Source of the DNA: Methanobacteriota archaeon
GTDB taxonomy: Archaea > Methanobacteriota > Methanobacteria > Methanobacteriales > Methanobacteriaceae
Direction: 5' to 3'
DNA: 59,417 nt
Assembly: GCA_023430285.1 (NCBI GenBank)
Contig: JAEZAV010000102.1
Span: 1 to 59,417, forward strand
Shown here: piece by piece, positions 1-59,417 of the stretch
Layout of the letters: every line of letters begins with the position of its first letter
Position numbering within the stretch: the stretch's first letter is position 1
Program-made: the position numbers and the translations under genes
The notes under the pieces: generated by a model
Told to the model about the DNA's origin: nothing
Databases searched by the model: none
The model's input: only the letters and a program-made list of their open reading frames with translations

Positions 1-122
1 AAATCGTTTTCATCAATAAATGCTTGGAAATTTATTGCATCAAAGAGGTTTCTAACTTTGTTAACCTTATTATCTTGGTTGGATTTTGATCTAAAATCTG
101 TGAAATATACTTTGCTCACCAT
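1..122 (-). CDS. DUF362-family Fe-S protein, N-terminal part (runs off the window edge)
   Basis: Manual translation from ATG at 122 gives MVSKVYFTDFRSKSNQDNKVNKVRNLFDA. GGAG RBS upstream. The 'SKVYFTDFR' start is typical of DUF362 proteins. Confidence 0.6.
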   Translation of the reverse strand, partial: MVSKVYFTDFRSKSNQDNKVNKVRNLFDAINFQAFIDEND

Positions 123-308
123 TTAACTCCCTCAGCCTGACATTTCTGGAACTTCATACTTTACAGAATATTTTGTTTTAGTAATATGTTATAGACTTCA
201 TAATATATCTAAAATTCATTCTAAAAAAAGTTAAAATTAAAAATATGGCCCAGTGGTACATTTGAGCTGAGGATGATCTACGATGAACCATATTTTTTTA
301 CCCAAAAT

Positions 309-322
309 TTAGGTATGCCTAA
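309..322. promoter_or_regulatory. Palindromic operator TTAGG-N4-CCTAA (DtxR/IdeR/MntR-like metal box), copy 1
   Basis: TTAGGTATGCCTAA. An identical 19-bp stretch recurs 65 bp downstream. Resembles DtxR-family operators. Confidence 0.6.
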
Positions 323-373
323 GTTCGGGTGGATTAAAATTATCCTGCACAACTTATAAATCTTCCTATTTTT

Positions 374-387
374 TTAGGTATGCCTAA
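374..387. promoter_or_regulatory. Palindromic operator TTAGG-N4-CCTAA, copy 2
   Basis: TTAGGTATGCCTAA. The two copies bracket a minus-strand TATA-like TTTATAAG (360-353). Confidence 0.6.
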
Positions 388-389
388 GT

Positions 390-1151
390 TCATTTATGAT
401 CATGGGACCAATTAGCCAGGATTAAGTCACGGCTTTTGAGAACATTTTGATAGTTATTTAATTCTATAATACCATTTTTTACACCATTTAAAAGATTTAA
501 ATCCAATGTTCCCTCCCCAAGGGTCAAATGTTGATCCTTTTCACCATCATTATCATTTAAATGATAATAAACTATATTTTTAAGCTTAAAAAATGATTTT
601 ACATCCTGCGTGGTGTTAGCATGACCTGTATCAACAGTTGCATACGATCCACATTTTTCTACAAAAAGTCTATGTTCATCAGCGCTGTTACAAAAATATG
701 CATATTTGTTGGGCATGTTCTCAATGGAAAATTTGATTCCCCTTTCCTCGGAATAATTATTGGCTTCTGTAAGAATGTTTATGGCATGTTCCATGCCGAA
801 ATTTCGTACCCTTTCTTCAAGCCTGTGTATCAATCCAGGATGAGTTGTAATTGCCTTGCAATTAATTTTAACACCGAAATTCACAGTTTCTTTGAGTTGT
901 TTCAATGTTTCCTCCCTAATTCCTGGGTTTAAGCTTCCAGGGTTAAGATCGATGGTGGGAGAATGTAGATAAACATCTATATCGTAAGAATCGAATATTT
1001 CGAAGTTAGAGTTAAAAGACAAAACATTACGTGGCCAGTAGGGACCTTCACAAAGAATTTCAATCAATTGAAATCCATCAGTGGATGCAGTTTCTAGAAA
1101 ATCTTCGAGTGAATTCATAAAAAGTGCCAGAGTTGAAAAGCCCAGTTTCAT
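390..1151 (-). CDS. Sugar phosphate isomerase/epimerase (xylose isomerase-like TIM barrel, AP endonuclease 2 family)
   Basis: Motifs HPG, IENMP, DTGHAN, HLNDNDGEKDQHL. Confidence 0.8.
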   Translation of the reverse strand: MKLGFSTLALFMNSLEDFLETASTDGFQLIEILCEGPYWPRNVLSFNSNFEIFDSYDIDVYLHSPTIDLNPGSLNPGIREETLKQLKETVNFGVKINCKAITTHPGLIHRLEERVRNFGMEHAINILTEANNYSEERGIKFSIENMPNKYAYFCNSADEHRLFVEKCGSYATVDTGHANTTQDVKSFFKLKNIVYYHLNDNDGEKDQHLTLGEGTLDLNLLNGVKNGIIELNNYQNVLKSRDLILANWSHDHK

Positions 1152-1228
1152 GAATAATCCTATTATGAATCTGGTTTATATTTTTTATTTAATTTTTTTA
1201 TATAATCAAAAACTATATATAGATTCTA

Positions 1229-1251
1229 AATATATCAAAAAATGATATATT
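1229..1251. promoter_or_regulatory. Probable PadR operator (9-bp perfect inverted repeat)
   Basis: AATATATCA-N5-TGATATATT just downstream of TATA-like CTATATATAG (1213-1222) and upstream of the PadR gene. Confidence 0.55.
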
Positions 1252-1278
1252 AAAATTTAATATAGTGACGTGAAAAAA

Positions 1279-1746
1279 ATGGAAGAAAAAGGTAGCAATC
1301 CCTTGGAGGATTCCAAATCCACAAATCATGACCCTAATAAATTAGAAAATGAGTTGGATTGTAACTCCGAGCTATCAAAGCTTAAAAAATATGATATTAA
1401 ACTTTTAAAAAGCATGAAGGGATTTGGTAAAACCCTGATTCTCTGGATTATTAGTAAGGAGAGAATTCATGGTTACGAAATAATGAGCAAAATAAACAAG
1501 GTTAATCCTGCAGAACCAGAACAATTTAAGGGAAAACCTGGGAAAATATACCCAATACTGCATGATCTAGAGAATGCAGGATTAATTGAAGGAACTTGGG
1601 AAGCTCATGGAAAAAGAAAAATTAAATACTACGAGATCACCGAAGAAGGTATCCAAACACTGGAAAGAATCAAAAAAGTGTTCAGATGTCATAGAACCGC
1701 ACTTTTAGAGGAATTCTGGAGAGATATATTTGATAAAAACGATTGA
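1279..1746 (+). CDS. PadR-family transcriptional regulator
   Basis: HGYEIM, PGKIYPILHDLENAGLI, KYYEITEEG motifs. Start placed at ATG 1279; GTG at 1270 is an alternative. Confidence 0.85.
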   Translation: MEEKGSNPLEDSKSTNHDPNKLENELDCNSELSKLKKYDIKLLKSMKGFGKTLILWIISKERIHGYEIMSKINKVNPAEPEQFKGKPGKIYPILHDLENAGLIEGTWEAHGKRKIKYYEITEEGIQTLERIKKVFRCHRTALLEEFWRDIFDKND

Positions 1747-1758
1747 AGGGGGTAAAAA

Positions 1759-2853
1759 ATGAAATATGCTATAGAAACTTTTGATCTATCAAAAAAATAC
1801 AACAATGATTTTTTAGCTGTTGATGAACTCAACATGAAGATAGACAACAAAAGCATTTTCGGTTTTCTAGGACCAAATGGTGCAGGAAAAACCACAACAA
1901 TAAAAATGCTCACTTGTTTAATACAGCCCACTGGAGGAACAGCGAATGTGGCTGGTTTTGACATTGCAAAACAGCCAAACGAAGTTCGAGAAAAAATCGG
2001 AATGGTTCCACAACTCGTAAGTCTGTATGGAGATCTTACGGTACGTGAAAATATTGAACTCTGCGCAGACTTTTACGGACTTCCAACTGATTTGAAAATA
2101 AGTCGTGCTGAAGAATTAATGGAACTCGTTGATATTAAATATGCTGAAAACAAGTTGGTAAAACAATTATCTGGTGGTATGAAGCAGAAAGCATCAGTAG
2201 TTGCCAGTTTAATACATCAACCAGATATTTTATTCCTTGATGAACCAACCATAGGTTTGGATCCAACAACCAAGAGGGTTTTATGGGATTTAGTAGAAGA
2301 ATTGAACTCAGAGGGACGTACCATAATTCTATGTTCACATGATATGTACGAGGTGGAACTACTCTGTGATAAAATTGGAATCATTAATGGAGGAGTTCTA
2401 GCAGCCTACGATACACCTAGAGGTCTTAAAGACACCATGATCCATGAACAAAAAGAAGTTCGATCCTCTGAAACATCCAATGTAATTAAAATTATGGATG
2501 AACTCAGAAAAGAAAGTGATACTGAAGATAATGCCGCTTATGACCAATTAAAAGAAAAAATAGAACATGAAAACAGAGATTTAAAAGAATTAAGTGTAAT
2601 GATCAGCAATTTAGATGAAAATATGACCGATCATCTGAAAAACTTGCCTGAAGTCGATCTATTGAATGAACACGATTCTGGAAGAATAGTCATGGATATT
2701 GACTCTAAAGATGAATCTGTGAGTAAGATAATTTCCGAAATAATCAACAATGGGGGAACTATCACTTCAATATCCACTAAAGATCCTTCATTGGAAGATG
2801 TTTTCATGAGTGTAACTTCAAAGAATAAAAAAGAAGGTGCAGAAGATGGTTGA
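1759..2853 (+). CDS. ABC-2 (DrrA-type) exporter ATP-binding protein
   Basis: Walker A GPNGAGKTT, signature LSGGMKQ, Walker B ILFLDEP, C-terminal PSLEDVF. Confidence 0.9.
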   Translation: MKYAIETFDLSKKYNNDFLAVDELNMKIDNKSIFGFLGPNGAGKTTTIKMLTCLIQPTGGTANVAGFDIAKQPNEVREKIGMVPQLVSLYGDLTVRENIELCADFYGLPTDLKISRAEELMELVDIKYAENKLVKQLSGGMKQKASVVASLIHQPDILFLDEPTIGLDPTTKRVLWDLVEELNSEGRTIILCSHDMYEVELLCDKIGIINGGVLAAYDTPRGLKDTMIHEQKEVRSSETSNVIKIMDELRKESDTEDNAAYDQLKEKIEHENRDLKELSVMISNLDENMTDHLKNLPEVDLLNEHDSGRIVMDIDSKDESVSKIISEIINNGGTITSISTKDPSLEDVFMSVTSKNKKEGAEDG

Positions 2854-4015
2854 AACCAAAAAAATTATGTGGATGATCAAAAAAGATTTGATGGTCCTAT
2901 GGAGACATAAACCTCGTTTACTATCCCTATTCCTGTTCCCAATTATCATGATCACCCTTTTTGGTTATGGTATGGGAGGAACCATAAACAACATTCCAGT
3001 AGTTGTAGTGGACCAGAGTCAAGGAAACCTGTCTGATGCAACACTAAGCGCAATTAAAAGTAATACGTTGTACGATGTTAAAGAAATAACCACAGATCCC
3101 AATAAAGGATTGCAGATGGTTCAAAATGGACAGGCAAAAGCAGCCATAATTCTTCCCACGAATTATGATACTCTGAATGACACGTCGCCAAAAAGCATTG
3201 TTGTCGATGTCGATTCTTCGGATCAACTAGCATCAGGTGCGATTATACCCGCCACACAAGGTTTATTTACTCAGATTAACCAGCAAATAGCAGAACAAAA
3301 GCTTCAGTCATCATCAATATCAGTTTCAAGTAGTCAGGTAAATGGAACTCAAGTATCTCCTTACCAAAGTATATTGAACACGATTAATGTTGAAGTAAAC
3401 AAGTTATACGGTAATATCAGTTATTTAAATTTCCTTGCACCAGCAATAATTGGAATGACCATTCTCTTTGGATGTGTGTTTGGTATGGGAGAAATTGTAG
3501 CCGGTGAAAGGGAAAGAGGAGAACTTGCAAGATTGTTCATGACCCCTACTAGTGTTGCGACTGTCATTGGTGGAAAAATTATATCCAAATTAGTTCAAGA
3601 AACTGGGCGGGGAATTATCTTAATTGTGGCAGCGATAGCCCTATTTGGAATTATTATTAACGGCAGCATGGTGCTGACAATTCTGCTGTTAATACTGGGA
3701 GCGTTATGTTTCATAGGATTTGGAATTATGGTTTCTGCAAGGGTTTCATCCCAGGAAGATTTCATGCAGACTGTGATGCCCATTACAATGCCCATGATGT
3801 TTTTATCAGGAGTATTCTATCCAATAGAAACAATGCCATGGATATTCCAACAAATTGCATATATCTTACCATTAACATACGTTAACGATGCTTTAAGAGC
3901 AGTTATGTTAAAAGGATCAGGCGTAGGAGATATATGGATAGATATTGTGGTTTTACTAGGATTTACAGCAATATTCTTCTATTTAGGAGTAACGAAATTT
4001 AACAGAGACATATAA
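2846..4015 (+). CDS. ABC-2 exporter permease
   Basis: N-terminal TM helix, extracellular domain, ERERG motif and several C-terminal TM helices. ATG at 2846 overlaps the ATPase end. Confidence 0.85.
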   Translation: MVETKKIMWMIKKDLMVLWRHKPRLLSLFLFPIIMITLFGYGMGGTINNIPVVVVDQSQGNLSDATLSAIKSNTLYDVKEITTDPNKGLQMVQNGQAKAAIILPTNYDTLNDTSPKSIVVDVDSSDQLASGAIIPATQGLFTQINQQIAEQKLQSSSISVSSSQVNGTQVSPYQSILNTINVEVNKLYGNISYLNFLAPAIIGMTILFGCVFGMGEIVAGERERGELARLFMTPTSVATVIGGKIISKLVQETGRGIILIVAAIALFGIIINGSMVLTILLLILGALCFIGFGIMVSARVSSQEDFMQTVMPITMPMMFLSGVFYPIETMPWIFQQIAYILPLTYVNDALRAVMLKGSGVGDIWIDIVVLLGFTAIFFYLGVTKFNRDI

Positions 4016-4061
4016 TTGAGTCATGATTCTAATGACTCAATCTAAATAATTAGGTGATAAA

Positions 4062-5297
4062 ATGATTGGAAAAAAGAATATATTGATTGGAATTATGATG
4101 CTTAGCATATTCATAGGTCCAATGACAGTTTCTACTGCTTCGGCAGCAGACTGGCCAATGTTTCAAGAAAATTTGAACCATACAGCATACATGGACGAAG
4201 CTTCTGATTTCAATCCAGACACATGGTTATTCCAAACTTCTGGACTTTTAACATCAGCAGCCATAACTGATAAATTGATCTATTTCGGATCAAGCAGTGG
4301 TCTATTCTCAGCCCTTAACCTTGAAGACGGTACAAAAGTATGGGATTACAAGGCAGGAGGAAACATAACAAGCGCACCAATAGTAGTTGGAGACAATGTA
4401 TACTTCGGATCTGGAGATAGCTATCTCTATGCTTTGAATAAAAAAACTGGGGATGACGTTTGGAAATATAAAACAGGAAATGCAATAGAAACAACCCCTG
4501 CCATAGATAATGGTATAATATACTTCGGATCAGATGATCAGAGATTATACGCCCTAAATACCAACGACAGTACCAAGAAATGGGAATTCCAAACTGGAAA
4601 CGCTGTTAGATCTTCCCCTACAGTTTATAATGATACTGTATACTTTGGATCTGATGATGGAAAGATCTATGCTTTAGGCATAGCCAACGGAACACAAACA
4701 TGGGCATACGACACAGGTAGTGCCGTAAGATCATCTCCTGCCATTAACAACACAACTTTGTACATGGGAACAGATAATGGAAACTTCTATGCACTAAACA
4801 CCGCAGATGGTTCAGTTTTATGGAATTATAACCTAAATGATTCCGTGAAATCTTCAGCACTTTTAGATCCAAACGATAATGCCCTCTTCATAGGTTCAGA
4901 TAACGGAAATATAACAGCCCTTGATATGCGTGATGGAAAACTTAAATGGTCCGTCAATACCGGAAACGTTAAAACCACCCCTGCACTTATGGGAGATAAC
5001 ATCGTAGTAACTTCAGAATCTGGAACAGTGTACGTTCTAAACAAGTACAGTGGAAAAGAAGAATGGAGTTACACTCCAGGTTATTACCTATTTAATTCGC
5101 CATTGACTTCACCAATAGTGTATGGTGACGATATATTCGTGGGTGATAACAACGGAAACATGTACGCAATTGACTTCTCAAGAAAAACCGGGCCTGTTTC
5201 TAACTACCTCTACTACGTGATAGCCATAGTTGTAGTCATAGTTGGAGGATTATTAGCAGTAAGGACACTTAGAAGAAGAAGAAAAGGGAAAGAATAA
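4062..5297 (+). CDS. Membrane-anchored PQQ-like beta-propeller repeat protein
   Basis: Signal peptide, DWPMFQ start, about 8 repeats of 'SSP..vyfGS.Dg.lYAl...G...W', C-terminal TM helix and basic tail. Confidence 0.85.
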   Translation: MIGKKNILIGIMMLSIFIGPMTVSTASAADWPMFQENLNHTAYMDEASDFNPDTWLFQTSGLLTSAAITDKLIYFGSSSGLFSALNLEDGTKVWDYKAGGNITSAPIVVGDNVYFGSGDSYLYALNKKTGDDVWKYKTGNAIETTPAIDNGIIYFGSDDQRLYALNTNDSTKKWEFQTGNAVRSSPTVYNDTVYFGSDDGKIYALGIANGTQTWAYDTGSAVRSSPAINNTTLYMGTDNGNFYALNTADGSVLWNYNLNDSVKSSALLDPNDNALFIGSDNGNITALDMRDGKLKWSVNTGNVKTTPALMGDNIVVTSESGTVYVLNKYSGKEEWSYTPGYYLFNSPLTSPIVYGDDIFVGDNNGNMYAIDFSRKTGPVSNYLYYVIAIVVVIVGGLLAVRTLRRRRKGKE

Positions 5298-5325
5298 ATT
5301 TTTCCCTTATTAATTATTTTTTTTT
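5284..5325 (+). terminator. Hairpin plus T-tract terminator
   Basis: AAGGGAAA...TTTCCCTT stem followed by a long T run. Confidence 0.5.
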
Positions 5326-5380
5326 AAAAAAAATATACAATTTATAAAAATAACAAATATAAAACTAGTTTTATTAGGCT

Positions 5381-5668
5381 TCAGATGGAAGTATCATCCC
5401 TTGAAAGCTGAATTTCTATGGCAGAAACATTAGTATTTGCGCCTTCATTGTTCATAATTTCCTCTGTGCTTATGTCTATAGATTCCACTTGTGCATCAGT
5501 AATAAATCTGTTTCTAACTATCTCAGCAACATCAACCGCTCTGCTGATTGCTCTACCTCTAGCTTTTAGAACAACCTCAGAAAGTCCGCCATTCATTTGT
5601 GTTACTACTGCTAAAACGTAATTCATTACTGGTTTATTTCCAATGTATACAATATTTTCCTCTGGCAT
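5381..5668 (-). CDS. albA: DNA/RNA-binding protein Alba
   Basis: [44 protein letters not shown] precedes ATG at 5668. Confidence 0.95.
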
Positions 5669-5933
5669 CGCTTTAACCTCCAAATAATACCCTGATTGTT
5701 TAGATATATTTAATATTATATATATTTTATGTTCATAAGACCTTTTTTAACAGATCAATAAATGAATAAGTAGTTTAATTAGGCATAATATCATATTAAG
5801 CAATTCATACAGGTTTAACCTGATTTATACGGATTAAAATGAGAATAGATAACACATACTACTCTATTTTTTTATAAAAATAGTTGTATCACAAATGTAC
5901 TGGTAACATAAAATGAAGTTCATCTTCTAATCA

Positions 5934-6686
5934 TCATGTCCTAAAAATAATCATAACTCCGTCCAGTATGTCCGATTCGTTGACTATGGGATTAAAAGTA
6001 CCCTCAATTGGAATATAATCGTTGTCTTTAGATTTTATCGAAAAATTCTCCTCAATTACTTCAGTTGAATTGAACCTTCCAATTATGTCGTTTAAATCTA
6101 TATCTGGTATCAATTTTCCCACAGAAGTTCCAATGAAACTCTCATTAGATATTTCTGCAAAATTAGCTGCGACAGGGTTCATAAAAATAATTCTTCCATT
6201 GAGATCAGTTGCAATCGCACCTTCACTAACAGATTTGAGAACGGATTCAAGTAATTTATAATGACCATTAGCATTGTAACTTTCAGATGCGCCTTTTTGG
6301 TCCAAAATTATATCTATGGCCGTGTAAAGCTCATTTTCTTCAAATGGCTTGTGAAGAAATTCAAAGGGTTCCTTAACTATAAAAGCAGCTGGATGTGTAG
6401 ATTTAACCCTTTCAATTGTATTTTTATCTGAATAAGAAGTTAGGTAAATTATTGGAATGCCAAACTTTGATTCAATGATCTGAGCAGCATCAACTCCGTC
6501 CAATTTTCCATCAAGTTTGATATCCATTATAACTAGATCTGGATTTTTTTCTTCGCTGAATTTTACAGCGTCTTCCCCGTTGGTAAGAACGGCAACTACA
6601 TTGTAATCTGCCTTTTCAAGACTATTTTTTATGTCCTTTGCCGTAATCCCCTCATCTTCAACAACCAGAATATCTACGGGTGCCAT
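5934..6686 (-). CDS. Response regulator (REC + PAS)
   Basis: ILVVEDE, DLVIMDI and KPF motifs; C-terminal PAS region 'IATDLNGRIIFMNP'. Confidence 0.85.
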   Translation of the reverse strand: MAPVDILVVEDEGITAKDIKNSLEKADYNVVAVLTNGEDAVKFSEEKNPDLVIMDIKLDGKLDGVDAAQIIESKFGIPIIYLTSYSDKNTIERVKSTHPAAFIVKEPFEFLHKPFEENELYTAIDIILDQKGASESYNANGHYKLLESVLKSVSEGAIATDLNGRIIFMNPVAANFAEISNESFIGTSVGKLIPDIDLNDIIGRFNSTEVIEENFSIKSKDNDYIPIEGTFNPIVNESDILDGVMIIFRT

Positions 6687-6704
6687 GAATGATACCTCCA
6701 GAAT

Positions 6705-7448
6705 TTATTGGTTTTTTTGTTTGAATACTAGGATAAAACCATTGATTTGGCCATTATCATCAGTTATAGAATTTAAATCACATTTAACTTTTATTTCTTG
6801 CCCATTAGTTACGAGGATATGCTCATCTTGTTGTAGATGTTCCTTCATTAAAGTCAGATCAAACGATTCAAAGGATTTAAGGGGCTCAAAAACTGTGTTA
6901 ACTTCCTTGCCCAATACTTTATCAAGTTTACATCCAGTTAGACTTTCAGCTGAAGAATTCATGAGTTTAACTAGACCTTCAGAATTTGTAGCGATTACAG
7001 CTTCGTTGTAATGTTTAAGCATTGCAGACACTAAATTGTCATGATTTTTTTCCATTTTATGTCTGTAAAGAGTGGTATCTATTGCCAAATGTAATTCACT
7101 TTCTTCAAATGGCTTTTTTATTAAACCAGTCTCATCTTTCATTACGAATCCCGAATGTTCTGTTGCTTTAGCTCGGGTAAGAGTATACTCATCAGAATAT
7201 GCAGTTAAATATATGACGGGAATATCATATTTTAATTTTATTTGCCCTGCAGCTTCAATTCCATCCATCTTACCTTTTAATTTAATATCCATTAAAACAA
7301 GGTCGGGTTGAAGTTTTCCTGCTCTTTCTATGGCTTCCTTTCCTGATGCAACCATATCTATTACGTTATACCCAGAACATTCTAGACCACTCTTTATATC
7401 TTCTGCTGTTATCCTTTCATCCTCTACCACCAATATATTAGGCCCCAT
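6705..7448 (-). CDS. Response regulator (REC + PAS), paralogue of 5934-6686
   Basis: ILVVEDE, DLVLMDI and KPF motifs; PAS region 'IATNSEGLVKLMN'. Confidence 0.85.
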   Translation of the reverse strand: MGPNILVVEDERITAEDIKSGLECSGYNVIDMVASGKEAIERAGKLQPDLVLMDIKLKGKMDGIEAAGQIKLKYDIPVIYLTAYSDEYTLTRAKATEHSGFVMKDETGLIKKPFEESELHLAIDTTLYRHKMEKNHDNLVSAMLKHYNEAVIATNSEGLVKLMNSSAESLTGCKLDKVLGKEVNTVFEPLKSFESFDLTLMKEHLQQDEHILVTNGQEIKVKCDLNSITDDNGQINGFILVFKQKNQ

Positions 7449-7485
7449 TATATCCCCCTAAATAGCTAACTAAAAATTAGTTAGT

Positions 7486-9003
7486 TTAACGTTCAATAAG
7501 TATCTTGTTAATTGAATCTAAAACTGCTTCAACACTTGCCATGACCACGTCATCTGTTGTTGATCTTCCAGTTGCCTTGTTGCCCTTCTTGTCACCCATA
7601 ATAACAAATACTTCTGCTAGAGCATTAGTTCCACCAGTTATTGCTTCAATATTATATTCTTTGAGTTCAATATCTGCTGTCTCCCCTACTAAGCTTTGTA
7701 TTGCATTAATAGCTGCGTCTACTGGACCTACTCCTGTTTTTGCAGCTGTTTTAACTTTGCCGTTTATGTCAAGCTTTACAGTAGCTGTTGGCATTACATT
7801 ATCCCCTGTCATTACTGAGAAGCCCTCGAGTTTGACAATTTCTTTGTGGGCCTTTCCAAGCACAGTCTCGGACATTGCCTTTAGATCAGCATCTGTTACG
7901 CATTTACCCTTGTCTCCAAGTCTTTTCACCTGATCAAAAACCCTTGTGAACTGATCTTCATTGAGTTCAATACCGTACTCATCTAGTTTGGCCTTTATAG
8001 CATTGGCCCCGGTGTGTTTTCCAAGGACTATTCTCCTTGTATGGCCAACCATTTCTGGCGTGATTGGCTCGTATGTTTCTGCCTTTTGAAGGACTCCATG
8101 GACATGGATCCCGGCCTCGTGTGCAAATGCATTTTCCCCAACTATTGCCTTATTTGGAGGCATTTTAATACCAGTTATCCTTGATACGAATTCAGAGGTA
8201 TCAACCAATAGTCTTGTATCTATGGATGTTTTAAGATGATATTGGGATGTTAAAGCCATCACAACCTCTTCTAAAGAAGCGTTTCCTGCCCGCTCCCCTA
8301 ATCCATTTATGGTTGAATGCACCTGACTTGCACCTGCTTCTACCGCGCTCAGGGAATTGGCTACTGCCAGCCCAAAATCATCATGACAGTGCACACTGAG
8401 GGGAGTTTTCAATATTTTCTTCAGTTCAGTAATTAAGTAGTTCATTGAAGACGGGATCATTACTCCAACTGTATCTGGTACGTTTATGAAATCTACACCA
8501 GCATCCTCAACAGCCAGATACACTTCCTTAAGATAATCAAATTCCGTACGTGTAGCATCTTCTGCTGAAAATTCAGCAGTTATTCCATGATCCTTTATGT
8601 ATTCAACGCCTTCTACAGACTTATTTAAAATTTCTTCCCTGTCCATTTTTAGCTTGTACTCTCGATGTAATGGAGAAGTCCCTATAAATGTGTGAATATA
8701 ATCCACACCACTGTCTATTGCAGCATCTAAATCAACACGTAAAGGTCTTGCCAAACCACAAACTCTTGAGTCAAGTTCCAGTTTTAAAATTTCTTTTGTA
8801 GCTCTAATTTCACCCTCTGAAGCAGCTGGAAATCCAACTTCCATGGTGTTAACGCCCAATTTATCTAACTTTTTAGCTATTCTTATCTTTTCATCCACAG
8901 TTAGGGCTACTCCAGGTGTTTGTTCCCCATCCCTTAGGGTAGTGTCCAGAATTTTAACGGAATCTGGAAGATTCATAGTCTGTTTGACTGTTTCTATGTA
9001 CAT
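7486..9003 (-). CDS. leuA: 2-isopropylmalate synthase
   Basis: [22 protein letters not shown] and C-terminal regulatory GVGPVDA. '[10 protein letters not shown]' fits LeuA better than CimA. GAGG RBS precedes ATG 9003. Confidence 0.8.
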
Positions 9004-9085
9004 TGAAAGACCTCTTTTGGTTGACATTTTATAATTATTAGTTTATCTTAAACTAATAAAAAAAAGTTGTTGTTGAATAATTTTA

Positions 9086-9883
9086 TTATAATGCAGTTCC
9101 CATTATCAGGCTTAAGAAATTTCTCAAACCAGGGGCAAATCCTAAAATAAATATTGCCAACTTCAACATGTTTGCAATTGTCTTGTCTTCGATATAACTA
9201 TCTATAACATATAATGCGGCCAATATCACGGCTATTTTTAGAGGAAACATCACAGCAGCTGTTCCTACCATCCCAGTTAACGCACTTGGAAGCACATGCT
9301 GTTCACTGTATCCGTAAAAGTCCACTGCAACATACGTTGAAGATGCATCGAAGAGGTGGGCCATTAAGACTGTTAAGTTGATTTTGTTGCTGAGTAAGGA
9401 CCATTTGTTTCGAAGCAACACAAATATTGAAGATATTAAAGCCCAAATACCAAGGACTTGTAGTACTGCCACAACGTTAACTGGTCCCAAGAAGATTATG
9501 TTGGGTATGCATATCACCGCACCCACACCAAAAATTATGTACCTGTAATCAATCTGAGTTTTTTTCTCGATGAAATATGCAGATAAAACAGTTGCTATGG
9601 CTATGAAACCTGTTAAGAGGTATATTCCGGGCGTTACAAGAATGTAGGTGAGTGGGTAAATGTTGTTGTCAACAAGGGCCCGGGCACCTGAACCAAAGAA
9701 TATGAATGGTGTGAGGGGTATTATCAGATCAGCTGGATCCTTCTCCATATACTTAAACATCTTTATGATGAGAAGAATTGAAATACCGAGGATTAATCCA
9801 AAAACAACGGTGTTGAGTGTAGTATAACCCGGATGTAAATATATGAAGTTTTCCCGGATATACTGCATGATTTGAGGTATCAT
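9086..9883 (-). CDS. DUF63-family integral membrane protein
   Basis: GYTTLNT, HLFDASSTY, EQHVLP, LGFAPGLRN motifs; multiple TM helices. Confidence 0.75.
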   Translation of the reverse strand: MIPQIMQYIRENFIYLHPGYTTLNTVVFGLILGISILLIIKMFKYMEKDPADLIIPLTPFIFFGSGARALVDNNIYPLTYILVTPGIYLLTGFIAIATVLSAYFIEKKTQIDYRYIIFGVGAVICIPNIIFLGPVNVVAVLQVLGIWALISSIFVLLRNKWSLLSNKINLTVLMAHLFDASSTYVAVDFYGYSEQHVLPSALTGMVGTAAVMFPLKIAVILAALYVIDSYIEDKTIANMLKLAIFILGFAPGLRNFLSLIMGTAL

Positions 9884-9941
9884 GGTTCTAATATAGATCT
9901 TAATGCTATAAAATTTTGTATAAACTGCTAATAATCACAGC

Positions 9942-10592
9942 TCATCCAATTTTTTTGATCTTCTTGTTTATCACTTCTTTTAAAATAAGGGGCAATGGTG
10001 TTCTGTCCCCATACACACTGGTTTTCCCGGATAATATAGCTTCAATAATGGAATCGTATGAAAAATCAGCTTCAAATTCTGTTACACAGCTACCAATGGC
10101 ACCTATGAAATGAGCATCACTTGAACCTATTTCAGGAAGGTTTCGGCGTTCCGCAAGATTTTTTGCCTTCCAATTGGAATATCCAAATATGTAACGTGAA
10201 TTCAAGGTTTCAATGGCATCGATGTCCAGTTCTTTAACGCTATCGCATAAACCATCCCTGTAACTAACAAATGGATGTGCTGCTACTGCAATACCGCCCA
10301 GTGAACGGATTTTTTCAACTGTCTCCTCTGGAGACAAACCCTTCTCAACATCTTCTTTAATTCCAAGTGCTACAATATGGCCCTTACTTGAACTTACTTC
10401 AACTGCAGGAACTACAACAAAGTCTTCAAAATCTTTAGATTCCTCAATTGTAACCAGGGATCCTTTGATGGTGTTGTGATCTGCCACTGCAATAGCATCC
10501 AACCCAATTTTTTTTGCCCTTTTAATAATATCCCTAGGAGAAGCTGTAGAATCGCTTGAATATGTACTGTGTATATGGGGATCAAGTATCAT
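9942..10592 (-). CDS. PHP-domain phosphoesterase
   Basis: DPHIHSTYS, DHNT, AHP, GSSDAH. Confidence 0.9.
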   Translation of the reverse strand: MILDPHIHSTYSSDSTASPRDIIKRAKKIGLDAIAVADHNTIKGSLVTIEESKDFEDFVVVPAVEVSSSKGHIVALGIKEDVEKGLSPEETVEKIRSLGGIAVAAHPFVSYRDGLCDSVKELDIDAIETLNSRYIFGYSNWKAKNLAERRNLPEIGSSDAHFIGAIGSCVTEFEADFSYDSIIEAILSGKTSVYGDRTPLPLILKEVINKKIKKIG

Positions 10593-10623
10593 GTTTAAAC
10601 CTGTTATTTTTTTCCTTAGACTA

Positions 10624-11643
10624 TTATTTCCTAATGATTGATTTAATAAGACCCACAGGGCCAGTCATCATCACATCACCTGCAGGAGCTGCGTTGTGAA
10701 CCTTTAAATCAGTTTTTTTCAACAACTCTCTCAATGGTCCTGTAGCAACAATGCACTCGCATTTACTCATGGGACCTGTGACCCATGCTCCATGACCGCC
10801 ATCATCATGAACTTCTTCATGGGTTATGGTGCCCTTCTCAAGTTTTATCACCAAACTTTTAAGTTTGTCTGGTGTAAGGGCCCTTGTGTGGTGTTCAAAA
10901 ACACCGATTATTTTTCCTTTTTCACAGGCCGCTGCCAATGTATGGCCATTACCAATATCCATGACAATGTAACTTTCAAGATCCTTTACATAATCATCAC
11001 AAGTAGCACCGCACACTGATGCAAATTTAGAGTCCATTAGGGTTGGTTCATATCCTTTTAAAGATTTTACTACCGCATTCATTCTTGAGAAATATTCTGG
11101 AACATCCCCATGGTAAGCAAATTTTTCAGGACTTCGGGGAACATTCAGTTTTTCTTTGATCTTCATGAATCTGAAGTTTCTATCCCCCATTCCCGCCATG
11201 TATCCATGATCCTGGACAGCAATTCCCAACTCATCAAAGTCCATTTCAACGTCGAACTGGGAGAATGCTTCTTCTATTGCATCTAGATCTATATCCTTAA
11301 GTTCAACAGAGCCCAGTTCAGGATGTTTTTCATTGTCAGGTATTATGGTTATTCCAAATTGTTTCACCCGATCTAGATCGTCCCTAACAGTTATTGCCGC
11401 ACTTTCTGTCATTATTACTTTGTAACCGCGATCCAAGTGATTTTTTATGGCCTTGTTGATTGGGCCTCCTCCCATGGTACTTCCCTTGATAAAAATATCG
11501 TTGTGATGGTTTCTTATTTTCTCTGCAATTATCCGGGTTGGAGATGGCATTACCATTTTAAACGAATTTTCTATTGTATCTTCTGAGTCGTACAACATAA
11601 TATCCTGGGTGCCTACACCTATATCCACTGCCAATATCTTCAT
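10624..11643 (-). CDS. DUF1786-family protein (ASKHA/actin-like fold)
   Basis: ILAVDIGVGTQD, AVQDHG, DIGNGHT, EHHT, GDVMMTG. Confidence 0.75.
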   Translation of the reverse strand: MKILAVDIGVGTQDIMLYDSEDTIENSFKMVMPSPTRIIAEKIRNHHNDIFIKGSTMGGGPINKAIKNHLDRGYKVIMTESAAITVRDDLDRVKQFGITIIPDNEKHPELGSVELKDIDLDAIEEAFSQFDVEMDFDELGIAVQDHGYMAGMGDRNFRFMKIKEKLNVPRSPEKFAYHGDVPEYFSRMNAVVKSLKGYEPTLMDSKFASVCGATCDDYVKDLESYIVMDIGNGHTLAAACEKGKIIGVFEHHTRALTPDKLKSLVIKLEKGTITHEEVHDDGGHGAWVTGPMSKCECIVATGPLRELLKKTDLKVHNAAPAGDVMMTGPVGLIKSIIRK

Positions 11644-11691
11644 GCTCCTATACTTTGTTACAGATCATATATTAAATTATCAAAAGGGCTA

Positions 11692-11707
11692 TGTACAGAT
11701 GTGTACA
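11692..11707. promoter_or_regulatory. TrpY operator: two TRP boxes TGTACA-N4-TGTACA
   Basis: TGTACA at 11692-11697 and 11702-11707, just upstream of TATA-like TTTAAGTA and trpB2. Matches the Methanothermobacter TrpY box consensus and spacing. Confidence 0.75.
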
Positions 11708-11843
11708 ACAAAGATTTAAGTAGGGCATAAAATATAAATTATTCAACTGATTTCAGGCGACAATTCTATTAGAGAAATCTGATATTTTTGATTTACTTAT
11801 GAATTACGTCTTTAAATTCAAAAAAAATATAATAGGTGGTTAA

Positions 11844-13136
11844 ATGTATAAAATAACTCTTTCAGAAAAGGAAACACCGAAAAAATGGTACAATATTGCT
11901 GCAGATCTTCCTGTGGAACTTCCCCCATCAACCCAAACCGAGGAAGGCCATCAAATTGATAATTTGCCTAAATTATTTTCTAAGTATGTTCTTCAACAGG
12001 AAATGTCCACAGAAAGATGGATAGACATTCCAAAAGAAGTTAGAAAGGTTTACAAACAGATTGGAAGACCTTCTGCCCTCTTCAGAGCTACAGGACTCGA
12101 AAAATACCTAGATACTCCTGCAAAAATTTACTACAAACGTGAAGATCAGTCCCCAGTGGGCAGTCACAAACTCAACACAGCAATTGCACAGGCATACTAC
12201 GCTAAAAAAGCAGGTGCTGAAAGATTAACCACCGAAACTGGTGCAGGACAATGGGGTTCAGCATTATCCCTGGCATGTTCATTGTTAGGATTGGATTGTA
12301 CAGTCTACATGGTAAACGTTTCATTCAAACAAAAACCATACCGTAAAACTGTAATGCACTTATACGATGGTGAAGTACTTCCATCCCCAAGTGACAGAAC
12401 AGAATTCGGAAGAAAAATTCTAGCAGAAGATCCAAACCATCCAGGATCTCTTGGAATAGCAATTTCAGAAGCTATGGAAGATGCCTTCAACGATGACAGT
12501 GCATTTTATACTCTCGGCAGTGTTTTAAACCATGTTCTGCTCCATCAGACAGTGATTGGTCTTGAAGCTCAGAAACAGTTCGCAAAAATTGATGAAACAC
12601 CAGACATCCTAGTTGGATGTGTTGGAGGAGGAAGTAACTTTGGTGGAGCTGCTTTCCCATTCATGAAAGATAAACTCTCTGGAGATCTGGACTGCCAGTT
12701 CCTAGCTGCAGAACCTGCATCCTGTCCAACCTTAACACAGGGAGAGTACAAATACGATTACGGTGACACTGCAGGATTAACCCCACTCATGAAGATGTAC
12801 ACATTGGGCCACGAATTTGTCCCACCATCAGTACATGCAGGAGGATTGAGATACCACGGAATGGCACCTTTAGTGGCATTACTGGTTAATCAGGGACTTG
12901 TGGAAGGAAGAACTGTAAACCAGACAGAATTGTTCCAGGCAGGCAAACTATTTGCTAACACAGAAGGAGTCATACCTGCTCCTGAAACCTGTCACGCCAT
13001 AAAAGTGGCAATAGATGAAGCAAATAAATGTAAAAAGACTGGAGAAGAAAAGAATATCATGATCACCTTTTCTGGCCATGGTCTATTGGATCTTCAGGGA
13101 TACGACGACTTCATTGAGGGACACTTAACACAGTAA
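11844..13136 (+). CDS. trpB2: TrpB2 (tryptophan synthase beta chain 2 / PLP enzyme)
   Basis: GSHKLNTA (PLP lysine), [31 protein letters not shown]. Stand-alone gene with the long N-terminus of TrpB2. Confidence 0.9.
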
Positions 13137-13320
13137 AATCCCCTCTACTCTTTTTTTTAAAATTAACAAACTACTCATTTCTTTAAGATCATATTCATAA
13201 TATAATTCCGAATATTAGAAACTGTTTTATCGAAACTTAATGTTCGACATATAAATTTGAAATATTTATTTATAGGATTCGATCTATAAAATTAATAGAT
13301 AAAGATGGAGGATAATTAGT

Positions 13321-14541
13321 ATGTATCAAATAGGGGAAGCCTTAATAGGAAATGGCAATGAAATAGCTCACGTTGATTTAGTAATCGGAGACAAAAACGG
13401 ACCTGTTGGAACATCATTTGTTAACAACATGGCCAGTATGTCAATAGGACACACACCACTCTTATCTGTTATTAGACCAAACTTACTCACTAAACCTGCA
13501 ACACTGATAGTTCCAAAGGTAACTGTAAGGGACTTAGAAGATGCTGACAAGATTTTTGGTCCTGCACAGACAGCTGTGGGTCGTGCAGTTGCAGATGCAG
13601 TTGACGAAGGAATAATACCAAAGGAAGATGTGGAAGACATAGTCATAATAGCAAATGTGTTTATTCATCCTGGTGCAAAGGATTTCCGTAAAATTTACCA
13701 GTATAACTATGGAGCTACAAAATTGGCAATTCAAAGGGCAATGGAAGGATATCCATCAGTTAAAAAAGTTTTAGCAGAGAAAGATCGTGGAACTCACCCA
13801 ATAATGGGATTCAAAGTCACAAGACTGTGGAGCCCACCTTATCTCCAGGTTGCATTGGACCTTGACAACATGGAAGAAATGGAAAGAATTATCAAAACCC
13901 TTCCTAACAGGGAAAGAATTCTGATAGAAGCAGGAACTCCACTTGTTAAGAAGTTCGGTGTTGGAATCATAGGTAAGATAAGGGAACTTAAGAACGACGC
14001 ATTCATTATAGCAGATCTTAAAACATTAGATGTGGGCCGTATTGAAGTTAAAATGGCTGCAGATGAAACAGCAGATGCAATTGCAATATCCGGACTTGGA
14101 ACTGTTGAATCAATTGAAAAAGCTATACACGAAGCCCAAAAACAGGGAATTTATTCCATACTCGACATGATGAACGTGGAAAACTTCGTTGAAAAACTTG
14201 AAGCTGTCCAGTACAAACCAGACATCGTTCTTCTACACAGAAATGTTGATCTTGAAACTATGCAGGCAGAGAGGGGAGAAGAATTAGCTGAAGTTACAGA
14301 ATGGGGTAACATCAACCAGATCAAATCCATACTCGGCGAAGGTAAACTAGTTGCAGTGGCTGGTGGAATTACACCTGATCGTGTTGACAAGGCAATTGAC
14401 AGCAACGCAGATATAATAGTCGTTGGAAGGTACATAATAGGTTCCAGAGATGTTAGACGTTCTGCTCAAGACTTCCTTGACCGCATGCCTCAGGATCCAG
14501 ATACAATGAGACTTGCAATGGACGAAGACGAATCGATCTAG
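13321..14541 (+). CDS. fae-hps: Bifunctional formaldehyde-activating enzyme / 3-hexulose-6-phosphate synthase
   Basis: N-terminal Fae (IGEALIG..EIAHVDL, GPAQ) fused to HPS ([25 protein letters not shown]). Confidence 0.95.
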
Positions 14542-14891
14542 ATTGATCGAACTTTTTTTTCTTTTTTTATTTTTAAAATTTAAACGGATTATTTAATAGA
14601 ATTTATGATCGATGTCTTTAACTAATTATAATTGGTATCTGATCTGGTATGCCATAGAAAGTTATACTGAATTTTTAAGGGACATATTCAGTAACAAAAA
14701 CTCAGATGAATATCAACTCCTTTAAAACATTTAACATAACAAAGGATTGCTTTTAATAAAACTAACAATATTTTAGAGGATTATGAACCACGACCATAAC
14801 TGCCATTTTGTTCAAATTGCTGAAGAAATACTCGATTATTAGATCAACTTGAAATATTATTACAAAATCAATGAATTTTGGGCAAATAGTA

Positions 14892-14919
14892 ATAATATAA
14901 ATTTGATAGAAAGTATTAA
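14892..14919. promoter_or_regulatory. Putative NikR-type dyad
   Basis: ATAATAT-N14-GTATTAA upstream of the 74-aa ORF. Confidence 0.45.
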
Positions 14920-15075
14920 ATAATTTCGAAATAGAATTTATAATAAAACCATTTAACAGTTGAGAGATGAGGTATGATCCATTAAAAGGTTTTTTAATGT
15001 CGTTAATTATCTCGATCTTAAACAGATTTTAGAACACTGGTTTTTGATCTCCAATGATCATAAAAATTATGGGGG

Positions 15076-15300
15076 ATGAATATGGATGAACTGAATTTAG
15101 ATTTGGACTATGTTTTTAATGAATTAAAGAAATTAAAATTAGAGAAGAATCAAAATATCGTTTGGAAACGTTTCCCATACAGTGAAAATAACCTAAAAAT
15201 CGTTGAATCCGCAATTAACATTATTTCTTACAGAAAAAACGAGTACAGAATATCTTATGATGAAAATGAAATATTCGTTGAAAAAGATGTTTGGTCTTAA
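15076..15300 (+). CDS. Small hypothetical protein (74 aa)
   Basis: ORF preceded by GGGGGA RBS-like sequence; no recognisable family. Confidence 0.55.
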   Translation: MNMDELNLDLDYVFNELKKLKLEKNQNIVWKRFPYSENNLKIVESAINIISYRKNEYRISYDENEIFVEKDVWS

Positions 15301-15444
15301 ACATACTTTTTGAAAACTCAATGCGATATTTCTTAATTATTTTATATCAGTAAGGAAACAAGAAACTTTCTTAAACATTAAATTTAACAAAATCAAAAAA
15401 AATATCAATATAGTAATAAATTTAACAGGGAAAAGATTAAAATA

Positions 15445-15472
15445 GTAATACTTACCCATAAATATATATTAT
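15445..15472. promoter_or_regulatory. Putative NikR-type dyad over the nikM promoter
   Basis: GTAATAC-N14-ATATTAT overlapping an AT-rich TATA-like tract. Extra GTATTAC half-sites at 15526 and 15558. Confidence 0.55.
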
Positions 15473-15610
15473 ATTAATCAAAAGCATTTATTGTGATTTA
15501 AAGGCGTTAAAGCAAATTTACAGAGGTATTACGATTCTTTATAAAAATTGGAGCATAGTATTACCATTAAGAATTACTCTTTAACGTAGTAAAAATTAAG
15601 GAGGAATTAA

Positions 15611-16285
15611 ATGCATATACCTGACGGATTTATACCATTGTGGCAATGTGCTATTTACTACGTAATATTGATAGTAGCATTGTACTTCTCCCTTAACTGG
15701 GCACGAAAGAATCTTGATGAAAAAATGGTTCCTTTGATGGCAGTTTTAGCTGCAGGTATATTCGCTATCATGTCCATGAACATGCCAATACCATTTGGTA
15801 CAAGTGGACATATGGTGGGCGGAGCCTTAGTAGCTATTGTATTCTGTGCCCCAGAGGCGGCTGTAATCGTATTCACATTAGTATTATTAGTACAAGGCCT
15901 GTTCTTTGGAGACGGCGGAATAACTGCTTTGGGAGCGAATGTACTTAACATGGGAATAATTGGAGGTTTCACAGGACTTTACGTATTTAAAGCTCTTAGA
16001 AAACCTATTGGAAAATACCCTGCAATTGCAATTGCATCATGGTTAGCCATATTCTTAGCTGCAGAAGCAGTTGCAATAGAAATGTGGTTGGCTGGAACAT
16101 TCCCACTTGGACAAGGATTATTCTTCATGGGATTATACCATGCATTCATAGGAATAATTGAAGCTGTATTAACTGTGGTAGTAATAATGGCTATAGAAAA
16201 AGTAAGACCTGATTTACTGGCATGGAACCGGAAAAGGAATACAGAAGAAATAAAAACTGAAGCAGGTGAGGTGGCATCAAAATGA
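15611..16285 (+). CDS. nikM: ECF-type nickel transporter substrate component NikM (CbiM family)
   Basis: N-terminal MHIPDGF (NikM-type; CbiM usually has MHIMEG), [17 protein letters not shown]. Confidence 0.85.
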
Positions 16286-16572
16286 ATCAAAAAGATAAAA
16301 AATTCATCATTGGTGGAGTAATTGTCTGTTTGATAATCGCAGTATTATCCCCCTTTTTGGCATCATCCGATCCAGACGGTTTGGAAAAATCAGCAGAAAA
16401 TTTAGCAGTTGAAGATAATGGTCTTGGTTACGAACCACCATTCCCAGATTACACTGCTTTTGGAGATAGCCCACTATCTGAAATTGTAGCATTGGCAATA
16501 GGTATACTTATTGCATTAGGCTTAGGTTACGGAGTGGCATCTCTAATTAAACGGAGAAAACCAGCTGAATAA
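16282..16572 (+). CDS. nikN: NikN (PDGLE domain) transporter component
   Basis: ASSDPDGLE and PFPDY motifs between two TM helices; ATGA overlap with nikM. Confidence 0.85.
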
Positions 16573-16602
16573 GTTATTCAGCTGCCTTTTTTTATTTTTT
16601 TT
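16562..16602 (+). terminator. Hairpin plus T-tract terminator after nikN
   Basis: Perfect 11-bp inverted repeat CAGCTGAATAA-G-TTATTCAGCTG followed by T runs. Confidence 0.65.
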
Positions 16603-16800
16603 GAATTATATTCTATAAATAGCACTTATTTAAAATTAAGTTTAATGATAATATCTGATTATTGTAAAAAAAGTCATTTGAATCTTGTAACACATATAAT
16701 GCCTAATTTTTGGATTTTTAATTATTAAAACCCAAATATAATATTCATTTCCAACCTTAGCCATATTTTTATTACTTATTTGGCCATTTTTTCAGCAATA

Positions 16801-16828
16801 GTAATACATAGAGTTAAACTTATATTAA
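16801..16828. promoter_or_regulatory. Putative NikR-type dyad upstream of nikQO
   Basis: GTAATAC-N14-ATATTAA. Confidence 0.55.
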
Positions 16829-16985
16829 TGATAGGTAATTAATTATATACTACAACACGTGTTAAAAGACTTATAAGTTAATAATTCTGCCTTGAATTCC
16901 TTTGAAATTGTAATAATAAATTATTGTTAATTGGATATACTAAAACTTATAATATTGAAAAATCCAGAGATTAGGAGTCGATTTT

Positions 16986-17819
16986 ATGGATGGAATAAGT
17001 TCAATTCGAGCACTTGAAAATGAAACAAACAGAAAAAGTCCCCTACATTTAATCGATGGCAGAATCAAGTTAATCATGTTAATATTTATCATTGTGTATG
17101 CAGTTTTTTCTACCCAAATCATAGTTTTGATCTTCTTAGAAATCTATTTATTAATTTTGATGTACGTCTCTAAACTTTCTTTTAAGACGTCATTCCTAAG
17201 AGTCTTATTGCTTCTACCATTTGGTGGATTTATTATTGCATTTCAGCCTTTTATCCATCCTGGTACGGTGCTTTGGTCTGGTGCCTTTGGATTACAAATT
17301 ACAACGGAAGGTTTACTTTGGGGTGCACTCCTCATGTCAAGGCTAATCGTGGCATTAACTTCCATTGTGATATTATCCTCAATCAGTCCAATGCAGGAAG
17401 TGGTAGAATCCTTTAGAAAATTAGGAATGCCCCGTGAATTTGCTTTAATATTCAGTCTTATGATAAGATTTTTATTCATGTTCTTCGATGAGCTCAGCAG
17501 AATAATGCAAGCACAGAAAACCCGATGTTTCGATGCTTTTAATAAAAAACTAGCATATACGTGGAGAATGAAACAATTGGGTTATACCGTTGCAATGATG
17601 TTTCTTAGAGCCTTTGAAAGAGGGGAAACCGTTTACTTGAGTATGGCAAGTCGAGGATATTCTGATAAATCTAGCCTATATCATAATAAAGATAGAAAAA
17701 TGGGAACAAACGATTATATCCTTATCACAACCACAATTTCAATGGTTATCTGCCTACAAGTTTTAGCTATGTCGGTATTTACCAATTTTGGTATATGGGG
17801 AATGTATATCATAAAATAA
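16986..17819 (+). CDS. nikQ: ECF transporter T component NikQ/CbiQ
   Basis: [16 protein letters not shown] and [17 protein letters not shown] motifs; multiple TM helices. Confidence 0.85.
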
Positions 17820-17832
17820 ATGGAGAAGTTTT

Positions 17833-18807
17833 ATGGCCAAATCTATAATAAAAACTGAAAACATGGGATATGAATATCCTGATGGAACAGTAGCCCTTAA
17901 AGACATCAACATTGAAATCTCAGCAGGTGAAAGGATAGCCATAGTTGGATCAAATGGTGCAGGCAAATCCACACTATTTTCACATTTTAATGGTATTAGT
18001 GAACCCACAACAGGGCTGATCAAAATTGATGGTGAGCCTGTAGTCTATAAAAAAAAGGAACTCTTAAAGATTAGACAAAAGGTGGGAATTGTATTTCAGA
18101 ACCCTGATGATCAACTTTTTGCACCCACAGTAATAGAAGATGTTGCATTTGGACCTATGAATCTAGGATTTTCAGATGAAGAAGTTGAAAAAAGGGTTGC
18201 AGAAGCTTTAAGATTAGTAAGGATGACAGGACAAGAAAAAAAAGCCCCACATCACTTAAGCGGAGGCCAAAAGAAAAGGGTGGCCATTGCAGGAATACTT
18301 GCTATGAGACCTGAGATCATGGTTTTAGACGAACCAACCACAGGTTTAGATCCCAAAGGTGTGGATGAAGTCATGGAAATACTTCAAATGCTAAATAAAG
18401 AGGACATGAGCATAATTATAGCGTCACATGATGTTGAGATGGTAAGTGAATTTGCAGATAGAATATTTGTGCTGCATTCTGGAGAAATCATTGGGCAGGG
18501 CACTACTGAAGAAATTTTTAATGATCCTGTAACTCTGAAAAAAGCACATCTTAAACCTCCTAAAGCAGCTGAACTATTAAATTTACTTAAAGAAGGTGGA
18601 ATTCCCGTAAACATACAACTTACTGTTTCAGGTGCTTATCATGAAATTTTGCATGTTTTAGGGGTTAAATCATATCATAATTTGTTACACGTAGTAAAAA
18701 ATGATCTGCATCATAAACTCCTACACAATTTAGGAGAAACCAAATATCATGAAATGTTACACATTATCGAGGAAAACCAGCATAGGTTTGAATTAAATGA
18801 GGAATAA
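17833..18807 (+). CDS. nikO: ECF transporter ATPase NikO/CbiO with His-rich C-terminal extension
   Basis: [30 protein letters not shown]. Confidence 0.85.
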
Positions 18808-20142
18808 TAACGCCTCCAAGGAAAATTTCAAGAATTGTTTTGAATAATCAATTGATAAAAGATTTGTGTTAATTAAAGAAACGAACATAATTTTTCGTGA
18901 CAACAGTCAAAAGATAGTTACATATTTTTAATTCCATTAATGTATTTGATCTAAATTAGTACTCATTTTCAAATTGGTATTTTTGCATAAAAATGGTAAA
19001 GATTATCTCATTACCAACATACCTAAATTATGAATGTATGCAACACTATTCAAGTAGTAGGGCTATGATTAAAACATATTTTACACAACTATTAAAAATT
19101 CAAGATCTTCAAGCATAACGTACATAATATAAGTAGTTATAGATTCATGGCACACTGAAAAACTATGAAGAAGAGTTATTATATTAAATTGAACCCAAAA
19201 ATATCCTTATAAAACCCATAATTTCCTAAATTAAATATCAAATATGCTAATGACTCAAATAAACAATTCTCACAAAGAACAGACTATTCCCTATCGAATT
19301 CTAAATATTTTTCTGTTTTTACTTTGATTAATGAAAGATATTCCCAATAAAACACTATGCTACCAAAGAGACATTTATTGTGAAAATCCAATGCCAATCA
19401 AATGTAATAAAAACCCCGATATTGAAGACCTAATACATTAAAAATTACAATTTCTACTCCAAAAGCCTCCAAATAAAATAAGGCCGAATTTAATATGTAA
19501 GTATATTTTTACCCTATTTTCTCTTATAATTTGGCCATAATTGGCCTGCAATGATTAAAAATAGAAAATCAATATTTAAAATCATGTTTTTAATTCCAAA
19601 TGACTTGTATTGATTCTAATTCCAGAATCAATTGAACTTCATAGCAATTAATATGTTCTTAAAAACAAGCAATATCGTTTCTCATTTCCAACACTTAAGA
19701 ACGTAGTTCAACCCATATCTTGAAAATATAGATGATATTTTAAATTAACTTACATCCTATTAAATCTAAATCATATTGGTTAAAATTTGGTAAGTATTGA
19801 TAAATTTAAACGAGGAGGTTGTTGGGCATCAAATTTAATTATTTGACACCCAACAATGTGGCTAGAAATATTTATTTGACTTGTTTTTGATGCGTATATC
19901 ATACAAAAATATCCTATTCCACCATACAAGTAATAATGCCTAATATTTACTTGTACAACAGACTATTTAGACCTCCCACCTTATAATACTATTTATTTTG
20001 ATTTTAGTATTACTTATGATGAAAATTCACGCCTATTGTAATAACCAACTGTATAAAAATTTAAGAAAAAATATATTACTGCAGCATACGTGATAAACAC
20101 TAAATCCCACATACAATAACGTACTATAGTGCTGTTATCTAA

Positions 20143-20946
20143 CTAAATGACCTTCCGAATCAATACAGATGTATTGTTCACATCCCCCGAAGGAATAATC
20201 ATCACTTCTTTATGGAACCCCCGGACTGCCTTTTCAGTAACTGGAGAATATAAAATGGCCCTCATACCCGTATATGTTCTATAAATAATTGGTACGGATG
20301 TGTCCACCTCTCCCCATAGATTTGAAAAAACTCTTTCCTTGGGTTCTGCCAGGGCAGCAACCATTATCACTGTGAAGTTACATGAAGTTATAGATGTTTC
20401 ATCCCCCACCACTACCTGAATTTGAGAATCTAAACCGAGTTTTTTAATTACGTTACGAGATACCTCTGCAACTTCAGGATTTACTTCCACACTTATACAT
20501 TTTGAATTAAAAAGTTTATTTAAAAGGATCGCTGTTAAGGGAAGGGGCCCTCCACCGATAAATACTACATTCTGTTCAGGAGAAAATTTCACTAGTTTAT
20601 TTTCATTTTTTATCAACCCAATGTAACGTTCATAGAAATGAAAAGATTTTAGAGTGGACCATGGATCTTCAGATTCTAAAATTGCATTAGCATTTTCATT
20701 TTCTAATCTAGAGCCAATATTGACATAAAATTTTCTTATAAATTTGAGGGCTTTATTCATCCGCTCATCATCTAGAATATGTTTTGCAGAATCAAAATCA
20801 ATTATATTATCATGAGCAATCTCTTCCACTGAATCCAAAATTGGTATAATTTCAGATAAAGGCAATTCATTTAGTTCATAATCCCCATATTCTTCAAGAG
20901 AATCTGCAATTGATATAATTTTATCCCAATATTTGTAACAGCTCAT
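20143..20946 (-). CDS. Nicotianamine synthase-like (thermonicotianamine synthase homologue)
   Basis: MSCYKYWDKI, EEIAHD, FIGGGPLPLT, AALAEPK, YRTYTGMRAILY, VNNTSV. Closely resembles the Methanothermobacter NAS enzyme as I recall it. Confidence 0.85.
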   Translation of the reverse strand: MSCYKYWDKIISIADSLEEYGDYELNELPLSEIIPILDSVEEIAHDNIIDFDSAKHILDDERMNKALKFIRKFYVNIGSRLENENANAILESEDPWSTLKSFHFYERYIGLIKNENKLVKFSPEQNVVFIGGGPLPLTAILLNKLFNSKCISVEVNPEVAEVSRNVIKKLGLDSQIQVVVGDETSITSCNFTVIMVAALAEPKERVFSNLWGEVDTSVPIIYRTYTGMRAILYSPVTEKAVRGFHKEVMIIPSGDVNNTSVLIRKVI

Positions 20947-21072
20947 TTATTATCTCCCTAATTTTTACGTACTACAAATCCAGTATTATATTGTTAGTTT
21001 TATCTAAACTTTTTTTTCTCAAATCTAAGTAGGAAATTTTATATAGTGATTCTAATTCTTAATTATATAATC

Positions 21073-21100
21073 ATAATATAAAACTTATGTAAAGTATTAC
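21073..21100. promoter_or_regulatory. Putative NikR-type dyad in the divergent NAS/GNAT promoter region
   Basis: ATAATAT-N14-GTATTAC. Further half-sites at 20969 (GTACTAC), 20983 (GTATTAT) and 21126 (GTAATAC). Confidence 0.55.
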
Positions 21101-21148
21101 TAATTGCATTGGTTGGGCATTAATCGTAATACAATGAAGAGGGTTAAT

Positions 21149-21667
21149 ATGAGTAACTTCAGAGTAAAAGAACTAAAAAAAATGGATATTCCCATAAAAA
21201 TCGTTCAAGAATTTCTTTTTAGAATGATCCAAAACGAATATAACTACGGATATATACCCCAATATCATCAGGATATTAAAAATATCGATGATTATTATCT
21301 TAATCCTGAAAGAAACAATTTCTATGTTGCTCTTCATAATGAAACCAATCAAGTGATCGGAACAATAGGAGTGAGATCCTATGATAAAGATTTTCCATTA
21401 TTTAAAGGAATTTACTACCCAGAAATAACTGCCAGTATTTGGAGGGTATTTGTAGACAAACCATGGCGTAGGAATGGTGTTGCTTCTACACTGGTAGGTA
21501 TAGCAGAAGAATTTTGTCAAAATAAAGGTTATAGGAATATTTATCTCCACACCCACAAAACAGTGCATGGTTCCCTTGATTTTTGGTTATCAAAAGATTA
21601 CAGTGTTGTGGAGGATACAGAAAATGAATTAAGAACAGTGCATATGGAAAAATCTCTTATTGTTTGA
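21149..21667 (+). CDS. GNAT-family N-acetyltransferase
   Basis: Acetyl-CoA motif VDKPWRRNGVAS, plus IYLHT and FW..kdY. GAGGG RBS precedes ATG 21149. Confidence 0.85.
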   Translation: MSNFRVKELKKMDIPIKIVQEFLFRMIQNEYNYGYIPQYHQDIKNIDDYYLNPERNNFYVALHNETNQVIGTIGVRSYDKDFPLFKGIYYPEITASIWRVFVDKPWRRNGVASTLVGIAEEFCQNKGYRNIYLHTHKTVHGSLDFWLSKDYSVVEDTENELRTVHMEKSLIV

Positions 21668-21696
21668 ATATTTCTAACTAATATGAAATAAATCAT

Positions 21697-22212
21697 TTAT
21701 GAAATTTCAAAGGTTTTATCATTAATTATATCCATAATATCATCTAAAATTGTAATAGCTTTTTTTACTCCAGATATCTGTCTTTTTTGAATCATCTGTG
21801 AATCAGATTTACGAAGATCCGCGTATACATCTGTTGTAGTTTTAATTGTGATAGTATCAGTTGAAACAGCAATAGCTCCTTTTCCAATACCTGCGGTGGT
21901 TCCAATACCTATATCTGCATTGGTAAGTTCTTTAACTTGTTTGGCCATTAGTACTGCCACTTTTAGATCATCTTCCTCGGTGTAAACTTTAATATTGTTT
22001 AACAAGTCTAGGGGTTTGGGAGGATCCAAATTTAAAACTGATTTCAAAGCAGTCAATGTTGGAATGAATAAACCACATAACAAGGAGACATCTTGTTTAC
22101 CTTTCATATATTTAGGTGCTAAATCTCCCTGATACTCCATTGAAGATTTATGTATTTCACGAGCTATTATCCCGTGAGTAAAACACTCTGCTGTTGCAAT
22201 TTTAACTGTTAT
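21697..22212 (-). CDS. hcgF: FeGP cofactor biosynthesis protein HcgF (apparent ATA start)
   Basis: Conserved KIATAECFTHG lies upstream of the first ATG (22140). Also FIPT and GIGTTAGIGKG. GGAGG sits 7 nt before an in-frame ATA at 22212. Confidence 0.85.
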   Translation of the reverse strand: MTVKIATAECFTHGIIAREIHKSSMEYQGDLAPKYMKGKQDVSLLCGLFIPTLTALKSVLNLDPPKPLDLLNNIKVYTEEDDLKVAVLMAKQVKELTNADIGIGTTAGIGKGAIAVSTDTITIKTTTDVYADLRKSDSQMIQKRQISGVKKAITILDDIMDIINDKTFEIS

Positions 22213-22233
22213 TTAAAATCCTCCATAAATTAT

Positions 22234-22866
22234 TTATTTCCATCCATTTAGAGATTTAAGTATTTCTTTTGTTGTAATGTTAGCAAGTTCGTCCAACACG
22301 TAGGGAGTTATTGGAACATCATCTTCAATGAACTTTCCAGTGGTGATAATTTTGTGTTCAGAGTTTATTCCATATTCATTTAACTCCTTAACTATAGGAT
22401 TATCTGTTGATGCTTCGGATATGTCCATAACTTCTATTTTTTCATCTCCAATTCCAAATACTCCCGCAGTACTTATTGTTTTTGCACCTATTTCTTGGGC
22501 TTTCTTAATGATCATTGCAGTAGTTTCCAATGTGTCTCCACCAGCTATCTGAATACTTACAACATCCCCTTCCACAAGATCCAAATTTTCAGGAGTTATA
22601 TCCTCCTTCACAGGAAATACATCTTTAATCCCCTTGAATTCTTTCAATAGATCAACCTTGTAATCTCCGATCTTTCCACCCTTCATTTTGAAGATTATAT
22701 CTCCATCAGAGATCTTTTGACCATCTATAACTACAATTTTTTTAGGACCCCCTCTATGAATCTGGGTTAAATTTATACCAGTTCTAAGTCCCAATCTTCC
22801 AAATCCAACCAATGTTACGTGACCTTTCGGTACTTTGCTGTTTTCAATTTCTTCTAATTTATTCAA
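22234..22866 (-). CDS. hcgE: FeGP cofactor biosynthesis protein HcgE (E1/ThiF-like adenylyltransferase)
   Basis: GFGRLGLR, HRGGP, IAGGD, ISTAGVFGIG, PITPYVLD. TTG start at 22866 after GGAGG. Confidence 0.85.
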   Translation of the reverse strand: MNKLEEIENSKVPKGHVTLVGFGRLGLRTGINLTQIHRGGPKKIVVIDGQKISDGDIIFKMKGGKIGDYKVDLLKEFKGIKDVFPVKEDITPENLDLVEGDVVSIQIAGGDTLETTAMIIKKAQEIGAKTISTAGVFGIGDEKIEVMDISEASTDNPIVKELNEYGINSEHKIITTGKFIEDDVPITPYVLDELANITTKEILKSLNGWK

Positions 22867-23051
22867 AAAAGTGCCTCCTTTGTTGTATAAGGGACATCTA
22901 ATTAGGAAATACATTTGAGCGAAAAATGATTGTTCTTCATTAGATGTCCCGAAGTTGATACAATCTTCCGAATCTAAACCCAATATGGGTAATTCTCTAT
23001 TTTGGTGGTTGAGGAGATAACCCCCAAATTTCAGTTAGGTAACAAGTGTTA

Positions 23052-23079
23052 TAAATACTTTTTTACTAAAAAGTATTAC
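23052..23079. promoter_or_regulatory. Putative NikR-type dyad at an internal hcgEF promoter
   Basis: TAAATAC-N14-GTATTAC overlapping a minus-strand TTTATAA TATA-like element. Confidence 0.55.
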
Positions 23080-23120
23080 TAAAACTGCTTTTTAACCTGT
23101 GATTTGAATACCGTGTTTTA

Positions 23121-23822
23121 TCACCTAATAGAAACTTTCCATGGAAAAGTAGGGTATTCAAATTCTACAGTACAGTTAAATTTCGAAATTAATTGACAAA
23201 GTCTTAAAAGACCTGGTATCTCAGTAGCTTGGTGTGTAGCATCAATAACAGATATATCTAGTGATTTAGCTATTATGGCACCTTTATGTGTCAAATCACC
23301 AGATAAAATTAAATCTGCTCCTTTTTTATAGGCCAAAGTTATGTATTCTGGATTTAAACCAAAACCCGATAAGATCGCAACTTTTCTTAAATGTTCTTCG
23401 TTACCCCTAATCAGTTTAAAATGATCTGCCATTAAAACTCGTGAAACATGGCTATAAAAATCATTGAGTGTTGCATCAACAGTACACAATCTTCCTATAC
23501 CATTAGTTTCATCAAAATGGCTTAAAACTTCCAAATTCAAAATATCAGCAAGTGCATCATTAGCACCGCCAGGAACCACATCCCAATTAGAATGCAATAC
23601 ATATGTTGGTATTTTTGGAGTTACGACAGGAGGGTGGTGTGATATCAACAGATCAAATCCGCTGATTTGTGTTTCTAATTGATAATCCAGAACAACCAAT
23701 ACTTTTTTTACGTCTAACTTATCAGGATCTCCAGGACCTATAAATCCTACAATATCATTAGTTACAGTTAGCTCCCTTGGAACTTCCATTTCCAGTCTCG
23801 AAAATAGTTCAGAAGCTAACAT
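23121..23822 (-). CDS. hcgD: HcgD (Nif3-like dinuclear metal protein)
   Basis: SHHP, HSNWD..GAND, GDLTH, DATHQATE; position within the hcg cluster. Confidence 0.85.
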   Translation of the reverse strand: MLASELFSRLEMEVPRELTVTNDIVGFIGPGDPDKLDVKKVLVVLDYQLETQISGFDLLISHHPPVVTPKIPTYVLHSNWDVVPGGANDALADILNLEVLSHFDETNGIGRLCTVDATLNDFYSHVSRVLMADHFKLIRGNEEHLRKVAILSGFGLNPEYITLAYKKGADLILSGDLTHKGAIIAKSLDISVIDATHQATEIPGLLRLCQLISKFNCTVEFEYPTFPWKVSIR

Positions 23823-24582
23823 CTTTCACCGTTGATTCAATTTTATCCAGATATTTTTCTATGTAAAGATCAGGGGACAGTGCATTTACAGATGAAACAA
23901 CCATCGCAGGGCGTTTAATAAGATTCAAAAATTTATTGCAATCCTTTTCTTTAAAAAGAACTCCTTCATAAAAGCTCATTGCTGCCACCCCATATAGTAC
24001 TCCTTCAGTATTTAAAATATCTTCCAAGCTTCTTCTTAGAACTTCAATGGTCAAGGTCATGGTCCCTGATGTCTTAGAATTTAAGCCTGTTGTTCGCAAA
24101 ATGCCCTTGTTTGGAGATTTAGCAGTTTTTAACCTTTGATCTATGTTATTTTTGTTATTGATTAACTGATCACTACCATCAGAAGTTGGATCTTCAATTA
24201 AAAAAATATTTGAATCAACATACTTATGCACTGATTCTGAACTCATGCCACCCAACCCAGTTGTGTCCACAACAAGATCTGCACCCTTTATTTGTTTTAA
24301 ATCATCGGAAAACTCGGCTTCACAGGGTATGAGATCCTTTAGGTGGGGATATATATCAACAACTGTGACTTCAGAAAATTTACTACATGTTTCTGCGAGT
24401 TTTATTCCAGTGAGATATGTGCCTACGATTGCAGTGCGATTAACCTCCAAATTTTTGGTTTGAATCCATTTTTCAATTGCCTCACATTTCTTCTCAACGA
24501 TACTGTTGATCAAGTCTTCCACATAGTGTCCTGAGTACATGCTGAATACTTCACCTGTTATTCCACGCTCTTTTATAATCAT
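23809..24582 (-). CDS. hcgC: SAM-dependent methyltransferase HcgC
   Basis: ERGIT, GTYLTG, DTTGLGG, EDP, SKTSGTMTLT. Confidence 0.9.
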   Translation of the reverse strand: MIIKERGITGEVFSMYSGHYVEDLINSIVEKKCEAIEKWIQTKNLEVNRTAIVGTYLTGIKLAETCSKFSEVTVVDIYPHLKDLIPCEAEFSDDLKQIKGADLVVDTTGLGGMSSESVHKYVDSNIFLIEDPTSDGSDQLINNKNNIDQRLKTAKSPNKGILRTTGLNSKTSGTMTLTIEVLRRSLEDILNTEGVLYGVAAMSFYEGVLFKEKDCNKFLNLIKRPAMVVSSVNALSPDLYIEKYLDKIESTVKDVSF

Positions 24583-24583
24583 T

Positions 24584-25057
24584 TTATCCTCCTAAACCAA
24601 TTCTATCAAGAAGATTAATTATTTCGTCTTTTACTGCATCTTCTAATTTTTTCTTATGGATTACGTGAGATTTAGAAAGGGCCGCTGAGAGAACTCTTCC
24701 CTTATTATCGATTAATACCATCATAGACCCCGAACCCGGTACTCCAAGTCGCCCTCTTGCAATTATAAGGTCACAATCATTTAAGTCCAGTGCCATTATA
24801 GCTTTGGAAATTGCAGGCATGCGCGTAAGATCAGCACAATAAGTAGGTAAGTTAATAGTCTCTGCTTTAGGCAAATTGAAACTGTTCAAAACTTCATTAA
24901 TCACGTTAATTTTAGTTTGGTTGGTTGTTGGGATGAGAATTTTCGTGCAGGAAAGAACATATTCCTGAATTGCCTCTAATTCTTCTTCTTTATCCCCAAA
25001 ACGCTGCCCATTAACAGATTCATTGTATGCAATTTTGATTTTTTCTTGGAAAGTCAT
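24584..25057 (-). CDS. hcgB: Guanylyltransferase HcgB
   Basis: RFGDKEEE, DLTRMPA, ARGRLGVPGSGS, HVIHK. Confidence 0.9.
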   Translation of the reverse strand: MTFQEKIKIAYNESVNGQRFGDKEEELEAIQEYVLSCTKILIPTTNQTKINVINEVLNSFNLPKAETINLPTYCADLTRMPAISKAIMALDLNDCDLIIARGRLGVPGSGSMMVLIDNKGRVLSAALSKSHVIHKKKLEDAVKDEIINLLDRIGLGG

Positions 25058-25066
25058 AAATAGCCC

Positions 25067-26062
25067 CTATACTTCTGGCTTAAGTCCCATTTCCCTGACA
25101 CAATTTACAACCTCATTGAAGTTTCCATATGTAGGGGATCCAACTCCTTTAACTACGTTGGGATATCGATCAGGAATTACTGTTGCAAGGTTGTCTGCTC
25201 CTGCAAGTAAGGAATGTTTAACATTTTCTGGACCAATGGTCGGTGTTGGTACTGTGATCCTTATATCTGGAAACATCAATCGAACAATAGCTATGGTTTT
25301 CATTTGCTCTTCCAAACTGCATGGCGGATGATATTCCATAGGAGTGCCCCGGTATGGATTGAATCCCATGATTGGTATTTCTCCCAGTGTTGAAAATTCT
25401 TTAAGGAAAAATAGGTGATTTACTCTGTCATTATAAGATTCTCCTAATCCAATTAGGAGCCCTGAAGAAAGTTCAATTCCGGTTTCACAAATCATTGCAC
25501 AACTTTTAATCCGTTCCTTAAGATGCTCTCCAGGTTTTAGTTGTTTGAAAAGTTTCAAATTTGTTGTTTCTAGGTTACAGCATACAGTATCTGTTCCATA
25601 ATTTGCCATTTTGTTTAGTGCATCTTGATTCAGGTCTGAACCAACGTTAACCAGAAGTTCCAAAGAAGTGTTTTCTTTAACTATTCTACTTGCATTCACA
25701 GCTTGCTGTCCTTGATATCCATGGGCACCAGAACAACTCACTCTAGGAATTCCTGATTCTTCAACCACTTGAACTATATTCAAAATTTCTTGATCAGTTT
25801 TGTAAAAGGGATCATAGTAACCATCAAAGGAAGTTTCTGCTGCAAATCCACAGTACTTACATTTGGGTGTGACTTTGCAAATATTCGTTAAATGCACAGT
25901 TGATGTGAGTTTAATAGATTTATTTTTAGAATTTCTTATATCATATGCAGTTTCTTTAAGTGTAGCTATATCTTCAGCAGAATTTAAATTAAACAAATAC
26001 AAAATATCGTCTTTTGTTAATTTTTCCTCTTTTAAAGCTTTTTTGATGATTTTATTTATCAA
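25067..26062 (-). CDS. hcgA: Radical SAM protein HcgA (HmdB)
   Basis: CX5CX2C motif (CKVTPKCKYC), CCNLET, BioB-like body; directly downstream of hmd. Confidence 0.9.
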   Translation of the reverse strand: MINKIIKKALKEEKLTKDDILYLFNLNSAEDIATLKETAYDIRNSKNKSIKLTSTVHLTNICKVTPKCKYCGFAAETSFDGYYDPFYKTDQEILNIVQVVEESGIPRVSCSGAHGYQGQQAVNASRIVKENTSLELLVNVGSDLNQDALNKMANYGTDTVCCNLETTNLKLFKQLKPGEHLKERIKSCAMICETGIELSSGLLIGLGESYNDRVNHLFFLKEFSTLGEIPIMGFNPYRGTPMEYHPPCSLEEQMKTIAIVRLMFPDIRITVPTPTIGPENVKHSLLAGADNLATVIPDRYPNVVKGVGSPTYGNFNEVVNCVREMGLKPEV

Positions 26063-26173
26063 TTTTTCACCTTACTATTTTTTGTAAATTGATGGGTTGA
26101 TCAAAGGAATTGATTATTTCGCTCCTAAATTAATGTTCGATTTAAAGTTTAAAAAAAAAATAAGGAGATGTAT

Positions 26174-27235
26174 TTATTTAGAAATTTTACAGGTTGGCCC
26201 TTTGCCTTTCCTCTTTTCTAAAACATCAAGAACAGAAGGTAGTACTTCTGCAGCAGCACCGAAGTTCATTGAATCGGCAGTTCCAAGTAAAGCACCCGGA
26301 TCCAATTTTTCTTCCATGTGATCAATTCCTGCACTGTTCATCAAATCAGTTATCTGAGATAATGATTCTTTTGCCATCATTTGAGCAAATCCTGCCGGGG
26401 CTCCTAATACATTCATAACTGAATCTCGATAGCTTAATATTCCTGCATAGGTTATTGCTGTGAGTGCTGAGCACATATCACATACTGGACCTAAGAGTTC
26501 AGCAGGCAATTTATAAGCATCTCCTCTTGCAGCTACTCCCCAATCAACCAAATTACAAATTGCTTCTTCAGATGCATATCCTTCTGCAACGTACACCTGT
26601 CCTTTCATTTCAGGTACTGCACCAGGATGGTATGAAGATATGTTAAATTTAGGAGCAACATTCATTTCATCACTACTTAAATCTTCAAAAATCTTCTGGA
26701 ACATTGTTGTTGGTACTGTACAGGCATGGGTTAAAATTGCGCCTTCTTTTATTTCGTCCGCAAATTTTTTGATTATGCCCATTTGCATGTCACCTTTAGG
26801 GAACCAAGTCATGATCCAATCAGCATCCTGAACTGCTTCTTTATCATCAGTGGTTACTTCAAATCCTAAATCTTCAGGATGTGTGAAATGAATTGCACCT
26901 TTTGGAGGCTTTGGAAGATCTTTTGCTACCTGATTTACTTTCTCACGAATCTGGGGCATTATACTCTCAGGATTTTCCTTGTGTGCTTCTATAACCTTTT
27001 CATATTCAAAGTCATCAATGACTGTGAACTCGTTGTCAAAGACTGGATCAGATATAACTACTTCATCTACACCAGCCAATTCCATGAGTTCAGCACCCAT
27101 GGTAATAGTTGAGTGTGTCATAGCTATTTCAGGTTTTCCAACTTTTTCTGCTACTTCACAGGCTCGGCTGAAATTTGTTATCCCACTTGCTGCGTGGGTT
27201 CGATAACATCCTGCACCTAATATTGCAAGTTTCAT
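26174..27235 (-). CDS. hmd: [Fe]-hydrogenase (H2-forming methylene-H4MPT dehydrogenase)
   Basis: MKLAILGAGCYRTHAASGITNF, HACT (Fe-ligand Cys), GPVCDMCS, TADSMNFG. Confidence 0.97.
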   Translation of the reverse strand: MKLAILGAGCYRTHAASGITNFSRACEVAEKVGKPEIAMTHSTITMGAELMELAGVDEVVISDPVFDNEFTVIDDFEYEKVIEAHKENPESIMPQIREKVNQVAKDLPKPPKGAIHFTHPEDLGFEVTTDDKEAVQDADWIMTWFPKGDMQMGIIKKFADEIKEGAILTHACTVPTTMFQKIFEDLSSDEMNVAPKFNISSYHPGAVPEMKGQVYVAEGYASEEAICNLVDWGVAARGDAYKLPAELLGPVCDMCSALTAITYAGILSYRDSVMNVLGAPAGFAQMMAKESLSQITDLMNSAGIDHMEEKLDPGALLGTADSMNFGAAAEVLPSVLDVLEKRKGKGPTCKISK

Positions 27236-27262
27236 ACTATCACTCCTTTTTTTAGTAAATTA

Positions 27263-27290
27263 GTAATACTACCATCATTAATAGTAGTAC
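27263..27290. promoter_or_regulatory. Putative NikR operator of hmd-hcgABCD
   Basis: GTAATAC-N14-GTAGTAC between the minus-strand TATA (TTTATATT, 27320-27313) and the RBS. A weaker second dyad lies at 27311-27338. Confidence 0.7.
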
Positions 27291-27840
27291 AAAATTGATT
27301 GAAGTGATTTGTAATATAAATCTTTTGATTTATGATACTCTTTATAAAGGAATCTAATAATAGTAATACCGTCTCTGATCTTTTAAATGAGTATTATAAC
27401 TGCATACTAAAAACTAAACATTATAAAATCCATAATATTAAATAGTGGGAACTAATAAAATGATTTTGTGTATTTGAATAATAATATACAATTAATGGAA
27501 TAAAAATTAGAAATTTAGTTTCAATTGACTACAAAATCAAATTTAAGCTCTTTTTTTGAAAGATAATTAGTAATAATTTATTGTCAAGTAATATTATTTT
27601 AAAGTGTGTGAATTTCTATACTCAGATTCTTCTAATTCCTTCAGTTATCTCATTGCAAGTCTAGTTACCCTTTTCTAATTTTTCAATGGATAATACTATC
27701 AAAATTTCAAGACCTAATAATCATTTAAAATTAAAAAATAACAAATTATATCAATTTTAAGTAATTTTAACTCTTATAATATGATATTTTATCCAATAAA
27801 GCTGTTAAATACGTTTATTTTAAACAAAAGTTTTATATCG

Positions 27841-27847
27841 GTAATAC
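27841..27847. promoter_or_regulatory. GTAATAC half-site immediately downstream of the flp/elp TATA box
   Basis: TTTATAT (27832-27838) followed by GTAATAC; the partner half-site is degenerate. Confidence 0.45.
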
Positions 27848-27888
27848 TACTAACGTCAAGATCATTAATACTGGAGGTAATATAAAAG

Positions 27889-28284
27889 ATGCAATTTAAT
27901 AATACGAAGATCAAAATGAGCATGACTAAAATAAAGATTATCCGACCAGAAGACAACCCTAAAAGCTGTAACTTAAATGTAAACATGGATTGGAATATTG
28001 AATACACTGACAATACGCAGAACAGTCTAGGATATGTTTGTACATTGGAAACTGATGGAAAATTTCCCATTAAATTGGCCATACAGGGCTTGGTTAAAAC
28101 AGAAAATAATGTGCAAATTCTGGAAAAGAATTACAAAGATCTATCCAAACACATACTGGATAAAACCACCGAAACCTTGTTAAATTTGCTAAATATTACT
28201 AAAGACTCTATTTTTACCATTAATGAGATTCCAACTGTGCATTTATCCAATAATCACAGTACATCCTTGGTAAATAATTTATAA
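27889..28284 (+). CDS. Conserved protein heading the flp/elp cluster (FlpE-like)
   Basis: GGAGG RBS; divergent from hmd and ahead of the FdhA/FdhB/MvhD-like genes. Name assigned from recalled synteny only. Confidence 0.55.
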   Translation: MQFNNTKIKMSMTKIKIIRPEDNPKSCNLNVNMDWNIEYTDNTQNSLGYVCTLETDGKFPIKLAIQGLVKTENNVQILEKNYKDLSKHILDKTTETLLNLLNITKDSIFTINEIPTVHLSNNHSTSLVNNL

Positions 28285-28301
28285 TAAAGGACGTGTAATG
28301 A

Positions 28302-29402
28302 ATGATGAAAATAAAACATACTGTTTGTCCTTCATGTAGTTTAGGATGTGGAATTAACCTTATAACTCTAAATGAAGAAGTTGTAGGAACGTATCCATAT
28401 AAACGACATGAATTTAATGAAGGCAAAAACTGCCTCAAAGGCAGAAACTGCTACAAATTAACCGATGAAAATAGAATTGAAACCCCACTTATAAAAAAAG
28501 GAACTCAAAATAAAGCTGAGTGGGATGAAGCTTTAGATTTGATATCCAGCGAAATGAAATCATGCGATGTTGATGATATAGGAATTCTTGTTTCTGGAAC
28601 CTGTACCAACGAAGTATGTGAACTTTCAAAAAAATTTGCAGACGCAATGGGAATTTCAAATATTGGTTTTAGTGTAGAAAACTCTCAAGACCTAAAAAAT
28701 GAAAATGTTAGTTTTGATGATTTGGAAAATTCAGATGTAATAGTTTTATTTGGAGATATTCTAAAAGAAAACCCCCTCATGGGCAGAAGAGTAATTTTAG
28801 CACAAGATAAAGGTGTTAAAATAATTTCATTGGATTCAAATGATTCATCTAACACCAGCCTTATTGCTGATGAATACATTAAAACTGATTCTTTTAAAAA
28901 TTTTTTGGATAATGATTCCACATTAGCAGAGCAGCTTAGTGATTCTTCAACAGTTATAATCAGAAGCATGAATAGCAGTGAAGATTTGAATGCAGTCCAA
29001 GAACTTACTTCAAAGGCCGGATCTAATTTAATTACCATTTTAAATGAATGTAACAGTTTAGGCGCCATTGAATACTTGACACCACTCGATCAAAATGAGG
29101 TTCAAGATTTGATTGAAAGTGTGAAACTACTCTACGTAATTGGGGGAAATCCTGCAACTTACGCTGAAGAAAGTCTCAAGAAGATTAATTTTTTAATTAC
29201 TGAAGGATATGAATTAAATCAAACTGTATTAATGTCAAATGTAGCCTTACCTAGTACATGTTGGGCTGAAGCAGATGGTTCATTTAAAAATACAATGGGA
29301 AAACTTCAAAAATTCGCTAAAGTAGTGGAGCCCCCTGAAAACAGTAGAGATGATGAGACCATTATCAAAGAAATTGCAGAAAAAATGGGGATAACATTGT
29401 AG
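28302..29402 (+). CDS. Truncated FdhA-like Fe-S protein without a Mo/W active site (Flp/ElpA-type)
   Basis: N-terminal CPSCSLGC...CLKG 4Fe-4S motif and LPSTCWAEADGSFKN. Only 366 aa, with no 'RLCH' Mo-ligand segment. Confidence 0.75.
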   Translation: MMKIKHTVCPSCSLGCGINLITLNEEVVGTYPYKRHEFNEGKNCLKGRNCYKLTDENRIETPLIKKGTQNKAEWDEALDLISSEMKSCDVDDIGILVSGTCTNEVCELSKKFADAMGISNIGFSVENSQDLKNENVSFDDLENSDVIVLFGDILKENPLMGRRVILAQDKGVKIISLDSNDSSNTSLIADEYIKTDSFKNFLDNDSTLAEQLSDSSTVIIRSMNSSEDLNAVQELTSKAGSNLITILNECNSLGAIEYLTPLDQNEVQDLIESVKLLYVIGGNPATYAEESLKKINFLITEGYELNQTVLMSNVALPSTCWAEADGSFKNTMGKLQKFAKVVEPPENSRDDETIIKEIAEKMGITL

Positions 29403-29411
29403 GTGATATTA

Positions 29412-30560
29412 ATGACAACCAAATATCTGTTAATCAGAGCTAAAGATAAAGATTTACAAGAATATGGAGAATGTGGAGGAGCTGTGAGTTCTGTTTTTCA
29501 GTACCTTCTAGAAAAAGAGATAGTTGAGGGTGTTTTGACCTTAACTAGAGGGGATGATTTATACGATGGTGTGCCTACATTCATTGAAGATCCTGAAGAA
29601 TTGATAAACAGTTGTGGATCACTGCACTGCGCTCCCACCATGTTTGGAGATTTAATAAGTAAATATTTAAGGGATACTAAACTCGCTGTAGCGGTTAAAC
29701 CTTGTGACGCTATGGCAATAAAAGAACTAGAAAAAAGACATCAAATAAATCCGGACAACGTTTACAAAATAGGGCTCAACTGTGGCGGAACCATAATGCC
29801 CACATCTGCCCAAAAAATGATCAAACTCTTTTATGAAATTGACCCCAATGATGTTGTTAAAGAAGAAATTGATAAGGGAAAATTTACTGTTGAATTGAAA
29901 AACGGCACCCATAAATCCCTAGAAATTGATCAGCTTGAAGAACAAGGTTATGGAAGACGTATAAACTGCCAAAGATGTGAACTAATGGTTCCAAGGAACG
30001 CAGACATTGCATGCGGAAACTGGGGAGCAGAAGAAGGATGGACATTTGTAGAAATAGTTACAGATAAAGGACAAAAACTGATAGATGATGCTGAAAAAGA
30101 AGGTTATCTTGAAACTAAAACACCATCTGACAAAGCAGTCGCCATTAGGGAAAAAATTGAATCAATCATGATAAAAATGGCACAAAAATATCAGGATAAA
30201 TATTTGGAAGCTGATTATCCTGAAATGGAAAAATGGGATGATTACTGGAATAGGTGTATCAAATGTTACGCGTGCAGAGATGTATGTCCTATTTGTTTCT
30301 GTAAAGAATGTGAACTTGAAAAACACTTCGATAAAAATGACAGCAGCTCTCCTCCAGATCCAATTGTTTTCCAAGGAGTTAGGATGTCACACATGGGATT
30401 CAGTTGTGTAAATTGTGGACAGTGTGAAGATGTTTGTCCAATGGAAATTCCGTTGGCAAGAATTTATCATAGAATGCAAAAAAAATACAAAAAAGAAACA
30501 GGCTTTGTAGCTGGTGTGAGTGATGAACTACCCCCACTATACAGTCCAGAAAAGGAATAA
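29412..30560 (+). CDS. FdhB/FrhB-family F420-binding subunit (Flp/ElpB-type)
   Basis: GECGGAV, GSLHCAP, KPCD, GLNCGG, CQRC, DIACGNWG and two CxxCxxCxxxCP ferredoxin motifs. Confidence 0.9.
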   Translation: MTTKYLLIRAKDKDLQEYGECGGAVSSVFQYLLEKEIVEGVLTLTRGDDLYDGVPTFIEDPEELINSCGSLHCAPTMFGDLISKYLRDTKLAVAVKPCDAMAIKELEKRHQINPDNVYKIGLNCGGTIMPTSAQKMIKLFYEIDPNDVVKEEIDKGKFTVELKNGTHKSLEIDQLEEQGYGRRINCQRCELMVPRNADIACGNWGAEEGWTFVEIVTDKGQKLIDDAEKEGYLETKTPSDKAVAIREKIESIMIKMAQKYQDKYLEADYPEMEKWDDYWNRCIKCYACRDVCPICFCKECELEKHFDKNDSSSPPDPIVFQGVRMSHMGFSCVNCGQCEDVCPMEIPLARIYHRMQKKYKKETGFVAGVSDELPPLYSPEKE

Positions 30561-30581
30561 TTGGGATATTTGGGTGATAAT

Positions 30582-30995
30582 ATGAGCAAAGAAGAACCAA
30601 AAATAGTTGGATTCTGTTGTAATTGGTGTTGTTATGGGGGTGCGGATACAGCAGGTACCGCACGAATGCAGTATCCTCCAGGTGTAAGAATTATCAGAGT
30701 AATGTGTTCTGGAAGGATTACCCCCTCAATGATATTTAAAGCTTTTAAAGAAGGTGCAGATGGAGTATTTGTTGGAGGATGCCATATTGGAGACTGTCAC
30801 TATGATGCTGGTAACTATAAATGGAATAGAAGAGCCAAATGGATAAATGAAATTCTACCAGAATTTGGAGTAGATAAAGGAAGATTTAGATTTGAATGGA
30901 TCTCTGCATCTGAGGGTGAAAAATTCCAAAAAACAATGAAAGAATTTTATGAGGAAGTTCAAAAAGCAGAAAGCCAGAAAAGTTGTTCCAAGTAG
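30582..30995 (+). CDS. MvhD-family [2Fe-2S] subunit (FlpD/ElpC-type)
   Basis: [35 protein letters not shown]. Confidence 0.9.
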
Positions 30996-31056
30996 TGATT
31001 TTTTTAAAATTTAAATACATTATATTTTTTTAAAATTAAATAAAAAGTGAGTAAAA

Positions 31057-32082
31057 ATGAAAATCGCAGTCTTTGGAGCCGGAAATCAGGATCTTTATGT
31101 AAATCAATTAAAATTACCGGAGAAGTATGGGGGTGAAGCCCCATATGGCGGAAGTCGAATGGCAATTGAATTTGCAGAAGCAGGGCATGAAGTATACTTA
31201 GCAGAACCTAATCAGGACACATTAACAAGTGATCAATGGGAAACTGTAAGATCAAGTGGAGTCACTGTGTCAGAAAATGATACTGAAACTGCAAAAGAAG
31301 CTGAAATAGCAATTCTTTTCACCCCTTTTGGAAAAAAAACATTCAAAATTGCAAAAGAAATAATTAATCATCTTCCGGAAAATGGAATAATTGCCAACAC
31401 ATGTACTGTCTCCCCCATGGTTTTGTACTATGTTTTAGAGAGAGAAATTAAGCGCAACCATAAAAGTTTGGGTATTTCTTCCATACATCCTGCAGCTGTG
31501 CCTGGGACTCCTCAACACAAACACTACATCGTTGGAGGAAAACCAACTAATGGTGTTAGTTTGGCTACCTCCAGTCAAATACAAAAATGTGAGGATCTGG
31601 TAAAAACTACTGGAAAACAAGTTTATACTGTGCCTGCAGATATATCTTCAGCTGTGGCAGACATGGGATCAATAGTTACTGCAGTTACACTCGCAGGAGT
31701 TTTGGAATACTACCATACAGGAACAAAAATTATCAAAGCTCCTAAAGAGATGGTGGAAAAACAAATATTAATGACACTCCAAACAATGGCATCACTCGTT
31801 GAATCTTCCGGTGTTGAAGGTATGCTGAAAGCAATGGATCCAGATTTAATTGTTAGAAGTGCCACTTCAATGGGTTTATTGGAAAAACAGACCAATTTAG
31901 ATTGTGCTGTGAAAACACTGACCAATATTGATTCAGATCTTTTACACTCCTCTTCAAATGTTGAAGTCAAAAATACTGAATTAGTTGCTGCACAGGCACT
32001 TACCAAAGAATTAAAGAGTTTAATGGGAGAAAAAGCTTCTGAAGGAACTATTAAGAGATGTATGAAAAAAATGTTTGATTGA
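31057..32082 (+). CDS. Hmd paralogue (HmdII/III-type)
   Basis: GAGNQDLY, PYGGSRMAIEFAEAGH, FTPFG, NTCTVSP, HPAAVPGTP. Confidence 0.9.
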   Translation: MKIAVFGAGNQDLYVNQLKLPEKYGGEAPYGGSRMAIEFAEAGHEVYLAEPNQDTLTSDQWETVRSSGVTVSENDTETAKEAEIAILFTPFGKKTFKIAKEIINHLPENGIIANTCTVSPMVLYYVLEREIKRNHKSLGISSIHPAAVPGTPQHKHYIVGGKPTNGVSLATSSQIQKCEDLVKTTGKQVYTVPADISSAVADMGSIVTAVTLAGVLEYYHTGTKIIKAPKEMVEKQILMTLQTMASLVESSGVEGMLKAMDPDLIVRSATSMGLLEKQTNLDCAVKTLTNIDSDLLHSSSNVEVKNTELVAAQALTKELKSLMGEKASEGTIKRCMKKMFD

Positions 32083-32182
32083 TTTTTAAATTTCCAAATT
32101 TATTTTTTTAATTCGATATCCCCATTCCAATTCAAATCTGTATGTTTTAATTATGAGTATTCAACTGGTTTTTAATGGAATA

Positions 32183-32210
32183 GTAATACTAAATTAGTTA
32201 ATTATACTAA
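32183..32210. promoter_or_regulatory. Putative NikR-type dyad upstream of hcgG
   Basis: GTAATAC-N14-ATACTAA, just upstream of TATA-like TTTTAAATA. Confidence 0.45.
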
Positions 32211-32292
32211 CTTTTAAATATCAGCCCATACTTACCATATTTAATCATATTTCTTCGAGACGTATTAATTTCAATTGATTAAAGGTGAAAAT

Positions 32293-33798
32293 ATGTATGA
32301 TTTAGTAAAAAAGGCTGTTAACGATATGGATTCAGCTTTAGAAATTAGTAGATCTAAAATTGATGTAAATGATGTTGTTGACTCAATAAACGAACTTTCA
32401 ACCAATGAAGCAATGAAATTAGGAATGAATTTCAAGAAATTTCCATTGGGCTGTGATCTAACTGAAGTAATTGTTGGCACGTGTGCGTCAGACATAACCA
32501 AAGATGAATTAATAGCCAATTGTATCCTTTCTAACATGTTAGGTGCTTCAATCCATGTCTGTGCCTATGCGTTTGCTGATATAGCTCAAGAAAATAATAT
32601 GAATGGAATTGATTTGATAAAAGAGGTTAGGTCAGTTACAGATGTTCCCATTGATCTGGATCACTTTGGAAAATTTGGTCCAATGCGATTTCCAAAGGAA
32701 ATTGTGAAATGCCCGGGACAATGTTATCTTGAAGGTCCTCCCTTCGAAGAATGTCCTAAAGATAGGATACATTCAAGATTATTAGAAAAAGAAAAGTTGG
32801 ATTTATCTGATCGTGATGAGTGGATTAAATCTTCTTCTTCTGTGGCCATAAATCTCACAAGTGAACAAGGTGGTGAGGATCATGCAGCTCCGATAGAAGA
32901 AGCTGAAGAAATTGCAAAGCTATCCAAAAAATTTGGTAAAGGTTTAGAAGCCATCATGTTTATCGGTGATGGGTATGATGACCTGATAACCGGATTTGAA
33001 AAGGGACTTGAACTGGGAGTCGATATCTTTGTACTCGAAGGAGGCCCATTTAACAGATCAAAATCCCGGCTTGATAGTTTTGCCAAAGCTGTTGCAATGG
33101 CACGTATTTTAGTTCCTGGAAAAATTGTGGCTACTAATGGAGCATATGAAGATGAATGTAGAATAGGGCTTCGAGCCGGGCTTAATGCGATAATTACCGG
33201 TTTTCCAAAAAATCATCATGGTTACATGTGTGGATATTCTCCAGGGACAGCTAAAAAAGGTAATTTTGGACTTCCACGCATTGTTAAAATGATTAAAGAA
33301 GAGTTAGGGCCGGGTTTAATAAATATACCCATTCAAAGAGATGAATTAAAAGCTGTTGCAAGGGCCGTGAAAATATTGGGTCCTGAAAATGTTTATCCTC
33401 AAATGATGGGGAAAAGCACCATTGGTGATGCCCATTGGGCTGTGATGCAGAATACTCCACTTTATGAAGCCGTGGGTGTTGAAAAAACAGTCCATGATAT
33501 TAAAAATATTGTGGATGGAAAAACTGTTGCAATGTTAGGAGGTAGATTTTTATCATGGGGTTTAGCTAAAGAACTCTCAAAGGATTTTGATGAAATAGTG
33601 ATTAGTGATACAGATCCTTGGGTGGAAAAGGTAACTGTAGACACATTGAACCAAGAACTTAGTTCCAATGTTATTAGAGGTAGATCAGATGATGTCAATT
33701 CTGCAAAAATCAGTGACAGCACCATAATAACCTCAACATATCCAGAGTTAGTAAAAAAACTTTCCACAAAAATTGATGGATCTATCACTTTGATTTAA
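32293..33798 (+). CDS. hcgG: FeGP cofactor biosynthesis radical SAM-type protein HcgG (HmdC)
   Basis: FPLGCDLTE, DLDHFG, CPGQCY...CP..RIH, EGGPFNR, NHHGYMCGY. AGGTGA RBS precedes ATG 32293. Confidence 0.9.
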   Translation: MYDLVKKAVNDMDSALEISRSKIDVNDVVDSINELSTNEAMKLGMNFKKFPLGCDLTEVIVGTCASDITKDELIANCILSNMLGASIHVCAYAFADIAQENNMNGIDLIKEVRSVTDVPIDLDHFGKFGPMRFPKEIVKCPGQCYLEGPPFEECPKDRIHSRLLEKEKLDLSDRDEWIKSSSSVAINLTSEQGGEDHAAPIEEAEEIAKLSKKFGKGLEAIMFIGDGYDDLITGFEKGLELGVDIFVLEGGPFNRSKSRLDSFAKAVAMARILVPGKIVATNGAYEDECRIGLRAGLNAIITGFPKNHHGYMCGYSPGTAKKGNFGLPRIVKMIKEELGPGLINIPIQRDELKAVARAVKILGPENVYPQMMGKSTIGDAHWAVMQNTPLYEAVGVEKTVHDIKNIVDGKTVAMLGGRFLSWGLAKELSKDFDEIVISDTDPWVEKVTVDTLNQELSSNVIRGRSDDVNSAKISDSTIITSTYPELVKKLSTKIDGSITLI

Positions 33799-33991
33799 GA
33801 TAGATAATTAAAAAAAAGTAACAGTTAATTTTAATTTACTTTTTTTACTGAAAATATTAGGTTCAATAGGGTTACAATGATAACAAGAGGTTCTAGTGCT
33901 AGATTATAAAGTTTATATGGATTCAAAGAGTGTTAATAGGCATGAATAATCTCTGTACTTCTCTGTTTTAATCTTTAATTCATTTCAAAAT

Positions 33992-34396
33992 TCAGATATT
34001 CATTCCAGCATTTACAAATTCATATTCATTAAGATTTTTGCTCCCAATTCTTTTGTAAAAATCTTCCCCAGAAAGATCATTTAATTCTTCCGATTCCATA
34101 TCTCCTTTTGATTGTAGGCCTAATATGAAATATTTAAAATAAGATCCCAATTTATCTTTTATCCAATATCCTCTCCCAATTTGTATTAGTTCAGTTTCAT
34201 CAAACTCTTCAGTTAAATCATTTATTTTAGTCATTAACCGTCCCGTTGGATATTTGTATGTTCCCATTTCTATAGCAGTTTCAATTTCTAATGGCACTCC
34301 CAATTTTTGTGCTAGTTCTCTCTGTGTGTTTCCAGTATGTTTTCTATACCCTAAAATCAAGTACTTCAAGTCCCAATGAAATTCCATTTTATCCAT
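33992..34396 (-). CDS. XRE-family helix-turn-helix protein
   Basis: YRKHTGNTQRELAQKLGV..ETAIEMG...P. GGAG RBS precedes ATG 34396. A GTATTAC half-site lies upstream at 34464. Confidence 0.65.
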   Translation of the reverse strand: MDKMEFHWDLKYLILGYRKHTGNTQRELAQKLGVPLEIETAIEMGTYKYPTGRLMTKINDLTEEFDETELIQIGRGYWIKDKLGSYFKYFILGLQSKGDMESEELNDLSGEDFYKRIGSKNLNEYEFVNAGMNI

Positions 34397-34684
34397 TTTT
34401 TCATCTCCCACTTTTATTATATAATGTATGATCATTGATTCATAAATAATTTTATTGATAAAAGTATTACTATGATCCGAGCTCTAGACATCATATTATT
34501 ATTATTTGAAAAGGATTAGAAAGAAGTGACAAAATGCACCAAATATTGATTCAAACAATTAATTGACGATCCCACAGATTTAATTCAATTTGAGTATGCT
34601 ACCACATGGTAAAAATTAGATATAACTATCCACAATAGATTCTAAAGAAAAAAATGAGGTTGAATATTAAAAAGATGTTATAAA

Positions 34685-35026
34685 TCAACCCGAACCTTGT
34701 ACCATTATGAGTTTACCAGTGTTTGGATCTTTGTAAACTTTTCCCATTTCAGCGTATCCCGACCCAGACCCGGACTCTGATTGGGGTGTTTCATTTAATT
34801 CCTGACCCATGTTAACCTGTACTGTTTGCTGTACAGTTTTGATAATTTCTTGCTTTTCCTGAGGAGATGCTGAGCTAAAAACAACATTTTGCATACCCGT
34901 TGACATTACACTGAAAATTAAAAATCCCACAGCCAGTACTAACATACAATCAACCATGTTGACTGCATAAGCCATGGGATCAATTTCTTCATTAGAAGAC
35001 AGTGGTCTGCGCTTTCGTCTTACCAT
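34685..35026 (-). CDS. DUF2149 protein (HmuV-like)
   Basis: DPMAYAVNMVDCMLVLAVG and GSGSG...MGKVYKDPNTGKLIMV. Confidence 0.85.
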   Translation of the reverse strand: MVRRKRRPLSSNEEIDPMAYAVNMVDCMLVLAVGFLIFSVMSTGMQNVVFSSASPQEKQEIIKTVQQTVQVNMGQELNETPQSESGSGSGYAEMGKVYKDPNTGKLIMVQGSG

Positions 35027-35663
35027 TTTCAACAACCTCCAAAATTGAATCAACCAAAGTATCTAAATTAGACAGTTGATTTTCATACCATCTTCTCCTA
35101 ATTCTAGATACTGTAAATGCTATAGCAGCTGCAGCCAATCCAATTATTGCTGCATCAAATGCAACCATTAAATTTTGTGCCAATATATCAATATTGCCTG
35201 CTCCTAATGCAGCCAGTCCAGGCCCTAACGGAATTAAAGTACCCATCAACCCAACTGCAGGCCCTACTTTTGCAACGATATCTGTCTTTTCAATACCTTT
35301 AGCTGCTCTAAACTCCTCTCCTTCTATTAAATTTCTTGCAAATGCTTCCCTAGATTTTACACCCACATCAATATTGAATGCTATTTCATTCAAAATTTCT
35401 TTATGTCTATTGGGCAAGTTAGCCCCATCAATAACTGTTTTCATCTGCTCAGGAGTTTCTTGCGTTGATATGATTTTGATTATTCTTCCAATTTCCTTTG
35501 AATCTGTTCTTATTCTACTAGAATGTTCAGATATTAAACCTCCTGCCTGAATAATTGCATAAGCCATGATTACAAGAAGTATAACTATAATTGGTAACAA
35601 CAAACTCTGTGCCACCACATGTAAAGAACCATTTAAAATTTCACTGCCCGGTATCGTAGTCAT
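34992..35663 (-). CDS. MotA/TolQ/ExbB proton-channel family protein (HmuU-like)
   Basis: GPAVGLMGTLIPLGPGL..L..G...LA..L.VAFD. Confidence 0.85.
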   Translation of the reverse strand: MTTIPGSEILNGSLHVVAQSLLLPIIVILLVIMAYAIIQAGGLISEHSSRIRTDSKEIGRIIKIISTQETPEQMKTVIDGANLPNRHKEILNEIAFNIDVGVKSREAFARNLIEGEEFRAAKGIEKTDIVAKVGPAVGLMGTLIPLGPGLAALGAGNIDILAQNLMVAFDAAIIGLAAAAIAFTVSRIRRRWYENQLSNLDTLVDSILEVVENGKTKAQTTVF

Positions 35664-35675
35664 ATATTTCACCTT

Positions 35676-36380
35676 TTAATTAATTAAAGAACTGTATCTC
35701 TTTGAAGTGTAAATTCCAATTGTTAACAAAACGATTAACGAAATCACTGCATACATAAGCAAATTTACAGAAGTGATTGTCATGGGATTCAATTTTGATG
35801 ACATTGTTGTTGCAATGTTGGGGATTACAATTGCCGAAGCCAAAAAATAAAATCCAACAAACAACATGAAATTTCCCAATAATACTGGATACGGCTTTTT
35901 AACGATTTTAACGATGGCTCCCGAAGCCAAATAGAACACTGCTATGGTTATTGTTAGAAAAACTGCTGCATACTTTCCAATTGCTATTGATGATGCACCT
36001 ATAAATGGTGATGCCAACACAATTGCAGCAATTACCGCACCAAAACAACATGGACATGGAGCTATCATTGCCATGCATGATGCGGATGCATGATTTTTTT
36101 GGTGCATTTTCCATTCCTTCAATGTGTGAAATCCTGCGTAGATTATCACGAGGGCCATGGCCAAAAATATTACAAAATTGTAATCGTATACAACTTTGTA
36201 GATCAATTCATTTTGTCCTGAAATTACCGCAGAAAGTATTAATATCCCCATACCGTATCCTACAGCAATTAATGCCGCAAATTTTTTTGATAAACCTGCA
36301 AATCCACTTGCTAAACCAATTTTTACACCAAACACAAGAACTGCAGAGAGTATTCCCATTTGCCATAATAATTCCAACAT
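35676..36380 (-). CDS. DUF2162 predicted transporter (HmuT-like)
   Basis: FGVKIGLA, PCPCC, LGNFML..G.YF; multiple TM helices. Confidence 0.8.
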   Translation of the reverse strand: MLELLWQMGILSAVLVFGVKIGLASGFAGLSKKFAALIAVGYGMGILILSAVISGQNELIYKVVYDYNFVIFLAMALVIIYAGFHTLKEWKMHQKNHASASCMAMIAPCPCCFGAVIAAIVLASPFIGASSIAIGKYAAVFLTITIAVFYLASGAIVKIVKKPYPVLLGNFMLFVGFYFLASAIVIPNIATTMSSKLNPMTITSVNLLMYAVISLIVLLTIGIYTSKRYSSLIN

Positions 36381-36418
36381 TTTATCACTCTATCCCATTT
36401 ATTCGTATTTATTCCAAA

Positions 36419-39400
36419 TTATTGAGGTTTACTTCTAAAGTAGCCCCATCCAAGTAGACCTACCACAGCTATTACTCCCAATATTGCGTAAATTGGCATT
36501 CCAGTCTGTGAAGAGGAGTTTTGTTTATTTTGAGGATTTATTTCGTAGGCTTTTCCACTTTCAGAAGATGCTTGATCTGAATCAGATTTTCCTGAATCCT
36601 CCCCCGGACCTGCTGTGCTTGATGACTGAGATTGACTATTGCTACTACTGCTTGATTGCTCACTCTGACTTTGTGTCTGAGATTGTTGAGAATTAGATTG
36701 CTGTTGAGATACTGTTCCAAAAGCAGAGTTTTGAGTTGCACTGTAGAGCTGTTGATTAAATTGAGCGAGAATATCGGGATTAACAAATTGAGTTGCCCAT
36801 TTCAACATTGCAACGTTACCACAACTACAATCACAACAAGCCACACCATGCGCAATAACCATCTGTGCCAACGAATTTGCTACAACTTTAAGATCTGCGT
36901 TACTTGCCTTCCATTGTCCATTGTAAGCTGCTGTAAGCAACGTTCCAGACATACTAATCTTAGCATAAGCATTGTTGCCGTTTTCAAGGAATTTATCCAC
37001 ACCTAAATTGTTTTTATCCTTGTAGTAAGTATCCACAATTTGATGCCACATTGCATTTGAGACTGCACTAGGTCTTGTGACTTGCCACCCATATAGGTTA
37101 GAAACAAATTTTGACATGTAACTGGCACCAACATAACCACTGCCCATCATTCCCTTAATCCACTGAGGATTGAAGTAGCGAGTATTTAATTCCCTATTCA
37201 AATACTGAGAAATAGTTTGAGATGTGGGATCAATTCCATTACCGTATTTTAATACGTACATGTTTGGAGTTTTGCCATTGACCCTGTTGAGCGCCATTGA
37301 AAGACCTCCCCAGTAATCAAAGAAATCATCATTATCCACGATTCCATAGAGATTAGTGTTTCTGGTCGTGTACATAGTTGAGATTCCGTTGAGAGATCTT
37401 TTAAATGCGTCTGTACTCAGTTCACCCCACATCGTATCAGAGTAGATGTGTCCCATTCTGTTTAAATAATTGTTAGCTAGTTCAGCTGAATTTTTCCATG
37501 TCCAGCTCATTCTTACTGATTGAGCTATATTTGCACCGTAATCGTTTTCTGGTGGTGCGAAAATCCTTGATATTGCCAGATCCCCTGCTTTCGTTGTGTT
37601 CATTCCCTTGGAAAGATAATATTGGAAGTCTTGTACCCAGTCATATGCAACGTAATTATCATTCAATGATTCATCGCCCAGTCCATAGTAGCCAATGTCG
37701 GACATTATGTGATTTAAAGCTGTTTTAACCTTAGTACCATATTTAGCATTCAATTTTTTGTCTTCTAAAATGGTGTAGTAAGATCGTCCTAAAGCTATTT
37801 TAAATGCCTTATCTATGAGCCCCACCTGCCGGCTGTAAAGATCTCGGAAATTTCCATCTATTACAACCACCACATCTATCCTTTTTTTTGTCCATCCTGC
37901 AGGTCTAACTAAATCCGATAATGAAGTATACACCGGCATTTCTTGAAGTTTAGCACCTCCTGATCCTGCACTTGGAGAATCTGTCCATTGAGGAGCCATG
38001 CCCAAGAGACGTAGAATCATGGATACAAGTTCCCCATCATCCCTCGCTGTTTCAACATCCCACAATCCAATAGCAATTTTTTTTACCTTTGAGTTTAGAT
38101 TTTTGAGTGTTGTGAGTGTGAGGGTCTGCGATTTTATATATGCATCTAGGGTGGGGATTTCTGCTGCTTGATCTTGATAGAAATTCTTACCTGTAGGTAA
38201 TGCATCAGGATTGTTTATTGGATCATTAGCCAAGCCCGGAGGTATATATCCTCCATTGAGGGCATTTATAAAGCTCTTTACTTCCCCATCTACACTTTCA
38301 TTAATTTTTTTAGAGTATTCCTTTGCACTTTGAAGCAATGATTTAAGATTTTTAGATGGTTTTTTTGTGAGCTTATTCAAAACAACATCAATATCCTGAT
38401 GTAACAATTCTTTGACAATTTTAATACATTTACTTTGGATTTCATTCTGTTGAGCTGCATTTAAAGAAGAATAAGACTTTCCCTTCAATAAAAGTGCTAC
38501 CTCATTTTGTAAGCTGGTTGTTTTAATTCCACTAGTAGGAATCTGTTTTGGAACAGAAAGTATTGAAGTTACCAACAATGCTATTTGATCATCGGACCAT
38601 TTTTTACCAATTACATCCACCCCATCTGGATAAAATGTGTTGGAAACGTCTGATAGATACTTGTTTACTGCAGAAATAAGGCATGATTGTGAAATATTCT
38701 TTAAATTGATTCCAATGTCCGCTGCCAAATTGTTTTCGGTTATAACTTTTTTTATTTTAGTTATAATTGTCTGTTTTTTATTTGAATCTGCACCATCGTA
38801 GTCTTCCACCAGACTTTCAAGATCAGACATTCCCCCGTAGAGTTGTGTGAATCCCATTGGTGGAGTTAAATGATCTATTATTACTGCAGATCCTCTTCTT
38901 TTTGCTGTTATTCCTTCTGAAAGTCCGTCCATAATATAGAAGTAGGTTTGCGGCACACCACCAGTCACAATATTTGTGAAATCATCAGCTTCAGGCAGCA
39001 CTTCCTTTCCAGGTAACCACTCATGAGTAGCATGTCTACCCATATAAACCATTGAATCATATCCCTGCTGCTGTAGGTAAGCATAAAATGCTAGGTACTG
39101 ATAATGTGGAGGTACAACACTGTTATGGTAGAGTTGATCAGCATTACCTTCCCATCCTCGCTGGGGTTCCGGAGCAATCAGTGTGTTACCAAACTGTATT
39201 CCTGGCAAAACAAAATATTTTTTACCATTTTTGGTAACAGTCATAATACTTCCAGGAAAAGCCCCCCAACCCGACATTCCATCAATTTTAAGGGCTAAAA
39301 ATTGGGATTTATATTTCAAATACTGTAAATAATATTTATTATTCTTAGTTTTAACATAAGCCTTCAAAGCATTGACTATATTTTGAAGAATAGGCTTTGA

Positions 39401-42400
39401 TTTGTTGATGTTCTTTGCTGGAAGTAATGCTGTTATTTGAGAATTCCAAGAATCAATCTTAGTATCCATGTCATCGGTGCATCCTAATTTAACTGATCTT
39501 TTACACATTTCACCTATATATGCAACTGGTCCCTGTGTAATATCCAATTTGGCTAGATCATCCAACTGATTGAACCACTTTAAGAAATCAGTTACCGGAT
39601 ACAATATAACTCCTGGTATATTTGCCAATTTATTTAGTTCAGTTTGATTTAACTTGGAAAAATCTATTTTGTAGGTATTATTCTTTTGATAGGCTTTCAT
39701 TTCATCCAAAAGTGAATTATTGTTATTTGCTAATTTATTAACCAGCCCCGGAGCCCATTTTGCGATGTTAGTTCCTTGAGCCATCATTTCATCAAGAAGA
39801 AGTAATTCGTTGGTAGGTATATTTTTAACATTGTATCCATTTTTCTTCATGACGTAGAGAAGATTGTAAATACTCTGTACAGGATCAAGGTAGCTTGCTG
39901 CAATATTCTGTTTTCCTGGAGGGTAGTTGTAGTAAATGAGTGCAATTTTTTTATTTGAATTGGAAATGTATTTTAACTGTGTCCAACCATTCAGGGTTTT
40001 TCCAAGCAATTTAATGTTAGGGGTATACGGAATATAACCCTGAACTTTTGCACCAGTAGCAGGGTCCAATGTGACTCCCTGGCCTCCTACAAATATTGGT
40101 GATACAATTCCCTGGGCTTCCAAAATAGCTATATGCCACCATTTATCTCCTGCTATATTTCTTAGTCCACTGCTTCCCAGTTCGTATTGAGCATTAGATT
40201 CGTAATCAGAATGTACGGCTGCTATAACTGGAACATTTACTGCTTTAAAAAACTGGGTTAACTTACTAAAATCGTTGCCTCCCAACCCATATGCAGTCAT
40301 GTCCACAATGCCATCCACATTTATTTTGTACTGGGATTGATTTTTTATGAAGCTATTAAATTGAGTTGCATTGGTAAATGTTCTTAACATTACTTCTAGT
40401 TGATCAGAAGATCCTCCATATGCCACAATAGGAATTACATTGATGTTCCGTGATTCCAAATCCCTAATAATTGCATTATATGGCATCAATTGATTTGAAT
40501 TAACGTATTTTGTACTTTCAAGAAGGCCTACCGTTGGTCTTCCGGAATGGAAATAATATTTCTTATAGTTATCCAAACCCGAGTGCCATTTTCCTTTATT
40601 ATCAATATATGAAAACCATCCATTCCTGTAAATTCCATAAACTGGATCTTTTATATCCTTTGGAGGGTTTGCAAATGTTGTATTGAACCCTAAATAGCTC
40701 AATGACCACATTAGTTGATTTAAACATTGTTTAGTCGTGTATATATCTTTGTAAAGAACTGCCCTGTTGTATTCTGAAGGAAAATTTGAAGAATTCTTTA
40801 CGTAGTTTACTACGGTTTTATAACTGGTTCCTAATGCTGTATTTTTTAAGTAATTTGAAAGATTGGTGGATGTGATGTTCTGTAATATACTAACACCCCC
40901 AATTTTTGAGTATTTCATTAATCCAACGTAGTCTGTTTGTGGTTCTAGAACGAGAAATATTTGTTTCTTTGCAATTTCAGGATGTTTCTTTAAAATATTC
41001 GTGATTCTAGTCGATAGTTTAGTGCTTAACCAGTTAGCCATGAAAATGTCACATTTTTTTAAACAAGTTTCTAACTCTGTGTCGGACATGGTCTGAATTT
41101 GTGAGTTTGATTTGAGGTTTATTGCAACGTTATTGTATTTGTTGATCACAGAGTTTGCCGCTGTGTTCATAATATTAGTACCAGGATCATCTGTTATTAG
41201 GAACATGCTAACAGAATGCAAATTTTTTATTGACTGTACGGATTTTAATTCGTTATTTGATTCATTAAGTTCCGTTATTGATTTATTTGGATCTACCTTT
41301 GCCATGAGGGTATGTTTGCCGTAGGACTTGGGCATCCAATTAAATTTTAGGGCATAATTGCCGTTTACTGCTAAACTCTTGATGGTTTGTTTCCCTATTT
41401 GAATTCCATCAACATATAAACCTACAATAAATGATCCAGATTTTATATTACCTTTGTTAGCGATTTTAACAGAAATAGAATAATTTTTATTGATCTTCAA
41501 ATTATCGGGTACTACAATAGTTTTTGGGTATAAATCAGGACATTTGCTTGTAATTATTTTGAAAGACGAAACATATCCATTATTAGATTCGTTGCTTTCA
41601 TTAATTACATTTTCATTATCAACAGTTAAATTAAGGATTACATTCCCATTTTTTGTTGGTTTATAGCCAGTAAATATAATTTTCGTGCTTGTTCCTGAAG
41701 CTAATCCAGATATCTGTTGCGCAGTATTGTAGTTCCCTAATTTAAGCAGAAGTTTGAAGGGCCCTGCAGAGCCTGTTCCTTGATTTTTTATGGTGGCAGT
41801 CACAGTATTTTTATTATCTGAGTAAAATTTGCCCTTGAGATCATTGTTGTTACCAGAGTTTACTGATACGTTTGATACAATTAAATCCGGAGTGTTTATG
41901 GAGTTTTTAGTATAATTTACGGATAGAATTGCTAGGATGATTTTGTAGTAATCGCCTGATCGCTGATACGTCATTGTATTTATTGTGTCAGCATTGCATG
42001 TTCGGGTAACATTCCATTTGTCCATCCCAGAATAACTACCTTGATTGTTTGATCCCGACCCAGGGTAGATGTTGCCGTTGAATGTATAGATACCATCTGT
42101 GCTGGATAGGTGGATTACATTAAGGCTTGCATCTTTGACTTTATTGCCAGTGGGCAGTTTACTAAATTTTGTTGAACCCACATAATCCTCTGTGTTTGCA
42201 ACATCATGCCCCTGATTTATCCAATATGCAATTTTATTGGAACTTCCATTGTTGTAAGCCACGACTAAGGATATTAATTTAATACGTCCATCAAAATCAT
42301 GGGGATCAGTGAATATGTTTGCAGTGTTGTTCTCTTTTATGCTATTTGTTACATCGTACCATAACAGATAATCACTGGTTACCCTGTTACAATGATCATT

Positions 42401-42784
42401 AATTGTTACGGGCCCATTTATTCCATTGTAGGTGCTTGATAAATTTTGGGAATCTATCTGCTTTCCATTAAAACTAGCAGTCATGTGTACTGGTTTGTCC
42501 ACTGTCATGTCTCCAGAATAGATTACAGTGTACAATGTGGCAGATACAACTTTAGCATTCTTGGGAAGTGTTTTAAATTTGTGAGTCACGTTTTTATTTG
42601 TTCCAGATTGAAACCCATAAAATGAATCAATGTAAATCCCCCCATTAACTGTCCCATTTTTAACTGTTGTTAAGTGACCTCCAATGTTTTGTGAATCTGC
42701 TGAAACAGTTCCTAACATGGTGAAAGTCATTATTACCATTGTTAATATCAATAAAAATCTAAATTTAAATTGTTTATCGCTCAT
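36419..42784 (-). CDS. Secreted, membrane-anchored CobN/Mg-chelatase-like protein (HmuS/BtuS-like) with N-terminal DUF3344 and CARDB domains
   Basis: Signal peptide from ATG 42784. CARDB 'ESNESNN' repeats. CobN motifs YYNYPPGK, HATHEWLPGK, KRRG, DHLTPP, PTGKNF, RIDVV, FNPQWIKGMM. Q/S-rich linker and C-terminal TM helix. Confidence 0.85.
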   Translation of the reverse strand: MSDKQFKFRFLLILTMVIMTFTMLGTVSADSQNIGGHLTTVKNGTVNGGIYIDSFYGFQSGTNKNVTHKFKTLPKNAKVVSATLYTVIYSGDMTVDKPVHMTASFNGKQIDSQNLSSTYNGINGPVTINDHCNRVTSDYLLWYDVTNSIKENNTANIFTDPHDFDGRIKLISLVVAYNNGSSNKIAYWINQGHDVANTEDYVGSTKFSKLPTGNKVKDASLNVIHLSSTDGIYTFNGNIYPGSGSNNQGSYSGMDKWNVTRTCNADTINTMTYQRSGDYYKIILAILSVNYTKNSINTPDLIVSNVSVNSGNNNDLKGKFYSDNKNTVTATIKNQGTGSAGPFKLLLKLGNYNTAQQISGLASGTSTKIIFTGYKPTKNGNVILNLTVDNENVINESNESNNGYVSSFKIITSKCPDLYPKTIVVPDNLKINKNYSISVKIANKGNIKSGSFIVGLYVDGIQIGKQTIKSLAVNGNYALKFNWMPKSYGKHTLMAKVDPNKSITELNESNNELKSVQSIKNLHSVSMFLITDDPGTNIMNTAANSVINKYNNVAINLKSNSQIQTMSDTELETCLKKCDIFMANWLSTKLSTRITNILKKHPEIAKKQIFLVLEPQTDYVGLMKYSKIGGVSILQNITSTNLSNYLKNTALGTSYKTVVNYVKNSSNFPSEYNRAVLYKDIYTTKQCLNQLMWSLSYLGFNTTFANPPKDIKDPVYGIYRNGWFSYIDNKGKWHSGLDNYKKYYFHSGRPTVGLLESTKYVNSNQLMPYNAIIRDLESRNINVIPIVAYGGSSDQLEVMLRTFTNATQFNSFIKNQSQYKINVDGIVDMTAYGLGGNDFSKLTQFFKAVNVPVIAAVHSDYESNAQYELGSSGLRNIAGDKWWHIAILEAQGIVSPIFVGGQGVTLDPATGAKVQGYIPYTPNIKLLGKTLNGWTQLKYISNSNKKIALIYYNYPPGKQNIAASYLDPVQSIYNLLYVMKKNGYNVKNIPTNELLLLDEMMAQGTNIAKWAPGLVNKLANNNNSLLDEMKAYQKNNTYKIDFSKLNQTELNKLANIPGVILYPVTDFLKWFNQLDDLAKLDITQGPVAYIGEMCKRSVKLGCTDDMDTKIDSWNSQITALLPAKNINKSKPILQNIVNALKAYVKTKNNKYYLQYLKYKSQFLALKIDGMSGWGAFPGSIMTVTKNGKKYFVLPGIQFGNTLIAPEPQRGWEGNADQLYHNSVVPPHYQYLAFYAYLQQQGYDSMVYMGRHATHEWLPGKEVLPEADDFTNIVTGGVPQTYFYIMDGLSEGITAKRRGSAVIIDHLTPPMGFTQLYGGMSDLESLVEDYDGADSNKKQTIITKIKKVITENNLAADIGINLKNISQSCLISAVNKYLSDVSNTFYPDGVDVIGKKWSDDQIALLVTSILSVPKQIPTSGIKTTSLQNEVALLLKGKSYSSLNAAQQNEIQSKCIKIVKELLHQDIDVVLNKLTKKPSKNLKSLLQSAKEYSKKINESVDGEVKSFINALNGGYIPPGLANDPINNPDALPTGKNFYQDQAAEIPTLDAYIKSQTLTLTTLKNLNSKVKKIAIGLWDVETARDDGELVSMILRLLGMAPQWTDSPSAGSGGAKLQEMPVYTSLSDLVRPAGWTKKRIDVVVVIDGNFRDLYSRQVGLIDKAFKIALGRSYYTILEDKKLNAKYGTKVKTALNHIMSDIGYYGLGDESLNDNYVAYDWVQDFQYYLSKGMNTTKAGDLAISRIFAPPENDYGANIAQSVRMSWTWKNSAELANNYLNRMGHIYSDTMWGELSTDAFKRSLNGISTMYTTRNTNLYGIVDNDDFFDYWGGLSMALNRVNGKTPNMYVLKYGNGIDPTSQTISQYLNRELNTRYFNPQWIKGMMGSGYVGASYMSKFVSNLYGWQVTRPSAVSNAMWHQIVDTYYKDKNNLGVDKFLENGNNAYAKISMSGTLLTAAYNGQWKASNADLKVVANSLAQMVIAHGVACCDCSCGNVAMLKWATQFVNPDILAQFNQQLYSATQNSAFGTVSQQQSNSQQSQTQSQSEQSSSSSNSQSQSSSTAGPGEDSGKSDSDQASSESGKAYEINPQNKQNSSSQTGMPIYAILGVIAVVGLLGWGYFRSKPQ

Positions 42785-42848
42785 CAATCTAATAATCCCC
42801 CAAAACTTCGAATTCGCCATAAAAAAATGATAGAAGAAGATTTTTCTC

Positions 42849-45800
42849 CTATTTGGTTTGGAATTGGCTTACATACTCAATGTTAATGTTTCCAGCTTGG
42901 TCTTTTATAGCTCCATTTGGTATGTACAAAATGTATGCTGTTTTTGAATATCTGTTAGTTGTTTGTTGGATTGCTAGAGTATTACCCGTAGTTTTTTTGT
43001 TAATGCTCACTGTTTGTCCGGTTTTAAGATTTTTAAGATAGATTTTGTTGTAGTTAACTCCTTGAATTATGTTTTCACTGAATTTTAGTGTTATAGGGCC
43101 GGTTATTGACAGTTTTATGCTATTTTTGGTCGGAGTAATCTGTGTTATCTTCGGGGCGGTTTTGTCTATTGTGTATTTTTGAATGTATATTGGTGATTTG
43201 TTTCCTGCTTCGTCGATTGCTATAAATTTGAGTAGTGTGGATTTTGTCAATTTAAGTGAATTATTGTACTTATTGCTCTGTTTGGTGGGGTTAACACCAT
43301 TTGTTGTGTAGTAAATATTTCCAGATTTGTTCATTGTTAATTTAACTGCCAAATCTGTTTTGTATAACCCCTGTTTAACGTTAACATTTGCTTTTGGAGG
43401 TATTTTATCGATTTTATAGGTTTTAGTGTAAATACTTGACACATTGCCCGAAAGATCTACTCCGAAGAACTTTATTGTTTTGGTGCTTGAGATGGTGATT
43501 GGAGAGGCGTATTTTTTACTTGAAGTTGTTGGTTGGGTTCCGTCTAAAGTGTAGTAAATAGTTCCAGGTTCGTTAATTGAAAGCTTCAAGGTTTTTGTTG
43601 TGTTGTATGAGCCATTTTTCAAGTTTGTATTGACTATTGGTTTTGTTTTATCTGGATTTAGCACTTTTATTATGCTTGTAAAGTCACTGGTCCCTGAAAT
43701 GTTTGTTACTGTTAGCTGGACCGTGTAAGTTCCTGCATTTGCGTAGACATGTGTAGGATATTGTTCAGTACTAGTGTTTCCATCTCCAAAATTCCATTGG
43801 TAGGTCCATATGTTACCTATAGATGTGTCATTGAATGTTACACTTAGTGGATTTGTCTTGTTCTTTACAGTGGATGTAAAATTTGCAACTGGGAGTGGTT
43901 CAGGGTATTCTAAAACCAAAAATTGTTGACATACTCCTAAACAGGTTCCTGTCTCTTGGATTGATGCTAAATTACTGAAGTTGTCCACATACTGTGTCAC
44001 ATTAATATCCCCGAACCAGAATGAATTTGGGACACTGGAGTAACCTGAAGGTGCATGTAAAAATCCGTTTTCAACAGTGTTGCCGTTGAATATTAAGTTT
44101 CCTTCATTGTTATCTGCTGCAGATTCAAATGATATTAATGTGGCACTTTTAATGTTCTGGATATCCCTTACACTTCCATTAAAATGAACTAATGTAGTTG
44201 CATCATCGATAGTTGTTCCATAGTCATTGGATGTTCCTAAAAGATCAAATCCATCATTGATGAATATTGTTTTCTGTGTGGATTTTGGGTCTTGGTAGAC
44301 TACGCTTAACGTTGTTGGATACAGTGCAACTCCACTTGTTCCATTTAGCATTGTTAGATTGTTGTTGCCATTTTTGTTGAAGTAGGAAGTCACATTAAAT
44401 GTGAGTAAACCGTATACTGCATTACCGTATGTTCCGAAGTTACTTGCATCTGAATACCATTTAACGTATGAAATATTTTGTCCATTGAAAGAAAATTTAG
44501 CAGTGCCTGGGAAAATATTTTTACTATCCCATGTGTATGGAATGTACAACCATGCCTCTACTGTATTTCCTGTTGATGGAATTTTAATATCTGTTGATTT
44601 CCAGTTTACAGTGTCTCCAATGAGCTTACCACCATAAGTGGAGTCTCCATTTGAATAGACTATTCCTCCGCGCAGATCGTAGTATCTTTGTGTGGAATCA
44701 TCCCCACCGTATTCATCCTTTTTGCCTTTATACCCATTGTAATAAACAGGGCACGCTACACTTGCAAGTTGGTTATTGGTTTCTGCATTGTTGTTGGAAT
44801 TTGATTCTGGTACTGTATTTTTAGGATCAACGTTTGCAGTGTAGGTTACGTACTTTACATTACTATTTTTGAAGGTGGCGTTTTCAGTTACAGGACGATT
44901 TGTTGGATCGTAGACAGTTAAAGTAATCTGAGCGCCGCCTGCTAATTCAGGAACATCGACTGTAGTAAATGGGCCGGAATCAACATCACTAGCATATATA
45001 TCCAGTTTTGTAGCTGCTGAAGCATCTTTTCCATTATTTTTAATTGTTATTAATATTTTATTTGATTTTCCTGTGAATACTGTGCTTTTAACAGGAACGG
45101 TCACAGAAGTCACAGTTAAATCACATTGTGGTGATATATGGATGTAATTTGTAGTTGTTAATGATCCTGTGCCTCCCGGACCCGTTACTGTTAAATTTAC
45201 TGAGTAGTCTCCAGGAGCATCATATTTCCATGTTGGATTTTGAGCTGTGCTGTCGATAACCCCGTCATTGTTGAAATCCCATGCCCAAGATGTCACTGGG
45301 CCAATTGATTTGTCACTGAATTGTACTTCTAACGGATCTACACTTGTTGTTTTGTCTGCTGTAAAATTTGCTTCGGGTGCTGGTGTTGTAACTGTTAAAA
45401 TTGCCATTATTGTTTTAAAAGAAGATCCAATATTTGTGTATGAAAATGTGCTGTTCTGACCAGCAATGATGTTGTTGGTTACGTCCCAATTATTGTTTAT
45501 AATATATTTTATAGGGTCTGTAGGGTTAGCCCCAATGAGTGAGGCTCCATTATAATTGTATGAAGCATCTGAAGATGATAATCCAATATTTTGTAGATGA
45601 CCATTCGTAAATCCATTGCTAACATTGCTTGTTTCAAATGTTGTGTTTGATGTCGTTTTAGTCCAATCATCACCAGAATTTATCCAGTACTGCACTGTTT
45701 TAGTACTTCCATCGTTGTATGCAACCACAAGCATCAACATCTTCAGTCGACCATCAAAAGCAGAACCTCCAATATTTTCAGTTTTTATCTTTGCATTAAC

Positions 45801-46259
45801 GGATGTACCTTTGATAAGAGATGTCACATCATAACTCAGAAGATAATCCGAGTAGACTTTATCCACATGATCGTTTAGCCAGTACACTGTACCATCTGAT
45901 GTTGATGCAATGTTAAGATCTTCAGTACCTAAAGTTGTGTAAGTACCATCACCGTTTCCATCAAAGGAGACTGTTGCTTTCCCTGCTCTACTATCAGTTC
46001 CTGCAGCATAAACATCAGCATAAACTCCTGCGTATTTAATATTTTTAGATGGAATGTTGTAGGTTTGGTTAAATTCCTTTAATCCTGGTGTAGTGCTTTG
46101 GCTACCCCATGGGATCGGTTGGTAAGCACCCACATATACGCCTCCTGAAACCTTTCCCGAATGTGTAGTGTTTAATGGTGCTGTAGCAGCCGAAGCTGAT
46201 CCGCACAAAACAAAAACAGACAATACACCAAGAATTATATAAATTAAAAGTTTTTTCGT
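42849..46259 (-). CDS. Cell-surface protein: DUF3344-PKD-CARDB-DUF3344-PKD-chitobiase/Fn3-like x2-Ig-like (apparent ACG start)
   Basis: PKD motifs (WAWDFNNDG, WNFGDG), CARDB (VPESNSNNN), YYTLDGTQPT/YYTTNGVNPT repeats, ITLKFSENI. A full signal peptide (KKLLIYIILGVLSVFVLCGSASA) appears only if translation starts at 46259. Confidence 0.8.
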   Translation of the reverse strand, partial: TKKLLIYIILGVLSVFVLCGSASAATAPLNTTHSGKVSGGVYVGAYQPIPWGSQSTTPGLKEFNQTYNIPSKNIKYAGVYADVYAAGTDSRAGKATVSFDGNGDGTYTTLGTEDLNIASTSDGTVYWLNDHVDKVYSDYLLSYDVTSLIKGTSVNAKIKTENIGGSAFDGRLKMLMLVVAYNDGSTKTVQYWINSGDDWTKTTSNTTFETSNVSNGFTNGHLQNIGLSSSDASYNYNGASLIGANPTDPIKYIINNNWDVTNNIIAGQNSTFSYTNIGSSFKTIMAILTVTTPAPEANFTADKTTSVDPLEVQFSDKSIGPVTSWAWDFNNDGVIDSTAQNPTWKYDAPGDYSVNLTVTGPGGTGSLTTTNYIHISPQCDLTVTSVTVPVKSTVFTGKSNKILITIKNNGKDASAATKLDIYASDVDSGPFTTVDVPELAGGAQITLTVYDPTNRPVTENATFKNSNVKYVTYTANVDPKNTVPESNSNNNAETNNQLASVACPVYYNGYKGKKDEYGGDDSTQRYYDLRGGIVYSNGDSTYGGKLIGDTVNWKSTDIKIPSTGNTVEAWLYIPYTWDSKNIFPGTAKFSFNGQNISYVKWYSDASNFGTYGNAVYGLLTFNVTSYFNKNGNNNLTMLNGTSGVALYPTTLSVVYQDPKSTQKTIFINDGFDLLGTSNDYGTTIDDATTLVHFNGSVRDIQNIKSATLISFESAADNNEGNLIFNGNTVENGFLHAPSGYSSVPNSFWFGDINVTQYVDNFSNLASIQETGTCLGVCQQFLVLEYPEPLPVANFTSTVKNKTNPLSVTFNDTSIGNIWTYQWNFGDGNTSTEQYPTHVYANAGTYTVQLTVTNISGTSDFTSIIKVLNPDKTKPIVNTNLKNGSYNTTKTLKLSINEPGTIYYTLDGTQPTTSSKKYASPITISSTKTIKFFGVDLSGNVSSIYTKTYKIDKIPPKANVNVKQGLYKTDLAVKLTMNKSGNIYYTTNGVNPTKQSNKYNNSLKLTKSTLLKFIAIDEAGNKSPIYIQKYTIDKTAPKITQITPTKNSIKLSITGPITLKFSENIIQGVNYNKIYLKNLKTGQTVSINKKTTGNTLAIQQTTNRYSKTAYILYIPNGAIKDQAGNINIEYVSQFQTK

Positions 46260-46319
46260 GTTCTCTCCCCCCAGAGTAGTTTATTCTTTTACAGTTTAGT
46301 GATTGAAAACATATGAAAT

Positions 46320-46400
46320 ATAATACTTTCGATCTAATTGTTATTATTACTTTTAGAGATTAAATCGGACAATTCGTAATACAAAAAAGAATAATATTAC
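46320..46400. promoter_or_regulatory. Putative NikR-type sites upstream of the surface-protein/CobN operon
   Basis: ATAATAC-N14-TTATTAT (46320-46347), plus GTAATAC (46376) and ATATTAC (46394). Confidence 0.45.
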
Positions 46401-46626
46401 TATTGATTCAAAAATAAGGCAAATAGTAATAAATATAGCTAGAATGATCCGAAATAGTACTAAAATAATTGAAGCATTAATTCAGTAATTAATTTATTCC
46501 AGAAAGAACAGTATTGTATATACCAAATGAAAAAATAATTTCAGATGGAACATTTTTTAGTATTAAAAACTAATATATAAACAATAAGAACCGTATTAAG
46601 CCAAAAACTATTATTGGAGTAATTTC

Positions 46627-47220
46627 ATGAAGGTATTAGGAATATGTGGAAGTCCAAGAAAACAGGCCACTCATCACGTTTTAAACGAAGCATTGCAAAT
46701 GCTTGATGAAAAAGGTTTTGAAACAGAATTTTATAGTTTGCGCGGAAAAAATATTAATCCATGTAGACACTGTGACTACTGTTTGAAACACAAACAGTGC
46801 GTGGTAAATGATGATATGCAGGATATCTATCCACTTATCACAGAAGCGAAAGGCATTATCATGGCTACGCCAGTATACAACGGAGGTTTAAGTGCTCAGC
46901 TTAAGGCTGTGATGGATCGTTGCAGAGCCTTGGGAGCACGAGACTTTGATTTTCTGCGATACAAAGTTGGAATGGCCATAGCTGTGGGTGGTGACCGCAT
47001 TGGTGGTCAAGAGCTTGCAATACAGCAAATAATGACCTTTTTTATACTAACTGGTGCAATCCCAGTTAGTGGAGGGGCCTACGGTGCCAATATGGGAGCT
47101 AACTTCTGGTCTCAGGACACCCTTGAAGGTGTGAAACAGGACGAAGAAGGATTTAAAAGTCTCAGAAAAACTGTTAAAAGATTCAGCAAGTTTATTGAAA
47201 ACTTCGAAATAGAGGAGTAA
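46627..47220 (+). CDS. Iron-sulfur flavoprotein (Isf) / flavodoxin family
   Basis: GSPRK, CRHCDYC-x5-C, TPVY, KAVMDR, GGQE. Confidence 0.85.
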   Translation: MKVLGICGSPRKQATHHVLNEALQMLDEKGFETEFYSLRGKNINPCRHCDYCLKHKQCVVNDDMQDIYPLITEAKGIIMATPVYNGGLSAQLKAVMDRCRALGARDFDFLRYKVGMAIAVGGDRIGGQELAIQQIMTFFILTGAIPVSGGAYGANMGANFWSQDTLEGVKQDEEGFKSLRKTVKRFSKFIENFEIEE

Positions 47221-47258
47221 GTGAAGCAATCACCCCCTGAGTTTTCAATGGAAAATAA

Positions 47259-47293
47259 TTATAAGTTATAAGAAATAAGTTATAAGTTCTAAC
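47259..47293. repeat. Heptad array A (5 x TTATAAG-like)
   Basis: TTATAAG TTATAAG AAATAAG TTATAAG TTCTAAC. Another in-phase TTATAAT at 47315. Confidence 0.85.
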
Positions 47294-47368
47294 AAAATAG
47301 ATTTAAAGAGATAGTTATAATTAAATTTAAAGCCTAGTTGGTCTTTAAAAAAATGTATAATTAGATTG

Positions 47369-47396
47369 TTATAAGTAATAAGTTATAAGTTATAAG
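47369..47396. repeat. Heptad array B (4 x TTATAAG-like)
   Basis: TTATAAG TAATAAG TTATAAG TTATAAG, ending 11 bp before the ferredoxin start. Confidence 0.85.
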
Positions 47397-47407
47397 GAAG
47401 ATGTTAT

Positions 47408-47620
47408 ATGAAGATCATTGTAGATGAAGACAAGTGCACCGGATGTGGAATATGTAAAGAAGCCTGTCCAAAGGGTGCTAAAATATGGGATGTAAAAAAG
47501 AAAGCCATGGCAACAAACCTTGAATTCTGCCATTTATGTACAATATGTGCAGGAAAATGTCCTGAAGGTGCCATACAGGTAATTAGAGATGAACCAAATG
47601 AGAAAAAAGACTCTGAATAG
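47408..47620 (+). CDS. 2[4Fe-4S] ferredoxin
   Basis: CTGCGICKEACP and CHLCTICAGKCP. Confidence 0.9.
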   Translation: MKIIVDEDKCTGCGICKEACPKGAKIWDVKKKAMATNLEFCHLCTICAGKCPEGAIQVIRDEPNEKKDSE

Positions 47621-48173
47621 AAAAACTTCAGAAACTGACATCAGCGTAACCATGAATTTAGATGGTAACGGTGACTACGACATAAATACCGGAATAGAAT
47701 TCTTCGATCACATGCTGAATTCCTTTGCCAGACATGGATTTATAGATCTAACCATCCATGCAAATGGAGACATAGGAGTCGATGATCATCATACCATCGA
47801 AGACGTTGGAATACTTCTTGGAGAAACGTACAACGAAGTAATTGGGACAAAAAGAGGAATTAAGAGATTTTCTCATGCACTTATTCCTATGGATGATGCC
47901 TTGGCCACAGTAGCAGTTGACATCAGTGGAAGGAGCTATGCAGTATTAGATTTCGAATTTAAGAAACCTAAAGTTGGAGATATGAGCACAGAAAATGTTG
48001 AACATTTCTTTGAATCGTTTGCAAATTCTGCAAAAATTAATATCAATGCCAAAGTTGAAGGAGAAAATGATCATCATAAAATAGAAGCTTTGTTTAAGGC
48101 ATTTGCACGTGCTATTAAGGATGCTTCTTTGATCGAACACGATTCACTTCCTTCTACCAAAGGTGCGTTGTAA
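47598..48173 (+). CDS. hisB: Imidazoleglycerol-phosphate dehydratase
   Basis: RKTSETDI, FFDHML, DDHHTIED, PMDDAL, NDHHKIEA, PSTKG. Confidence 0.95.
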   Translation: MRKKTLNRKTSETDISVTMNLDGNGDYDINTGIEFFDHMLNSFARHGFIDLTIHANGDIGVDDHHTIEDVGILLGETYNEVIGTKRGIKRFSHALIPMDDALATVAVDISGRSYAVLDFEFKKPKVGDMSTENVEHFFESFANSAKININAKVEGENDHHKIEALFKAFARAIKDASLIEHDSLPSTKGAL

Positions 48174-48187
48174 AAGGAACTGTAAAA

Positions 48188-48697
48188 ATGAAAACCTTAA
48201 TTGCTTGTTACTCCTATTCAGGGCACACATTGAAAGTTGCAAAAAAATTGCAAAAGGAAATCGATGCCGATCTAACTGAGATAAAAACTGAAAAGGACAG
48301 ATGGTATCTATTTAAAATCTTAGATTCCATAAGGGAGAAAAAGGCAACAATAAAACCCTGCCAGACAGACCTCATGAATTACGATAAATTGATTCTTTGC
48401 TGTCCTGTTTGGGCAGGTAAAACTCCATCTGCAGTTAACCAATATATGTTTGAATTAAAAAATATTAAGGATAAAGAATTTGGAGTCTTTGTTACCTCGG
48501 GAGGCAATAGATCCCAAAAAGCTACCATTCAAATGAGGGAATATTTAGATCTTCAAGGTATGAAATTTTTAGGTCAAATGAGGTTGATTACCAAAGATGT
48601 TGAGAATGAAAAATATGGTGATATATTTCCATTATTCTCTGAAAAATTCAGTGATCCAAAATCAGAAAAATCCCAAGATAGTACAAAGAAAGTCTAG
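48188..48697 (+). CDS. Flavodoxin-like protein
   Basis: YSYSGHT, PVWAG, FVTSGG. Confidence 0.8.
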   Translation: MKTLIACYSYSGHTLKVAKKLQKEIDADLTEIKTEKDRWYLFKILDSIREKKATIKPCQTDLMNYDKLILCCPVWAGKTPSAVNQYMFELKNIKDKEFGVFVTSGGNRSQKATIQMREYLDLQGMKFLGQMRLITKDVENEKYGDIFPLFSEKFSDPKSEKSQDSTKKV

Positions 48698-48759
48698 GTT
48701 TTTCTCTGGACTCCCTGCATTTAATGAAAAATATGGAATGTTACCTCCATAAGTTCAAA

Positions 48760-49980
48760 TTAAGGGTTTGATTCAATTGTGAAGGTTCTTTTAAAGAAGT
48801 AATCAAACAGGTATCCAAAATCAATGCCAGATATCTTTTTTCCCTTAAATTTCTTATAAATATCCATTCGTCCCTCTTCTAGTTTTTTTGAAGTGATGCC
48901 ATGTTTTATTGACAGGTCTGCTTCGATGAATGCTGCTAGTTTATCACAGGCCTTGATCAATTCTCCATCCAGTGGATAGTATTCATTTTTATTGTACTTT
49001 CGGTTCATTTCCTTAAAATTGATCCCCTTCTTAATGGAATCCTCCACCCTTACCTTGTTTACAAACTCATCCTTAGTGAAGTAGTTCATTTCTCTTCTCC
49101 AAGATACAGGTAAGAGGGGTAGTAGTCTTGTTTTCATTTGATTCTCTTCAAATTCTTTAATTAAATCTTCAAGTCCTTTAACTGAACTTTTAACAGGGGA
49201 TATAATATCCTTCGTAAGCACCTCTGGAAGGTCGTGGAACAGTCCTGCAAAGAAATTGTTATAAAGCCTCTTTGGACATGCCTCATTTTCCATTGAAAAG
49301 AGGTAAGAAGTTATTGCAACTATGTACATATGCCCCAAAACCGAAGTTTTAGGAACACGGGGAGAATGGGCCCATCTCTCTTGAAACCTGAGCTGACCAC
49401 AGAGATCTATGAATCCAAATGACTTTTTTTCGAGGGACAGTTTCTGAACTCCTATCAGATCGTAATGATCCTCGATCTGGTTTTCTATCTCCGCTTTAGT
49501 GTCTTCAATACCATAAATAAATGGAGATGAATGATAAATGATTCTAAACTCCCAATTTGTAGCCAAATAATGTGCAGCTTTTAGTATTTTTCTTTCAAAT
49601 TTGGAATATTCAGTATCAAATAGGTAACGTTTAAAATTAGCTTCAAATTGGGGTTTAAGGCCTTTGAAATCCCCTTTCAATTTGGATATCACATGATCGT
49701 TTAGATCCTTGGCCTTTTCCTCCATCATCTTGTGGAATATTGGAGGTTTCAAATCAGTTAATATGGTTCTGTGTAAAAATTCAAAAATACCGCCTTCGAT
49801 GAGTTTTTGCCAGTTGACATCAGCATTTCTATCTTTTTCCTCAAATTTGGCAATTACATATGCTAAAACCATTTTATGTGCTTGTTTATCTAATTCTGTT
49901 AATTCTACTGGTCGGATATGATCGTTCCATCTATTCATGCTAGCTGCTTCGTAAAATCTTTCAATAAGATCCTCTATCAT
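48760..49980 (-). CDS. HD-domain phosphohydrolase (duplicated HD, YfbR-like)
   Basis: RWND, ELDKQAHK, RWA...TSVLGH, FHDLPE, ACDKLAA. Confidence 0.75.
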   Translation of the reverse strand: MIEDLIERFYEAASMNRWNDHIRPVELTELDKQAHKMVLAYVIAKFEEKDRNADVNWQKLIEGGIFEFLHRTILTDLKPPIFHKMMEEKAKDLNDHVISKLKGDFKGLKPQFEANFKRYLFDTEYSKFERKILKAAHYLATNWEFRIIYHSSPFIYGIEDTKAEIENQIEDHYDLIGVQKLSLEKKSFGFIDLCGQLRFQERWAHSPRVPKTSVLGHMYIVAITSYLFSMENEACPKRLYNNFFAGLFHDLPEVLTKDIISPVKSSVKGLEDLIKEFEENQMKTRLLPLLPVSWRREMNYFTKDEFVNKVRVEDSIKKGINFKEMNRKYNKNEYYPLDGELIKACDKLAAFIEADLSIKHGITSKKLEEGRMDIYKKFKGKKISGIDFGYLFDYFFKRTFTIESNP

Positions 49981-50072
49981 GTTACACCTGTAAAATTATT
50001 GAAAAAATCTAAAAATAATATAATTCAAAAAAAAATATTTAAACGACCAGAGTTGGCCGTTTTAAAGCATGT

Positions 50073-50903
50073 TTATTCTGGTTTGTCAGCTAAAGCGACT
50101 TTACTTAGAGTCTGGCCTTTTCCACCGTGAGGAGTCCTTACAACGGTGTCGTTAGCCTTTTCTATGTCTCTTGCTTCGGATGCTAATTTAGCTGCTACAC
50201 CTAACATTTCGTGAGCTGATGCAACTAAAGGTATGTACTTTTCAGCGTCCCTAACCATGAAACATCCTTCGACATCTATGTCTGCCACTTTGGTTGCTAT
50301 TTCGTATGCAGCCATTGCTTTTGCTTTTGCGTATGGGCTGCTGAAAGCAGCTGCTTCGACAGCCTTATCCCTTGTTATTACAACTTTAGGGAGTTCGAGT
50401 GTTTCTCCAGATTCAACTGCTGTTACTGCAGCATCGATTGTGTCCTGAACTACTCTGTATGCTCCGGTTAAAGCTAACACTTTAATTACATCGGAGTTAA
50501 AAGATGCCATTTCTGTTGGGTCAAGGAATTCTCTCCTTGCACCTATCATTGGGTCTGCTTTGACGATGATGTAGCCTAGGCCTTGTTCATCCATTTCGTC
50601 CTTGGATCTTAATCCTGGAGCGTCACCAATTATGATTGCAGGAACGTCTGCTGCAGATAATAATTCTCTAGCTTTAGCAGGGCCTGGTGCACCTGGGTTT
50701 GGGCTTATGAATATAACAAAATCTCTGTCCATTTCTAACATTAATGGTACAGCCTTCTCGATTTCTTCTGGGTTCATTTTAGCCCCAGAACCAACTACAC
50801 AAGTATCTATGTTTGGTCTGTCAGCCCTCTCATCAAGTAATAAGTCAATTACTGGGGAGGTACCGATGTTACCGCATTTAATGATTCCTATTTTTACAAC
50901 CAT
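50073..50903 (-). CDS. mtd: F420-dependent methylene-H4MPT dehydrogenase
   Basis: KCGNIG, LLDERADR, GSGAKM, DPMIGARREFLDPTEMA, RTPH. Confidence 0.95.
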   Translation of the reverse strand: MVVKIGIIKCGNIGTSPVIDLLLDERADRPNIDTCVVGSGAKMNPEEIEKAVPLMLEMDRDFVIFISPNPGAPGPAKARELLSAADVPAIIIGDAPGLRSKDEMDEQGLGYIIVKADPMIGARREFLDPTEMASFNSDVIKVLALTGAYRVVQDTIDAAVTAVESGETLELPKVVITRDKAVEAAAFSSPYAKAKAMAAYEIATKVADIDVEGCFMVRDAEKYIPLVASAHEMLGVAAKLASEARDIEKANDTVVRTPHGGKGQTLSKVALADKPE

Positions 50904-51148
50904 TTTATCACCAGACTTGCTATTCAAATGATCTAATAAGTATTTTTTGATTTAATTTTTTTGACTAAGCTTTTATAGGTGTTGAGAAGGACGATATAAA
51001 GAGAACTAAAATTAGATTTGATATACCCATACTGATCCTTTAAAATTAGGAATAAATTAATTCCTCACAGAATCCAATCCCAAATTAATGTCTAGAACAA
51101 ATTTAACTCGTAATATAAGTTTAATTGAATAAATTTAAGATATTGCCT

Positions 51149-52219
51149 TCATTTAAATTCGGATCTGGCATTCCATATACTTCTAAAGCTTTGAATACCA
51201 CTTGATCTGGTTTTGAGTTTGTCAAAATTTTTTATGATTTCTAGAGTGTTTTTTACTGCAGTTTCACCATTATTTACTAATTTTCTCCCATTAGGAGTTT
51301 TTATCTCTCTGACTGCATCTGCAATATCCTCTATTTCAGCAACTTCGATCCCTATTTCATGGGCCAGATCCACACTTGCATGTCTCCTGTGAAATCCTGC
51401 TATTTTAACTGCTGGGGTGGAAAGTACTCCTGCTTCAATGGTTAAGCCCATGCCGGCACCGTAAATTATTCCCTTAGATGCCATCATAAGCCCTGGTAAC
51501 TCAACATATCCCTCTAGAACCTTTAAATTTGGAGATTTTATGAAGGATTTAACGTAAGATTCGCTGAATCTAAATGGAACAACAAGTACATTTGTATTGA
51601 GACTTTCAACCTGGTGTATAATGTTTGGAACATCTTCTCCCTTCACATCTCCTCCTAAAACAAGTAAATAAAATTCATCTACTGAATATTTAGTTTTAAC
51701 AGAATCGGAATCTTCCATTTCAAGTGCGTCCACGTATACTGCCATGGGATAGCCACCTATTGAATGGACATTTTTGAGGCCATACCTATTTTCTACATAT
51801 TCTTTATATTCAGGAGTTGGAACAGTGACTAAATTTGAAAATGCCAACATTTCTATTGGATTGTAAATGTCTTGTTCAATGTGTAAGTTGGGTATTCTAA
51901 GGATTTTAGCGGCGGATATCCCTTTTCGGACATCTCCGGCATTTCCACATGTCATCAAAAGATCAATATCCCTACCCCTTAGAAATTTAATGACTCGCCA
52001 TACATCCTCCATTACCAAGGTAGCGATCTTAGAGTTGGAACGTTTTTTAGCTCCATGCCCCCTACTCTGGCCAATGGAATGTATTTCTGTACAGTAGTTA
52101 CCCAATATTTCTTCGACTCCATGGCCATGGGTTAATCCAATGACATCAGCATCTAGTTGTTGAATAATCGGTACAAATGCTTTTGCTGGTGCCATTTCTG
52201 CTAAAACTGCTATTTTCAT
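51149..52219 (-). CDS. Hypothetical GT-B-fold (glycosyltransferase/epimerase-like) protein
   Basis: Two Rossmann-like halves; HIEQD, IGGYP, GAGMGLTIEA...P. Confidence 0.5.
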   Translation of the reverse strand: MKIAVLAEMAPAKAFVPIIQQLDADVIGLTHGHGVEEILGNYCTEIHSIGQSRGHGAKKRSNSKIATLVMEDVWRVIKFLRGRDIDLLMTCGNAGDVRKGISAAKILRIPNLHIEQDIYNPIEMLAFSNLVTVPTPEYKEYVENRYGLKNVHSIGGYPMAVYVDALEMEDSDSVKTKYSVDEFYLLVLGGDVKGEDVPNIIHQVESLNTNVLVVPFRFSESYVKSFIKSPNLKVLEGYVELPGLMMASKGIIYGAGMGLTIEAGVLSTPAVKIAGFHRRHASVDLAHEIGIEVAEIEDIADAVREIKTPNGRKLVNNGETAVKNTLEIIKNFDKLKTRSSGIQSFRSIWNARSEFK

Positions 52220-52241
52220 TGTCATCTCCACTTATGATAGC

Positions 52242-53597
52242 TTATGAATCTTTGCTGTGTGAGTTCCTTGCAAAATTTAAACCAAACTGGGGACAGGCAG
52301 CTACATGAGTATGAACATAGCTTGCAACTGTGTTGTTTTCCATTAAACCATCGTTGGAACCATCTATTCCACGACCCCTTAAAATTTTAAAGGCATATTT
52401 AGGATTTTTTCCATCTACTTCGATCTTTGAATAATGAAATTCATGGCCTTTAAACTGTTCCCCCTTGTTTAAGATGATGTTATCATTTTGTGCTTCTGAA
52501 ATAACGTAACTCAATGCTTGAACATTTTTTGTCATGTTTGAAGGATATTTAAAAACATTGCACATTGAATGACCATTTATAGATTTAGATAAGTACATCA
52601 GGCCCCCACATTCTGCGTAGATGGGATGGGCATCATTGTGAAACTTAAGTATGGATTCCCTCATGGAACTGTTTCTTGATAGTTCCTTAGCAAATATTTC
52701 TGGGTAACCCCCCCCAATGTACAATCCATCCACATCAGGAATTGTTTCATCGTGTGTCGGGCTAAATGGAATAATTTTAGCTTTATTTGCTTCTAAGGAT
52801 TCGATGTTTTCTTTGTAATAGAATGTGAATACTTCATCCATTGCTACCCCTATCTTAACTGGTTTCTTATTCCCTTCCTCCCAAATTGGTTCCCTTCCAC
52901 TAGGTAGATCACCGGAATTTTTCATAATATCTATTAGGGCATCTAGATCTATGTTGTTGGTCATTTCCTCTCCCCATTTTTCAATGGATTGGAGAATATT
53001 TTCACGTTCTACAGCCGGTACCAATCCTAAATGTCGTTGTTCTACGGTTATAGCTTCTTTTCTGGGTATGCCCCCTATCACAGGAGTATCAGAGAGTTTT
53101 TCCACGGCTTCTTTGGTTTTTAAATAGTGTTTTTTATTTTTCACATAGTTTAAAATAACCCCATCTATCCTTATGGATGGATCTAGTGTTTTAAATCCAA
53201 TTACAACTGCAGCAGCACTTTTAACAAGACTTCGAGAGTTCAGAATCAGAATCACAGGAGCATTAAGGGCTTTTGCCACAGAGGCTGTGCTACCCACATC
53301 ACCTAAGGGACTTATACCTTCATAAAGACCCCTAACCCCTTCAATTATTCCCAAGTCTGATTTAGAGCTTTTTATTCCCCTTTCAAATGCTTCGCGAATT
53401 TGACCATCAGACATGAAAAAAGAATCGAGATTTCTTGAAACATTTCCAGTGGCTAAACCATGATAGGTTGGATCAATATAATCAGGACCAGCTTTAAAGG
53501 GTTGGACATTGTACTCAGACGAAAGGGCGCTCATTATACCCGTAGAAATTGTTGTTTTCCCAACTGCACTTCCTGTTCCTGCTATAACGGCTCTCAT
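52242..53597 (-). CDS. cfbB: Ni-sirohydrochlorin / cobyrinate a,c-diamide synthase (CfbB/CobB-CbiA family)
   Basis: [48 protein letters not shown]. CfbB cannot be separated from CbiA by eye. Confidence 0.8.
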
Positions 53598-53681
53598 ACT
53601 ATTTAGTAAGTGTTGATCTTATTTATAATTTGATTATTTTTAAAAAATTATAATTAATATCAACTCATAATATTTTTTGTA

Positions 53682-54800
53682 ATGAACAGAGTTAGAAGAA
53701 TGGAAATTCTTGGAGAATCTGCCAAATATGACAGATGTAATTATGGAAATTACAACCCCGACAATTTTTTTTCTGAGAAATTACCCGGTGTTTACAATGC
53801 AACCAATCCTAACGGAGTTTGCATGCCGCTTTTCAAGGTTTTAATGACCAATAAATGTTCAAACGACTGTACTTATTGTGTCAATAACTGTGCCAACAAA
53901 TTCAACAGAGTGGAACTATCACCCTCTGAATTGACATCAATCTTTCTAGAATACTACAATAGCAAGTTGGTTGAAGGTCTTTTTTTAAGTTCAGGGGTTC
54001 CTGGAGATATTGACGTGTCCATGGAAAACATGGTTGAGGTCGCAAGGCAGCTCAGAATGGAGCACGGCTATCAGGGTTACATTCATTTGAAGATACTACC
54101 CGGATCATCCTATGACATGATCAAAAGAGCCATGAGCCTGGCTAATCGTGTCAGTATAAACATTGAAGCAGCTACTTCTGAAGGTTTCAATGAACTATCA
54201 TCAACCAAAAATTTTAACACAGATATTTTAAGGAGAATGGCATGGATTAAAAGGCTCATGAAAAGGGATGACAATTTAGCACCATCTGGTCACACAACAC
54301 AATTCATAGTTGGTGCCTCCCATGAATCAGATTCTGATATTATAAAGAGAGTAAATTGGCTTTATAAAAAAATGGATATTAGACGAAGCTACTTCAGTGC
54401 TTTCAATTCCATGGCGGGCACCCCCCTTGAAGGTCATGAAGAACCTGCTCCTTTAAGAACTGGCCGACTCTACCAAGCAGATCATCTTGTTAAATCCTAT
54501 GGATTCGATCTGAAAGAACTGACCTTTGAAGAAGATGGTAACATGAAACTTGATATGGATCCTAAGTATGTTACTGCAGTTTCGAACATGGATATGTTCC
54601 CAATTGAACTCAACACAGCAACTTATAAAGAACTACTCAGAGTCCCGGGTATTGGAAAAATCTCGGCCAGAAGGATTATTGAATCTAGAAAACGTGGCAA
54701 ACAATATAAAAATTTAGAAGAACTTAAAAATATTGGCGTAAATATTAAAAAGGCTGAAATATTTGTTAAACTTAAAAATTCGTATCAAACTACACTTTAA
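53682..54800 (+). CDS. Radical SAM protein with C-terminal HhH (putative DNA modification/repair type)
   Basis: CSNDCTYC, GLFLSSG, GYIHLK, RLYQAD, LLRVPGIG. Confidence 0.85.
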   Translation: MNRVRRMEILGESAKYDRCNYGNYNPDNFFSEKLPGVYNATNPNGVCMPLFKVLMTNKCSNDCTYCVNNCANKFNRVELSPSELTSIFLEYYNSKLVEGLFLSSGVPGDIDVSMENMVEVARQLRMEHGYQGYIHLKILPGSSYDMIKRAMSLANRVSINIEAATSEGFNELSSTKNFNTDILRRMAWIKRLMKRDDNLAPSGHTTQFIVGASHESDSDIIKRVNWLYKKMDIRRSYFSAFNSMAGTPLEGHEEPAPLRTGRLYQADHLVKSYGFDLKELTFEEDGNMKLDMDPKYVTAVSNMDMFPIELNTATYKELLRVPGIGKISARRIIESRKRGKQYKNLEELKNIGVNIKKAEIFVKLKNSYQTTL

Positions 54801-54838
54801 ATTGCTTGTTTTTAGTTATTTTATTGTAAAAAAAGTAA

Positions 54839-54894
54839 GTATAAGTTATAACTTACAAGATATAACTTAGAACTTATAAGTTATAAGTTATCAG
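54839..54894. repeat. Heptad array C (8 x TTATAA[G/C]-like)
   Basis: GTATAAG TTATAAC TTACAAG ATATAAC TTAGAAC TTATAAG TTATAAG TTATCAG. The last unit overlaps the stop codon of the ParA-partner gene. Confidence 0.85.
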
Positions 54895-55313
54895 ATATTT
54901 TTGTCTTCAAACACTTCCCAAAGTTCAGGGTACTTGTCTTTAACAGCATCCTCTATCAGGGCAGAAGCTTCCTTACTAATACTGAATTCCGGCTTTGTTT
55001 TTTTCAGCAACCTTAACACTGCAGCTGATTTAGCTGACCATAAAGATATTCGGGGGTTTTTATTTACCTCATCGATAACACTGTCCACAAGGTCTTCTTG
55101 AATAAAGTTGTCTTGGATTTCCGATTTAGTTTTCTTAGTGGTGCTCTGTTTCTTAGGTGTTGTTTTGCGTTTAGTGGTTTTGGGCTTTGAAGTTTTAGAT
55201 CTTGGTTTTTGACTAGATTTTATTGTTTCTTCAGGTTTCTTCTCTTCTTGTGGTTCCATTCGAATTAATGCATCTAACCCTCTTCCAAGGGCACTTTCTT
55301 TTTTCTGAGTCAT
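54891..55313 (-). CDS. ParA partner: N-terminal LGRGLDAL peptide, basic linker, probable ribbon-helix-helix domain
   Basis: SALGRGLDALI; K/T/S/P-rich linker; C-terminal strand-helix-helix pattern (PRISLWS-AKSAAVLRLLKK-SISKEASALIEDAV); ATGA overlap with parA. Confidence 0.7.
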   Translation of the reverse strand: MTQKKESALGRGLDALIRMEPQEEKKPEETIKSSQKPRSKTSKPKTTKRKTTPKKQSTTKKTKSEIQDNFIQEDLVDSVIDEVNKNPRISLWSAKSAAVLRLLKKTKPEFSISKEASALIEDAVKDKYPELWEVFEDKNI

Positions 55314-56095
55314 TTATTGTCCACCATCCCGTCGATCTTGATGATTTCCTTAGCCAGATCAACGTAAGCCTGGGAACCACTTGATTCTTCATCATATATT
55401 ATACAAGGTTTACCATGGCTCGGTGCTTCTGCTAGGGTAACATTTCGAGGAATGGTAGTCTTAAATATGTACTCCGATGATCCAAAGTACTCCTTAACAT
55501 TGCTGTATACATCCCTTCCAAGCCGTGTTCTTGAATCGTAGAGCGTGAGTAGAATACCTTTGATTGGAGAAGGACTTTTTAATCTACTTTCCACTAATTG
55601 TATAGCTTCTAACAAATCTGCCATACCTTCCAAGGCATAAAATTCAGCTTGTATAGGTATTATAACACTGTCTGCAGCCACAAGACAATTGATAGTCAAA
55701 ATACCCAATGAAGGCGGAACATCAATGAATATATAATCGTAATCCTCTGCCACACCTTCCATTGCCATTTCTAGTATGGTGTGATATCCCACTTCTTTAC
55801 TTAATTCAATTTCAGCACCACTCAAAGCAATATTGCTCGGTACAACATCAAGCCCTGAAACATCGGTTGAAACAGTTGCATCCTCAACATTACTGTTTCC
55901 TGTTAAAACTGAATATATGGTGCTATCTACTTCATTCTTTTGTATTCCAAAACCTGTTGTTGCATTTCCCTGTGGATCCATATCCACAACGAGAACACGC
56001 TTATCGTTAAGTGCAAGGGCTGCTGCTAAATTTACTGCAGTTGTGGTTTTACCACAGCCCCCTTTTTGATTTAATATTGCTATTATTTCAGCCAT
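55310..56095 (-). CDS. parA: ParA/Soj-family ATPase
   Basis: Deviant Walker A NQKGGCGKTT, DMDPQGNAT, DVPPSLG, QAEFYALEG, YDSRT, IPRNVTLAEAPSHG. GGAGG precedes ATG 56095. Confidence 0.9.
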   Translation of the reverse strand: MAEIIAILNQKGGCGKTTTAVNLAAALALNDKRVLVVDMDPQGNATTGFGIQKNEVDSTIYSVLTGNSNVEDATVSTDVSGLDVVPSNIALSGAEIELSKEVGYHTILEMAMEGVAEDYDYIFIDVPPSLGILTINCLVAADSVIIPIQAEFYALEGMADLLEAIQLVESRLKSPSPIKGILLTLYDSRTRLGRDVYSNVKEYFGSSEYIFKTTIPRNVTLAEAPSHGKPCIIYDEESSGSQAYVDLAKEIIKIDGMVDNK

Positions 56096-56116
56096 GTGGT
56101 CTGCCTCCATTGATTA

Positions 56117-56151
56117 TTATAAGTTCTAAATTATAACTTATAACTTATAAT
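56117..56151. repeat. Heptad array D (5 x TTATAA[G/C]-like) in the parA promoter
   Basis: TTATAAG TTCTAAA TTATAAC TTATAAC TTATAAT between the minus-strand TATA (TTTATAT, 56156-56150) and the parA RBS. Confidence 0.85.
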
Positions 56152-56327
56152 ATAAATATTTTTGTCAAATTCCCAAGCCACACCAGGGATAATAGATTAA
56201 ATTAATCAAATTTCCAAAATAAAAAAGAATTACGTCCTAGAATTAGAATAAAAAATAATTATTGGACCAAAAAATAGACCACCAACGTGATCTGACAAAA
56301 AAAATTAAAAAAATAGAAGAATAGGGT

Positions 56328-58172
56328 TTAGAAATTAACTCTATTTCCCAATGTAATTGGGAGTGGAAGTTTTCTAAATGGCATGCCTTTAGTTTCTTCG
56401 TGGATTCTGTTGACTAATTCGTCAATGCCCATTTCTATCTTTTCATTAGTTTCCCTTACGTTAACTGTAACGGCTCCACCTTCGAGTTCTCTGTCACCTA
56501 TTACAATAACGTATGGCACCCAATCTCCTGCGGCATTTCTAATTTTTTTACCAACAGTTTCATGCCTTTCATCGAGATCCACCCTGACATTTTGTTCCCT
56601 TATCTTTTGAACAACATCCTGTGCATAGTCATTGTGACGTTCTGCAATTGGAATCACCCTAACCTGTGAAGGAGTTAACCATATAGGTAACATAGGCGGC
56701 CTGAAGTTTCTTTCAATGGCACTTTTTTCGAGTAAACTGCAAATTACCCTTTCGATACTGCCAGTAGGACTGCAGTGAATGATGATCGGATGTATTTCGT
56801 TCTCATCTGGATCTATGTATGTTATTCCGAACCTTTCACCACTCTCCACATCGATCTGTATGGTTGGATTTTCAATTGGCCTTCCAAGATAATCGATTGC
56901 TGCAAAATCCATCTTTGCAATCCAATAATGCTTTCTTTCAGGTAAAATTTCCAATAAAACAGGTTTCCCTATTTTATCTGCAGATGAAAAGACCCATTCT
57001 TTATTTTCTTCGAAAAAGTCCTTGGTTGCCCTCATTATAACTTCGTAGTTGACTTCAAGGTCTATTCCTGTTTGTTTGCACATGTCAATCTGACCATCAA
57101 ATTCAACCATGGCATGGTCAACATCTGCACAAACAGTATGGAGATCAGGCATTGTAAAGCCTCTTAAACGTTTTAAACCGACAACTTCTCCTTTTTTCTC
57201 TAATCTGAAACTGTAGGTTGATAATTCATATATTCCTACAGGAAGGTTTTTCCAAGTTAAAAAGGAATCTGAAAGCACTCTAAATGCCCCGAAACAGCAC
57301 GCATATCTTAACATTAATTCCTTGTTTTTTGTACCCATTCTGTACTGTCTCTCTCCGAATTTCTCAGCATGCACCCTTATGGCATCATCCGCCAAGTCGT
57401 ACATTATTGGTGTCTCAACAGGCATTGCTCCCCTTTCAGTTACCAAGTTGTAAACATAATCTGCTAGAAGGTCGCGTATTAACCTGCCCTTAGGATACCA
57501 CCTTAAATGACCCACGTCTGCAGATGGTTCATAATCTGCAAGGTGTTTCTCCCTCATAATTTTTACGTGGGGTGGTTCTTCTCCTGTGGATTCGCCCCTA
57601 CCCAATTCGTAATCAACCAGTTTCTTAAGATCGTTATTTTCAAAATTGTAGTCTGAAATATCGAGAAGCTTTCCATCTGCCAGCATGTAAAATTCAGATT
57701 TTGCTGATTCGGATTCTTCTTTAGGTTCTTCAGAAGCTTCTTCTGGTTTTTCATCGGTTATGGTTCTTGAAAGTTCAGAAAGTGGATGACCCTTACAGGC
57801 AACTTCAAATGATTTGTACCATCCGAAAGGAACCCTCTTAACATTTACACCCAAATTAGCTAGGCCAGTTTCCATGTTGGTCAAGATCTGCTTAGCCATA
57901 TCTGGAGAACTTAAAGATGAACTTAAGTGTGCATACGGATATACTGCTACTATTTCGGCTCCAACTTTACCAAATACATCATTAATCTCGTTAATAGCAT
58001 TTTCCACGATGATATCTGGATTTTTTTCGTCTTCCTTCTCAACAGCTGTGAACACCACAAGAGCATTCTCATACTCTCCTTGTTTCTTATCCTCAGGTAT
58101 TTTTTCAGCTATCCTTGTTTTGGATTTGGTTTTGTATTTTAAATAATCAGAATGAATCAAAAGTATTCTCAT
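56328..58172 (-). CDS. thrS: Threonine--tRNA ligase (archaeal type)
   Basis: [16 protein letters not shown] and PFGWYK editing domain; [23 protein letters not shown]. Confidence 0.95.
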
Positions 58173-58488
58173 TGTACCACCTTAGTTATATTAAAAAAAC
58201 TGTTGATTTCTTACTATTTCCATAAAATTACTTTAAAAATTGTTATGCAATTCCATCTCATAATTTAGAAATGATATTGAAAACCATTAATATAAATTTA
58301 AACAATTTTATTTATGTAGTTATTGAAAACAGGTTTTTATACAAACAAAATTTAATTGTTTGAATGTTCATTTTAAATGATATGATAATTATAAATGTAC
58401 TACAAATTGTTATATAAATATAGTCCAGAATAAATTACAAAATTTTTTATCTGAATTATTAATTTTTATATTAACTCATGGTGATCGA

Positions 58489-59417
58489 ATGAGAAGTGAC
58501 ACTATTAAAAAGGGATTACATCGAGCTCCACACAGATCTCTTTTGAGAGCTTGTGGATTAAACGATGAAGATATGAAAAAGCCTTTCATAGGTATTGCAA
58601 ACAGTTATACAGACATTGTTCCAGGACATGTGCACCTAAACTCCATTGCAGATGCTGTTAAGCAGAGTATTGCAGAAGCTGGAGGGCTTGGATTTGAATT
58701 TAACACCATGGCAATTTGTGATGGAATAGCCATGAATCATGAAGGCATGAGGTACTCCCTTGCTTCAAGGGAAATTGTAGCAGACACGGTTGAAAGCATG
58801 GCCATGGCACATCAATTTGATGGTTTGGTCCTCATTCCTACATGTGACAAAATTGTGCCAGGAATGCTCATGGCAGCTGCAAGATTAGATATTCCTGCAA
58901 TAGTTGTTACAGGCGGCCCAATGATTCCAGGCAAATTTAAGGGAAAAAATGTAGATTTAATAAGTGTTTATGAAGCAGTTGGAGCTGTTTCATCAGGCAA
59001 AATGACTGAAGAAGATATTGATGAACTGGAACGATGCGCGTGCCCAGGTCCAGGCTCTTGTTCGGGTTTGTTCACTGCAAATACAATGGCATGTATTACA
59101 GAAGCCATTGGAATGAGTTTACCATACTGTGCAACAGCTCATGCAGTTGATAAAAAGAAACTTAATTTAGCATCTGATTCTGGTAAAAAGATCCTAGAAC
59201 TCGTGGAAAAAAATATCACCCCGTCCAAGATAATGACACAGCAGGCATTTGAAAATGCAATAGCTGTGGATATGGCATTGGGAGGTTCTTCCAACACAGC
59301 ACTGCATGTTCCTGCAATTGCATTTGAACTTGAAGAACATGGAGTTAAGGTGGATCTGGATCTGTTCAACGATATGAGCAAGGAAATTCCACACATAACT
59401 CACCTAAGTCCTGCAGG
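58489..59417 (+). CDS. ilvD: Dihydroxy-acid dehydratase (runs off the window edge)
   Basis: Manual translation [23 protein letters not shown]...PGHVHL...ICDGIAM...CDKIVPG...[16 protein letters not shown]...GGSSN. GGTGA RBS. Confidence 0.95.

Follow-up and report, generated by a model that had tools for sequence, protein, structure and literature searches.

Archaeal chromosome segregation is understood for the Sulfolobales only. In type Ib plasmid partition, the centromere binders omega (pSM19035) and ParG (TP228) are RHH dimers with a flexible N-terminal tail that activates the ATPase; both autorepress, and omega binds arrays of contiguous 7-bp repeats. The archaeal system, SegAB of Saccharolobus solfataricus and Sulfolobus acidocaldarius (PDB 7DUV, 7DV2 and 7DUT; PMC8682754, PMC12284271), is reported as an overlapping two-gene operon encoding a ParA and then a small adaptor, SegB, with a disordered N-terminus that stimulates the ATPase and a C-terminal RHH domain. 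SegB is described as structurally similar to ParG, omega and ParR, and its K52, an Arg in euryarchaea, as essential for binding (PMC8682754). A SegB signature, K/R-D/N-P-K/R-I-G/T-V/L-W-S, has been given in bioRxiv 10.1101/2025.04.15.649018. The Sulfolobus SegB site defined by ChIP-seq and footprinting is TCTAGA-S-TCTAGA, and about 83% of these sites are intragenic; the same 2025 study looked at one euryarchaeon and could not find SegB sites close to its segAB that were convincing (PMC12284271). What archaeal centromeres look like, and whether they are clustered, are among the open questions named in PMC5120986.

Two further systems bear on the locus described here. In bacterial ParABS (Soj/Spo0J, M. 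xanthus ParA-ParB), the adaptor uses the motif L-G-R/K-G-L-x-x-L-I and 16-bp parS sites that cluster near the origin. Mutation of M. xanthus ParB L11, R13, L15, L18 and I19 showed that these residues are required for ParA binding, and the pocket for this peptide in ParA consists of V116, L150, L152, L155, L187 and L192 (PMC12462528). HpaAB of Haloferax volcanii pHV3, which serves a secondary chromosome and has a specific hpaS site, pairs a bacterial-type ParA with a largely disordered adaptor of about 150 aa that carries an RHH motif; the HpaB N-terminus is needed for ordered positioning, and the protein is described as having no sequence similarity to known centromere binders (PMC13722703).

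The segAB operon encodes a Soj-type ParA and a SegB orthologue

We analyzed the whole of a window of 59,417 nucleotides from a Methanobacterium. It contains the following two-gene operon.

55310..56095, minus strand: segA, Soj-type ParA ATPase, 261 aa from ATG 56095
54891..55313, minus strand: segB, predicted centromere-binding adaptor, 140 aa, TGA stop 54891-54893 included, overlapping segA by ATGA
55263..55289, minus strand: codons of SegB residues 9-17, LGRGLDALI, ParB-type ParA-binding motif
55104..55262, minus strand: codons of SegB residues 18-70, linker of low complexity rich in K/T/S/P, disordered by prediction
54894..55103, minus strand: codons of SegB residues 71-140, predicted SegB-type RHH DNA-binding domain with strand segment K85-N-P-R-I-S-L-W-S93

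The identification of the upstream gene as parA, and its coupling to the 140-aa ORF, had been predicted from the letters and both hold. The product matches Pfam AAA_31 (1.9e-65) and CbiA (7e-26), its deviant Walker A motif, NQKGGCGKTT, fits the ParA/Soj-type KGGxGK[ST], and its 117 bits against the NCBIfam ParA_partition equivalog fall below the cut-off of 180. The ATGA stop/start overlap with segB lies at 55310-55313, where the plus strand reads tcat. The list of open reading frames gives segA as 55310..56110 on the minus strand (266 aa, start ATG 56110); from the sequence context, the true start is likely ATG 56095, which has a GGAGG 8 nt upstream and which the starts of the paralogous parA genes resemble.

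The closest solved relatives of the segA product are bacterial: M. xanthus ParA (8ray, 1.7e-70), H. pylori Soj (6iub, 9.4e-62) and, also among the best, T. thermophilus Soj (1wcv, 7.4e-56). Sulfolobus SegA, a protein of 220 aa, is matched far more weakly (7dut, only 2.9e-19), which rules it out as the nearest kin, and the name segA is used here by genomic context only. With bacterial Soj so much the nearer relative, the dynamics of this ParA may differ from those of the Sulfolobus system.

The segB product, which begins MTQKKESALGRGLDALI, falls into no Pfam or NCBIfam family and gives chance-level matches only, for example to Glycoprotein_G and BamI. Against the PDB it matches Sulfolobus SegB 7duv with an E-value of 5.2e-7 as a single sequence and 1.3e-17 as a profile built from alignment A1, and the alignment to 7duv/7dv2 covers residues 60-136. 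The segment K85-N-P-R-I-S-L-W-S93 fits eight of the nine positions of the SegB signature, with S rather than G/T at position 6; N86, P87, R88 and S93 are each at least 90% conserved in alignment A1, and R88 occupies the position equivalent to Sulfolobus K52. An AlphaFold2 monomer model places C-terminal helices at 73-85, 94-104, 114-127 and 129-137 (pLDDT 74-93), in the order described for SegB in PMC8682754, with the strand not formed. A Foldseek search of the PDB with this model, a poor query as the monomer of an intertwined dimer, returned nothing at E <= 0.001 and ranked SegB-DNA 7dv2 third and sixth (E 4-6, 4.4 in one case).

Judged by these alignments, the partner protein is a SegB orthologue whose C-terminal domain is homologous to the solved Sulfolobus RHH centromere binder. 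The original prediction had expected an RHH fold in this domain, which the homology to 7duv supports; it had also proposed a new hybrid system merely analogous to SegB, and that idea has to be given up in favor of orthology. It had correctly foreseen the absence of a CTPase domain: Pfam finds no ParB/CTPase domain in the 140-aa product, and PF02195 (ParB/Srx N-terminal CTPase, ParB_N) is absent from the assembly, which is 82.6% complete. Unlike bacterial ParB, the adaptor has neither a ParB/Srx CTPase nor an HTH domain, so that CTP-gated clamp loading, sliding and peptide juxtaposition cannot apply.

SegB also shares with omega and ParG the plan of a small RHH protein with a flexible N-terminal tail, a likeness of structure (PMC8682754) and not of sequence; ParG and omega chains are absent from the PDB matches of SegB at E up to 10 (single sequence) and up to 1 (profile). 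Furthermore, the system described here is chromosomal, class-wide, origin-proximal and served by a Soj-type ParA, whereas omega and ParG belong to type Ib plasmids and work with delta/ParF-type partners.

SegB carries a ParB-type peptide

The N-terminal peptide of SegB reads L9-G-R11-G-L13-D-A-L16-I17, i.e. L-G-R-G-L-x-x-L-I, and the spacing of L9/R11/L13/L16/I17 is identical to that of M. xanthus ParB L11/R13/L15/L18/I19. It resembles ParB in this respect and does not align with the N-terminus of Sulfolobus SegB. In alignment A1, G10 and G12 are invariant and L9 nearly so; the central position alternates between R and K among SegB homologues, as it does in ParB. The motif [LIVMF]G[RK]G[LIVMF] occurs within the first 40 residues of all 120 close homologues and of 69/150 representatives of 50%-identity clusters, and beyond residue 40 in none of the 150. 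When residues 1-25 are compared with the PDB, the one chain matched is T. thermophilus Spo0J (1vz0), at its N-terminus, with an E-value of 1.7 that is not significant by itself. On the ATPase side, the residues of the segA product aligned with the M. xanthus pocket are I96, L130, I132, I135, L167 and L172, hydrophobic at six of six positions as in the bacterial protein. A complex prediction with two SegA chains and SegB residues 1-40 scored 0.01, a value obtained without controls that speaks neither for nor against binding.

The three-part layout originally proposed for the adaptor, in which a disordered linker joins a ParB-type LGRGL peptide to a compact C-terminal domain, agrees with the sequence, alignment A1 and the AlphaFold2 model, in which linker residues 21-70 have a pLDDT of about 50-53. 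The further claim that the linker is basic is correct for this locus and does not extend to its relatives: in alignment A1 length and charge vary among homologues, and a linker that is basic here and acidic in other genera is not conserved in charge. We considered and rejected the idea that a basic linker serves as a conserved DNA contact, in view of these acidic linkers and their very different lengths.

Heptad arrays flank segAB and are confined to few clusters

The operon is flanked by arrays of the palindrome TTATAA followed at the seventh position mostly by G or C (TTATAAS), and two similar arrays lie elsewhere in the window.

56116..56151, no strand: array D, 5 heptads, predicted SegB site and operator
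56149..56158, minus strand: TATA-box-like ATTTATATT, candidate promoter element that adjoins array D at its 5' edge
54839..54894, no strand: array C, 8 heptads directly 3' of segB, last unit overlapping the segB stop codon
47259..47293, no strand: array A, 5 heptads, one degenerate, 39 nt past the stop of the flavoprotein-like ORF 46627-47220
47369..47396, no strand: array B, 4 heptads; a small ferredoxin-like ORF starts 12 nt beyond its end (ATG 47408)

All of these arrays are intergenic. On the gene strand array D reads TTATAAG, TTATAAG, TTATAAT, TTAGAAC and TTATAAT, and it ends 21 nt before ATG 56095; A/T boxes similar to ATTTATATT adjoin the arrays of the related loci L009, L011 and L022. 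Array C occupies the convergent spacer before a radical-SAM gene that ends at 54800. The unit counts of C (8) and D (5) were read by eye, and Tandem Repeats Finder reports period 7 at both places, with 7.4 copies and 77% matches at 54840-54891 and 4.9 copies and 85% matches at 56117-56150.

The double heptad TTATAASTTATAAS, with at most one mismatch, has 23 matches in the window as against 0.30 expected (100 shuffles, maximum 3), and all 23 lie within 47259-47293, 47369-47396, 54839-54894 and 56117-56151. A scan of the whole assembly (2.14 Mb, 201 contigs) yields six clusters, four of which are in the window; the others are an array on contig C49 (11661-11702) and an isolated double unit on C160. 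A looser in-phase scan of the assembly adds a degenerate four-unit run with four mismatches (C39:7124-7151). Triple heptads with at most two mismatches occur 27 times in the assembly, always in the four window arrays or on C49, and the reversed-pattern control gave no matches. The shuffles, the assembly-wide scans and the reversed pattern thus demonstrate that the arrays are real, non-random and not uniform over the genome, and their position on either side of the operon, first noticed by inspection, is confirmed by Tandem Repeats Finder and the shuffles.

Three RNA-library runs from one sludge study contain contigs that match most of segA and segB at 90-99% identity. Array C is spanned by one contig of 195 nt, and another contig retains array D yet skips 155 bp upstream. 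We discounted these contigs as evidence of expression: they come from relatives, carry no strand or start information and may reflect DNA carry-over.

Arrays accompany segAB across genera and lie near the origin

The segA-segB gene pair was present in 284/301 genomes sampled in the phylum and in 30/30 genera. Period-7 TTATAAS arrays were found by Tandem Repeats Finder at all 30 best loci of the family, and among 20 further loci, one per other genus, TTATAA-type arrays of period 7, 14 or 21 were present in 20/20 and segA in 19/20; the genomes are kin, and these counts are not independent events. In three other families, four of five loci carry arrays of 7-9 units upstream of segA. In all of the genera sampled, which belong to four families, segAB comes with heptad arrays; orthologous operons without them would have spoken against the original prediction. 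Copy number ranges from 3 to about 78 units among genera, with arrays of about 76-78 heptads (> 500 bp) in L034 and L037, and the seventh position is G or C in 77% of 772 units.

segA adjoins segB in 48 of the 50 related loci. By a strict in-phase criterion, 45 of these 48 have an upstream array; in the remaining three, where a 1-nt deletion breaks the array, it was recognized by Tandem Repeats Finder or by eye. The downstream array is less constant (36/50 loci by the in-phase criterion, 14/50 without), and bracketing of the operon by two arrays, as originally described, is accurate for this locus and not universal.

Over whole genomes, and with exceptions, the arrays keep to a small number of clusters that span 27-90 kb and lie around segAB and next to cdc6/oriC; the even spread that would have spoken against a dedicated site was seen neither in the assembly nor in its relatives. 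In five genomes of the same genus, 118/118 triple-heptad matches belong to 4-5 arrays, spread over about 27 kb on the two sides of segAB (reversed-pattern controls, 0-3 per genome); G025 and G075, both complete, have array A at the equivalent position. In another five genomes, from other families, the triple heptad has 14-24 matches each, and every control gave 0. The clusters of the f3 genomes G128, G133 and G134 are 70-90 kb across and include segAB. In G131, no array adjoins segAB and its six arrays lie 31-94 kb away; in G002 the arrays are 250 kb and 710-740 kb from segAB, and G041 has degenerate arrays only.

Among the 14 complete genomes, 11 have segB at a distance of 10-85 kb from the main cdc6 gene; in a twelfth (G128) the start of the record falls between the two genes. 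For G122, the rounded genome size puts segAB at roughly 290 kb from cdc6, although one array is 4 kb from cdc6. Arrays lie 4-15 kb from cdc6 in G122, G133 and G025, and the G025 spacer next to cdc6 has the architecture of an ORB-like origin, with inverted repeats of the TTTACACTTGAAAT type (4+3).

The same assembly holds two further parA-segB-like operons, each with its own flanking repeats: TAGTATT x15 in one and the 8-bp ATTAAGTT x8 in the other. The strand residues of their adaptors differ from those of SegB. On sequence grounds, we regard these separate repeats as a control that favors the pairing of the TTATAAS arrays with SegB.

A proposed origin-proximal centromere

What is established here is the homology of the adaptor, the conservation of motif and pocket, and how the arrays are conserved and distributed over genomes. 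We read the locus as a chromosomal segAB partition module, with a probability of roughly 0.75 when the following mechanism is included, and the TTATAAS arrays that flank it as, very probably, centromere-like sites for SegB. SegB dimers would bind the palindromic TTATAA, with successive dimers 7 bp apart and a G:C pair between hexamers; because of this 7-bp spacing, the 4-8 heptads of the window arrays (up to about 78 elsewhere) would nucleate a helical SegB-DNA complex. About five such arrays over roughly 27 kb around segAB, near the cdc6/ORB origin, would form an origin-proximal centromere (segS); clustering and origin proximity are what we see, whereas centromere function is what we infer. 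Many flexible SegB peptides could then engage the hydrophobic dimer-interface pocket of nucleoid-bound SegA-ATP and, like the ParB peptide in bacteria, stimulate its ATPase, leading to segregation of the origin region. Bound SegB should repress segAB as well, array D being placed between the start codon and the TATA-like box.

This last point leads to the strongest competing explanation, in which the arrays are transcriptional operators only and SegB is an autorepressor, or the repressor of a small regulon, with no role in segregation. Arrays D and B occupy promoter positions, the latter 12 nt before the ferredoxin-like ORF, and omega and ParG are autorepressing centromere binders. The Sulfolobus sites might also be regulatory, according to PMC5120986. 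We nevertheless consider a purely regulatory role unlikely: the > 500-bp arrays of L034 and L037 exceed what an operator needs, arrays A and C sit 3' of genes, G131 retains arrays though none adjoins its segAB, arrays cluster beside the origin, and the protein keeps both a ParA partner and a peptide of the ParA-activating type.

Because TTATAA is TATA-like and arrays B and D are at promoter positions, a purely regulatory role or another binding protein keeps some probability. A different factor, such as TBP/TFB, a chromatin protein or an origin-associated protein, could bind arrays that lie 4-15 kb from cdc6 in three genomes, their proximity to segAB being conserved synteny. We hold this to be rather improbable, given that the arrays stay directly upstream of segA in 27 genera and three further families while the neighboring genes differ, that the paralogous operons have their own, different repeats, and that a G/C at every seventh position interrupts 8-bp TATA boxes. 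The 6+1 architecture, moreover, is that of the experimentally defined SegB site (PMC12284271).

It is more improbable still that ParA and SegB position a non-chromosomal cargo (a protein or an integrated element) or are the remnant of a plasmid partition cassette. ParA-like ATPases do position many kinds of cargo, this ParA is of bacterial type, and two more such cassettes exist in the genome; set against this are the near-constant presence of the pair in the phylum, its syntenic, origin-proximal chromosomal position, and an adaptor that is a DNA-binding-type RHH protein accompanied by chromosomal repeat arrays. That the arrays are non-functional AT-rich slippage repeats, as their variable copy number might suggest, is close to refuted already by a unit sequence conserved across four families and by matches confined to few clusters with nearly empty controls.

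Comparison with known systems and implications

The partition reading gains from comparison with Sulfolobus SegAB. Both are overlapping operons of a ParA and a small adaptor with a homologous RHH domain, a K/R-D/N-P-K/R-I..WS strand and a disordered N-terminus. The Sulfolobus sites and the candidate sites here both occur directly ahead of segA as well as elsewhere on the chromosome. The Sulfolobus site and the TTATAAS arrays alike consist of 6-bp palindromes separated by S in a 7-bp register; since TTATAA and TCTAGA differ at four of six positions, this architectural parallel is an analogy only. The arrangement of the sites differs as well: arrays of 3 to about 78 heptads here and pairs in Sulfolobus, intergenic in the window and mostly intragenic there, origin-proximal here and scattered there. 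With bacterial ParABS the locus shares a closely homologous ParA, the adaptor motif with its hydrophobic pocket, and sites near the origin, here the candidate heptad arrays rather than 16-bp parS. HpaAB resembles it in joining a euryarchaeal bacterial-type ParA to a largely disordered RHH adaptor, and the accessible text of PMC13722703 describes no heptad-array centromere.

The original prediction took the system as uncharacterized in Methanobacteriales. This is right as regards experiment; the genes themselves have already been listed there (PMC5120986; bioRxiv 10.1101/2025.04.15.649018). The latter source, in the passages searched, describes neither the arrays nor the N-terminal motif. In the literature searched, LGRGL is mentioned together with archaea in no paper, and the heptad strings together with Methanobacteriales genera in one, on a shuttle vector. 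Within the text passages covered by these searches, we found the array-segAB association, the ParB-type SegB motif and the paralogue repeats nowhere described.

The locus offers an explicit, class-wide candidate centromere sequence, with positions mapped relative to oriC, and a residue-level hypothesis for communication between SegB and its ATPase; a shuttle-vector system reportedly exists for Methanothermobacter. We give even odds to a broader model in which Methanobacteria would use an origin-proximal centromere of dispersed TTATAAS arrays in the bacterial style, a SegB chimera of ParB peptide and archaeal RHH domain, and a Soj-type ParA without a CTP-dependent clamp, avidity coming instead from SegB filaments wound helically on arrays that reach about 80 heptads. 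If true, this would make the ParB-type peptide an ancient, portable module and would count against the view of euryarchaeal SegB as a recent arrival from Sulfolobaceae whose N-terminus has no known function. The locus also has a bearing on the evolution of ParA adaptors, since it shows ParB's ParA-binding peptide conserved, and perhaps at work, on an entirely different scaffold for DNA binding.

Identity and occurrence of the ParA partner

The original prediction of a ParA gene joined by an ATGA overlap to a 140-aa ORF, with accompanying heptad arrays, was confirmed by the ORFs themselves, by Tandem Repeats Finder and by shuffle counts. The two genes are as follows:

55310..56110, minus strand: ParA (segA) ORF, 266 aa, overlapping the 140-aa ORF by ATGA
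54891..55313, minus strand: 140-aa ORF (segB), partner of the ParA gene

The likely start of ParA is the ATG at 56095, with a GGAGG 8 nt 5' of it. The ATPase carries a deviant Walker A motif (NQKGGCGKTT) and matches Pfam AAA_31 (1.9e-65). Its closest solved relative in the PDB is Myxococcus xanthus ParA (8ray, 1.7e-70), whereas Sulfolobus SegA (7dut, 2.9e-19) is much more remote.

No Pfam or NCBIfam family matched the 140-aa protein. However, its residues 60-136 align with Sulfolobus solfataricus SegB (PDB 7duv, 7dv2), with an E value of 5.2e-7 for the single sequence and 1.3e-17 for a profile of 40 homologues. SegB is a structurally solved ribbon-helix-helix (RHH) centromere-binding protein whose disordered N-terminus stimulates the SegA ATPase (PMC8682754). 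The SegB signature described in a 2025 preprint (10.1101/2025.04.15.649018), K/R-D/N-P-K/R-I-G/T-V/L-WS, corresponds here to K85-N-P-R-I-S-L-W-S93, in which R88 occupies the position of Sulfolobus K52, a residue essential for DNA binding that is replaced by Arg in euryarchaea (PMC8682754). In an AlphaFold2 model built from the same 40-homologue alignment, the C-terminal domain is confident (pLDDT 74-93) and its helices (73-85, 94-104, 114-127 and 129-137) follow the element order described for SegB, with the N-terminus and linker disordered; a Foldseek search with the monomer model as query returned no significant match. By homology to 7duv and 7dv2 the proposal of an RHH partner was thus right, but the view of it as a mere analogue of SegB gives way: judged by sequence, the product of the 140-aa ORF is an orthologue of SegB.

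Published work already places segAB in Methanobacteriales: M. thermautotrophicus is named in PMC5120986, and SegB homologues of the order are listed in the preprint (10.1101/2025.04.15.649018). Both the family and its occurrence in this host group were known, so the system is not categorically new. Within the family, SegB turned up in 114 of 121 genomes (27/27 genera), and across the phylum sample in 284 of 301 (30/30 genera). Genus g6 was matched in two of four genomes; at one g6 locus (L035, G005:C1:21835-28038) segB consists only of two overlapping weak fragments, about 2496-3272, and segA was not detected, although a TTATAAC x7.9 array persists nearby. This locus may be a decaying cassette.

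A ParB-type peptide and a matching ParA pocket

SegB residues 9-17 read LGRGLDALI. Across the 40 homologues G10 and G12 are invariant and L9 nearly so, and the pattern [LIVMF]G[RK]G[LIVMF] falls within the first 40 residues of 120/120 close homologues and 69/150 cluster representatives (81/150 with a looser pattern); past residue 40 it occurred in none of the 150. The central position is R or K, as it is in bacterial ParB. The sole PDB match of residues 1-25 was the Thermus thermophilus Spo0J N-terminus (RKPSGLGRGLEALL), which at E 1.7 is not significant alone. Mutations in M. xanthus show that ParB L11, L15, L18 and I19, with R13, bind a ParA pocket comprising V116, L150, L152, L155, L187 and L192 (PMC12462528). 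This spacing is matched by SegB L9, R11, L13, L16 and I17, and in the alignment the ParA described here has I96, L130, I132, I135, L167 and L172 at the six positions of the pocket. The N-terminus of Sulfolobus SegB gave no alignment with residues 9-17, and no ParB_N domain was found in this assembly (82.6% complete). The preprint (10.1101/2025.04.15.649018) treats the N-termini of euryarchaeal SegB as having little conservation and being "of unknown function"; it also puts forward a transfer from Sulfolobaceae. Contrary to that view, we have shown, at the level of sequence, that the ParB-type motif is well conserved and is matched to an ATPase of the Soj type.

Heptad arrays accompany segAB

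At period 7, Tandem Repeats Finder reported arrays of the unit TTATAAS (S = G or C) at 54840-54891 (7.4 copies) and 56117-56150 (4.9 copies, array D), and two further arrays of the same unit at 47255-47299 and 47368-47408 (array B). The window contains 23 double heptads with at most one mismatch, where shuffles predict 0.30, and all are confined to these four arrays. Elsewhere in the 2.14-Mb assembly, C49:11661-11702 is the sole other true array, alongside an isolated double unit on contig C160 and a degenerate run of four units on C39; uniform spread, the outcome that would have told against a centromere, was not what we saw. Array D has a TATA-like box (56149-56158) on one side and the start codon on the other.

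An ORF of about 70 aa with the look of a 4Fe-4S ferredoxin (MKIIVDEDKCTGCG...; 47408-47620, plus strand) begins 12 nt past array B, the same placement as that of segA relative to array D, and runs into the beginning of the ORF that follows (47589-48173); SegB may co-regulate it. A contig from a sludge RNA library, belonging to a relative with about 94% identity, connects 56172 directly with 56328, omitting 155 bp (56173-56327) of the segA-thrS spacer and retaining array D.

Orthologous operons carry such arrays as well. TTATAAS arrays of period 7 were present in 30/30 best family loci, at both operon ends or the 5' end, and TTATAA-type arrays of period 7, 14 or 21 lay near segAB in 20/20 loci sampled from further genera, one locus each. 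In three other families, arrays of 7-9 units lie directly upstream of segA in 4/5 loci; at the fifth (G131) another gene precedes segA and no array adjoins. By a strict criterion (at least three in-phase units, each with at most one mismatch, one bad unit tolerated between good ones), an upstream array was found in 45/48 loci with a segA match and a downstream array in 36/50, leaving 14/50 without. The upstream misses (L009, L011 and L022) do hold arrays and fail because a 1-nt deletion breaks the array phase. Conservation at the hexamer positions is 86-92% among 772 in-phase units, and C takes up position 7 in 42% of them and G in 35%. Since the hexamer is palindromic, G or C at position 7 only marks the strand read; the actual requirement is a G:C pair between hexamers.

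Upstream of segA, three loci carry huge TTATAA-type arrays that span 460-550 bp, with about 33-78 units (L034 4523-5053, about 76 copies; L037 4601-5146, about 78; L045 1299-1761). Repeats of this size may break assemblies. Contig C144 of the present genome begins within a heptad array.

The Sulfolobus SegB site defined by ChIP-seq and footprinting, TCTAGA-S-TCTAGA, likewise consists of two palindromic hexamers in a 7-bp register with G/C between them (PMC12284271), and in the crystal structure one SegB dimer occupies each half-site (PMC8682754). The Methanobacteria unit shares this architecture but differs at 4/6 hexamer positions and is expanded in copy number. In PMC12284271, Thermococcus yielded no convincing sites near segAB, and methanogens are not mentioned.

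Two more parA-segB-like operons are present in this assembly:

G000:C144:1-1800, genes 347-1108 and 1111-1449: parA-segB-like operon
G000:C139:4850-6480, genes 6144-5380 and 5387-5031: parA-segB-like operon

Their adaptors differ in the strand residues (NKPRLAFWD and NQPRISFWD) and in their N-termini. If the repeats are cognate adaptor sites, each adaptor should have its own short-period repeat beside it, and this is seen: C144 has TAGTATT x15 at the contig start and TAGTAAA-type units after the adaptor gene, and C139 has an 8-bp ATTAAGTT x8 array after its adaptor gene. Neither adaptor has a clean LGRGL motif, that of C139 beginning ...GGLGNDMGKLL, and the paralogues are chromosomal in complete relatives. 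These operons may be secondary partition systems or parts of integrated elements.

Arrays cluster near the replication origin

In four complete same-genus genomes and this assembly, triple heptads with at most two mismatches number 20-27 per genome, and all 118 belong to the 4-5 arrays that each genome has in a region of about 27 kb around segAB; a reversed-pattern control gave 0-3 matches in the same-genus genomes. In G025, one of the complete genomes, the arrays are at 72.8, 72.9, 80.4, 81.7 and 98.8 kb, the last identical in sequence to the C49 array. Clusters were also found in genomes of another family, at 1286.9, 1294.9, 1318.0 (segAB), 1337.2 and 1362.1 kb in G133, at 16.7, 39.45 (segAB), 58.5 and 88.3 kb in G134, and at 1689.1, 5.9 (segAB), 24.3 and 50.9 kb in G128, and in G131 six perfect arrays of four heptads fall between 1073.6 and 1136.5 kb (controls 0 in all four).

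The distance from segB to the main Cdc6/Orc1 gene (PF09079) is 31, 31, 31 and 35 kb in the four same-genus genomes, 24, 24, 10, 40 and 85 kb in five other genera, and 39 kb in both G133 and G134; in G128 the two genes lie on opposite sides of the record's start. Exceptions are G122 (roughly 290 kb) and G131 (roughly 160-200 kb), both from rounded genome sizes; G122 nonetheless retains an array 4 kb from cdc6. In G025, 4+3 inverted TTTACACTTGAAAT-type repeats occupy the 1.35-kb spacer upstream of the main cdc6 (L057, G025:C1:108000-116000):

L057 5214-5400 and 5989-6188, inverted: TTTACACTTGAAAT-type repeat groups flanking an AT-rich stretch

We take this to be the ORB-like architecture of archaeal origins, as in Methanothermobacter oriC, making it a candidate oriC about 31 kb from segAB. 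The arrays form an origin-proximal cluster, as bacterial parS sites do, across genomes that are kin and not independent observations.

In G002, from another genus, perfect or near-perfect triple heptads occur far from segAB, at about 1310.25, 1340.83 and 2303.82 kb of C1. Another, weaker Cdc6-like gene sits at 1291.3 kb, with two of these sites 19 and 49 kb away, a hint that arrays and origin regions may be linked more generally.

A proposed partition mechanism

Alongside the observed homologies, the conservation of motif, pocket and arrays, and the array distribution, we propose that SegB would bind the heptads, its N-terminal peptide would activate the ATPase, the arrays would act as centromere, and segAB would be autorepressed through array D. 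Counting against this are the TATA-like nature of the hexamer and the promoter positions of arrays B and D, as well as G131, G122, the degenerate arrays found in G041, the distant ones of G002 and the 14/50 loci that lack a downstream array. None of the papers searched contained the class-wide candidate centromere made of heptad arrays, the clustering of these arrays near the origin, or the ParB-type peptide and the pocket that matches it; a euryarchaeal alignment with the motif may exist in supplementary figures of the SegB papers. The array centromere candidate, the clustering of the arrays and the match between peptide and pocket are each directly testable.
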